The notes under the pieces are model-generated. The model saw nothing but the letters and a program-made list of their open reading frames with translations. It ran no database searches and was not told the DNA's origin. A stretch of DNA of 63,420 bases, filler included, from Octopus bimaculoides (Eukaryota), in NCBI RefSeq assembly GCF_001194135.2. It is 4 parts of 4 records of this genome, joined end to end, with 100 filler letters (N's around TTAATTAATTAA, not from the genome) between each part and the next. Parts side by side here need not be neighbours in the genome. Positions count along the whole stretch, not along the records: positions 57,523 to 63,420 come from NC_069005.1; 3 more parts are not named here. The stretch is one strand, 5' to 3'. The position numbers were made by a program, and so were the translations under genes. Below are positions 1 to 63,420 of the stretch, piece by piece. Each line of letters opens with the position of its first letter. Position 1 is the first letter of the stretch.

Positions 1-772
1 ATATATATATATCCATCTATCTATATGTGTATATATATATATGTCATAAGCTTCTGTAACGTGAGAAATGATATGTTTAAATGCCACCAACTGAAAAATG
101 GTATGGACATTTGTTCCCACCCAACATTTCACGTACATTTATGTGTGAAAGTGTGTGTGTGTATGTGTGTCCATAAGTGCATGCACACACGCACGCACAT
201 GCACACACATGTATTACACTTTTACATGAAGAGGGGTGACAGTGATTTTGAAATTTTGGCTTGCAAACCGAAACTCCGAAGCCACCGTTACCTCTTTTAT
301 CACAACAGAACTCTAAATAACTTTATACTCTACAAAATGCATTGAGTAATTCTTCAGTTTCATGTTAAATTGTTTTTAATATAATTCAACATAAAAAACA
401 AACGTTTATACATGTTTGTATATATGTACAAATGTATACATACATGCATATTTTACGATAGAAAAATAAAATAAAATTATATTTAAAAATACGTATTTAC
501 ACACTGATTCACATATATATATTTATTATAGACATATGTATATGTAGATGCTTATATAAAATCCCAGACTCATTTTCTAAGTCTCCAAAGACACTGAACA
601 CATCTTGGTCTTCTTGAGTTTCTGACGTAGGATATTCATGACATCCTTTTGGGAAAATACGCATGTTTTGCTTTGCTGTCCTACAGAGTTCTTTCACAAT
701 TTTGACAAACTTATTCCATGAGTGCGTGTGTGTGCTGATATCTTCACCAAATAAGATTTGTCAGAGTTTTAG

Positions 773-833
<61 letters not shown>

Positions 834-1103
834 ATATGTGTGCGTGTGTGTATATACATATATATATGTAGAGAGAGAGAGAGAGAGAGAGAAAAGGATG
901 CAGAGAAAAGGATAATTCTTTATTAATACAGTTCTACATTTAAGAGATGAGGAACACCACTGGAAAATACGAAGACTAAAAGAAGCAGCACATATGCTAG
1001 GACACAACAACCTCCTAAGCAGACCGAGTGCAGATATAAGTAACATATGGGAACCATTATTAAGGAAGGATAGGAAAATATTAGATTTATAAGCCCTAAA
1101 ATT

Positions 1104-1176
1104 CACTCCATATGGCATAGTGGTTAAGAACGCGGGCTACTAACCCCAAGATTCCGAGTTCGATTCCAAGCAGTGA
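1104..1176 (+). promoter_or_regulatory. tRNA-derived internal Pol III promoter (A and B boxes), not a functional tRNA
   Basis: A box TGGCATAGTGG at 1113-1123 and B box GTTCGATTCC at 1158-1167 with tRNA spacing. The acceptor and anticodon stems are degenerate. Confidence 0.75.
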
Positions 1177-1270
1177 CCTGAATAATAATGATAATAATAT
1201 TAATAATAATAACGACAACAACATCGAAAAATACCTTAGGAATGAGAACCCAGGTTCGAAATTTCCTCAA

Positions 1271-1316
1271 GACACCTGATGAAGGCTGGAGAGTATTTCA
1301 GCCAAAACGTTGTGTT
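1271..1316 (+). ncRNA. Minimal type I hammerhead ribozyme motif (PLE type); this copy has a G12A change
   Basis: Stem I ACAC (1272-1275) pairs with GTGT (1312-1315). Core CTGATGA at 1276-1282, then an extra A. Stem II GGCTGGA/TTCAGCC (1284-1290/1297-1303). AAAA replaces GAAA at 1304-1307. Palindromic AACGTT stem III with a GUU triplet. Confidence 0.75.
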
Positions 1317-1620
1317 AACAACAAAAAATATGAGGACAAATATCCGTCAAATATAAATAATGTAATTCTTTATTAGTGCTTTCGTTCGTCTAACCAAACT
1401 CTTCCAAAAAATAAAAGATATATGCATGTATGTATGTATAGATACATATATAAATGCACGCATATATATATATATACACACACACATGCCCATACGCTAT
1501 ATGTAGTATATGTCACATATTGTAATCCTGGACAATGTTATCAGTCTCTTGCTGCTATCAAATTGATTTGTCCTCAATTGATCCAAACCAGTGGCTCCCA
1601 CTTTCCACCCCCTGCTCACT

Positions 1621-1693
<73 letters not shown>

Positions 1694-2682
1694 TATATCC
1701 ATACATAATGTACACAGCGACATCTATATGTATACATACAAGCATATATGGGTACAGGACATCACAAAAAACGTTAAACACAATGAGAAACGAAAACATA
1801 AAGACGAAGACAGAAAACGAACTTTTTTTCAAACGAAGAAAACAAAAAGAGAAACGAGACATGCAGCATAAAGAATATTACCCTTCTTCAGTTGTCCCTG
1901 TTCCATCTACACCGCGTTCCGAAGGCAAGGACAATACGCGACTTCGTTGGAGCAGTCCTTCCCGCAAGCAAATTAATTAAAATGTGAAAGTGTAAACAAG
2001 AACAGGACAGTGAGAACAAGACAGAACAATAAGAACAAACGGTAAGGGCTGTTAGGCCAAGACGATAGAAAAATTATTTTGAACGCATCAGAGAGTGAAA
2101 AAATTTTCGTCTTCTCTATAGGAAGGCAGGAAATAGAAAGAAAGAATCCCTTTCGTCACGTGTCAGCGACGAGAGGGTCAAGGAGGAGGAGTGAGAGAGG
2201 GAACGGTGAAAGGAAGAGAAGAATCGGGGAGGGTTGGGAGAGAAAAACAGAAAGGATGAGCCTTCGTGAGTGTGTATGTGTTTGTATATATGCATTTATG
2301 TCTGTATATGTACTGTATATCTACTCTGGTTTAGCATTCTTGAGCTTTTACCATTGAATTTGCCCAAGCGTAGCTTCTCAATGCATTTCAAAGATAATTT
2401 TTTTTTATTATATACTGCTCCAATCTCATGACTTAGTTTCTACATATACTGGTTCAATTTTAAGAATTAGGTTTTGTATAAGAATTCTATAAGTTCTTAT
2501 TTCTACAGAAGTATGCTTTTGAAAGGTTTTACTTGGTTTTCTTGGTATTTCAAAGTTGTTTCTGAAACATTACAGCCTCATGTATTTAAACATAGCAGAA
2601 ATATCATGATATTCCAATATCTTATAGCCATAATTAGATAACTTGCAACTGTTAATTCACTTTCAGGTAAAAGAATTTTCAA

Positions 2683-2915
2683 AAAGGTGGTGAGCTAGCA
2701 GAAACGTTAGAACGCCGGGCGAAATGTTTTGCGGTATTTCGTCTGCCACTACGTTCTGAATTCAAATTCTGCCGAGGTCGACTTTGCCTTTCATCCTTTC
2801 GGGGTCCATCAGATAAGTACCGGTTACGCACTGGGGTCGATATAATCGACTTAATCCGTTTGTGTGTCCTTGTTTGTCCCCTCTGTGTGTAGCCCCTTGT
2901 GGGCAGTAAAGAAAT
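2683..2915 (+). mobile_element. SINE family A (GGCGGTGAGCTGGCAGAA head) with 12-bp target-site duplication
   Basis: tRNA-like head with B-box-like GAATTCAAATTC. TSD AAGAATTTTCAA at 2671-2682 and 2916-2927. More than ten related copies occur in the window. Confidence 0.85.
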
Positions 2916-3479
2916 AAGAATTTTCAATAGAGCCATCTGCTTTTGAAATGATGCAGTAGTGAGAAGACTCATAAGTGAGAAACTTTTATAGAAGGGACAT
3001 CCTCGACGCTACAGAAAATCCAGGAAGATGGTAATCTGGTTTATTCCACCGTACAGCATGAATGTAGTAACCAACATATTCAACTAAAAATTTCTTATCC
3101 TGAGTGTGACAACATTTCCCACCTATGCACAAATACAACAAATCTGTCAACATTTACGAAAAGATATTTTTGTTCAAATATTATTGCTTCCAAAACATCA
3201 TACTCGAACTGAAACTTACAAGAAAGATTCCACTGCAACAACAATGTAGTAATTGCTGAAAACCTCGTAATGGGTATATAGAATGACTATAACATTCTTT
3301 GTTGTAATGAAAGTATAATGGACTTGCAGTGAAAACCTTTAAGAAATGATGCTACCAGCAACTACACTCATACAAACCAAAGTACATGAACTCCATGTCT
3401 TCGTTACAATTCTCTTGGAACTCAGGCTTGGCTCATTGGAATATATTTCAGTAACATTGACTATCTTTGTTTAAGCTGC

Positions 3480-3965
3480 TTTCTATAAAGCAAATGTCTT
3501 CTACTATAGCCTCGGGCTGATCAAAGCCTTGTGAGTGGATTTGGTAGACGGAAACTGAAAGAATCCCGTCGTATATATATATATATATATATATNNNNNN
3601 NNNNNNNNNNNNNNNNNNNNNNNNNNNNNNNNNNNNNNNNNNNNNNNNNNNNNNNNNNNNNNNNNNNNNNNNNNNNNNNNNNNNNNNNNNNNNNNNNNNN
3701 NNNNNNNNNNNNNNNNNNNNNNNNNNNNTATGTATGTGTGTGTGTATATGTTTGTGTGTCTGTGTTTGTCCCCCCAACATCGCTTGAGAACCAATGCTGG
3801 TGTGTTTACGTCCCCGTAACTTAACTATTCAGCAAAAGAGACCGTAAGAATAAGTACTAGGCTTACAAAGAATAAAGTCCTGGGGTCGATTTGCTCAACT
3901 AAAGGTGGTGCTCCAGCATGGCCACAGTCAAATGACTAAAACAAGTAAAAGAGTAAAAAGAGTAT
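3480..3965 (+). mobile_element. SINE family B composite (CORE-like head, (TA)n(TG)n, conserved 3' module)
   Basis: Same module order as 29693-30180. The 5' end is truncated and there is an N gap in the internal microsatellite. Confidence 0.75.
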
Positions 3966-4317
3966 ATATACATATATATATAATTTCTCTTTCGTCTCTC
4001 TCTCTCTCTCTCTGTCTCTCTGTACACTCACACATATTCACACAATTATATGTATTTACCACATGAACATGTAATAAACTGCTAAGAGTTTAATATAAAC
4101 AATATTAAACATAATATTGACATGTTAGCGGTGTAAGAAAGAAGTATGTTATGCATTTCCCATAGGTGCATTTCTTATTATTTTAGAATCTCAAGTCGTT
4201 GTTAACAAATGTATAATATTTGATACTGTGTGTATGTGTGTGAGTGAGTGAGTGTATATTTGGCACGAGGAATAGATATAGATATACATACACATGCACC
4301 CCCCATATATATGTATG

Positions 4318-4386
<69 letters not shown>

Positions 4387-4934
4387 AGGGAGATAGACAT
4401 AAATATATAAGTATAGAAATTAGATACAGATAGACATAGATCTCTTTCTATCTGTCAGTTTCCCTGCCCCTCTCTCATTCTCTCTCTTTCTATATGTCTG
4501 TGTACATTTATAAACTGTGTGTTGTGTGTGTGTCTGTTATTTATGAAGCTGGTAGTGACCCGTTATTTATTGCCGAGTTTTACACATACCAAGTATTTTA
4601 CACAAAATCTGGTGCCAGCATATATACTGAAGTACTCTACATTAAGTACGGAGTCCTCTTTTGTATATTTGCAGTTTCAGATGCTGTAAACATACACAAA
4701 TATCTATCTATCTATCTATCTTTCAGTCAGTCTGTCTCTCATTCTGTGTGTGTGTGTGTGTGTGTATATGAGCGTGCACATGTGGTGTGTATGCGTGTGT
4801 GTGTGAGTGCATGTGTGGTGTGTGTGTATGTGTGTGTGTATATATGTGTATGTGTAATGTGCATTTTATACACACACTCTCTCTATACACACTCACACAT
4901 ATACATACATGTGTGTGTGTGTGCATATATCTTT

Positions 4935-5175
4935 TACTTCTTTCAGTCATTAGACAATGGCTGAACTGCTAAGTTACAGGGATGTAGGCACACCAAAACT
5001 TGTTGTCAATTGCTGGTGGGAAACACACACATACACATACACAAAATGGGATTCTTTCAGTTTCCATCTACCAAGTCCACTCACAAGGCTTTGATCAGCC
5101 TGTGGCTATAGCAGAAGACACCTGTCCAAGGTGCCACATAGTGAGACTGAGACTGGAACCATGTCGTTGAGAAGT
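4935..5175 (-). mobile_element. SINE family B, partial
   Basis: Reverse-complement similarity to 29693-30180. Confidence 0.7.
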
Positions 5176-5473
5176 AATATATATATAACATATAAGAGTA
5201 CTAATAGAGCTTGTTCATCCTTAGAATTCCCAAATAGAAGAAGCCATGGATGTTGTAGCATGGAAATCTAGATTTACTTAGGGAGACAGCAACTGAGTAT
5301 TGCCTGAGGAGATACATACAGATCTTCTTATACAGGTAAATCGTTACATAATTTAATTTAAACTCAACTTTAAATCCTGTATATATGAGGATCTATGTGT
5401 ACCAAAACATTTGTAGCAAATAAAAAGTTGCCTAACCGTACTTACTCTTCCCTTTGACTCTTTCACTTTTTAC

Positions 5474-5518
<45 letters not shown>

Positions 5519-6020
5519 TTGAAATACTCCATACTGCCACCAGACCATAGCAGAACAAACAGCCATTTCTCTACACATAATCCATTATATAATCACTTGT
5601 CTCCATATATACTGAGCAGGAGACAATAAAATATCACAAGAAGTTTCCTATCTGGCCCAGCCTAAACACCAACAAAAGTACAAAGCAAAATGTTTATAAT
5701 AAATGACAAAAGAAAAGAAATTTACAAAATCAAATTAATTATCTAAATTGTTTTACTAAATAGAACAAAACAGCTCTAATGACTAATTACTGTTGCATTC
5801 TCTTAGCATGAAGAGCTGTGAGCCAATGCATTTTTTTTTTTATTATGTAAGCCATGTTAGTCTGACATTTATTATTTGTGTTCTGCTCTATAGTTTTGTT
5901 AATGTAATTCATGGTGCATTTTTTTTTTCATTTCTACACTCACACACATGTATAGGAAGAGAGACATTGGATAGGCAGAAATAAGATGTATATGTATATA
6001 TATATGTATATATGTGCGTT

Positions 6021-6069
<49 letters not shown>

Positions 6070-6251
6070 CCTTTAACTTTGTTTATGGGAAACGTTTTGA
6101 ATACACATATAAAAGCTCTTATTTCATACAGCCTAATGATAACAACTGACAATAACAAATTTTGGGGGTTGCATCATGCTGTGCCAATATAACATGATTT
6201 GTGGAAATTCCCATAACAATGCATTAAAATATTTAGAAATTCCATCCTTGG

Positions 6252-6289
<38 letters not shown>

Positions 6290-6389
6290 TGTGTGTGGGC
6301 TTAGCCGTTTGGTTACTTCATATTAACAGAATCATTAGACTCTACCGCACCCTGAAGCCACAGGCGCTGTCTCATGCATTCTTGTTTCA

Positions 6390-6604
6390 GGCGGTGAGTT
6401 GGCAGAAATGTTAGCATGGTGGGTAAAATGCTCAGCAGTCTTTCAACTGTCTTTACATTCTGAGTTCAAATTCCACCAAGGTTGACTTTGCCTTTCATCC
6501 TTTTGGAGTCGATAAAATAAGTACCAGTTGCATACTGGGGTTGATCTAATTGACTGGCTTCCTCCCCCAAAATTTTGGGCCTTGTGCCTAGAGTAGAAAA
6601 GAAT
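6390..6604 (+). mobile_element. SINE family A copy
   Basis: Similar to 2683-2915. Confidence 0.8.
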
Positions 6605-6663
6605 ATGTATATGTATGCATATATGCATATATGTATGTTTGTGTGTGTATGTGAGTGCATGTC

Positions 6664-7019
6664 GGCACTCCATCGCTTATGACATCGAGAGTTCCAGTTG
6701 ATCCGATCAACAGAACAGCCTGCTCGTGAAATTAACGTGCAAGTGGCTGAGCACTCCACAGACACGTGTACCCTTAACATAGTTCTCGGGGATATTCAGC
6801 GTGACACAGTGTGACAAGGCTGACCCTTTGAAATACAGGTACAACAGAAATAGGAAGAAAGAGTGAGAGAAAGTTGTGGTGGAAGAGTACAGCAGGGTTC
6901 GCCACCATCCCCTGCCGAAGCCTCATGGAGCTTTAGGTGTTTTCGCTCAATAAACAATCACAACGCCCGGTCTGGGAATCGAAACTGCAATCCTATGACC
7001 GCGAGTTCGCTGCCCTAAC
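6664..7019 (-). mobile_element. tRNA-derived SINE family C (5' end lies in an N gap)
   Basis: On the minus strand it reads GTTAGGGCAGCGAACTCGCGGTCATAGGATTGCAGTTTCGATTCCCAGACC. The 5' half matches 20778-20970 and the 3' half matches 54690-54780. Confidence 0.8.
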
Positions 7020-7357
7020 NNNNNNNNNNNNNNNNNNNNNNNNNNNNNNNNNNNNNNNNNNNNNNNNNNNNNNNNNNNNNNNNNNNNNNNNNNNNNNNNN
7101 NNNNNNNNNNNNNNNNNNNNNNNNNNATATATCCCATTAATATAACATGATTTGGGGAAATGCCCATAACAGTGCATTAAAATATTTAGAAATTCCATCC
7201 CTGGATTATTATTATCATCATTATCATTATTATTATCATTATTATTATTATTATTATTGTGTGTGGGTTTAGCCATGTGGTTACCTCATATTAACAGAAT
7301 CATTAGACTCTACTGCACCCTGGAACCACTGACGCTGTGTCATGCATTTTTGTTCAA

Positions 7358-7570
7358 GGCGGCGAGCTGGCAGAATCGTTAGCACACTGGACGAAATGCT
7401 TAGTGGTATTTTGCCTGTCATTACATTCTGAGTTCAAATTCCGCAGGGGTCAACTTTGCCTTTCATCCTTTTGAGGTCGATAAATTTATTACAAGCTGAA
7501 TACTGGTGTTGATGTGATCGACTGTCCCCCTCTGCACAAAATCTAGGTCATGTGCCTATAGTAGAAAGGA
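7358..7570 (+). mobile_element. SINE family A copy (inside a tandem duplication)
   Basis: Similar to 2683-2915 and 6390-6604. Confidence 0.8.
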
Positions 7571-7701
7571 TCATCATCATTATTATTATTATTATTATAA
7601 TTGTGTGTGGGCTTAGCCGTGTGGTTACTTCATATCAACAGAATCATTAGGCTCTACCGCACTTGGAAACCCCTGGTGCTGTCCCATGCAGTTTTGTTTC
7701 A

Positions 7702-7912
7702 GACAGTGAGCTGGCAGAATTGTTAGCATGATGTGCAAAATGCGTGGTGGTGTTTTGTCTGCCACTACATTCTGGGTTCAAATTCCACCGAGGTCGACTT
7801 TGCCGTTCATCTTTTCGGGTGAGATAAATTAAGTACCAATGAAACACTAGGGTTGATGTAATCGACTATGCCCCTCCTACAAAATTTCAGGTCTTGTGCC
7901 ATTAGTAGAAAA
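7702..7912 (+). mobile_element. SINE family A copy (inside a tandem duplication)
   Basis: Similar to 2683-2915 and 7358-7570. Confidence 0.8.
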
Positions 7913-7948
7913 CATTATCATTATTATTATTATTATTATTATTAGTAT

Positions 7949-7992
<44 letters not shown>

Positions 7993-8169
7993 CCAATGTA
8001 GGTAGGATCAACCAAAAATGCACTCTACCCAGTATGAGATAAATATCATTTAATATACACAATTGTAATAGAGTTACCAATAGTTTCATGCCATTTTAAA
8101 GTATCTTGAAAGCATGAAACTATTACTAGCTCTTTAGTAAGTGTGCATATTAAATGATATATATATATA

Positions 8170-8610
8170 TATATTCTTTTATTCTTTTACTTGTTTCAGT
8201 CATTTGACTGTGGCCATGTTGGAGCACTGCCTACAGTTCCTACAGTTGAACAAATTGACCTCAAGACTTATTCTTTGCAAGCCTAGAACTTATTCTGTCA
8301 GTCTCTTCTGCCAAATCACTAAGTTATGGGGATGTAAACATACCAATATTGGTTGTCAAGTGATGGAGGGAGGACAAACACAGACACACACACACACACA
8401 CAGACACACACACACAGACACACACACACACAAACATATACATGAAGACGGGTTTCTTTCAATTTCCATCTACCAAATCCACTCACGAAGTTTTGGTCGG
8501 CCCGAGGCTATAGCAGAAGACACTTATACCCAAGGTGTCACACTGTGGGACTGAACCCAGAACCATGTGGTTGGTAAGCAAGCTTCTTACCACATAGCCT
8601 CTCCTGCATC
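8170..8610 (-). mobile_element. SINE family B composite
   Basis: Reverse complement of the head, (TG)n and 3' module seen at 29693-30180. Confidence 0.8.
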
Positions 8611-9118
8611 TTTCTAGAAGAATAACAAACATACATTAAAAGAAAATAACTCATAAAGAAATGTATATTTGTGTGTGTGTGTGTGTCTATGAAAATGCAG
8701 GGGATTAATAGGTGGTATTCATCAACCTGCAGACATTGTATTGTGTCAATTTACTTGTTTATTTGTTTACTAAAAGGACAATAATAACAATATACAAACA
8801 CATGTGACATATTATGTCATATCAGTAATTATAAAAANNNNNNNNNNNNNNNNNNNNNNNNNNNNNNNNNNNNNNNNNNNNNNNNNNNNNNNNNNNNNNN
8901 NNNNNNNNNNNNNNNNNNNNNNNNNNNNNNNNNNNNNNNNNNNNNNNNNNNNNNNNNNNNNNNNNNNNNNNNNNNNNNNNNNNNNNNNNNNNNNNNNNNN
9001 NNNNNNNNNNNNNNNNNNNGTATCTCCTCCTGAATGATAATAAAGCTGAACTGAAAACCAAGTATATAGTGCATGTATTAATTGGCAAAAAATATGACCA
9101 TCCGCAAATATAACAATA

Positions 9119-9180
<62 letters not shown>

Positions 9181-10189
9181 TATACACCTCTTTATGAGCT
9201 GACTTATTTTTTATCCTGTTAAACCAAACCTATCTATTTGTCTTGATGCTTAATATTTGTCTGTCTATCTATCTATCTATTTATCTATCTACCTATCTAT
9301 CTATCTATCAAACCACATGCTATAATACATACAGAGTAAAAAATACCATTTGGGTATTACAGAAGATTTTCATATTTGGATAGTGTGTCAAACTGTATCA
9401 GAGTCAATCCCTGCGCAGACTGTTTGATGACAACCAGACTACCAGGTATCAGGTTTAAGTCAGGTGAAATGTCTTAAACAGATATAAAATCTGGGTTGCA
9501 CACTCAGCTTGTCACTAGCTTAAAACCCCATTATGTCATGTTCATATATGTATTTATACAGACAAACACATTGAATACATGTGCAACGACACACACACAC
9601 ACATGGGCAAACGCATTTATGTGTGTATGTGTAATATTATGTGTATATGTGTGGGTATTGTTATTATTGCTGCTATCACCATCATCATCAATACTATTCT
9701 CATTATTATTATTATCATGATTATTATTATTATTATTATTATTATTTTCTTATCAATATTCTTCTCCTTCTTCTTCTTGTGTGAGCATGCAAACGTGTGT
9801 AAAACAAAAATCAAGTACACATCACATATTTAATGTTTTACTTGTTCCGTAAAGTCGGCTGTAGAGCATGATTGCACTGTGAGCACAAAAAAACAACAAC
9901 AAAAAAACAAAAAAAATGAAACAGAAGTTGCTCTGAAAGAACTCCTAGTGATATCTGAAAAAATACAGGACGGCCACAGCTGGAACATATGTGTTACAAA
10001 GATAATATGATATCTGTCTTCTTTGTCAAGGGTTTATGCTCAATGCCTCTCCCCACCTAATTTATTTTATTTACAGTGTTGCAGAACTTAAATTTTAATT
10101 TTATCCCCCATGGTTTCTGAGAAATAATAATAACTGTGACCAACCATTTGTCTTTTCTGGAACTAGAAAACGCTTATGTAATTTCTAAA

Positions 10190-10450
10190 TCAACTATAGT
10201 TTCACGTTTGTTGTTGGACTAATATGAAAACTGTCTGGAGTAAAGTTGCTCAACTGGGTGCATATCTCGGAGATCAAGGAATCTCTCCAGACTGAGCCAC
10301 TTTTTCTCTGTATTGAGAAATCACAGTAGCAGTACTATGGATATGTGTTTAGAATGTCACAGGGAAGAATTGCAAGATGGATTCTTCAAGCTGAGCTAAC
10401 TGACAGGAGGCCAAGAGTAAACCAAGAATGTGATAGTTGGATAATAGTCG
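10190..10450 (+). mobile_element. RTE-clade LINE 3' ORF remnant, copy 1
   Basis: Frameshifted translation EIKESLQTEPLFLCIEKSQ..YYGYVFRMSQGRIARWILQAEL..RRPR, typical of the RTE C-terminal W.GHV.RM...R......RPRGRP motif. Confidence 0.7.
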
Positions 10451-10642
10451 CAGTCGCACTGAAATTACAAGGCACTCGAACAATAGCGATTGATAAATCT
10501 AAACATTTTTAAATGCCTTACAATGTTCCTATGAGACATGAGGAATACCTCTGTACTGTCTCTTGTCATGTGACCTGGATTACTTTTGATTGGCGTTTTG
10601 ATTTAGTTATCATCAATGAGTATAGGCATGCTGGAACGTAAT

Positions 10643-10970
10643 CAACAATAGTTTTATTTTGCTGTTGGACTAACACCTAAACCATCCGGAATAATGTTAC
10701 TCAACAGAGTGCATAGCTTGGAGATCAAAGAGTCTCTCCAACCTGAGCCACTACTTCTCTGCATTGAGAAATCATGGTTCCAGTACTCTGAGTATGTAAT
10801 TAGAATGTCACAGGAAAGAATCGCAAGATGGATTCTTCAAACTGACCTAACTGGCAAGTGGTCTAGGGGTAGACCAAGAATGAAATAGTTGTAGTCTCAG
10901 GTGGAGCTACTTTGAAATCTAGCTGGAAAGTGTAATGACAGTTGTTTCTGATAGGACCCTATACAGGAGG
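10643..10970 (+). mobile_element. RTE-clade LINE 3' ORF remnant, copy 2
   Basis: Track ORF 10694-10888 reads EIKESLQPEPLLLCIEKSWFQYSEYVIRMSQERIARWILQTDLTGKWSRGRPRMK. Confidence 0.75.
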
Positions 10971-13795
10971 TGTTTGATGACTTTATCCCATGACCCTCCC
11001 AGAAATAGTTGGCAAAGATTGATGGAGGAATAACTCTTTACCATTTGGATTACTCTGTCAAATGTAATGCTTATTTATTCACATTGCTTTGAATTAATCG
11101 TGCATTATCTCATAGCTTTGAGATTTCAATGATATGATTATTTTTAGAATGACATAGTAGGTTAAGCGTAAGAAGCCAGGTCTGGCTGGTTTGAACATAA
11201 AACAGGTAGAATATTTGGGCTGGAAATGGTTGGTTTAAATGCTAAAGGATAATATCACAATTCTTGATCCCACGCTCATTGCCTTCAAAAAGATTTTACC
11301 ACATCCATTATCATACATTTGCTTGTATTATAATGTTGTGTATGAATGTACTGTCGCTACCCCAAGGAGCCATTTCACCAGGGTTTACAATAGTGGTACA
11401 ATTGATTTTATGTAATGTTATCTTATACATCTCAGCTCTCTTGCTAATGGTGTCTCAAAACAAATCACTTCCATCACAATCCACTTACATCACATCAAGG
11501 CATACCCTGAAACCTGTTCTGATCCATAGTTTGTGTTGAAACTCCCTTCATAGAAATCAACAACCCTGTCAGTTATGTTGCAATGACTCACTTGATATCA
11601 TACCACAACTAAATCCCTTCTCTGACGTAATTTGCTTGTGCAGATATAAATTCTACAAAACCTCCCATAACCATAAATCTTTTATACTTCTAAGTATAGA
11701 CATCCCTCCCTCTAGACATCTTATTTTAATTCTAGTCCCTTACAAACTGTAATACAGTAACATAATTCTCTCACAGTTCTCCCTCTCTATATTCCTTTAC
11801 CATAGGTCTCCCTCCCACACTATTGACCTGTATATTTGTATAATTGCCCCATTGTTCATACTGCCTTCATCTCTATTTCTTTAGAATCTGTTTATTAAGG
11901 CTTCCGATGTTTACTACCCACCAATAAGCATTCTTTGTTATTGTCTTCACTTTGACAGACCTCCCTGTTGTCCTGGTCCCTTCCTCCTTTTATAAGCTAC
12001 TTGATCTCTCTTATCTCTGGTTATTGTCAAGGGATATCTTCATAGTACCAATTCCCCTTTAGTTGCTCACCCCTCTCCCTCTTCTCCTCTTTCTGTCTAG
12101 TTTTTTCCTTACCCCTCCTCTATATGCTTTTAGCTACATTCTTCTAATGAGGGTGACATGACTTTGCCTAACACATGTGTAAGAACTTGTGTTATTCCAT
12201 ACGCCTGCCTGACACTGTGGGTCTTTATTATATAATGCTTTGGCTATAGTAAAAGCTATAAATCAACCAAAACAGATAAACAAAAAGATGACAAGAAATT
12301 AAAAAAGAAAAAGAAGAATCACCTTTCTATAGGGCTGGTAACTTTATCTATTGAGCCTGAAGGAATGAAAGACCAAGTTGATCCTGGCATGATTCAAACT
12401 GAAACTGCTGGGTGTTGGGGGAAAAAAAAAACTATGGTAGAAAATATTTATTCAAGGTATCATATGGTAGGACACACACACACACACACACATGTATGTA
12501 TCTATGTGAGTTCAATATTCTAAAAAGATCAAAGCTATTATATACAAAATTGTTTCAAGCAATGTTTGGTTCTCTACCTTCTCAATCCATTCATGCCCCA
12601 AGGAAATGACTATATATTTAAATTGTAAAAATATATATCTAATTATTGAATGTATTTTATTAAGAAAATGTCTTTTTAATCTTTCTGTTTTAGCTTTAAT
12701 TTTACTTTAGTTTCTTGTTTACATGACTAAACTTCACAAAACCATTTCTGTTGCTAGGATTGATTGGGTATTTCATATTGTGCTTGGAAATTTAACTTGG
12801 AATCAAAGAACACAGCACTGAATTGATATTACTTTGCTGTTTTGGAATCATTAGTGGGACAATGAGCTGCTTGATAAAAAAGGGGCATCATGAAAAGGGG
12901 TATTGATAAAATAGATGTATTCTTGTAGAAACTGGCAGGATAGAGAAGAAAATTCAATGTAGATTAAAGAGGAATCTTGAAGCTGGAAGCATTCATAAAG
13001 ATGGTGGTGTATGTGGCTAATATTGGTACATGAAGGGGAGAATGTTAAGAGTGGAAGGTTTAAAGAAGTTGGCAGTGTATGTTGGAAATTAATCTAGACA
13101 GAAGAATTGTGAGGCAGGAACATTTAAAGAAGCTGGCAGGGTAGGGAGAAAAGTGGGGACAATTCATATAGACAGAAGAAGAATCTTCAGGCTAAAAGAT
13201 TTTAAGAAGTTAGTAATATATGGAGTACGGAGTGGTTTAATAAATATATAAGCATAGGAATAATAAAAAAAAATAATAATAATAAACTGCATACTGGCTG
13301 GGAAGGTTTAGTGAAAGAAATTGAAATCAATGAGAGATATCTGAGCTGTTAATAGAAAATCTAACCAGTTTAGGTTAGTTCAATTTCAATGTTTGTCGAG
13401 ATAAAACTATATATAATAAAGCAGAACCAATTGATAGGGTGATCAATGTGTTTGAAATGAAGTCTAGATCAACATTTTCAGTCAAGGAAGCTGTGAAGTG
13501 TTATTTATTATTTTCTAGAATCTTTTATTTCTTGATGTGTATCGAGTCAGTGAAGGAGTTATTGATTTACATTTCACATCGATATCATCGGGTCTTAAGA
13601 CAAACCAGACCAATCACTTATGGGTCGGTCCATTTGTAAAAACCTGGCGTAAAAGATTGGAAGCATATTGAAATCAAGCTCCGTAATAGTTTTGCTTATT
13701 AATAACGACATCAAATGTTTTTCAATGGTTGGTTCGAAGAGATGGAGTCACACTTACATATATATGTATATTCTACTATGCATAGGTGCGTACAC

Positions 13796-13850
<55 letters not shown>

Positions 13851-16800
13851 GGAGAGAGAAAGATGGAGATAGATAAAGATAAAAAGAGAGGGAAAGAGAG
13901 AGAGAGAGAGAGAAAGAAACAAAGGCAGATGCGAGCATCAGTGGAGAGTTTAAGCAGACTAATATAATGTTCTTCAGAGAACATCTAAAGCAACTCTTTT
14001 CAATACACTTCTCTAATTAAATAGAGCATCTAGCTGAACAGGAAAGTGACTTCAATGCTCAGTTAAAGTGCTTAAGAACAAACCCTTAATATTTCTTGCT
14101 ATCCACCGAACACATATAAATACTGACAAGTGGCTTTGAGTTCGTTTCCCTTTTAGCCAAACACAATAGGCCATAGCATTAAAATCCAACGTCTACAAGC
14201 ACTTGCATATTACATTCAATATATCTATAGTTATTTGCCCCTGCAGGAAATTTATGTTCATTTACAGTTTTCTAAAGTATTTGCATGAAATGCTAAAGCA
14301 AAGGTAATATTTGAAATTGCTGTTCTTGTCCAGAGAAGAGAGTTGCAGCGATGGTTATAATGTGTTGGTGAATGACAGAATCAATATAGCACAATAGTTG
14401 AATAGTTGCACTGGTTAGTTGGACGGCAGGACGGCAGGACAGAGACAGGGCTGCTGGCGTCAGTGGTGGTGGTAATGTTGGTGGTGGTGGTGGTGGTGGT
14501 GTTGGCAAGGGAGAGGAAAACAGTGAGAAAGCAGAAAAAGAAAAGAGTAAGTGATGGGGTGGGGGGGTCTNNNNNNNNNNNNNNNNNNNNNNNNNNNNNN
14601 NNNNNNNNNNNNNNNNNNNNNNNNNNNNNNNNNNNNNNNNNNNNNNNNNNNNNNNNNNNNNNNNNNNNNNNNNNNNNNNNNNNNNNNNNNNNNNNNNNNN
14701 NNNNNNNNNNNNNNNNNNNNNNNNNNNNTGGGGTGGGGGTGGGGGTCAGGGCGGGGGTGCATGAGGATGATGATGATGATCATGGTGATGGTGATGGTGT
14801 TCTGAGATGGTGATTGTCATGGTGTTGAGATGGTGTTGGTGATGATAGCGGTGGTAGAAATGTGTTTGTTGTAGTGCTGGCTGTAGTAGAGGCGAAGGTA
14901 GTGGCGGTGGTAGTGGTGGTGGTGGTGTTGGCAGTGGTGCTGGTAATTGGTTTGGCTGTTGGTGCTGATGTTGTTGATGATATGGACAAAGAGAATATGG
15001 AAGGTAAAAGACATTAACCAATATGGAAACCAGCACTGGTGATAACAGTGTTGGTAGTGAAAGCGGTGATGGTGGTGATGCTGGTGATGGTGTGATGGTG
15101 GCGATGGTGATTAAATAGGTGAGTAGGTAGGTGGGTAGGTATGTAGGTGGTGTTAGGGCAATCTGGAGAAAGAAATTTTTTATTATATTCCTTCTTTGGC
15201 GAAGTTAGTAACTGGAAGCAGTGGGAGGGGGAGGGAACGTTGTTGATAGGTAAATCAGCAGTATATGTGTGGTTGATGCTATGGGCGTGGTTGGCAACAT
15301 GTTAATAGCCTATCTCTTTTGAATGCCTAAAAGCCATTGTTTATGGCATGTTAGCAGTTTTGATTTTCATAAGCAGAAACTGTTCATCACTCTTGGAAAG
15401 TAAAAAGGCATTAAGCAAAGAACGGTCTAATGGCAGATAATTGCAGGAAATTTGTAGAATGCACAAAAGATTATATTAATTTTGCCTAACCTTTGGCAGA
15501 GAGCTGAGCAAAAGGTTGCAAAGAACTGATGCTGGAGACGTAGTTTAAGAAAAAAAGAAGAAAAAAAGAAAAAGAAAAGGGGAAAAGAAAACAAATAAAA
15601 GATGTAAATAAGTAAATATATATAAAAAAAAAGAGAATCAAGAACGAAAGAAAGAAGGAAAGAATGAAAGAAAGAAAGCCATGAAAATGGAATTGGAAAG
15701 AATGAAAGAATGAAAGGAAAAGGGGAAAAAAAGAAATGAAGATTGAAAAGAATGACAATAAATAAAGGCAAGAAGAAGAACAAGAAAAGAAGGAGGAGAG
15801 GGAGGAAGAGCTGGAGAAGGAGGAGGAGAAGAAAGAGGAGGAAGTTATCGAAGCAAGGAAAGAAACCTTTCGTTGCTTCAAGATGTGTGCTTTTCATCTT
15901 TTGGTTATAACAAGATATTTGTGTTCTTCATCTCATAATAGATTTAATCACATAAGCATCTTCGACGGTAGCCACCAGACCCTCCACCAGCACCAGCACC
16001 ACCACCACCACACTTGCCACTACAAGCAGTCACCATCACCGCACTATCATTATCATCGTCATCACCGTCATCATCACCATCACCAGGACCAGCTCATTTA
16101 TTGATGCAGCCAAGCATTAACTGTCATCTTAAACCACCACAACCACCACCACCACCGCTGCCGCCGCCACCACCACCACCACCGCTGCCGCCGCCACCAC
16201 CGCCACTACTACTAGTCATAACACCAATGCCAACACTATTAACATCCCAAGTATCACTGTCACTACCTTCGCCTCTACTACAGCCAGCACTACAACAAAC
16301 ACATTTCTACCACCACTATCATCACCATCACTGCCATGACAATCACCATCTCAGAACACCATCACCACCACCATCATCATCATCATCATACACCCCGTCC
16401 CCGACCNNNNNNNNNNNNNNNNNNNNNNNNNNNNNNNNNNNNNNNNNNNNNNNNNNNNNNNNNNNNNNNNNNNNNNNNNNNNNNNNNNNNNNNNNNNNNN
16501 NNNNNNNNNNNNNNNNNNNNNNNNNNNNNNNNNNNNNNNNNNNNNNNNNNNNNNNNNNNNNNNNNNNNNNNNNNNNNNNNNNNNNNNNNNNNNNNNNNNN
16601 NNNNNNNNNNNNNNNNNNNNNNNNNNNNNNNNNNNNNNNNNNNNNNNNNNNNNNNNNNNNNNNNNNNNNNNNNNNNNNNNNNNNNNNNNNNNNNNNNNNN
16701 NNNNNNNNNNNNNNNNNNNNNNNNNNNNNNNNNNNNNNNNNNNNNNNNNNNNNNNNNNNNNNNNNNNNNNNNNNNNNNNNNNNNNNNNNNNNNNNNNNNN

Positions 16801-17479
16801 NNNNNNNNNNNNNNNNNNNNNNNNNNNNNNNNNNNNNNNNNNNNNNNNNNNNNNNNNNNNNNNNNNNNNCCATCGCCATCGCTACCATCACAACCACTAC
16901 CACCACCATCATCATCACCATCAAAAGCAATCTCAGAAATATACTGCCACTATCACAATCATCAACCTTTTCAAAAGAACCACCACCACCACCACCACTA
17001 CCACCACCATTATTGACCCCTCAACTACCAGCTCCCACCCCCACCAAAAACAACATCACTATCTCTACTACCATTACCACTACTGCCAACCCCACCATCA
17101 TCATCATCATCACTATCTTGTCTATCACCCCCATGATGATAATGATGATGGTGATCATCATCATCATCATCATCATCATCTTCACCATCGCTACCATCAA
17201 CAGCAATAACAGCATCATTACCACCACCACCACCACCACCATCACCGTCTTACCAAATGCTGCTACTTGCACTGCTGCTGCTCTATCACAACTTAAGTAG
17301 AATTTCCCCCATTCCACTCCTCCACTTCACTCCCCCATTCCATTCCCCAACTCCTGCAGCGACCACCAGCAGCACATAATGTGCAGTTAAATCATAATTG
17401 CATTTTTTCCTTTATATACATCTGATGCAAAAGAAATGTGCAGCAAATGTAGAGGCCAGTGAATATGTGCAAAAATACA

Positions 17480-17559
<80 letters not shown>

Positions 17560-17659
17560 NNNNNNNNNNNNNNNNNNNNNNNNNNNNNNNNNNNNNNNNN
17601 NNNTTAATTAATTAANNNNNNNNNNNNNNNNNNNNNNNNNNNNNNNNNNNNNNNNNNNN
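17560..17659. other. Artificial scaffold linker N44-TTAATTAATTAA-N44
   Basis: Exactly 44 N, a 12-nt six-frame-stop palindrome at 17604-17615, then 44 N, totalling 100 bp. Confidence 0.95.
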
Positions 17660-18045
17660 ATGTTTCAATACCAGCAGATGACAACGTTTCTCTAAAAGAA
17701 ATGGAAAAACTTTCAAAATACAAAGACCTGGAAATAGAGATAACTCGAATGTGGAATCTAAAAACAGAAACAATTCCTATCATAGTAGGTGCCTTAGGTA
17801 TAATAAAAAAATATTCAGACAAATACATAACACAAACACCAGGACTTACAAATATCTATAACATACAGAAAATTGCACTACTGGGTACTGCACACATTCT
17901 ACGCAAAGCACTTTCAATACAGTAAACATAAGAGCACCACAGCAAACCACAGCACATACCCAAGGCGCACAGAGCTGCGCTCGGTAGTGAAGTGAAAGTA
18001 CGTTATAAAAATAAAACTACTGAATAATAATAATAATAATAATAT
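17660..18045 (+). mobile_element. R4/Dong-like non-LTR retrotransposon 3' end (restriction-like endonuclease C-terminus and 3' UTR) abutting (TAA)n
   Basis: Uninterrupted frame (D)VSIPADDNVSLKEMEKLSKYKDLEIEITRMWNLKTETIPIIVGALGIIKK...IQKIALLGTAHILRKALSIQ* (stop 17923-17925) with the RLE D..P.D....KE.EK..KY..L and P+++GALG motifs. About 100 nt of UTR follow, then AAT repeats. Confidence 0.88.
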
Positions 18046-18312
18046 CAACAACGATAACAACACCATAAATAGCAACAACAACGATGGTAATAATAATAAC
18101 AATAAATACAATTACGATAATGATACGGTCCCATCATTCAATACATGGTTGCCTGCTGATGCGGCTTATTAACTTCATTCATACTTGTCTTTCTGTCTTC
18201 AGTTGCTAGGTTACTAGCTTTCTTAGAGTCATAGTAGATTTTCTTTCTTGTGTTTTCCTCTCTCCATCACTCCTCTTCTCTCTGTCTGTCTGCCGCACTC
18301 TCTCTCTCTCTC

Positions 18313-18343
<31 letters not shown>

Positions 18344-18546
18344 TTCGCTTTCCTTTCTTCTCTTTCTCCCCCCCCTCTCCCTTTCTCTCGCTCTCTTCTT
18401 TCATTTCCAGCAGAGCAACAACAACATCAAAACCACTCTCAAATATATTAAACCGTTGATTAAGAAAATATTGGNNNNNNNNNNACATGTGGAGGGGAAG
18501 TGGTGCAGGTGGAGGGTAGGAGGTGGAGGAGAAGGAGAGCAACTAC

Positions 18547-18602
<56 letters not shown>

Positions 18603-19653
18603 CATTATTATTATTATTGTTATTGTTATTGTTATTGTTGTTATAGTTATTATTATTGTTGGTATTATCATTTTTATCACTATCATTATTACTGTTATTA
18701 TTATCATTTTTATTATTATTTACAACAATAATAATGATTATCGCACAAGCACATAGAAATACGTAGAAGAAAATGTACTAGAAAAATCCTCCCAGCAGTT
18801 AGAGAGATAGAGAGAGGGAGAAAACGAGAAAAGCAAGGAGAGATTGAAATATGGAAAGAGTGGGAGTGAGAATTATAGAGAGAAAGAGAAAATGTGTGAG
18901 AGAAAACGAGCAAGAGAAAATGAGAGCGAGATCATATGGAAAAAAAAAAAGTAAGAAAAGACAAAATAGGGATTGTTGGAGTTGCGCGTCGTTGAGTAGA
19001 AATTTTATTTAATGAAAGCTTTCTTGGAACGGTGTTGTTTACAGAATAAGTGTTAAGCCTGACAGCGTTTCTATGGAAACACTGCTTTCTCCAACTGCTG
19101 AAATAAGGTCGATAGAAGAATGGTGAGACAAACAAAGTATAACTTAAGAATGAATAGGACTTGTTAGGATTTCTTTGCTCTTTTCTTCTTGTCGTTGTTA
19201 TGATGTTATTTTTGAAATATTTTTGGCTAATAACACGAAGAAAATATCATTGACATGTATTTATTTGTTTTCGCTTACTCTCTTAGTAGCGACACTGCTA
19301 TAAAAGCAACTGTAAATAACATATGTATAAAAAATTAAATGGAAATCTCTTCTGGGCTGAAACTGAATTTAAGTTATTTGACATTTTAAAGTACGTACTT
19401 TAAGGTCACTTATCATCAACTGGATTGGTATTTTAAATTTTGTTTTGGGACATCATAGACCACTCGGATAAGGAGTTGTGTGTCTAAACCTATCCGGATG
19501 TTGGTGGTTTCTCTGGTATTTCTGAATGGAATTTGTACACGTGTCGCTTAAATAATATGACATATCTTTTACTCCTTGGTTTCTTTCAGATTAATGTTAA
19601 ATTCAGCAGAACGAGAGAACTAGTTGAACTAAAACTGTTGTGGCACATGTATG

Positions 19654-19704
<51 letters not shown>

Positions 19705-19710
19705 GGTTGC

Positions 19711-19759
<49 letters not shown>

Positions 19760-19797
19760 NNNNNNNNNNATATATATATATATATATGCACGGTTGC

Positions 19798-19884
<87 letters not shown>

Positions 19885-19954
19885 TGTAGATAGATAGACA
19901 GAAAGACAGACAGACAGGTAGATAGACAGACAAACAGATAGAGAGAGAGAGAGA

Positions 19955-19995
<41 letters not shown>

Positions 19996-19998
19996 CAG

Positions 19999-20145
19999 AA
20001 ATTAGACTCCATAAAGTTCAAGAAGTCTTTGGACAAATTCCTTCAAAGAATCCTGGATAGACCTCCTACACTCGGAAATGTCTCCATAAATAATAACTCT
20101 CTCCTAGAGTGGGCATGTCTGATTCTTGATTTGGCCGACTTTTAA
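19999..20145 (+). mobile_element. CR1/L2-group LINE extreme 3' ORF remnant
   Basis: Translates [39 protein letters not shown], resembling the FK..LD.FL..IPD.P......NNSL..W C-terminus of invertebrate CR1-like elements. Confidence 0.6.
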
Positions 20146-20407
20146 GCTAGCTCCAGTGGAGGGCTCTTCATTGGGCCTTTAGCCCAATAATGACACTTCA
20201 TGCATTGAGTACATATTAAATTTTATTCAACTTAACCAATACTCTTCTAACAATGAACAATTTTCTTCAAAACAATGATATAATTTGTCGACTTGGAAAT
20301 TATTGCAAAGCTTCTTGATAAACATTTTGTCTTCCCATTCGGTGGACAGTACAATTTTTTCTGTCTAACCTCTTTCTGTCTCCCTCTTTTCTCTATCTAT
20401 CTCTCTG

Positions 20408-20490
<83 letters not shown>

Positions 20491-20777
20491 TTCTCTCTCT
20501 CTCTTTCCATTACTTAATTTCAACCATCACCATCACCAGTACCACCACCATCGCCAACACAACTGCCATACACACAACATTCAGAATTCTAACGCCACCA
20601 CCATCAACACCTTTGACCTCGCCGCCTTCCCCTCCATCATCATCACCACTCTCTTTCACATCTCCCACTATCACTGTCCTCAGCTACCACCTAAGCTACC
20701 ACTACCGTCATCACCGTTGCTTCCGCCTCTATCACAACTACAGCTCATACTATTACTATCACCACATTACCATCTCA

Positions 20778-21094
20778 AGGCGCAATGGCCCAGTGGTTAG
20801 GGCAGCGGACTCGTAGTCGGAGGATCGTGGTTTCGATTCCCAGACCAGGCGTTGTGTGTGTTTATTGAGCAAAAACACCTAAAGTTCCACGAGGCTCCGG
20901 CAGGGGGTGGTGGTGACCCCTGTTGTACTCTTTCGCCTCAACTTTCTCTCACTCTTTCTTTCTGTTTCTTAAGTAACGCTGCGATGGACTGGCGTCCCGT
21001 CCAGCTGGGTGGGGGGAAACATACGCTATAGAAACCGGGAAACCGGGTCCATGAGCCTGGCTAGGCGTTAAAAGGGCGGAAGAAAAAAAAAGAA
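20778..21094 (+). mobile_element. Complete tRNA-derived SINE family C with 12-bp TSD and A-rich tail
   Basis: A box TGGCCCAGTGG, B box GTTTCGATTCCC and an A-rich tail. TSD ATTACCATCTCA at 20766-20777 and 21095-21106. Confidence 0.9.
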
Positions 21095-22085
21095 ATTACC
21101 ATCTCAGCTATCAATCTGCTACCGCCCTTACCGTCTCTATGCCTACAATTATTCTCACCCCAACAAGAGGAGTAGAAGAAGTGGTATTGAATAGTGAGGG
21201 AAGGTGGGCCAAAGTGTGACACGCTAACACAGAAATTCGTTTTGGCATTTCTTATTATCGATCAATTTAAAAGCCACCTGATAGGCGGCTTTTAAACTAG
21301 CTCCTGTGGAGGACTCTTCATTGGCCATTGGGCCTAATAATGACACTTCATGCATTGAGTACATACTAAATTTTATGAAACATGACAAATATTTTTCAAG
21401 CAATGAACAATTTTGATCAAAACAATGATATAAATATGCCGATTTGGAACTTATTGCAAAACTGCATGGTAAACGAAATTTTTTTCTTCCTATTCTGGAG
21501 TCAGTACAATTTTTTCTTGTCTAAACTCTTTCTTTCTTTCTCTCTCTCTGTCTCTCTCTCTTTCTGTTGATTGTTTTCAACCGTCACCAGTACCACCACC
21601 ATCGCCACCACAACTGTCACACACCATTCAGACTTCTGACGCCACCACAATAAAACACCTTTGACGTCACCGCCTTCCCCTCCACCATCATCACCACTGC
21701 TTTTCACTCGCTTTCTCTCACCATTGTCCCTGACTGCTTAAGCTACCACCACCACCTGCATTACCGTCGACTCCGCCTCTATCTCAACTACAGCTCATCC
21801 CATTATTATGACCCCATTACCATCACAATTGTCAATCTGCTACCATCTTTATGCCTACAATTACTCTCATCCCAACATGAGCAATAGTAGGAGTATCAAT
21901 GAATAGTGAGAGAGGGGGTCGAAGTGTAACACATTTGACGCACAGAAATTAGCTTACGCATTTATTATATTTGATGATTTTGCCAGGTGGCGCTATTAAG
22001 TTAGACATGGCCTGAGCTAATTCTGGCCGAAATCTATCAAAGTGTCAAAGTATGTGTGCGTGTGTGTGTATGTGTGTATACAGAC

Positions 22086-22162
<77 letters not shown>

Positions 22163-22570
22163 TTTCTTAAGTTATTAACACTGTAGTACATCAGCGGGGT
22201 AATACAATTCTTCATAGTCATTTAGTGTTTCTATATTGAAACATGTTACATGTCACAGACACCGAGTCATTCGTAAACCAGTGTTATTCATTGCAGCTTA
22301 AAAAAACACAACCTATATAGTTATGACTTGAACTGATAACGGGCATAAATATTATTTCTCCAAGGTATTGTTATAGATATGCGTGATCAGCTAAGCTATG
22401 CTGATTTATGATCAAGGTCCTCTTCCCATCTGTTTATATTCGACATGTAGAAATGTGCCTTTCTGTTTTCAAAAGAACAAAGTCTGAAATGAGAGAGATA
22501 CAGCTACTGTATACATACCAGATAGTGCTACGAAGTAAAGGCGGGCGCCATATTAATTACAATAGAATAA

Positions 22571-22783
22571 TCTTTTCTACTCTAGGCACAAGGAACGAAA
22601 TTTTGGGGGAGAGTGCCAGTCGAATAAATCGACACCCAGTACGCAACTGGTTCTTAATTTATCGACCCCGAAGGATGAAAGGCAAAGTCAACCTCGGTGA
22701 AATTTGAACTCAGAACTTAAAGACAGACGAAATACCGCTAAGAATTTCGCCCAGTGTGCTCACGTTTCTGCCAGCTCGCCGCC
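22571..22783 (-). mobile_element. SINE family A copy
   Basis: Reverse-complement similarity to 2683-2915. Confidence 0.8.
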
Positions 22784-23250
22784 TTCTTCAGTTTAAAAAT
22801 TGCGAGACGGCCTTCAGTTTACTATCGCTGACTTTGCTGCGTAGGTAACGCGTCAACCAGACCTTATCTTCTGATGATGTCTTATTAGATGGGAATTTTT
22901 TTCTCCTCTGCCATACAGTTTAATAAGCTTCGCTAAACATGGACATAGAAGCTGCTGTTCTTTTCATATTTCTGAAAGATATACATATATACATAAACTC
23001 ACACAAACACACAGATATGCATACATGTACAGGTATATATGTATACATAGACATATACACATAGTGTGTATATGTCTATGTGTGTATATACATGTATTTT
23101 AGTGTATAAGTATGATGTCTTCCGAACAATTTTCACGGCTGTTTTTCTGAAATAGGAGAATATATATAATTGGATTATGGAGCAGCTGTTCAAACGATAT
23201 ATAATCAGATTTTGAAACGTACAAAGGAAACAAAATCTGTGATATCTTAC

Positions 23251-23330
23251 CTGTAAATGCCCCCAGTTACATTGTAATGTAAATGTAGCGCAAAAGTATG
23301 GTATTTTGTGTGGCTACTATCCACCAATAT
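23251..23330 (-). CDS. Candidate internal exon of an unidentified minus-strand gene
   Basis: Acceptor CATTGTTTCACCCAG and donor ACAG/GTAAGA. 80 nt with only one open frame, ILVDSSHTKYHTFALHLHYNVTGGIY. No homology recognised. Confidence 0.25.
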
Positions 23331-24999
23331 CTGGGTGAAACAATGTATTGAGGTAAACAAGTAAGTTGTAGATAAATGGATTATGAACCGATAAATGGGT
23401 TTATTATATTACCAGCAGCAGCACTGAATATCAGATTGTGATAGTGTTAAGCAAAATATTTTATCGTATTTAATTAAACTCTTTTATGTTCTGCGTTGGT
23501 AATCGAGACCAGGTCCTTTTTGATTTAGATTCGTCCACTGGGAACAATAGCCTGTATTAACCAGTGACACTAAAACGGATCAGTATGTATTATCACCTGT
23601 TACTGATATCTTTGTTCAACCCCAGTTTAGTTCTCATCTAATAGATCCGATCTATGCTCAAAATGATCCAGCAGCCACCATCTCATGTTTTAGCATAATT
23701 GGGTATGCATTCGCAATTTCGTCCTTCTTCAAGAGATTGGCTGTGATTTCAGGGCCATTTGGGTCTTAATTTTCGAAGTTACCTCATAGATTCATTTTCG
23801 TTGTCACGTTCATTTTTTTCTTGTTGAAATTCTTGTTGCAATTACGACATATGCCCACCCTGATTGGTTACACTCATGACCAAAGTCGCTCTAGACCACA
23901 TTATCGAATATATGAATGTATCTTTTCATTTTAAGACGACAGAATCATATTTCTAACAGCTGTGCCAAACACAGAAAGGCATCAGATTTGGCAGACTTCA
24001 GTATTCTTTTTATATGTTGGAATATAAAAATAATAATGTACACCTACTTAATATTATTGTCATAAGAATTTGGTGTAATACAGTAAATTGCAGCCTTTAT
24101 TGAAGACGTCAGACAATTAGGTAACACTGATCAGACTTGTCACACACTTTTCACAATATTATTTATTATGTTACTCACTATATTAACGTAACTATAGTTG
24201 TCATGTAATTCACGTCAGAGATGTACATTTTTTTTCTAATTAATGATCTTCGCATAACTAATTTAGAATCTCTGGTGAAGTATAATTTGCACAGATGTCT
24301 AATAAGACAGGTTTTGTGCGGACTTCATGTCCTATACTTAACGAAATATAGAACAGCGGTTATTCAAATGTTACATACTTATTAAATAATTACTTTTAAT
24401 TAGCCATTGTCTATGAGTTGATTTATATTTGTTTTTAGATATGGATATTAATAAAGACATGTGCATATAGAGGACATAACCATGCGTTCCTAAAACGTAT
24501 TCCATCTGATTGTGAGCATTAATTACCACGCTGTGTTTTGCAGTGTAGTCATTAATGATAAAACTTGGACCCTAGTAATCGCTGAGTTACATATTAGCAC
24601 AGAAAATATTTCTAATAAATATAAGGAAATGTAAGAGATTATTTCTCTGATTCACTCCTTTTCACACTGATATTTTCATTCCCTCCTTGTTTCTATCACT
24701 CTCTTTCTATCGTTCTTCATTAGATGCAAATTCACACATATTTGTACAGGCAGGAAATTTCGAAATCCCATTGGCACAATTAACACCTTTATATATCAGA
24801 AGAAACACACAGACTGATAGAAGGTTGAAAGAAATATAGGAAGGAAACAATAATCAAAATATCAAATAAATAAATGAATAAGCAATTAAAGACATGTAAA
24901 TACGCCGAAGATTGTATTATATGCAAATTGAATTCATTGAAATTGTTGAAATATGTAAAGTAAGATAGCTCGACACACAGACTTTCTTTCGATAAATAT

Positions 25000-25206
25000 T
25001 GGTTTCAAATTTTGGCACAAGGCCAGCAATCTCGAGGGAGTGGTATGTCGATTTCATCGAACCCAGTGTTTTCTATATATTTTATTAACTCCATAAGGAT
25101 GAAAGGCTAAATCGACTTCGGCTGAATTTGAACTCAGGAGGTAAAGGCGGACAAAATTTCACTAAGCATTTTGTCCGCGTGCCAGCAATTCTGTCAGCTC
25201 GCTGCC
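25000..25206 (-). mobile_element. SINE family A copy (diverged)
   Basis: Reverse-complement similarity to family A. Confidence 0.7.
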
Positions 25207-28200
25207 CTAGAATACCGTAAAAAATGACAGCATAATTATAACCAGCAAGTATTGGATCGTAGATCTGTTTGATGATGAACACCGCCTTGCATTAAAACGC
25301 TAAAAAGATACCAGAAACACAGCTTCTCCCTCTTATTCTTTTTGCCACAACCTTGTTCTACAGACTTTGATTTACTAAATTATATCCTAAATTTCCCATC
25401 TTACATATTTACAAAAAACAATCCTCAGAAATATTCAGAATACTAGTCTATTTATTTCGTTTTACACTAATCCGTCGAAATGTATGTTTGTAGTTTTAAC
25501 TCGAGTTTACAAGATGAGTTTCTCCCTGAACCTGGGACCACTGTATCATAGTTAATCATGTTTGCAGGAAAAACTTCAATAAACTACATCAACTACCCAA
25601 ATACCCAATAGTTTTGTGTTGGTGATGTTGTTTTTGTTTAGCCATATGTCTTGTTATCAAACGATCCAATAATATAATTCTGCTTTGTTTTCGTGAAGCA
25701 GCCCAGTAATTAAATTCAACCGTGACAACCAACTCTTATGGAATCTATCACATAACACATGTCCTTTCCATATTTGAAACAGTGAGATTTGATTGGAAGA
25801 AAGATTTCACTACTACTTGTTAGCTTGTCTCTCTAATGTTTCTATTTGTTTTATCAGGCAACGTGCTTCAAATATTAGTACTTTTTTTTATTACGCAGTA
25901 CAATGTGCACTTCCATATTTGAGATACGAGATTAACATTTCAGGGAATTTGGATGTTATTATTAAAATGTCGGGTTCGCCATTGAACATCTGCCTGATTC
26001 ACGGGAGCCTGAGTCATACAAATATATTTTTCATATTTTTTCTCGGGATATACGAATCTGAACGAGTTACAGCCTGCACATTGACAGCCTTTTTTAAGTG
26101 CGACTGAATGTGAAGTAGCTATGTGATGCAGCTCGTATTGGTCGTGCTATTTTATTCTTGCTAACTTCATTAGATATTTAGTCAAAAAAATCGCCTCAGT
26201 ACTAATTTTTAAAGATGTGTTAGTCATTTTATCATCACTTTTACCGAAATGCTAGATTATGTGGAAATAAGGAAAACACTACCGTTGGGGGCAACAAATA
26301 GAAAGATATAACCACAGAGTCCTCAGTTCTTTAAGCAAATTCACTCAGAAGCCTTACAAGTGTATGTGTATGTGTATATGTATCATATACATATATATAT
26401 ATATGTATGCATATACATGCATATACACATATATTTATAATATATTGTATATAATATATATGTGGATAAGTAGGGAGGATATTCAAGGAATATATTTTTT
26501 GTTACATCATCATCCAGTTAATTGCTTTCACGTACACAAAACTTAAATATTTAAATACTTTCACATGATTATTATTTTGTTAAGCTTTGCTTAAATCAAT
26601 ATTTGGATTCGTTGCATAATTTGTTCCTGGTTTTATTTGTAAATAAATATATAAGTTCGATTTGAACATATGTTATTGACGTAATACTGTTTCTTTTCTC
26701 CTTGTTCTAAATTTCTTTCCATACATCGAATGAATGTCATTAAAGCAATTATCATTCAACACGATTTCTGTAGGAAGATTCAGAAACTCATCCAGTTATT
26801 TCAGTTTTTTTAGCTGGATAGTGTTCCTATTTTCTTAGTATATTCTTTATCTAGCCACGACAGTTATTATGGTAGAGTTATTAGGAGCAAAATAGTAGTC
26901 GAACCACGTCAGGTTGCTGACGTTAGAATCAATATATAATGATTAATGAATGACATGAAAACACATATGTCCCACAAATGAAGACAGAACATAGTAAATA
27001 CACCAAAAACAGCTTATATGATTATATAGCATGATTCAAAACTATATCCAGCGGTAAGAACCCTGATCCAAATGGTTACGAAAAGTGTCCTCATTTAAAG
27101 ATATCCAAAGGTATTTCTAAAGCGGCTACATGTAAAGTAACTGGCTTCCAGAATAGGATTTTTCCAAGGAACAAACATACAAACACATAAGTACATAGAT
27201 GTCACAGTTGTGTTGTAGGAAATCAAACAGACCTCATGACCGTTTCAAAAGACTCCGTGTTTGCTTGAAATAAGTGTGGATATTACCTTAAATCTTAGCC
27301 CTAGTTAACACTTCACGCATTTATTCATTAGCCTACTGAAGATGAACACGATAAATTTCTCGAACAGAATTCCATTCTGTATTCAATCATCAAATTTGAT
27401 TCCTAAGGTTTGGGGCTATACGAGACTGATGAGAACAATTACAGAAATTATGTTTCAATGGAACTGAACCGTAAACAACTTTGTTTCGAAAGCAGGATTT
27501 TAAATACACAGCAAATCAAGCTTCTAGACTCTCTTTCAAATTATAGGTCATTACCTCTAGTATATCTTTCCATCGTCATTAAATATACGCCAGTAAGAAC
27601 AAGGATAAGCTTTGTTCCTATATGTCTAGGATAATCTTGTTTTCAAGTTAGCTGAAAATGCATTTACTGCCATGATATATTATATATCATAGTGTCATAG
27701 TCATAATGGTAGAAAAATATCAAAACGTTTCAGGTATTTAGCTTCATATCTAATTTGACAATACTGTTTCCGTCTGGAGTGCCATTGCTGAGAATTGTTG
27801 GTCGCTTAACGTACTGGGAATATTAGCGAAATATCCAACCAGTTATTCTTCATGTCATAAAGATTTTGGATGGAACAATTTAACTTGCACCATTCTAGAA
27901 TTTTGAAAACATATCTTGGTGGTAACGGCTGTAACGTTTTTGATCATGTGTGTGTTAACCCAGGCTAAACAACTGTGCAATATTAAACCTCAACACGATG
28001 GAAAAATACACGGATAACGAATAAATTCCTAAGAATGGATTAAATCTCACAAACATATCATGGTGCAATATATGGGAATTGTTAGATATAAGAGATAAGA
28101 TCAATATATTGGATCAATTATCGTATATATTCGATAATGAATAAATGCGTGAAGTGTTAAGTGTCGAGGAATGTTGTTTGTTACATTCGACCTGAATGTG

Positions 28201-29692
28201 GATTAATATTTATGTCTGCGCCGGGTTGAATTACAAATATTGGTAATCGCGAAATATCTTTGAACTAGACTCAGCAAAGCTGTTATTTCCTTTGAAATAT
28301 TCCGCAAATTTTATAGATAGGTTATCGTAGATATTTTTACTGTTTTCCCCATATATTTCAGAATTTGATTAACTGTCGTGCGAACAGCTGGTCCATAATC
28401 CAATCAACAAATTACTGTTTTCTTTAAGATAACGGTAGCAACGGTTTTAATGATGTCACACGTGTTTTTGTCATATGAGGAAAGATACGTTTCCAAAACT
28501 AAGCAATATATATTTGCTTTAGTAAGAAACACGTCTAATTTTATGCTTTAGATGTGTAAAATCTGTAATGGAGAATCCAAATAAAGGTGAATATGTTTCC
28601 ATTAAATAATTTGCAAAACTTTGAAGCGTTCAAGTAAAGATTATTAATTAAATATGCATAAATGAAAAATACATACATACAGTACGTAAATGCATACATA
28701 CATACATACATACATACATACATACATACATACAAACATACATACATACATATACTTCCATACTTGTGTGTGTGTACTTGCTTGTGGTTCTATGTGTCAT
28801 CATATTTGTCTTAATGTTGACACATCTCGAAATGGTGTATATTTATAACCCGTAATTCTTTGTTTCTTTGTGTCTCGAATATCTATTAAAATGCTCGGAC
28901 TTAGATTATCTCTTCTAAAATATTTGAGTGATCTCTAATAAAGAATTCGGAATACTATATAGAATCGCTTTACATGTCTAGCTTAGAATTTATGAAGATA
29001 AATGTTTCTACGATTACTGCTTTCATTTGAAAATTGGGGCAAAAACCTTTTCATGCCTGATTTAGAAATGGCAACTGATACTTACAAGCGAGATTCTGCA
29101 AGAGTGTGGATGATTTTGAATCACTCTTCATGTTGTTAGTATCCTAGTATAACAAGAGTCCAACGACTAAAACAATAGGTAAAATACAGATATACGTAAT
29201 GATAAATCCGTAAGTATATACGTGTGTATGCGCACGCAGGCGCGTGTGTGTATGCGCACGCAGGCGCGTGTGTGTATGTGTACAGAGATATAGAAAGAGA
29301 CAAATATTTTACATAAAGTATATATAAAATACATAAATATACAGTAATATGAGTGTTCATACAATTTTATCTGTTTCGAATTTGAACATCTTCTAATGAT
29401 ATAAATTGAAAAATTTCGTGCAAGAAATAATTTTACTGTCTGCACAATTTACCATTTTGTTTTCTGCTAATGTTTCGTTTTCAAGATTAACATTCATACA
29501 GGATATTTTATGTTGTCAGAAAGAAAACTTAGTGTCTTCTTAGTTAAACTTTGGAGACTAATTACCTTGTAATGTATATGTACTTACATCTTTGTTTTTT
29601 AATTGATTTTAAAGTCTTACGTACATGCACACACAAGTAGACACACGCACACACACTCAGGCGTGTGGATAAGATTTTACAAAAAATATATA

Positions 29693-29851
29693 GGCGCAGG
29701 AGTGGCTATGTGGTAAGAGTTTGCTTCCCAACCACATGGTTCCGGCTTCAGCCCGGGGTAGTGACTTTTAATATAGTAGCCTCGGGCCGACTAAAGCCTT
29801 GTCAGTGGATTTTGGTATACGGAAACTGAAAGAACATTGTCATGTATACAA

Positions 29852-29895
<44 letters not shown>

Positions 29896-29918
29896 NNNNN
29901 NNNNNNNNNNNNNNNNNN

Positions 29919-29968
<50 letters not shown>

Positions 29969-30180
29969 TTATTTGTGTCTGTGTTTCCCCCAACATCGCT
30001 TGAAAACCGATGTTGATGTGTTTACGTCCCCATAACTTATCGGTTTCGCAAAAGGGAACTATAGAATAAGTACTAGGCTTACAAAGAATAAGTTCTGGGG
30101 TCGATTTCTTCGACTAAATGCGGTGCTCTAGCATGGCCGCAGTCAAATGTATGAAAGAAATAAACGAATAAAAGAGTTAA
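29693..30180 (+). mobile_element. SINE family B composite, near complete
   Basis: GGCGCAGGAGTGGCTATGTGGTAAG tRNA-like head, body, (TA)n/(TG)n, 3' module ...GCATGGCCGCAGTCAAATG... and an AATAAAAGAG tail. Confidence 0.8.
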
Positions 30181-31614
30181 GTTCTCAATGCCCATAACTA
30201 TAAGTGTAACTATAGGTATATTTTATGTACAATTTATTTCTGATACATTTAAGAAATATACAAATATACAAGAAAAATACAAAACAAAAGCACCCCTACA
30301 GTAATGTTTAGGATACATTCGAACTTGAGTTTTATCCTCAGTACATGTAATGCTCATTGATAGTCATGTTTGTAAGTTTTCTTGTATCATTATTTTTTGA
30401 TAATTTCTTTTCATATCTTTTAAAACATTTTGGTTTCCCCTTATATTGGATTTACCTCCCCTACAATTTTTTTTTTTGCTCCATAGACCAGTTCAAGTTC
30501 CCTCTGTTACCTATGGACTTTCCTAGCCCTAGGATGGTAGATTATATGCTGCTAATATTTGGGGCTTCCAGACTTATTTTCTGTTTTCTTTCCGATTCCT
30601 TCTTCCTTTTGTTTATTTTAGATGCTTTTGTTTTACACTGTGCCCCGATTCAAATGTCCTATGAAGATGAGGAATTTTATTTTCGCAATTATTTGTAATT
30701 ATTGATCGTTACCAGATGCGGAGACGGCCGTAAAAGTTATGTCACATAAATGCTATGCCATGTTTTGTATTAAATAATAAGCTATAAATGTGGTCCAATT
30801 CATGTGTTTGTTGATCTGAGGTTTTCTCTATTTTCTGATTATTTATATTTGTTTTCTGATAAACTTTTGTTTATTCTGTTGTTATCTGTTCTCTACGAGC
30901 TTAGTGTGCCAGCATACCAATGCCAAGATATAACATGGGTAACGGATACCGATAGTATATATGGATATGTTATCCCTTAGTCGGTTATTATAACCGCTAA
31001 CTCTGCTTACATTTAACACACACACACACATATATATAAATATACACGCACATCTGCACATATAATATATATGTGTGTGTGTGTGTGGGGNNNNNNNNNN
31101 TGTGTGTGTGGGTGTGTGTGTGCGTGTGTGTGTGTTTGAGTGTGTATAAATATGTATTTATATATATACAAGTCTTACGTGGTTTATATATTTCCTCAAA
31201 ATTGACATGTCTGCATGCGTGTTAATGTCTCAGTTTCGTATATTCTCTTGCATGTAAAGAGTTAACTATATACCAACGAGAAGAATTCTACACTTGGCTG
31301 ACACCATATACTTTATGTTATCGAATTTAAGAAATCAATTTTCGGCTTCTAGCAAATATGAAATCTTCCGGTAATATAACTTCAATTGTGAATACCTCAC
31401 TTTGGAATCTCTGTGAATTGAATGTTCATTCTGCTGTGAAATTTCAGAAAGATCTGACATTTTCCTCTTGTTTTTATCCTATTGTAACAATCTTTTATTG
31501 TACACACAGGCATACACACATACTTGCACCAACGTACACCCGCACAATCACACACACAAATAGCACACACAAACACACACTGAAGCACGTAATGTGCCGG
31601 TTTGTGTGTTGTTT

Positions 31615-31828
31615 GAGAGAGGTAGGGGAGAGAGAGGTAGGGGAGAGAGAGGTAGGGGAGAGAGAGGTAGGGGAGAGAGAGANNNNNNNNNNAGGTAGGG
31701 GAGAGAGAGGTAGGGGAGAGAGAGGTAGGCGAGAGAGAGGTAGGCGAGAGAGAGGTAGGCGAGAGAGAGGTAGGGGAGAGAGAGGTAGGGGAGAGAGAGG
31801 TAGGGGAGAGAGAGGTAGGGGAGAGAGA
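31615..31828 (+). repeat. 15-bp purine-rich minisatellite (GAGAGAGGTAGGGGA)n, about 13 copies
   Basis: Direct inspection. A variant GGTAGGCGA unit is present, and there is a 10-N gap inside. Confidence 0.9.
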
Positions 31829-32185
31829 GACATGGAGTTAGACAGGCAGACAGAAAACATAGAGTTAGAGAGTTAAAGACGTCGTGACAGGTAGACAGAT
31901 ACAAAGGAACAGAACTGCTGTAAACAGGGCGGTGTCTTTTTTTCATGTCTGCATTTAATTAATATAATACAATCAAATGTAAAATGCTTGTTAACATTAT
32001 TATTATCACTATTATTAGAGAATCTTTGGATTACTAATTTTTATCCGAGTATAAGAAAAAATTGGAAAATTTTTGCATACACAAGCCATTGAAAAGTTTG
32101 TGCCCATCCATTATAAAGAGGTAGACGAACTATGATTCTCTTGTTTTAATATTCAATGTTTTAATATTTATACGCATAAGCTGAA

Positions 32186-32390
32186 CGGTGAGCTGGCAGA
32201 ATCGGTAGCACGCCAGAAAAAATGTTTTGCGGCATTTCGTCTGTCTCCACGTTCTGACTTCAAATTTCTCCGCGGTCGACTTTGCCTTTAATCCTTCGGG
32301 GACGATAAAATGAGTACCAGTTGATTACTGGTTTGATGCAATTGACTAACTCCGCCCCGAAATCGCTGGCCTTGTACCAACATTTGAAAC
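32186..32390 (+). mobile_element. SINE family A copy
   Basis: Similar to 2683-2915. Confidence 0.75.
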
Positions 32391-33601
32391 GAATATTTGT
32401 TTTTGTTCACAGCTCAACATCGGTTCAACTAATGGAATAGCGGAAAGAGGTGATAACCAGAGAAACTTGTGAATGAAATATCAATGCAGATAATAAAAAG
32501 GGTGGGAAAACTTTTAAAAATTCAAGAAGCATAATATCTAACTAGCAAATACACATGCGAAAAAATATTTTTGATAAATAATGGCATTTTGTATAGTCTC
32601 CCTAACTTTATACAGTAACGTATTGATGTGCGTTGATTTGCTCTGTTCAGAGTTCTACGATCTGAGAAACGAAGAGTAAAAAATGTATCCAATTCAATCT
32701 ATCATCCTTCATTATCCCCATTATTCCTATTTTCTAGCATTTCCCTGCAGATTTCGATTGTCATTTTGTTTGTTGTTTTTTTTTTGGTTTTTGTTTTTTT
32801 TTAATTCTTGGCAAATTCTTAGAAACGATAATGTAGCATGTAATCGTCTGAATAGTTTAATGACCTCTCGCTTGATACTATGACACCAAGTCAGTCATAT
32901 CGAGGGCCAAAGTTTCATCTTGGGCCTAACACAAAAATAGCTAACACGAAAACCAGCTGCTTCCTAAATCGCATTTCTTTCTGGAATGTAGATAATGAAT
33001 TGTTGCAATACTATACTGTTCTTTAGAAAAGATATAAAGCAGCGAGGATAATAATTTTGATAGTAAATAAGCAATGTTGCATTACAGTAAACTTTATGCG
33101 AATGTGCCAAGCACTGTAAACTTTGCATCACCAAAAATTATCATATAAAAAATTTTTAAATTGGAAATTAATTCCATCTCTTATTCAAGTAATGGATCTA
33201 CCATTTTCTATAAGTGACGTCAAAAATAATTTCATTTAGCAAATGATCAAATTAATTCAAGATCATTTACGTACTGATCTTTAGATGCAATACTAACAGA
33301 AAGTTTCAAAGCACACCTGATATCTATAATATTATATTCTGTATTTACGACGCTGAATCAGAAAATAGCATTCCTTTGAATTAATATTTTATCTCATAAT
33401 ATGAGGTACAATATGTTATATTATGACGTCCGATATATTTATCTTCCTTGACATAACACCGAGTTATAATGTGCAACGTTCCAAACTAAATATATAAAAT
33501 ACTTTCATTTTATAACATTTATATACTTTGGCATAGAATGGAAAATAGTGACACACGATTCCGATTAAACTATTACATTACAGAAAATATTCGCAGCAAA
33601 A

Positions 33602-33700
33602 TATGTATTGATGCACTCTATGTATTGATGCACTCTATGTATTGATGCATTCTATGTATTGATGCACTCTATGTATTGATGCACTCTATGTATTGATGCA
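33602..33700 (+). repeat. 17-bp tandem repeat TATGTATTGATGCACTC, about 5.8 copies
   Basis: Units start at 33602, 33619, 33636, 33653, 33670 and 33687, with a single C>T variant in the third. Confidence 0.95.
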
Positions 33701-36299
33701 GTTATAGTTTGAAATATTATTCAGTCCATTTACACCAATAATCACACTATATTCTCTTCCGCATTTAAAATTTTCCCGCGGAAATACACATAAAGACACA
33801 TAAACGCATACACACATACGCGAACATGAAGATACACGCACACCTATAATATAATCTGTGAATGTTATTGTTTTGAGCCTGCAAAAATAGAAAACAAGTT
33901 CATTGTATGTAGAAGAAAAAGAGTTCATTACGCAAAATTTGCGTAATTTACTAGAGCTACTTAAGGAACATACGTAGTTTAGATTTTACTTGTTCCACTT
34001 CCTTAATTTGGATTTTATATGCATTTTTAGCAGCTTTAGTTGCTAAGAGTGAGCTATATAACAACTCACGATGCTAATAAATTGTTATTGCATCTTATCA
34101 TGTGTTGCCCCCTTTTGCTATCTATTACTGGCCGCCTAATTCTCGAAGTTTACAAACTCGGATCCCTCGATCGTACTTGTATATGCATTGTTGTAATAGT
34201 ATCACACTTAGGCGTGTTAACAAATGATGTGTGTTCAAGTCCCACGCGGATGAGAAAGCCTGCCTTATTTCTGTCGTGGGTTAATTCATATGCCCCATGT
34301 TTAGACTATTTTCCTTGGTAATTGCACGTTGATCGCTATAGGATTTAAGCTTGTATATATATATATATATATNNNNNNNNNNNNNNNNNNNNNNNNNNNN
34401 NNNNNNNNNNNNNNNNNNNNNNNNNNNNNNNNNNNNNNNNNNNNNNNNATATATATGGATTCGAATACCATGGTTCTTGTTTCAACAAAGCCAATAAATA
34501 CAAATATCTAAATCACCCGAAAATTGACATGGTTTCGTTCAGTAATCCAGATTTTTTCTATGAATAAATATATGTATGCATATGTATATATGTTTGCGCG
34601 CGCGCGCGTGTGTGTGTGTGCGTGTGTGTGTGTTTGTTTGTAAGTATGTGTACATACATATATATATATATGTTCATACATTCGCACATCACATTTGAAT
34701 ATAACAGCTGCGGCATTTTTGCATATGCTACGCTATTGACAACCTGGGAATGATTCATTGAAATCGAGAATCTAAAACAGGAAAGGGTTGATAGTGGACG
34801 CAATGGGATAGAATCAGGCGGGACTAATATTTTTCGCATAAAATGTCGTAAATTAGACTGCAGTCGAAACACCTTATGGTTCTCGAAGTAAGATGTTAAA
34901 AATATCTTTCGTCTATTTATCACGTAAAATTTATATGTGAAGTAAATGACAATATTAGCAATAGAGTGAAAGACAGAATGAGTGAGGACGATGTGAGACA
35001 GAGCTAGTGGAGAGGAAGGAGAAGAAGATAAATAGAGTGAATGTCTATAAAGTGTTTGAAGTAAATGTAAATTACTGAACAGAGTATCATGTTATTAATA
35101 TTTCATAAAAATTCTTCCCTGTTTCTATTGATTTCTATTAGCCACAATATCAACAGTTGACGATTAGAGATCAATTTATTAATTGTTTCAGCTTTTTATT
35201 GCTCCATATACTTTATCATCCTTGAAATTATAAAAGCTATAGTTGGCCACAAAGAAATATAGTCTGATAATTTAAATATTAGTATATGCGGCTGGCTATT
35301 TTAATCTCTCATTCATGCTACTCACTGTCCCTGCAGAATTACTTAAGGACCTGCATATACAATCACACTTCGACTCATTTAACGCTCTTTATAAACGCCT
35401 TCCCACCAAAAACTTCATTTAGAAATTTACATATCTTTGAAGTATACAATTCTATATAAATTCAATGAGAGCGAAATACACACACGCAGTAGTGAGCCAG
35501 ATAAGCTGGCTCAGTAGTAAACATCATTAGACATATATATATATATATATGAATGCATGAAACTATGATTTTTCTTTACTCTGTATATAATTTTGATGAT
35601 GGCATCGTGAACAAATCAAATATGGAAGGCGGAAACAGAATTATTTGAATGAAGTTTATATTAGTTTCAGCTTTGTTTTGAAAATGAAACTTATATGAAA
35701 TAACATTAGTCACAGTAATACTTGCGTTTCTGAGATTTGTTAATATCTCTGTGCATCTGTGATTATATCAAAAACGAAAGAACAGTGTATCGGTAGATTT
35801 TGTCATTTATTTTCATATGTGGATCTGCACAGGTAATATTATAACAACTGGTTTCTTCGCAATTATCTGAAACTTCTTAATACTAGAATATTGAAACGAA
35901 AGAGGAAAACCGCAATAGTAACTGAAACATTTCTATAATCCCTACGCGCTCGAAATTCATGGTTTTTACAAAGTTAGTTTATATGGAATTGAAAGTGTTG
36001 TTGTTGACGATAGTGGTGTAATGTATCCCTGTTCAACTCTTAACAAATGCCATAAATAGTTCTTCGTTTTCTTTATGCACGCTTATAAAGTATGTTTAAT
36101 GCTATAAGACGAAAATGCGGTTTGTTGAGCAGTTATGTTATTATTGCTAGGACGTATTGCACTCTCATATCAAAACAAGAGGTCAATCGTTTAGCATGCA
36201 AGGTAGATGAATCACTGAGTAGGAGAGACTCAAGACCTTCAAAAGTTTGTTGTTGATGCTGTTGCTGTTATGTGTTACTTAGTGCCTGGTTATATTTTT

Positions 36300-36693
36300 G
36301 GTACTTGCTTCAGTTACTACATTGCGACCATGCTGGTGCACAACCTGCAAGAACGTTTAGCCAAATGAGTCGACCCCAGACCTTATTGTTTATTCTATCA
36401 TTGTCTTTAGACGAACCGCTAATATACGGGGATGTAAACACACTAACACCGGTTGTCAAGTGGTGATGTAAGACAAAACACAAACTCGAAGAAACGTATA
36501 TACACACACACATGTATATACATACATACATAATCTTATTAAACATATTGTAAGAAGCTTACTTTTCAACTACATGGTTCCGTGTTCAGACGCACTGTGT
36601 GGCATATTAGGCAAGTATCTCCTATCATCGCCTCAGGCTGACCAAAGCCTTGTGAATGGATTTAGTAGACGGAAACTGAAAGAAGCCCGTCTC

Positions 36694-36749
<56 letters not shown>

Positions 36750-36937
36750 GTATGTATATATTCTATCATCATACTTCAAGAATCAATACTATAATATCTT
36801 CTACCATAGGCTCGGCCTGACTAAAGACTTGTGAATGGATTTTGTCAGCCTTATGCTATGGTAGAAGATACTTGCCTCATATGCCACACAGTTGGACTGA
36901 ACACGGAACCATGTGGCTGAGAAGCAAGATTCTTACA
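36300..36937. mobile_element. Cluster of SINE family B fragments in both orientations
   Basis: 3' module on the minus strand at 36300-36480, head on the plus strand at 36548-36690, head on the minus strand at 36845-36937. Confidence 0.7.
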
Positions 36938-37484
36938 ATATGTTTAATAAGATTAGAGAAATTTTAGTATTGATTCTTGAAGTATGATGATAGAATACAA
37001 AGCGTTTCATTCGTCGGCTCGCAGTTGCGATGATATTTTAGCGTTTGTCTATGCAAATCAATTCTGCTTGAAGAAATGATTTATCTTGAAAACGACAGCG
37101 AAGTCAATATAGTGTGTTTGTCTATGTATTGAAAATAGAGGCCTATGACAAAAGTTAATATAAGCCAATGTTCTCTAATTATAGCGAGAGTATTTAACAT
37201 ATTTAATGTTGGATGGTTTATGTACTGAGGAGATCAATATTACCAATGATTTGTGTTGCATTTCTTGCAAAGTTGCTTCTCCTGAGAACTTGTGCTGACA
37301 CTGAATCAATTAGATCATCGATAAGCAATGGCAAACATTTAAAACACCTACACACAAGTGCATATATAAGGACATATGTATATTTGTATTATGTCCTATT
37401 ATATTCGCTATTGGTTTATTAGTTAATGACATTGTATACTATAAGGAACAACTATACATACTATAATATCGATTTTAAATTTTG

Positions 37485-37660
37485 ACGTAAGGACAGCAAG
37501 TTCGAGAAAGAGGGTGTCGATTACAAAAACAAACCCCAATACTCAATTGGTACTCATCTGATCGGCCTCAAAATGATGAAAGGTTAAGTCAACCTCGGTA
37601 GAATTTGAAATCAGAACGTAAAAAAGGACTGCTAAGAATTTTGTTTCGCGTCCGAAATAT
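37485..37660 (-). mobile_element. SINE family A copy (old)
   Basis: Reverse-complement similarity, e.g. GATGAAAGGTTAAGTCAACCTCGGTAGAATTTGAAATCAGAACGT. Confidence 0.65.
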
Positions 37661-38461
37661 TGTGTTAGTATGCTGTCTATATATATATTATATAAAAATC
37701 TGAAGTAGCTGAAAGCAGAAGGATTGTGTCAGCGAAGTAAAAGGTGGCAGATGTTTTTCATCTTTTATATTTTATTTTACTTTGTTTCAGTCATTGGATT
37801 GTGGAAAAAATCATCACACATTCTGATTTTACATTTTCCTTTTCTTAATGTACACAGTTAGTGCTGCCCATGTAGACTATTCCACTTTTTGGATAACTCA
37901 CTCCAATTTTATGTAGTCTTTCTCACTCTAAGTTTATCTATTCTGACGCTTATTGGTGCTGGATGAAGAACCATTTACATTTTTACAGAAAATATTTATA
38001 GGGAGGCCCCATAAATTAAATAATTCCATCCAGTCAGTACCGAACAAGTTTGTTGTATTATAAAACACAACCATTTTTTTCGCGAAATGTAATGTTCCTT
38101 ATAAATTCATCCTAAAAGTATAAGTTTTTCCTGAAACACCACGGGCAACTTTCGCAGTTTCATTTAATCTAGGTCTGCCGATTTTTCCCATGTTTCTGTG
38201 TTAATTATTGAGATGTCACTAGCTGTATCCAATTGTAACTTTACGTTTGTATTACTAATTTGTACTAACGCAAAGTTGTACATACACAAATTTGATGCTC
38301 GTTCGTAATTTTTGTCACAGGCAATCCGTTTATGTGATTTTTTTCTGCTGAACTGAAAACGTGACTATTTATGGCGTATTTTATTACACTTGTATCATTT
38401 TTTAAAACGGACAGTTGGTTTTAAAATGTAGAATACCGCACCCATAACATGGATAAGGTCT

Positions 38462-39170
38462 TCATATTTCTTTGTCTGTTTTCTTATTCATTACCAGTCG
38501 ATATGCTTGAATCGGAGAGCAATCTTTTTCTTCAGCTTTATGTCGTAGATTAATGATCCTCTGACATTCTGCTGCTGCTGCTAGTAGAGTTAAATTTTGG
38601 TCCTTATCTAATTTTGTTAATATCGGGGAACGTATTTCCGCATTTTTTGTTTGCAGTAAGTTCTTGAACAAAAATTAAAGACTTGAACATGTCCGGAGTC
38701 AACTCGTTCAGTTTGAATTTCTCACACTGTCTGTTAAACACCCCAGCATAGGAGGGTGACGAAACCTTTATTATATTTTTAGACCAAATTTAAACATTGC
38801 CAGCGAGTATTGAACAGGAAACTTCTTTCACTGAAAATATTCGATAAAATATTGTTTCATCAGGCTTCTTTGGCCGAATACTATTACTATATTTTTCGTG
38901 TTCCGCAGGGGATAGTTTTCTTAAAATTAGTCGTACTTTTTTTTCTCGTCGGACCAACTTTTACACTCTTCTGTGAAGATTTCTTCATATCTACGAAAAT
39001 ATGCATGGAATGTAATACCTTCTTTTTGGTTGTATTTGAATTTTCCAATTGAGTTTGCTACATTGTCTGGGGAGTAAGAACCTGGAGTATTTTCAGACTC
39101 CTTCAATTTTAGTTCCAACAACTGTTGGTTTTGCTGTTGCTGTAGTTGTTCTTGCAACTGCACCACGCAG
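38462..39170 (-). pseudogene. Degenerate Ty3/Gypsy gag (K02A2.6-like group)
   Basis: Frameshifted translation FKYNQKEGITFHAYFRRYEEIFTEECKSWSDEKK/VRLILRKLSPAEHEKYSNSI...FNTRWQCLNL...YAGVFNRQCEKFKLNELTPDMFKSLIFVQ/NAEIRSPILTKLD...AECQRIINLRH. Confidence 0.82.
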
Positions 39171-39250
39171 GCCAATAAGTTCTTCACGTTAAGCGAATTT
39201 ATCTTTCGTTTAGTACCAAAAAAAAAATTTAAACGTCCAACGTCGAACAA

Positions 39251-39489
39251 CTCGTCGCCACTTTTATATCCTTTTATTGCATATATAATATAACGAAGCA
39301 GGGGACAGGGGAAGAAAGTATATACACGATGCACTGCTAATGCTATTACATGAGACTCAACGCCCTATATCGAAGTCTCATAGTCAACTGCTACCAATAC
39401 GAACCCCAATCCTACACAGTTCTTTTGTGTTATAACAATGCGTCAGTTCACCTTTTAGTCACAAGGTGAGTCGTCGGAATCCTTCCACA
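39251..39489 (-). mobile_element. Gypsy 5' LTR (about 39262-39489) and primer-binding site (39251-39260)
   Basis: On the minus strand it begins TGTGGAAGG, has AATAAA near its 3' end, and is followed directly by TGGCGACGAG upstream of gag. Confidence 0.7.
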
Positions 39490-39679
39490 GCAATATATAT
39501 AAACATTGGAGAGAATTTCTTTACTAGTATTAGTTTCATGTTAAGAAAAATATCTTAACAATTTTCAAACCGATCACATTCTGGGTCACTACCTTCAAGA
39601 ATTTTAGACGAATGAATGGACACCATTATATTTTTTAAAGCCTACTATTTATTCTATTGTCTTTTTTGCCGAAGCGTCA

Positions 39680-39970
39680 CTTTGCGAAGACGTAAATACA
39701 CCAACACCGATTGTCAAGCAGCGGTGGAGAGGACACATACAGATACAAAGAAACATACATACACGCACACACTGGCACACACACGCATACATACACATGC
39801 ACACATACATATATACAAACATGCATACATGCATGCATACATACATACATACAAGGCTTTAGTTGACTTGAGATTCTAGTGGAACTCGCTTAGGTCTTCT
39901 ATAACATTAGACGTCCCAAGGTGGCGCAGAATGAGGCAGAGCCCGTAAACATGTGTTTGGGAACGACAAA
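39680..39970 (-). mobile_element. SINE family B composite, degenerate
   Basis: Reverse similarity to the head and 3' module with an internal CA/TA repeat. Confidence 0.55.
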
Positions 39971-41053
39971 GCTTGATACGAATACAACTGCATATGTTTA
40001 TTTTAAATAGCTAGCTTCTATTTTTCACGTTCATATTATTTTACGCATAACAGCAGATAACTATGTAAATGACCGATATGTTTATGTATAATGCGCTCAG
40101 TAGCACACAATAAAATTCATAGTCGTAACCGAAGTATGGATTAGCGATAAGTAAGATATATGATTATACGCTTGCGGATCACAATAATCTCTGATGATAT
40201 GTACCGAGTCCGGTAAGATTTACGTTGTAAATGTTCCTAATTAGTTACAGAAAGTGTAGAACTGCAACGACATAATGTTATTCTAGGGAGTGGATGCTCT
40301 AATGACGTTTGAATTGATGCTCTGGTTAGACAAAATGTTTTAATGCCTTCAAAACTTATAACACTAGATCCCGTTGTCTATAAATTAAATATATGAAACA
40401 TTAAATATTCAAGAATATAATAACCAAAATATTTTTGCAATATATTTGAAATGCACTGAGTAGCATCTGGTATGTAATATGACACTACACGAACGTGTTC
40501 AAATAACAAGACAGGCTTTGCAAAACAAGATCTCAGATTTTAAGATTAGATCGTGTTTAGCAAAATAGATTCTTTCTACTTTATCATATATCATACGAGA
40601 TACACAATGTTGCATTAGCATACACAGAAACACAAACACACTGCCATACATGCATATACGTACATAGACATGAGTTCATATTATTTACACATCCAACGTT
40701 ACTTGGATGTATGGTTTTGAACACTGCAGGCTGCGGAGTTCATACATAAAAAAATATCTCGTATAGGCTTTAAGTGCTCAAACTGTTCATGCTTTATCAC
40801 GTGATTTCAGCATAATTAGCACTTCATCTGTAACATTGACCCTACAAACGAATGCTAGAAGGAAAACTGCTATTGGCTAACATTAACAGACAGGGATGGC
40901 AACAAAAGCTGTCGGGTTGCATTTAGATAGTGGTTGCAAAGGATGTCTTAACTAAAAGCTAATTTATACACACCCTCCCAGCAATATGTATATATGTATA
41001 TATGAATGTGTATATATACATATCTATATACATATATATTTTTATATATATAT

Positions 41054-41140
<87 letters not shown>

Positions 41141-41915
41141 CATGAGTGTGGATGCATATATGTATACTTGTATGTATATATATGTGTGTGCGTGTATGTG
41201 TGTGTATGTGTGTGTTTGTGCGTTTGTGTGTGCGCGTGCATGTGTGTAAATATGGCGTTTTCGTTCAATGATAGATATTTTATCAGAATATATGCTGTAA
41301 GCAACGTTATTTTGTATAGAAGTTCTAAATAGATAGAAAAAAGGTATCATCCAGATTGATTTTATTTCTTTGATGGGATTTTATTTGTTATTGATTACCA
41401 TTTTCAATCATAATATACAATGCCACGCATTTACAAATGTGCACACGCACACACACATCTATATATATATACAAATATTCATATACGTAGATACACATGT
41501 TTATGAATGTGTGTATGTCAGTGCGTGTGGAAATAGGAGAGATACATCGTATTTCAACATAAAATACACTTAGATTACTCATGATTCGACCAATATTGGA
41601 TCAATAGTGGCTACTGTGACTAACATAATGACACCAAGTCGTGATCACTTTTATATCATATGCAGTTTTACCGTATCCCTTTCGAGTAAGGACTTGTTCT
41701 TTGCCAAAATGTTTCTAGATTTTGATGCTGTGCTATAGCTAGAAGGAATTTATTTTTGTATCACTTAGTATATACGGGTTGTTTCTTTTCCAGCCTCATT
41801 TTCTTTAGTTGCGATGATAAAGAAAGATAAATCAAAATTGAAGAGGGTAGCTCTGATTAACTCGCGAACTTTATGCCTGCATCTTTTGAAGATTATTTAT
41901 GTAATATTTTCCATA

Positions 41916-43186
41916 TATCAGGCTGAGTAGAAAAAGTCATCAACGTTTTGAAACATGAAATTCATCACAATATATTTCAACAATGCGAAAGTTTTATTCA
42001 TCAAATTAAGTACCATTACTATAAACACATTTTTGCCAACGAGTTACAAATTTGTTTATTCCAGTAACATAAAAATCTGGAGTTCTGGAGCTGATGAACA
42101 CTTTGAATGCACTTTCAGCATCGGTTTGATTTTTAAACTGATTCTTTCGTTCTTTCAAGTGGTAGTCGGTAGGAGAAAGGTCTGGGGAATATGCAGATTG
42201 GAGAAGAACTTCGTAGCCAAGTTACCTCAACTTTTGAAGCGTCATTTGTGAAATTTGTGGTCGAGCATTGTTATGAAGAATGATTGGCGCTCATCTGTTA
42301 ATCTGGAACGGAGGATTAGCAGCTTTTCGTTCATTTTGGTAATTTCATAGCAATATGTTTCTGCAGTAATGGTTTTCCCAGGTTTTGAGAGGAGATTATA
42401 GTGGATGAGTCCAGCAGTACGTCACCAAAGAGCCAACATAACCTTCTTTTTGAAAAGCCGGGGTTTAGGGAAGGTTTTCCGTGCTTCCTTTTGATCCAAC
42501 CTCTGTGAAGAAAGATTTTTATTATTATACAGAATCCACTTTTCATCGCAAATTACAAAACGGTCGAGAAATGGATCAGTCTGGTAACGGAAAAGAAGCG
42601 ACGAGCAAATTTCATATCTGCGCATTTTCTAATTTTCATTCAAATAGTGTGGTAATGATTTCTTGAGATTTTTTGATTTTCCGATCACATGCATTTTGTT
42701 GCAGGCGGTTTTCTGGCTAACTTCAAGGTCTTTTTATAGTTCCCAAGTGGTTTTACGTGGATCCTTCTCAATGACGGTGTTTAATTGACCGTTGTCGTTG
42801 ACAGATTGGCGTCCACTACACTCATGACCTTCAAGGCTCAGATCTTTACCGTGAAAGCGTTTAAACCATTTTCAAGCTGACCACTAACTAGCCATTTCCT
42901 CACCAAATGTCTCGTTGATATTGCGAGCAGTTTCAGCTGATTTACGTCCTTTTTTTAAGTTGAATAGCAAAATTGCTCAAATATCGCGCTTTGACAGTTT
43001 CATTTCAGGTGATTTTAGCAACGGTGAAAAAATATCAATGTTAATTTTTTGATGCATTTGGGAAAGTATATGTCTCTGTTATCAGACAACTGCAAAAACA
43101 TATTTTTAAAAAATTCAAAACTCTACAAAAATCTTGTGCAAATTCTTTATAGTTCGAAACGTTGCTTTCTTTTTACTCAACTTGAC
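41916..43186 (-). mobile_element. Near full-length mariner (Tc1/mariner) fossil, about 1.27 kb
   Basis: Degenerate ITRs at about 41916-41954 and 43152-43186. The transposase starts at ATG 43003 (MKLSKRDI*AILLF...AETARNINETFGE...WFKRF) and includes FLDRFVICDEKWILYNN, LHNNARP, AYSPDLSPTDYHL and GINKFVTRWQKCVYSNG, with many stops and frameshifts. Confidence 0.92.
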
Positions 43187-43830
43187 AGCTGAAATGATAT
43201 AGCTCTCAAGTAAGAGAGAATAGTTTTTATTATAATGTTTGCACTGGCATCTGGATTTCTTGACTGAAAAGTTCTAAAGATCCGCGATTACATCTCATGG
43301 ATACACAGAATTCATATCTACTTAGTGTGTGCTGTACAACTGATATTCTTGCTACGAATACCTCTCCCTAGAGACGAGTTTATGGGTGTTTAAGAGAATG
43401 TTTTCTCCCAGGGGGAATGATGTCAAAACTTCGCTCTTTCACTATAATAGTGGTCATCTTTTTTTCTGTACATGGAATTACAGCCCACAGATCAGAGTTG
43501 CATTCAGTTATCTGCTCTGTCGACGCCTCTTTGCAGGTGTGGTTTGAAGCATCTGCAAAACATTTTAAATTTATTATGATTGCCATTTGTAATGTTATTT
43601 GCGGGAACAAAAAAAAAACATGAGGGTTAAACCCTATTCTCTGGAAAGTCCCCCTAGTTGTGCAGGCCTTCAGTAATGTGCACCGAATACAACACATTGA
43701 ATCCTATTTATCAGGAAATATTTAATTAATCGTTGTGGCTTACCATTCATTTTAATATTAGACATTCATTTTTGTTCAGTATTATGACGTTGTAGAATCC
43801 TTATATATGTATATACACTTACACAGATAT

Positions 43831-43866
<36 letters not shown>

Positions 43867-43992
43867 ATGCGTATACACACACATACATATAAATACAAAT
43901 ATACATATATACATATATATATATATATTTACATGTCTGTGTGCAAATGCATTTATATGGATATATACATATACACATATACATATGCATAC

Positions 43993-44050
<58 letters not shown>

Positions 44051-45255
44051 GTGTGTCTGTGTGTATGTGTGTGTGGCTTCATGCCCGTAAATGACCTGTT
44101 AGATGTTTTTACTGATTCAGTGAATCTTTTTTTTTTTTATTTGCTTCTCTTTTGTTCGCTTTCTTCGTTAGATGATCGATTTGTTCCTCTTTGATTTTCG
44201 CTGATATTTGTACAGCTATCAACACGCCTTCTGCTCTCTACCCACACTTGTATGTGAGCTACTTCACTTGTACCTCCTCTTCCCTCTCCTCCTTGCCTCA
44301 CTCGATGAACAGGCAATAGCCATGCGTACCGATTTCATACATGCCAATAAAATCATGAGTATTATCATCAATATCATAAACATATTGATGATGATGATTT
44401 CTAACATACTCATCACACTTCAGATTTTATCGTTGTGAAGTACGCGGCCAATTAACTTGACTAGTTTGTCGGCTCCCGGAAGATAAAAGCCAAGTTGGAT
44501 TTGAACTTAGTGTGCAAAGCGATTCACCAATAATATACTGCAAAAGGTTGTGTATCAAACCGGAATGATGCGAACAAAAGTTCAAAATCTATCCACGATC
44601 GTCGGATTTTGATGCAGACCATCTTAATGCTCATCAGCGACTCTTAAAGCTTAGGGTTAAACTCAACTACCTCTATCAGTCTTATAAGAAAAAATGGTTG
44701 AAATGGTGTTCTGATTTCCATAAAGGTATAAGTGTAAACAACAAAAAGAAGCTGAATTCGAGCAAGAATTGCACGTGCTCTCACAGCATTGAACCAACTC
44801 CAGCATTCGGCTCTCAGAAGAGTAGTAAAAAAACCAATCTCGTTATCTTCTATCTACTTTTCGCGCTTCGTTATGAATGATAGATAGTAAGAGGGGTTTA
44901 TTAGCAATCAGAACCTCAAAGTAAAATTAATACAGATCACAAAAGTGACAGACGGTACTAAATTGCACCGCATTTGCTAAAGTTAAGAGTTACACATATA
45001 TATATNNNNNNNNNNNNNNNNNNNNNNNNNNNNNNNNNNNNNNNNNNNNNNNNNNNNNNNNNNNNNNNNNNNNNNNNNNNNNNNNNNNNNNNNNNNNNNN
45101 NNNNNNNNNNNNNNNNNNNNNNNNNNNNNNNNNNNNNNNNNNNNNNNNNNNNNNNNNNNNNNNNNNNNNNNNNNNNNNNNNNNNNNNNNNNNNNNNNNNN
45201 NNNNNNNNNNNNNNNNNNNNNNNNNNNNNNNNNNNNNNNNNNNNNNNNNNATATA

Positions 45256-45288
<33 letters not shown>

Positions 45289-45690
45289 ATATGTATGTAT
45301 ATGTGTGTGGGGGGTGCGTGTGTGTGTGTGTGTGTGTATTTATATATGTACACTCATTTATTTTGTGATTACAGTTAGTTGCATGGATGCTAATGTTAAG
45401 TTTAGTACTTTATGTAGACTGTCACCATACAGACAACTTCCAGTAGCGTGGTTTGGTTACTGATATTCTTAGTAGTAGTACTCCTTATGACATACAGAAA
45501 AATATAGGAGAATTTACGATAACCACAAGTTTTTTATCATTTGCTACCTACATACTTAACACCTTTGCGGTTGTTTAAAACGTCAGTATTAGATTCCGTA
45601 ACACTGCAATCTGTAACACTGCAATACATTGTTCCGGCGATGATATAAGGTAGAGTTGAGGTTTCAAAAAAATCACAAGTTGAAACGTGA

Positions 45691-46186
45691 GTGGTGATGG
45701 ACACAGAATGCTACAAAAAGTTAATACTCTCCATGTTGGAAAATAATATTTACTATGAGATGATAGTAAACTACAACCCACAGAAGACACTTAAAAACTT
45801 ATCCTCTTTACTTCAAATACATGGACAGGTCCTCACTAAGCGTGAAATTGACTATTTATCCAATTTTAAATACAGACCTAGTCTATTCTACAGATTACCT
45901 AAAATACACAAAAATATACATATTTGTAAAGCTTGTAAAGTTTCTCCAAGCCTATGCATTAATATTCCTCCCCACGACTGACCTCAAGCTGAGACACATC
46001 ATTACTGGCCCTGCTTGTAAAACTCACCGTTTGAGCAACTTCCTCGACATCTTACACAAACCGTTTCTAAAATATGTGAAAAGCTTCATTAGGGATGACT
46101 TAGAAATGCTTATCACCTCCCGAAGACAATAATTGAAGAAACCTTGTTAGTATCATTCTATGTGGTGATTTTGTACACCAATTTCC
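45691..46186 (+). mobile_element. Penelope-like element reverse transcriptase fragment (N-terminal RT motifs)
   Basis: VVMDTECYKKLILSML...FYRLPKIHK.../LKLRHIITGPACKTHRLSNFLDILHKPFLKYVKSFIRDDLEML/HLPKTIIEETLLVSFYVVILYTNF, with two frameshifts. These match the PLE motifs FYGLPKIHK, LRPI and SFDV.SLYTNIP. Confidence 0.9.
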
Positions 46187-46369
46187 AATGCCTTGCGTCT
46201 TTTCTGAACATTTATATATCCGCTGCATCGAAAATTTGCAATGGTTCCAGAACTACTGCCTCGGCTATAGCTTAGGGGCCCTAGCAATCCGTTACAGCAC
46301 TTACCTAGCGCACCAAATCGGTTAGATCACCTGTGACCTAAACCCCCATACCATTTATATATGTATGAA

Positions 46370-46433
<64 letters not shown>

Positions 46434-46533
46434 NNNNNNNNNNNNNNNNNNNNNNNNNNNNNNNNNNNNNNNNNNNNTTAATTAATTAANNNNNNNNNNN
46501 NNNNNNNNNNNNNNNNNNNNNNNNNNNNNNNNN
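46434..46533. other. Artificial scaffold linker N44-TTAATTAATTAA-N44
   Basis: Spacer at 46478-46489 with 44 N on each side. Confidence 0.95.
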
Positions 46534-46575
46534 ATATATATATATATATATAGGGAGAGAGAGTGAGTGAGAAGG

Positions 46576-46611
<36 letters not shown>

Positions 46612-47230
46612 TTGAAAAATTAAAAAAAAATTAGAATGGAAAATTGGTAGCTAATTTCTCATCTGTTAACGTCCATAAGATCTTGCGCCTGTCAATATCC
46701 AACAATTTTGCGCCTTTAACTTTGACATTTTTCCTTTTTGATCTGCCACTAGGAATAGCAAACAAACATACAGGTCAAGGACGAAAACAAACACTACAGA
46801 ATAAAATTATACAGTGAAATGTGGTCATACGGCCGCGAGACAGACGTATATACGGTAACGTAAAGGTAAATGAAAATACCTTGTACGCCTGAAAAGGAGA
46901 ATGAAAGTCAGAATGAAGGAAAACGTATACTGGCAGTGTAGGAAATGTATAAGAGCACAGGGAAACATGATCGACTAAGTCAACGGTAAAGCAAAAGGGA
47001 TGAGACATATGTGAATGATATGGGGGTAGAGAGAAAGTGTCTTGGAGGGCAGAGAGTTAGAAGTAGCAGAAGAAAATGTTGAGGAGCGAATGAGAGAGAA
47101 AGAGAGAGGGAGGAAAGCAAATGGGAGACAAAAGAGAAAGAAACAGATATAGACGGCACAGAAGATGTACCAAGAATATTCTGTGTCTGTGTGTATATGA
47201 TTATAACACAGACACACATACTTAAAATCT

Positions 47231-47274
<44 letters not shown>

Positions 47275-50200
47275 NNNNNNNNNNGTCTCTCTCTCTCTGT
47301 CTCTCTCTCTCTCTGTCTTTCACATACACACACAATCTTTTAAATGAATCTAAGAAGTCTTTATGAGTAAACCAGATAAAATCACTAAAAATATTTTTAT
47401 ATATGTGTTAATGAACCTGGAAAATAATTACTTTCTTCCGATATTAATTTTTTGATTTGTTATACGTAACATATGGCGCCATGAAAGTGTTGTTCTCAAT
47501 TTCAAATCATATCGCAACAAGTAGACACATTTATATCTGTTATTCTTTTACTAATTCTGTAACATTTCTAATTATTATGTTACATTTCTCAAAACAATAT
47601 TCAGATAAGATGTCATCTGGACAAAATGAGTTATACAATTACAAAGCCTCATCCAAGGGGAGATCTTTCTCTAGCAATTAAAATTCAAGCGGTCGTACAT
47701 ATTTGGGAAGAATTTAGACCTCTCCGACTATCACTTGAAATACATTATTGACAAAATATCACGTAATGTATTTGAATGAACAGAGAAGACGATAATTAAA
47801 GACACTTGACTTTATTTCATTGAATTTGGTTTTGTTTGCTTCTCGGAACGCAACTGTTCTTTATTTTCCCCACTCCTCGTACTCATGATTGGCCTTTATT
47901 AAAATACGGGCGTGCAATGATAACGTGTGATTTATAAATTACCGCTCAAAATGTTAGTTTGGGTTCGATGTAATTTTTGTAGCATCTTAGAAAATATTTA
48001 AAGTAAGTTAGAGTACAAAGTGCATTTCGCTGCATGCACGCTGTCTAAAACCATTTGAGTTTGTTGTATTTTAATACAGTAAGTTACACAGTGGGTGTGA
48101 AAAACATAGCTAACTGACGGAATATTTAACACAATAATGCAGCTTAAGGAAAAAAATCATCCTACCGTTGTATGCTCTTCGGTTTACGCATCTGTGAAGA
48201 ATATATTGACGCTTCACTTAAAGTTGGCAAGAATTTATATCGGTTGTTCTGCATTTGCATACGGATCATTAAAAACGATAGGAGTTCCATAAAATGTTAT
48301 ACGTATATGCAGTTCATGTACGTATGCATACTTGTATACACCGCTTTATAAACATTCTGAAGGTAGCATATTGCTCCCCAAAGTAATGAGACTGAGAAAA
48401 ATTACTAGCATACAAAATGAAAAACTTTACTCAGCAATACATGAACAAGATACACGCCATTTTACCCTAACTATATCCTCACAGAATATACACTTCGGCA
48501 TTCAAATTATAAATTATTACAAATAATATTTCACCATTCACAAATGATAACCATTTCTCTTTTCAACACATGTCATTAATGTTCTGTGCATTTACTAATT
48601 AACGATGATTAAAGACTAAAGCAATTCGAGTTATATAATTAACATTCGATCAAATACACGTGGCCTTCAACATCATACAAATGCGGAACGAACTGCAAAT
48701 ATGTTCCTATACAGCTTTTCTGATGATTTTGAAACTCAGACCAGGCTGGTTTCAGAATCACAAATCCTAGAGATACGTGATTGTATGCCATATGTATTTA
48801 TACACATACCAAACCTACCTACCTACTTATCTATCTTACTATCTACATCTATTCGTTTCTGTGTGTGTATGCGTGTGTGCTTGTGTGTATGTATAGTTAT
48901 GTTAATCCTAATATGCTTCTTTTTATCTCTATGTATATAAATATTATATATGCCTGTGTACATTGCAAGTTTCTATATGCATGTAATCCTTTATAGTTTT
49001 CTCGTTTCACTCACTAGATTGTGGGCTATGTCTGGGCACCGACTTCAAGTACCTTAGTCAAACGAATAAACCTAGTACGCACGCACACACACACACACAC
49101 ATACACACACCCACACACACACATACACACACACAANNNNNNNNNNNNNNNNNNNNNNNNNNNNNNNNNNNNNNNNNNNNNNNNNNNNNNNNNNNNNNNN
49201 NNNNNNNNNNNNNNNNNNNNNNNNNNNNNNNNNNNNNNNNNNNNNNNNNNNNNNNNNNNNNNNNNNNNNNNNNNNNNNNNNNNNNNNNNNNNNNNNNNNN
49301 NNNNNNNNNNNNNNNNNNNNNNNNNNNNNNNNNNNNNNNNNNNNNNNNNNNNNNNNNNNNNNNNNNNNNNNNNNNNNNNNNNNNNNNNNNNNNNNNNNNN
49401 NNNNNNNNNNNNNNNNNNNNNNNNNNNNNNNNNNNNNNNNNNNNNNNNNNNNNNNNNNNNNNNNNNNNNNNNNNNNNNNNNNNNNNNNNNNNNNNNNNNN
49501 NNNNNNNNNNNNNNNNNNNNNNNNNNNNNNNNNNNNNNNNNNNNNNNNNNNNNNNNNNNNNNNNNNNNNNNNNNNNNNNNNNNNNNNNNNNGCACACACA
49601 CACACACACATACACACACCCACACACACACATACACACACACAAATCGAACACACACATACAAGTTCTGTGTGTTATAAGTACGTGGGTCGGCTATGTC
49701 TGTAGGCGTCAGAGAATATATTCTCATATTTGAATTTCTTTCAGTTTATTAAATCGTTGGAACATGCCTGCAAATGATTCCTAGCGCATTTCGCATAGAG
49801 ACATATATTTCTTGCAGCAGGGCTTTTTAGGTAAGCGGCATTCAAAAGTCACAAAAATAACGACACATCGATATCCGTCTTCTGGAAAGAGACCTGCCGT
49901 GTGTCGTCTCGCTTGCTTATCACTTACTTTCAACTGTTTTAATATGAGTTGCATTGAGAATATATATTATCTTACGCCTAAAAATGCAGCCAACCCACAC
50001 ATTTACAGCACACACAGCTTGTGTATGCTGGGCCTATTTTGTTTATAAGCGTCGAGCTGCTTCTAATTTATATATATTNNNNNNNNNNNNNNNNNNNNNN
50101 NNNNNNNNNNNNNNNNNNNNNNNNNNNNNNNNNNNNNNNNNNNNNNNNNNNNNNNNNNNNNNNNNNNNNNNNNNNNNNNNNNNNNNNNNNNNNNNNNNNN

Positions 50201-50278
50201 NNNNNNNNNNNNNNNNNNNNNNNNNNNNNNNNNNNNNNNNNNNNNNNNNNNNNNNNNNNNNNNNNNNNNNNNNNNNNN

Positions 50279-50317
<39 letters not shown>

Positions 50318-52908
50318 TATTTATACATGTATGTGCATGTGTATTCATGAATGCCTGTGTGTTTGTATGCTTATATGTATGAACTTAAACTCAGTTGCAC
50401 AATATGCGTACGCTATTACTTTTATCTACTCGATCTGTGACAGTATTGCAGTATGAGAAATGGAATTGATAGAAATGTTATGCCTTTCCTTTATTCCGTC
50501 GAAGAAATGCGTATAGCTGATTGAGAAAAACTGAAGTGATATTAACGATAATTTACTATTACTCACTTGACAGGTAGCGAATGAAGCGAACTGCAAAATT
50601 AGCAAGATAGTGCTACAGTTTTTCACATGCCAAAATGAACAAATGTTGGCGTACACTATATTCGGATTCTGAATGTAGCCTAAGGGATCAGACCTTTTCT
50701 GATATATGATTTAAAGCCAAATGTTCATACACTTTTAATATGTTACTGAAATTAAATGCATGCAACTATTGCAATTCAGCATGTTATAATTATAATGTGG
50801 AGAGTAAATTAGTTTAATTTAGACCTGAAGTTTAGTAATAATAACTGAAATATGATTACACCATTTATGATGATTTAAAGATTGACAGGCTAATACAGAC
50901 AAACGGAAATACTTCACATAGAATATAGAATATTTAATGTAAGTCTTTACTCAATAGGAAATCATAAATCGTCTTGTAATTCTAAACAACAAATGGAGAA
51001 AATTGAATGAAGTTTCATCAGTTTGTAGATCGTAGTATTACTGAAAATATGCTTGCAAATTAGGTCATAAACATCGCAGAAGGAAAGGCCAATACTTGCT
51101 CCGTGAATTGTCATCTGTTTCCTTTCATTTTGGTTTTGATTTATAACTTATCGCTTCTTAAGTAATTTTCTGAAGAACGACGGGTCATCAGTTGGGTTTG
51201 GAAAGTTCTTAAGATATAATGAAATTTTATATATTGACATTCAGTGCAAGTGAAAATGAAATATTGCAATAGTTCTACATCTGGTATTGAACCTTCGTGA
51301 AAAACCCGCCGGTATATAAGTCATACGTTTGTTTATGTGTATAAGGATTTTGCTTTCTGAGTGAAGGAATCTCATTTTGGGGTTGTAAGTGTATGTGTGT
51401 GTGCATGTGTGTGTCTGTGTGTGTGTATGTGTGTGTGTCTGTGTGTGTTTTGTGTGTGTGTGTGTGTCTGTGTGTGTGTGTGTGTGTCTGTACGTGTGTG
51501 TATGATTTAGAAAGGTATGCTAAATGTTTCGATTTCAGTTTCATACTCCTATAGCAGAAATGCTATAACATAAATGTTATTACAAGCAGTTGCAGTCAGT
51601 TCAAACAAAGAATACTGTCAGATTTATATAACCAGTTCGCCTATTTTTATTTCCGCTTTTTAATACAAATTATGAGTCTGACTCCATGGACCGTACATAC
51701 GCTTAGTCTACTTTCCAAAGTAATCTCAGTAATACAAAAGTTGCTAATTTCATCCAATCAAAACTTTAACTATTGATTTAAAATATGGAGAGGCTCTTCG
51801 AAATATTATTAATAGGGTTGTCACAATATTCATGGACACCGAAATTCATTACATTTTACCAATATTCTGCATTCAGAAAGAGTTTCTCTCAAATTGTGAT
51901 GCTTTTGCAGAGTGAATGCTGCAGTTAAATCGAATTATTTGTCCGTATGCATGATAGATTCTTCTCTTCCAAATTCACTGCACTCATGGAGAAAGACAGG
52001 ATGAATAGATAATATCTATATTAAAAGACACTATATTTTAGTAATAAACTTAAACGGCGATTCATCTTGCAACTAAATTAGTGTTATTAACGTTCCAGAT
52101 ATTAACGTAGACACCACAATAAGTGCATTAAACGGTAAGGGAAATATGAAGTAAGAATTTAAATCGGCATTTCAACTGCATATTATGAACCTCAGCAAAA
52201 GATAGTGTGAACAATGATCGGTACGTTCTCGGATAATGAACGGAGACATTTGACAGTGACGAATGTAAGGCACTGAATATTAGGGAATTTTGAATTTTAT
52301 TACTTATTTGTCACCTAAAGACTACAAATATCGGAAAAGAGCACCCTTACTATTATATCTATCTAAACACTGCACCCATCTGTTAATCTGCTAACACATC
52401 CGAAAGGATGCATGCAATGTAGAAACAATTCGGAAGATCTAATTGTAATATACAGAAAGTTAACATCACTGAAAGAACAAGTGGGACAGATTTCTGAATA
52501 AAAATGAGTTTGAATATCAATTCCCTAGACACTAAACACATATTTCAGTGAACACTTCTTGCAATAAATGGTAATTCTCCACATGAGAACTGTGAAATAT
52601 TAAGAGAATAAGATAATGGTCTTAAGTCAAGTGGTAAAAAACAAAAACAAAAAAAAAACTGGTATTTTAACTATATGTTCCTAGCCACAGACCATTATAA
52701 ACAATTCGAGACTGGTGTCAGTGTAGTCGACTGGCCCCCTCCCCAAAATTTTCGAGCCTTGTGTCTAGAGTAGAAAAGAATATATTTTAATTAATGTGTA
52801 TACATGTCATTGGGAAACAGTGCATGTAAGCATGTATGTACGTTTGTATGTAAGTACTTCCTTAAAATATATATATTCTACTCAAATTCGCTCAAAGATT
52901 CCATATTC

Positions 52909-53123
52909 TTTTCCACTCTAGGCACAAGGCTTGAAATTTCGGGGAGGGGGACAGTCGATTAGGTCGACCTCAGTATGCAACTGGTACTTAATTCATCGAC
53001 CCCGAAAGGATGAAAGGCAAAGTCGACCTCGGTGGAATTTGAACTCAGAACATAAAGACAGACGAAATACCGCTAACCATTTCGCCCGGCGTGCTTACGT
53101 TTCTGCCAGCTCGCCACCTTCTG
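52909..53123 (-). mobile_element. SINE family A copy with 15-bp TSD
   Basis: TSD AAAGATTCCATATTC at 52894-52908 and 53124-53138. Confidence 0.88.
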
Positions 53124-54062
53124 AAAGATTCCATATTCATTTACCGAAAACACGGTAATATATATTCAGACAGTACAAAGTATTACTATCGCATAATGTT
53201 CTCTAGGTTATATTTGCAGACGATGTGAGTTGGTTTCGCAGGGACAGTTTCGACTTTTACTATCCATCGTTTTTTAAAACAATATTTTACATTGTTTATG
53301 ACACAATATTCTACACACTATTTTCATTGCGATATCTCCTGTCTGTTTTTTCTTCTTTTTTACTACATATAAAATAATGATCAATATCACCAACAACATT
53401 CTGTTCTTCAACACTGTGACGTAAACGGAAGAGTAATTCCTAAAGAAACATTATATTCAGCGCAGCAAATCTTGATATGTATGATTTTCGATAGATGTGA
53501 TTACTGCAAAATCTGTTTCGTGGACACAATATCAATGTAATTTATACAAACTAATCTAGCATTAATTCTAAAGGAAAATGCGAAACCTGACACTGTATCT
53601 CAGAATTTCAGATACAATAAATTTATCATCAGATCCTAAGCTACACATTAAGTTTCATATAAATTGCAATATACATAAGACCCAATTGGCGTGAAACTGT
53701 ATATATTTACTGTAAACAATCCGCAATAATATAAGTAATATATTTAGTTGCTTACATTATTAAGTCCGAAATACTTTTGTATAAAAATATTTCACAAATC
53801 CTGTAGCGCATATCATATAATACTTTGGTATGTCAGTATGATTTATGTTTTTAATAACGTACAGTCATCTCCACTTACATTTTACTTTATTTCTTTTTCC
53901 TGTTTATAGGTATTACACTTCATATTCTCTTACAGATATTTTACTACTTCTCCACAAGATAAAGTAATGTCTAGCGATGTTAAAATACAGATTGTAAATA
54001 CATACATGTTGCAGCAGTTTTATGGATCATCGTCAACACATATATACAAGCACACACACACA

Positions 54063-54101
<39 letters not shown>

Positions 54102-54689
54102 ACACTCAGACACTCACACACGCACACACACACACAAGCACAGGCATACTTAATACTTTTCATTATTGTGGTAAATTTGAGACACGGCTGATTCCAGTGG
54201 TCATTGTAGGTTCGTTATTGATAGGTTTACTCATTGATCGGTTTAGAAAAATTGAACGGGCAAAAAGATTTACGTCATTTTCGTTAAAGTTATTTCTGGC
54301 TAGCTTAAATTTTTTAGGTCTTTGAATATTTCTCAATCGATGAATGAGCTGATTGAATAATCCTATCAACAAGAAACCTATAATGAAAACTGCAAACAGC
54401 TGTTAGTCCAATTTAACTGTTATAGATAAAAAATGTAATGAACACATTTATCCTTTTCTTTTTCGTCTGGAGATCAGTGCATAAACCAGTATAAATGCTA
54501 CACAACTTCAGATTTACAATATAGAATTGTAATGAACTATAACCTTGGACTCTACCACAAGAATTAGCGCAGTCCTTTGCTGATCTAAATAATATATTTA
54601 GCCTGCTGAGATCTAACTGAAGGCTTGTGAAGTATTTTGCCTGTAGTTATAATCCTTCACTAATAATTCTGTCCCCAACAAATGTTTGT

Positions 54690-54885
54690 GAAATTAACTT
54701 GCTATGCATTTCACAGACACGTGTGCCCTTAACGTGATTTGCAGGGCAACACAGCGTAACACAGAAAGTGAAAAGATGTCCATTAGAATTACTTCTGCTA
54801 CGGAACACGCCGGCCGGCAGGAATCGAACACACAACTCAACGACTGTGAGCAGAATATCGACACCAGTATGCCACGCACTTCACA
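54690..54885 (-). mobile_element. tRNA-derived SINE sharing its 3' domain with 6664-7019
   Basis: The minus strand has GTGTTCGATTCC (B box) and GTTAAGGGCACACGTGTCTGTG. Confidence 0.6.
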
Positions 54886-54907
54886 ACACACACACATGCA
54901 CACAATC

Positions 54908-54946
<39 letters not shown>

Positions 54947-55673
54947 GACATATGTCTGTATTTATATATATATGTATGCATAAGCGCGCGTATGCGTGTA
55001 TGAACAATATTTAAGAACACTTAATATACGATTGGATAGAAACTCATTGAGCATTAAACCGCCTGATTCCCGGAAATAATCCGATATTAAATCGTTTCCT
55101 ATTGATTTGTCGATTGGAAATATAAATGATACGGAGTGAAAACACAAATAGATAAAATATTACATCATAAAATTCATAACATTTTCAACATATATAATAG
55201 TTTGTTATTTACGGAATATATAAAAAAAAAATAGTAACAGATGAACGTATAACATAATAATACAGTTTATTTTAGGGCATAAATAAAACATATCCTTCAT
55301 ATTGCACTTTATAGATTTCTTCACAAGGGATGTATTAATTAAAAATAGGAACTTTTAAAATCTATTTTTATGTTCTACGCTACATACAGTAAATTAAGTA
55401 TTAGTTACAGTAAAAATGTTTATCAATAAATGCGTATTGTATTTACAAGGAACAGAGTTCAAGATAAGCTTCGTCTTTGGGAAGTGAGATTTCATCAGCT
55501 GAGACCCTTTCCGTGTAAAGAAAAGAATAAGCACCGTAGTGAACGAGTTTTCTCTCACACCCTTTCACACATCCATATAGCATCTGCACACACACAGACA
55601 TACACAGACACACACACACGCAAACAAACACACCTACAAATATACCAGTGTCTGTGTGTGTGTGTGTGTGTGC

Positions 55674-55722
<49 letters not shown>

Positions 55723-56203
55723 AGAGATAGAGAGAGGAAATACTTTGCCATACGTGTATGATTTTCTGATATGCTGGGATGATGAAGTGTTTACGTTCAT
55801 GAAATGTTATAGCTTAGAATCGTTTTCGCTTATCATAAATGACATTCTTTTATTGTTAACTACTGCCCACATATTTTATTCAAATTTTACGTAGAAAATA
55901 GAAATGGATTTCAATATATTTCTATTTGTAATTAATATTCTTGTCAAGGATAAATAAAGGTTATACTTTATCTAAGCTTGTTAATTATTCATTGCGTTAA
56001 AAATGACACTTAAATACGACATTTTTAGATGTTCGATTATCTTTATTTATTTTCCATAAGTCTCAATCATTATAACATACACTGAAAATTTTATTAATTT
56101 TATGACATATCATATATATATATTTGCGTTTCTATTGCATATAATTTATGTTTTATGGCCAATTTAATGCAAAATAATTCCATGTAAGAATAATTCCGTT
56201 TAT

Positions 56204-56261
<58 letters not shown>

Positions 56262-57381
56262 TGTTTGTGTGTTTGTGTGTTCTATGATCATATGACAAAT
56301 CATTTCTTATACCTCCTTAGATACTCTGGACATACAAATACAGAGACACGCTCATTCTTCGGCGAACATGCTCGCCTGCAAATGACGTTGTTTTACATAA
56401 AGGTTGTTGGTTTTGCATTCATAGCAAATACAAAAAACATCTAATGACAAAGAAAATGCCACTGTTATCAGTTCTACAAATCGCCCTTAGAGAATATTTG
56501 ACAATTATCAGATTCATATCTTATCCTATTTAGTTATGTAAATATTAATTATTGAATCATAAGAAAGCAAGTGGTGCCCATCAGTCACTGATGAAAACCC
56601 GCAGCTAATACGTTTACACAATAAGGCTACATATGTTAGTGTTCTTTTGTTGTTGTTAGCCGAATTATATATTGGACAGCAGCAGCATATGGAAAATTTT
56701 TATATGCATACTATATTTGCCGAAAGAGAAGGTCGATTAAGGTTAATGTAATATACTTAAATAGCCAGCAGCCGGGTGCCATAAATATAACATAGCTCTG
56801 TTAAATGACTTCCAATTTGTTTTGTTATTCTATGTTATTAGTTCAGTGACGCCGGGTCAGTAAAATATTTACTAATCATGTTCTTGGATCTAATTCAATT
56901 GCTTATGATAATCGCCTGGACATTTCCTGTCTAATACCAACGTCATTAATCAATATTAAGAAAATAAATTATATTTAGCAACTTGGCTGAAAACAATAAT
57001 TTGTAGATGGCACCATTTTTATATATTTTCGAATATAGACCGTTTCATATATAACAATAAGTAGCTTTTCAAATCATGAAGCAAACACCATCTACGCATT
57101 CATTAAATGAAATGAAGTTTTGTAGGTGATATGAGAGTGTTAGAAATACGCATATATTATATAAAACAAATATGTTAGGAAAATGTATATGAAGTGGTTT
57201 GGATTCAAACATTCATGGAATCGAGTATTGTGATGACGAAGCCCATGGTAATTCACCACTTTCCATTTTATTAATTCTCATTGCACTGCTTTTGTCTATA
57301 CGTGTTCGTATTCGCGCCTATATTTATATCTATGTCTCTCCTGACCTTTCTGTATACATTTTTACATATATATGTATATAT

Positions 57382-57422
<41 letters not shown>

Positions 57423-57522
57423 NNNNNNNNNNNNNNNNNNNNNNNNNNNNNNNNNNNNNNNNNNNNTTAATTAATTAANNNNNNNNNNNNNNNNNNNNNN
57501 NNNNNNNNNNNNNNNNNNNNNN
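57423..57522. other. Artificial scaffold linker N44-TTAATTAATTAA-N44
   Basis: Spacer at 57467-57478 with 44 N on each side. Confidence 0.95.
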
Positions 57523-57595
57523 GATAGAAGTTTAGGATGTTGTTACATAACGACTTCACAGTGTGACATAGCATGTGCATAACAGACATGCATAT

Positions 57596-57635
<40 letters not shown>

Positions 57636-57639
<4 letters not shown>

Positions 57640-57799
57640 AGGAGTGGCTGTGTGGTAAGTAGCTTGCTTACCAACCACATGGTTCCGGGTTTGGTACCAC
57701 TGTGTGTGGCACCTTGGGCAAGTGTCTTCTACTATAGCCTCGGGCCGACCAAAGCCTTGTGAGTGGATTTGGTAGACGGAAACTGAAAGAAGCCCGTCG
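57636..57799 (+). mobile_element. SINE family B head (CORE-like CCTTGGGCAAGTGTCTT motif)
   Basis: GCGCAGGAGTGGCTGTGTGGTAAG...CCTTGGGCAAGTGTCTTCTACTATAG...AAGAAGCCCGTCG, followed by (TA)n. Confidence 0.8.
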
Positions 57800-57999
57800 T
57801 ATATATATGTATATATATATATAGCCGGTTTCAGCCAGGTTGGCATCAAAAGGGTTGAAAATATCATGGTGACATTAACCCTTTTGTGACCATATTTCTG
57901 TTGAGATGCTCTGTGTTTCTTTCAATTAATTTTAAGTATAACAAAGAATTTAGTAAACTAACTTAGTTATCATTCAGCTAGTATTAGGAACATAAATTT

Positions 58000-58310
58000 G
58001 AGAGGTCACGGCTCCGATACTACAGATATGGGATTAGATGGTAGCAGGAAATGACTGCAAGACGAATGCTGGATGCTGAGCCAACCAGCAAGGAGACCTA
58101 AGGGTAGACCAAAAATTTGCAATGGTTGGATAATGATCCATAATCTCAGTTTGTCTCACTTGGGAACCCAGCCAGAAAGTGTAAGGATGATTGCTTCTGA
58201 TAGGACCCTATGGACAAGGTGTCTCAGGGACCAACCAACCCCCACCCACCCCCACAACTCACCCAGGCATAGCAGGCAGACAAGAAGGATGGATGGATGG
58301 ATGGAAGGAT
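58000..58310 (+). mobile_element. RTE-clade LINE 3' end with (GATG)n tail, in the SARM1 upstream intron
   Basis: ERSRLRYY...RRMLDAEP..RPKGRPK...IASDRTLWTRCLRD, followed by GGATGGATGGATGGATGG. Confidence 0.7.
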
Positions 58311-58381
58311 CAAATAAGATAACTTTGTCTTTCTTTTTTAAAATAACCACTGCCCCTTTTTTTTTTCGCCTTTCATTCTAG

Positions 58382-58571
58382 TTTACTTAAGGTTCACTTA
58401 CAACTCCGAGGGTTTTCAGTTTTCCTTGATATAGAGCGGCTACGAGCGGGTAAATTCGATGTAGGTTTGCTAAAGAGTGTACAAAAAGCCAGAAATTTCA
58501 TCCTCGTCCTCACACCTCAAGCCTTAGATCGTTGTATTGGTGATAACGAGAGGAAAGACTGGGTCCACAGG
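58382..58571 (+). CDS. SARM1: SARM1 TIR-domain exon (alphaA to alphaC, includes the BB loop)
   Basis: Pyrimidine-rich acceptor TTTCATTCTAG and donor CAGG/GTAAGT. 190 nt, entering after a phase-2 intron and exiting at phase 0. Translates (S)[63 protein letters not shown], which aligns without gaps to human SARM1 [64 protein letters not shown] (recalled sequence). Confidence 0.96.
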
Positions 58572-58660
58572 GTAAGTTGACAATTATCTATTTATACATG
58601 GTTATATTTGTCTGTTTTTCATTTAATTAATTATTATCAATTTATTATTATTATTTTTAC

Positions 58661-58726
<66 letters not shown>

Positions 58727-58755
58727 TCCCTGCCAAATGATAATGATGTTATTAG

Positions 58756-58990
58756 TGAGGGTGCGTGGCCTGGTGGTTACGGTGTTGCATTCGTAATTGT
58801 CAGATTGTGGTTTCAGTTCTCAGACTGGGTGGTGCATTGTGTTCTTGAGCAAAACACTCCATCTCACGTTGCTCTGGAATGCTTTCGACACCTGACATGT
58901 GGCACACTGCACACCTGTTCACATGGAAAATGTGAGCTAATGTACAGCACGTACATTTGATCTCTATAAACAAGCCTTTTGTCCAGGTCA
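58756..58990 (+). mobile_element. Degenerate tRNA-derived SINE in the SARM1 intron 58572-59205
   Basis: TGGCCTGGTGGTTA A-box-like head and TTGTGTTCTTGAGCAAAACACT core-like motif. Confidence 0.55.
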
Positions 58991-59205
58991 TTCAACAAAA
59001 AACTGAAACACTCATACATCATCTTCAACGAGAGTCCATCATTATTATTATTATTATTATGTGTGGCCTTCTTGTGAGAAGCTGTCGATCAAAAGGTAAA
59101 GATCCGAAGGATTATTATTATGATTATTGTTGTTGTTATTGTTGTTGTTCTGTCACTTCAAGGTACTGATAATTTTTTCGTTGTTTTCTTTGTGTCTATT
59201 TGCAG

Positions 59206-59327
59206 GAAATTGCCGCAGCGTTAGAACACAAGTGTAACATAATTCCTTTAATGGACAATTTTGACTGGCCTCCTTGTGAGAAGCTTCCAGAAGACATACG
59301 TTCTGTCACATGTTTTAATGGAGTCAG
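59206..59327 (+). CDS. SARM1: SARM1 TIR-domain exon starting with the catalytic glutamate
   Basis: Acceptor TGTCTATTTGCAG and donor AG/GTAAAT. 122 nt, phase-compatible with both neighbours. Translates [40 protein letters not shown](R), matching human [41 protein letters not shown]. The first codon GAA corresponds to E642. Confidence 0.96.
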
Positions 59328-59432
59328 GTAAATAATTAATATCACCTTGTTATTGGCGGTTGGATGTTTTTGTTTTGTTTGTAAGAGTTGAGCCATGTAA
59401 AACCAAAATCGTATCTGTGGCTTGTGCCTCTT

Positions 59433-59730
59433 GACTGGCTCCCGTGCTGGTGGCATGTAAAAAGCACTGTCCGAATGTGGTCAATGCCAGCTCCCCCTGA
59501 CTGGCTCTCATGCCGGTGGCACGTAAAAAGCACCATCCAAAGATGGCCAATGCCAGTACCCCCTGACTGGCTCTCATGCCGGTGGCACGTAAAACGTACC
59601 ATCTGAATGTGGCTGATGCCCATACCCCGTGACTGGCCCCCATGACAGTGGCACATAAAAAGCACTATCCGAATGCGATTGATGCCAGGCCCTGTGCTGG
59701 TGGCACATGAAAAGCACCCACTACACTCTC
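59433..59730 (+). repeat. 66-bp tandem array (about 4.5 diverged copies) in the SARM1 intron 59328-60358
   Basis: GACTGGC units start at 59433, 59499, 59565 and 59631, each containing GGTGGCACGTAAAAAGCAC-like sequence. The array runs into GGTTGGTGTTAGGAAGGACATC...GTAGAAAC. Confidence 0.9.
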
Positions 59731-60358
59731 AAGAGTGGTTGGTGTTAGGAAGGACATCGAGCTGTAGAAACATTGCCAGATCAGATTGGAGCCTGGTGCA
59801 GCCTCTGGCTCTCCAGACCTCAGTCTTTACATTCTGAGTTCAAATTCCACTGAGGACGACTGCCTTTCATCCTTTCGGGGTCAATAGAATAAGTACCAGC
59901 TGAGCACTGGGGTTGATGTAATCAACTCGCCCCCACCCCCCATACTTGTCGGCCATGTGCCAAAATTTGAAATCATCATCATCACCGAGGCAGTGAATTG
60001 ATAGATCTATTATTGCATCGAACAGGATGCTTAGCAGCATTTCTTCTGACTCTTTACATTCTGTGTTCAAATCCTGCTAAAGTCAACATTGCCTTTCATC
60101 CTTTTGCAGTCAATAAAACAAAGTACCAGTCGAGTGCTAAGCCCCTTCCCCTTACATCCCCATGACTTAGTGGTTCAGCAAAAAGAACTGATAGAATAAC
60201 AGCCAGACTTAAAATTAAGTGTTGGTTTGTTCAGCTAAACGCTTCAAAGCAGTCCTCCAGCATGGCCACAGGATTAAAGGTATGAATACACCATGAGAGC
60301 GTTACTAATATCACTTCAATTAATTAATTTGATTTATTTATTTTTTTTTTAACCCTAG

Positions 60359-60554
60359 GTGGATTCACGATTACCAAGATGCCTGTGTTGACAAAATCGA
60401 ACGGTTTTTACGAGGTGACGTGAATGTGAAAAGGGGACAGCTTCAGTCCTTAAGTAATCAGGGATCGTTTGAAGACCCAGTAATGGCACAGTTCAAGTGG
60501 AGCAGCAGCAGCAGCAGCGAGAATGATTCCCCACCAAAGAATTCCCCAAGTTAA
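60359..60554 (+). CDS. SARM1: SARM1 terminal coding exon (end of TIR plus Ser-rich tail)
   Basis: Acceptor poly-T-AACCCTAG after a phase-2 intron. Translates (R)[64 protein letters not shown], with stop TAA at 60552-60554. [16 protein letters not shown] is the invertebrate Sarm signature. Confidence 0.93.
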
Positions 60555-60585
60555 CTAAGATCTTTTACCTAACCGTTTCTTTGTA

Positions 60586-60595
60586 AATAAATAAA
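60586..60595 (+). promoter_or_regulatory. Possible polyadenylation signal of SARM1 (two overlapping AATAAA)
   Basis: AATAAATAAA about 30 nt after the stop. The context is AT-rich, so chance occurrence is likely. Confidence 0.3.
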
Positions 60596-60799
60596 TATGT
60601 AGGTATATGTATGTGTGTATGAACATATATATATATGTTCATATATTTGTATATATATTTGTATATATATGTGCATATATATATATGTATATATATGTAT
60701 ATATATGTATATATATATCTATATATATATATATGTGTGTACATATATATGTGCTTACATATGAGTATATATATGTTTATATATATAAGTGCATACATA

Positions 60800-60852
<53 letters not shown>

Positions 60853-60906
60853 GTAATGCATATATATATAAATACATATGTATGCATTTATATATATATA
60901 TATGTA

Positions 60907-60962
<56 letters not shown>

Positions 60963-61200
60963 TACATATGTATTTATATATATATGCATTACATATGTAT
61001 GTGTGTGTGTATATATATGTATATGTATACATACATATATATGTATATATACATATATGTACATATATACAATATATACTTATTTCATCTATATATATAT
61101 ATATATATATGCGTACAAGCATATCTATACCTATATGTGTATATACGCACATATACATACATACATATACACACATGCATACACACAAATACATATATGA
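60596..61200. repeat. Long compound (TA)n/(TG)n/(CA)n microsatellite just after the SARM1 stop
   Basis: Direct inspection. Confidence 0.9.
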
Positions 61201-61610
61201 ATTCTATTCACTAATAGCTGCTATTTCACGTAACACTCAACACTCACTCCTTGGTGCCCAGAACAAACAAACAAAAAAGCTGAAACTTTAGAGAAGTTTT
61301 TGAATGAAATTTGGGCCAAAATTGTAATGAGTTTACTTTTAAAAAATTGATTATTTTTTAAAATTATTTCCATTTTAAATAATATTTAATGAAATTAAAC
61401 ACTACAAAATATCTCGGAAATAACTTTCAGGCATTAAAGTAAGAAGCATAATAATAATAATAATGATGATAATAAAAATAATAATAATAGTAGGTTTGTG
61501 AACAGAAAATGCAGTAAGACTAAATGACATTTTGGACAAAATATTTTACAATACCTTTCCCTACCTTCTTAGTTTTTGATGTGTGTGTGTGTGTGTTTAT
61601 GCATATTTTC

Positions 61611-61641
<31 letters not shown>

Positions 61642-61805
61642 TTATAAAATCTGGTAATTATTCATATATTAATTAATATCGATTAATTATCAGGAGGCCA
61701 GCACATCTAAAGAATCAAAGAGATTCAGAAATATTATCTGCAATCTCAGGGGATTAATGTACATTTTAAAAAAATAACGTTGACCACTAACGTGGACAAT
61801 ATATT

Positions 61806-61857
<52 letters not shown>

Positions 61858-61965
61858 CACATATATATACACATATATGTATTAATGTTTGGTTTTGTGT
61901 TCCATTAAAATAAAAACAGATTTACACTAATCTTATGGGTTACTCTATACTTTTGTAGAGTACAA

Positions 61966-62096
61966 ATTTATTATTCTTAGACAAGAATGTTGTCGACAGT
62001 GACTTCGAAGTTTTGGCCAGCTAAGCTACCATTGAACTTAGCTGGTCGAAACCTCAGGGTCACTATCAATGATATTCTTGTTTAAGAAAAATAAAT
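61966..62096 (+). other. Ungapped 60-bp imperfect palindrome/hairpin
   Basis: Arms 61966-62025 and 62037-62096 around loop CTACCATTGAA. Hand count on the plus strand gives 47 Watson-Crick pairs, 8 G-U pairs and 5 mismatches. Confidence 0.85.
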
Positions 62097-62215
62097 ATAT
62101 GTGTGTGCATGTGTTGAATGGGTTGGGTGTCTTTTCAGTTTTCATCTACCAAAACCACTTACAAAGCTTTGGTTATCCTAGGACTACAGTAGAAAACATT
62201 TGGGCAAGGTACCCT

Positions 62216-62256
<41 letters not shown>

Positions 62257-63420
62257 TATATATATGTATTATATATTATATATGTATATATAAATGTAGT
62301 ACCCTTGTGTATGTATATATATATATATATACATACATATATATATAAATTAAGGTTTACTTTGGAGTATAGCCCTTGATTTTGAGCTCAAAGTAATAGC
62401 TATACTCCATAGTAAAACTTAGCATGGAAAATAAACACTGCTAGCATGTCTGTAATGTGTGTGTGTGTGTGTGTACACATATATGTATTTATATGTACAT
62501 AGAAAGTACAAATGTACACTTATACAGTACATATGTATACACATATGTACACTTCTACAGTACATATGTATACACATATGTACTGTATAAGAAGGTTCTT
62601 AGGTGTCTGTCCAAAATGTCTTAGTGCTGCTGCATTTTCTATTTCTTCCTTTACTTCTGCTCAAAATAAAACAACTAAGAATCTCTTCAAATCAAAACTT
62701 GCCGCAAAATTACTATGATGGCTTACATAGTGACTATTGGACTATTTGGTCATGAGTTCAAACCTCGCTACTGAACTCTGTGTCGTCTCCCTGTCACGGC
62801 ACAGACCCCCTGCTTGCTTCAGTCTGTTTCGGAAGACAAGAGGTTACTACTCTCACTTCGGAGGTTAGCGAGAGCTTAGTAGCAGGTAGAGGGCCATTTT
62901 AGAGTGTAAGAATTAACCAAAAATAAATGAAAATAATTCTATTGAATAGGCGTGGCCAAAGAATTATGTGCAAGGCTTGAGGTTTACAAATCATGAAACC
63001 CATGCTAGCACAAGTTAATGAATTTGGAACAAAATTAAATTCGTTGTCTTTAACTGTAGAGCTCTTGTATCTATTATACAAATTTTCTCCATGTTCAAAA
63101 AATTTTTTTTTTTTTTTTCTATTTATTTATTTATTTATTTTTGAATGATCTTTAAATGTAACTGATAATAATGACTTTTGATATAATTCTGTCATTTATT
63201 CTGTGAGTCTGTTTTTCCAAATTCCGGCTTATGACACTAGCCGTTTAGTTAGTCCATGGAAAATTCTAGATAAAAATTTGTTATAAAATGTATAAATGCA
63301 TATGTATGTGTGTGCATACATACACACACACACATGTATATATATATATATATGCATACATACATACATGCATACATGCATGCATATATACATACATATA
63401 CATACATACATACATACATA

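What the first reader, a model, noticed from the sequence alone, without database searches (positions are those of the whole stretch)
58382..60554. Cephalopod-type SARM1 TIR NADase with intact catalytic machinery
Seen: three phase-compatible exons missed by the ORF track. Established: the SARM1 TIR is the NAD+-cleaving executor of programmed axon degeneration and shares its catalytic Glu with plant and bacterial (Thoeris) TIR enzymes. Equivalents of human D594, G601, W638, E642, W662, N679, H685 and Y687 are all present (numbering recalled). Inference: an active NADase in an animal known for nerve regeneration and extensive neural RNA recoding.
Basis: partly seen in the sequence, partly recalled or inferred. 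Interest (0 to 1): 0.7.

Follow-up and report, generated by a model that had tools for sequence, protein, structure and literature searches.

The report
Last three exons of SARM1

Summary
Three exons with canonical AG/GT borders (58382-58571, 59206-59327, 60359-60554) join in frame into a 168-residue peptide that ends at a TAA stop.

- **Identity:** residues 1-124 align without a gap to human SARM1 residues 579-702 (E = 2e-46, 57% identity over 122 residues). The only solved structures matched by sequence are SARM1 and C. elegans TIR-1. Every named database homologue is SARM1, sarm1-like or Ect4.
- **Catalytic residues:** The catalytic Glu is the first codon of exon 2 (GAA, 59206-59208). Other tested functional positions are kept or conservatively changed; C635 is Arg.
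- **Selection:** a related locus from another genome (L001) has the same three exons, phases and stop position. Protein identity is 89%, synonymous sites are saturated and the introns are unalignable (pN/pS about 0.08). This is a functional gene under purifying selection.

Three limits apply. The first fifth of the TIR domain (FISYRR: Y568, R569, R570) and the SAM and ARM domains lie outside the piece. The cephalopod origin could not be verified. NADase activity, splicing and RNA editing remain inference.

Verdict: an ordinary orthologue of a well-characterised gene, of low interest.

The parts
58382..58571 (+). Coding exon E1 (190 nt, entered in phase 1). It encodes LLKVHLQL...KDWVHR, equivalent to human SARM1 579-641. 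This covers the BB-loop residues D594, E596, G601, F603 and L607, and also D627, C629, W638 and H640.
   Evidence: Canonical AG acceptor and GTAAGT donor. Gapless alignment to human SARM1. Residue map. The orthologous exon lies at L001 10099-10288 and is 92% identical at protein level.
58572..59205 (+). Intron 1 (634 nt). It contains an (ATT)n microsatellite and a 28-nt near copy of part of exon 2 at 59056-59083.
   Evidence: GT...AG borders. Tandem repeats. No blastn similarity to the L001 intron. Near-duplicate of the exon segment.
59206..59327 (+). Coding exon E2 (122 nt). It encodes [40 protein letters not shown] plus the first two bases (AG) of an Arg codon, equivalent to human 642-682. 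Its first codon, GAA at 59206-59208, is the catalytic Glu (E642). It also carries the W662 and N679 equivalents.
   Evidence: Splice sites, alignment and residue map. The orthologous exon is at L001 12191-12312 with identical borders. Skipping it would shift the frame and give a stop after 10 codons.
59328..60358 (+). Intron 2 (1031 nt). It is filled with repeats: a 66-bp tandem array at 59432-59675 and two copies of a dispersed repeat at 59824-59899 and 60051-60129.
60359..60554 (+). Terminal coding exon E3 (196 nt, including the TAA stop at 60552-60554). It holds the end of the TIR domain ([19 protein letters not shown], with the H685, Y687 and Q688 equivalents; E686 is Asp). A 46-residue Ser-rich C-terminal tail follows (from G123), which among the sequences compared is alignable only with L001.
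   Evidence: L001 13389-13584 has its stop codon at the same position. The tail does not align with bivalve or arthropod homologues.
60586..60591 (+). First AATAAA after the stop codon, a possible polyadenylation signal. Further candidates lie downstream. The extent of the 3' UTR is unknown.
   Evidence: Pattern scan only. Inference, with no transcript data.

Best explanation
The interval holds the three 3'-terminal coding exons of the SARM1 orthologue (sterile-alpha and TIR motif protein; dSarm/Ect4 in flies, TIR-1 in worms) of a mollusc-type, probably cephalopod, genome. They encode the TIR domain from the end of helix alpha-A to its last helix, followed by a short Ser-rich C-terminal tail that is lineage-specific.

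By homology, the protein is expected to work like SARM1 and TIR-1. SAM domains build an octamer, and an N-terminal ARM domain holds the TIR domains apart. On activation the TIR domains assemble through their BB and EE loops. The composite active site then cleaves NAD+, with the Glu encoded at 59206-59208 as the catalytic residue.

Shown here: the exon structure, the homology, conservation of the functional residues that fall within the piece, and purifying selection. Inferred: expression, enzyme activity, regulation and biological role.
For: - **Homology.** phmmer against PDB matches only SARM1 and TIR-1, at E = 2e-46, with peptide residues 1-124 aligned to human 579-702 without a gap. The peptide matches Pfam TIR_2 above its cutoff. 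All named homologues among 220 hits are SARM1, sarm1-like or Ect4; Saccostrea is 65% identical, and Pecten 79% over exon 1. Identity to human is 57% over 122 residues.
- **Functional residues.** The equivalents of D594, E596, G601, F603, D627, C629, W638, H640, E642, W662, N679, H685, Y687 and Q688 are identical to human. K597R, K628R and E686D are conservative. C635R is shared with L001. L607 is also kept (alignment). The roles of these residues are described in PMC8266388 and bioRxiv 10.1101/2024.11.19.624255. All 34 columns that are invariant in the 34-sequence alignment (window peptide plus 33 homologues) are, by construction, shared by the window.
- **Orthologous locus.** L001 has the same three exons, the same splice phases and the same stop position. 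Protein identity is 89%, with pN = 0.072 against pS of about 0.94. Third-codon-position identity is 41%, and the introns are unalignable.
- **Upstream exons in L001.** L001 also carries the upstream FISYRR exon, which ends ...GCA AG|gt. This matches the single leading T of E1 to give Ser. A SAM exon lies further upstream.
- **Fold search.** The only significant matches are SARM1 and TIR-1.
Against: No transcript evidence is available, so splicing and expression are inferred. The piece lacks the first fifth of the TIR domain and all of the SAM and ARM domains, so full-length integrity of this particular gene copy is not shown. The AlphaFold model of the truncated domain is only moderate: mean pLDDT 61 and TM about 0.45-0.53 to SARM1 TIR structures. 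It therefore adds nothing independent of sequence. The taxon was not verified.
Confidence: 0.93

Rival explanations
1. It is a lineage-specific SARM1-like paralogue rather than the 1:1 orthologue. Its role might have diverged, for example towards immune signalling.
For: Molluscs can carry several SARM genes: three were reported in Aplysia (PMC9334734). The piece shows neither the ARM nor the SAM domains, and the rest of the genome could not be searched.
Against: Similarity to human SARM1 is very high and gapless. The syntenic counterpart L001 has the FISYRR and SAM exons upstream. The sequence is under strong purifying selection and shares its C-terminal tail with L001. There is no sign of accelerated divergence.
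Confidence: 0.05
2. It is a silent or decaying gene copy (pseudogene) whose 3' exons merely still look intact.
For: No expression data are available. The introns and flanks are heavily invaded by repeats. The 5' part of the gene was not seen.
Against: The reading frame is intact and all six splice sites are canonical. pN/pS is about 0.08 with saturated synonymous sites, and the exon borders and stop position are identical in a distant relative. Introns rule out a processed pseudogene.
Confidence: 0.01
3. The TIR domain acts only as a protein-protein signalling scaffold (a classical TLR-adaptor role) and has no NADase activity in this lineage.
For: SARM was first described as a TLR adaptor, and the activity of this protein has not been measured.
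Against: The catalytic Glu and the tested substrate-contacting and assembly residues within the piece are conserved. Both human SARM1 and the distant C. elegans TIR-1 are deposited in PDB as NAD(+) hydrolases, so activity is the ancestral state.
Confidence: 0.01

Closest known systems
Human SARM1 (NAD+ hydrolase SARM1; PDB examples 6o0q, 7knq)
   Same: The TIR domain aligns without gaps over human residues 579-702 at 57% identity. The catalytic E642, the BB-loop residues (D594, E596, G601, F603), W638, H640, W662, N679, H685 and Y687 are all identical.
   Different: K597R, K628R and E686D are conservative changes, and C635 is Arg. After the TIR domain there is a different, Ser-rich 46-residue C-terminal tail. 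Only the last three exons are visible here.
C. elegans TIR-1 (PDB 8p2m) and Drosophila dSarm/Ect4
   Same: They belong to the same orthologous family. TIR-1 matches at E = 2e-44 by sequence and is the top fold-search hit. Ect4 appears among the named homologues.
   Different: These are more distant lineages, and their tails and linker regions are unrelated.
Mollusc 'NAD(+) hydrolase sarm1-like' predictions (Saccostrea cucullata P0002; Pecten maximus P0117)
   Same: Identity is 65% over 90% of the peptide for Saccostrea and 79% over exon 1 for Pecten. The TIR core is the same.
   Different: The C-terminal tail does not align. The window's tail is shared only with the unnamed locus L001.
Bacterial Thoeris ThsB and plant TIR NADases
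   Same: They share the TIR fold and a catalytic Glu. This rests on established knowledge and was not tested here.
   Different: They are not close relatives. No bacterial or plant TIR reached E <= 1e-3 in the PDB sequence search, nor in the fold search. This is an animal SARM1, not a Thoeris-type protein.

Membership tests
SARM1 / TIR-1 / dSarm orthologous family | The TIR domain is more similar to SARM1 TIR than to any other TIR family (reciprocal-hit criterion). | tested here: met
   The PDB sequence search gives 19 distinct sequences at E <= 1e-3, all SARM1 or TIR-1, the best at 2e-46. All named homologues are SARM1, sarm1-like or Ect4. The 30 significant Foldseek hits are all SARM1 or TIR-1. 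Pfam TIR_2 scores 34.4 bits against a cutoff of 28.
SARM1 / TIR-1 / dSarm orthologous family | Catalytic glutamate (human E642) in the W-x-H-x-E context. | tested here: met
   The peptide reads DWVHRE. The Glu codon GAA at 59206-59208 is the first codon of exon 2. W638 and H640 are identical to human.
SARM1 / TIR-1 / dSarm orthologous family | BB-loop and substrate-contact residues (D594, E596, G601, F603, L607, W662). | tested here: met
   All are identical to human in the window and in L001. Their roles are described in PMC8266388 and bioRxiv 10.1101/2024.11.19.624255.
SARM1 / TIR-1 / dSarm orthologous family | EE-loop assembly residues (N679, H685, Y687). | tested here: met
   All three are identical. 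The neighbouring E686 is Asp, a conservative change.
SARM1 / TIR-1 / dSarm orthologous family | N-terminal TIR segment FISYRR (Y568, R569, R570). | not testable with these tools
   This exon is not in the piece. Only 859 bp lie upstream of E1, and no match was found there. In the orthologous locus L001 it lies about 7.3 kb upstream and reads DVFISYRRSNGSQLA.
SARM1 / TIR-1 / dSarm orthologous family | Tandem SAM domains upstream of the TIR domain (octamerisation). | not testable with these tools
   These lie outside the piece. In L001 a SAM-like exon is present at about 403-612, 45% identical to the SAM_2-bearing N-terminus of Pecten P0117.
SARM1 / TIR-1 / dSarm orthologous family | N-terminal ARM domain with the allosteric NMN/NAD+ site. 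| not testable with these tools
   It lies outside both the piece and the 20-kb L001 locus.
SARM1 / TIR-1 / dSarm orthologous family | NAD+ glycohydrolase or cyclase activity that depends on the catalytic Glu. | not testable with these tools
   This needs a biochemical assay. It is inferred only from residue conservation.
Functional (non-pseudogene) locus | Intact frame, canonical splice sites and purifying selection against an orthologue. | tested here: met
   pN is 0.072 and pS about 0.94, a ratio of 0.077 (0.05 within the TIR part). Exon borders and stop position are identical in L001.
A literature look-up of the accessions was uninformative. A protein search with a SINE-derived ORF found nothing. 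The nearest named homologues are bivalves. The SINE at 57640-57800 resembles an abundant octopus SINE, but this rests on my memory only.

The most novel reading that the evidence does not exclude
In this animal the SARM1 message is recoded by A-to-I editing, or alternatively spliced around the exon that starts with the catalytic Glu. Either change would tune or switch off NADase activity, for example during nerve regeneration. Nothing here supports this. Synonymous sites are saturated between the two lineages, and the spliced coding piece folds no better than shuffled controls (z = +1.8 for the window, 0.0 for L001). Without RNA data it cannot be excluded.
Probability: 0.07. Interest if true: 0.45.

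Novelty: already known. Interest (0 to 1): 0.1.

Why it matters
It matters little beyond correct annotation. SARM1 is conserved across animals, and its TIR NADase mechanism is well characterised in human, fly and worm. An intact orthologue in a mollusc or cephalopod genome is the expected result. The held literature contains no study of SARM1 function in cephalopods. The gene could therefore be a reasonable candidate for work on axon degeneration and regeneration in these animals, but the sequence itself shows nothing unusual.

Tried and rejected
1. **Taxon identification.** A protein search with the antisense ORF of the SINE at 57556-57867 found no candidate. A literature search for the sample accessions of the two closest loci found only a neighbouring accession, ERR3431204, which is Mytilus coruscus. 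That says nothing about ERR3431203.
2. **RNA genes.** The Rfam scan of the piece gave only sub-threshold 'mir-297/466/3149' hits inside TA/CA low-complexity runs, which are artefacts. No tRNAs were found.
3. **Other ORFs.** A Pfam scan of eight other ORFs in the piece found nothing significant.
4. **Conserved non-coding sequence.** blastn of the introns and flanks against L001 found no similarity.
5. **Structure model.** The AlphaFold2 model of the 168-residue peptide was only moderate (pLDDT 61), because strand beta-A is missing and the alignment is shallow. The fold search simply repeats the sequence result.
6. **RNA structure as a hint of editing.** The spliced coding piece shows no excess stability (z = +1.8 and 0.0).
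7. **Explanations rejected.** A chance ORF is excluded by E = 2e-46. A processed pseudogene is excluded by the introns. A bacterial or Thoeris-type TIR is excluded because no such hit appeared.
8. **A wasted search.** One literature search was badly framed and returned irrelevant papers.

Full report
**What is in the sequence.** The piece 57523-63420 is AT-rich (34% GC) eukaryotic genomic DNA, full of microsatellites and dispersed repeats. Three short, GC-richer (44%) segments on the + strand have canonical splice borders. E1 is 58382-58571, with tttcattctag| before it and |gtaagt after it. E2 is 59206-59327 (ctatttgcag| ... |gtaaat). E3 is 60359-60554 (aaccctag| ... TAA). The only refinement is that the acceptor AG of the last intron ends at 60358, so E3 starts at 60359.

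The phases fit. The first base of E1 completes a codon from an upstream exon. E1 ends on a codon boundary. E2 ends with AG, which the first G of E3 completes to an Arg codon. The joined 168-residue peptide, [14 protein letters not shown]...PPKNSPS*, has no internal stop.

**What it is.** phmmer against all PDB chains returns 19 distinct sequences at E <= 1e-3. All of them are human SARM1 or C. elegans TIR-1. The best is at E = 2e-46, and peptide residues 1-124 align to human 579-702 without a single gap. Identity to human is 57% over 122 residues. Pfam gives TIR_2 above its cutoff.

A search of 5.8 billion proteins gives 220 hits at E <= 1e-10. Every hit that carries a name is SARM1, 'NAD(+) hydrolase sarm1-like' or Ect4. 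The named ones include Saccostrea cucullata (65%), Pecten maximus (79% over exon 1), spiders, mites and insects. The 34-sequence alignment (the window peptide plus 33 homologues) has 34 invariant columns, so the window shares every residue that never varies among the homologues. The window departs from near-invariant columns only at N28G and M94I, and L001 shares both changes.

**Catalytic and assembly residues.** The 724-residue PDB chain carries native human numbering, so peptide position i corresponds to human residue i + 578. The catalytic Glu is GAA at 59206-59208, the very first codon of exon 2.

Other positions tested in the literature are also identical: E596, F603, D627, C629, H640 and Q688. 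L607 is also kept, as the alignment shows. K597R, K628R and E686D are conservative, and C635 is Arg. The roles of these residues come from two papers:
- PMC8266388 shows that mutating E642, Y568, H685, D594 or G601 reduces NADase activity, and that W638, H640 and E686 affect Km.
- bioRxiv 10.1101/2024.11.19.624255 reports that R569 contacts the diphosphates, F603 and L607 the pyridine, and W662 the adenine. N679, H685 and Y687 lie in the EE loop and take part in two-stranded TIR assembly.

**What cannot be seen.** The TIR domain starts about 18 residues earlier, at DVFISYRR. This segment carries Y568, R569 and R570 and lies in an upstream exon. The piece has only 859 bp upstream of E1, and that stretch contains no such coding segment. 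The SAM and ARM domains are also outside the piece. 'Intact catalytic machinery' is therefore shown for about four fifths of the domain only.

**Independent support from a related genome.** One exon-1-like hit, P0092, led to a 20-kb locus L001 from a 208-kb ENA contig. L001 has the same three exons at 10099-10288, 12191-12312 and 13389-13584. Their lengths are the same (190, 122 and 196 nt), the splice phases match, and the stop codon sits at the same position.

Protein identity is 89%, including the Ser-rich C-terminal tail, which does not align with bivalve or arthropod homologues. Nucleotide divergence is concentrated at third codon positions, where identity is 41%, against 89% and 95% at positions 1 and 2. 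pN is 0.072 and pS about 0.94 (saturated), a ratio of 0.077, or 0.05 within the TIR part. The introns show no blastn similarity. This is the signature of a functional gene under strong purifying selection in two deeply diverged relatives.

L001 also shows the missing upstream parts. An exon reading ...KKIDVFISYRRSNGSQLA ends in AG|gt about 7.3 kb upstream. Together with the leading T of E1 this makes the Ser of 'QLAS|LLKV'. A SAM-like exon lies further upstream. A third locus, L002, from a Logan assembly, is closer to L001 than to the window.

**Exon 2.** Indirectly, the exon and both of its splice sites are conserved in L001. Skipping its 122 nt would shift the frame and stop translation after 10 codons. 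Constitutive inclusion is therefore the sensible expectation.

**Mechanism (inferred from homology).** The protein is expected to work as in human SARM1 and worm TIR-1. SAM domains form an octamer, and the ARM domain holds the enzyme inactive. On activation the TIR domains assemble through their BB and EE loops into two-stranded arrays. The composite active site then cleaves NAD+, with the Glu as the catalytic residue. Nothing in the visible part departs from this. Activity itself was not, and could not be, tested.

**Taxon.** The cephalopod assignment could not be verified. The two closest loci are unnamed. Looking up their accessions in the literature was uninformative. A protein search with a SINE-derived ORF found nothing. 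The nearest named relatives are bivalves, so a molluscan origin is supported. From memory only, the element at 57640-57800 resembles a very abundant octopus SINE.

**RNA recoding and regeneration.** No evidence bears on these ideas directly. Two indirect points argue against anything special in these exons. Synonymous sites are saturated between the two lineages, so there is no sign of the synonymous constraint expected around conserved editing sites. The spliced 508-nt coding piece also folds no better than dinucleotide shuffles (z = +1.8 for the window, 0.0 for L001). The held literature contains no study of SARM1 in cephalopods.

**Structure.** An AlphaFold2 model of the truncated peptide was only moderate: mean pLDDT 61, with the core at residues 40-100 reaching 80-93. 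Foldseek against PDB gave 30 significant hits, all SARM1 or TIR-1, with TM of about 0.45-0.53. This agrees with the sequence result but adds nothing independent.

**Verdict.** The feature is the 3' end of an ordinary, conserved SARM1 orthologue, a gene family whose members are already routinely predicted in mollusc genomes. It is already known in kind and of low interest.

Noticed in passing
window 59056-59083 (intron 1): A 28-nt near copy (24/28 identical; the core 20-mer is 19/20) of exon-2 bases 59258-59285 (coding ...DWPPCEKL). It lies 202 bp upstream on the same strand, between (ATT)n runs. The chance expectation is 0.00 matches. It is not present in the L001 intron. It may be a small local duplication; its meaning is unknown.
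   Followed up: partly
window 57640-57800 (+) and 62133-62213 (reverse): A SINE-like dispersed repeat upstream of E1, with a partial inverted copy (78% identity) 1.6 kb downstream of the stop codon. From memory it resembles an abundant octopus SINE. No tRNA was detected, and a protein-level search with its ORF found nothing.
   Followed up: partly
window 59432-59675 (intron 2): A tandem array of a 66-bp unit, 3.7 copies at 82% match. It creates spurious ORFs of 70-107 aa on both strands.
   Followed up: no
window 59824-59899 and 60051-60129 (intron 2): Two direct copies (80% identity) of another short dispersed repeat, 227 bp apart.
   Followed up: no
window 61966-62096 and 62351-62421: Two palindromic, MITE-like hairpin elements: one of 131 nt that is 76% self-complementary, and one of 71 nt that is 83% self-complementary. 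The first gives a weak sub-threshold Rfam hit to a MITE-derived plant miRNA family.
   Followed up: no
window 58073-58240 (+): An ORF reading ...RRPKGRPKICNGW...DRTLWTRC..., which looks like the C-terminal tail of a non-LTR retrotransposon ORF2 just upstream of E1. This rests on memory only; there was no Pfam hit.
   Followed up: partly
window 60600-61200, 61800-61880, 62220-62350, 63290-63420: Long TA/CA-rich low-complexity blocks begin about 50 bp after the stop codon. They produce many sub-threshold 'mir-297/466/3149' Rfam matches and long Ile/Tyr-rich ORFs. All of these are artefacts.
   Followed up: yes
This could be a local tandem duplication at that species' SARM1 exon or an assembly artefact.
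   Followed up: no
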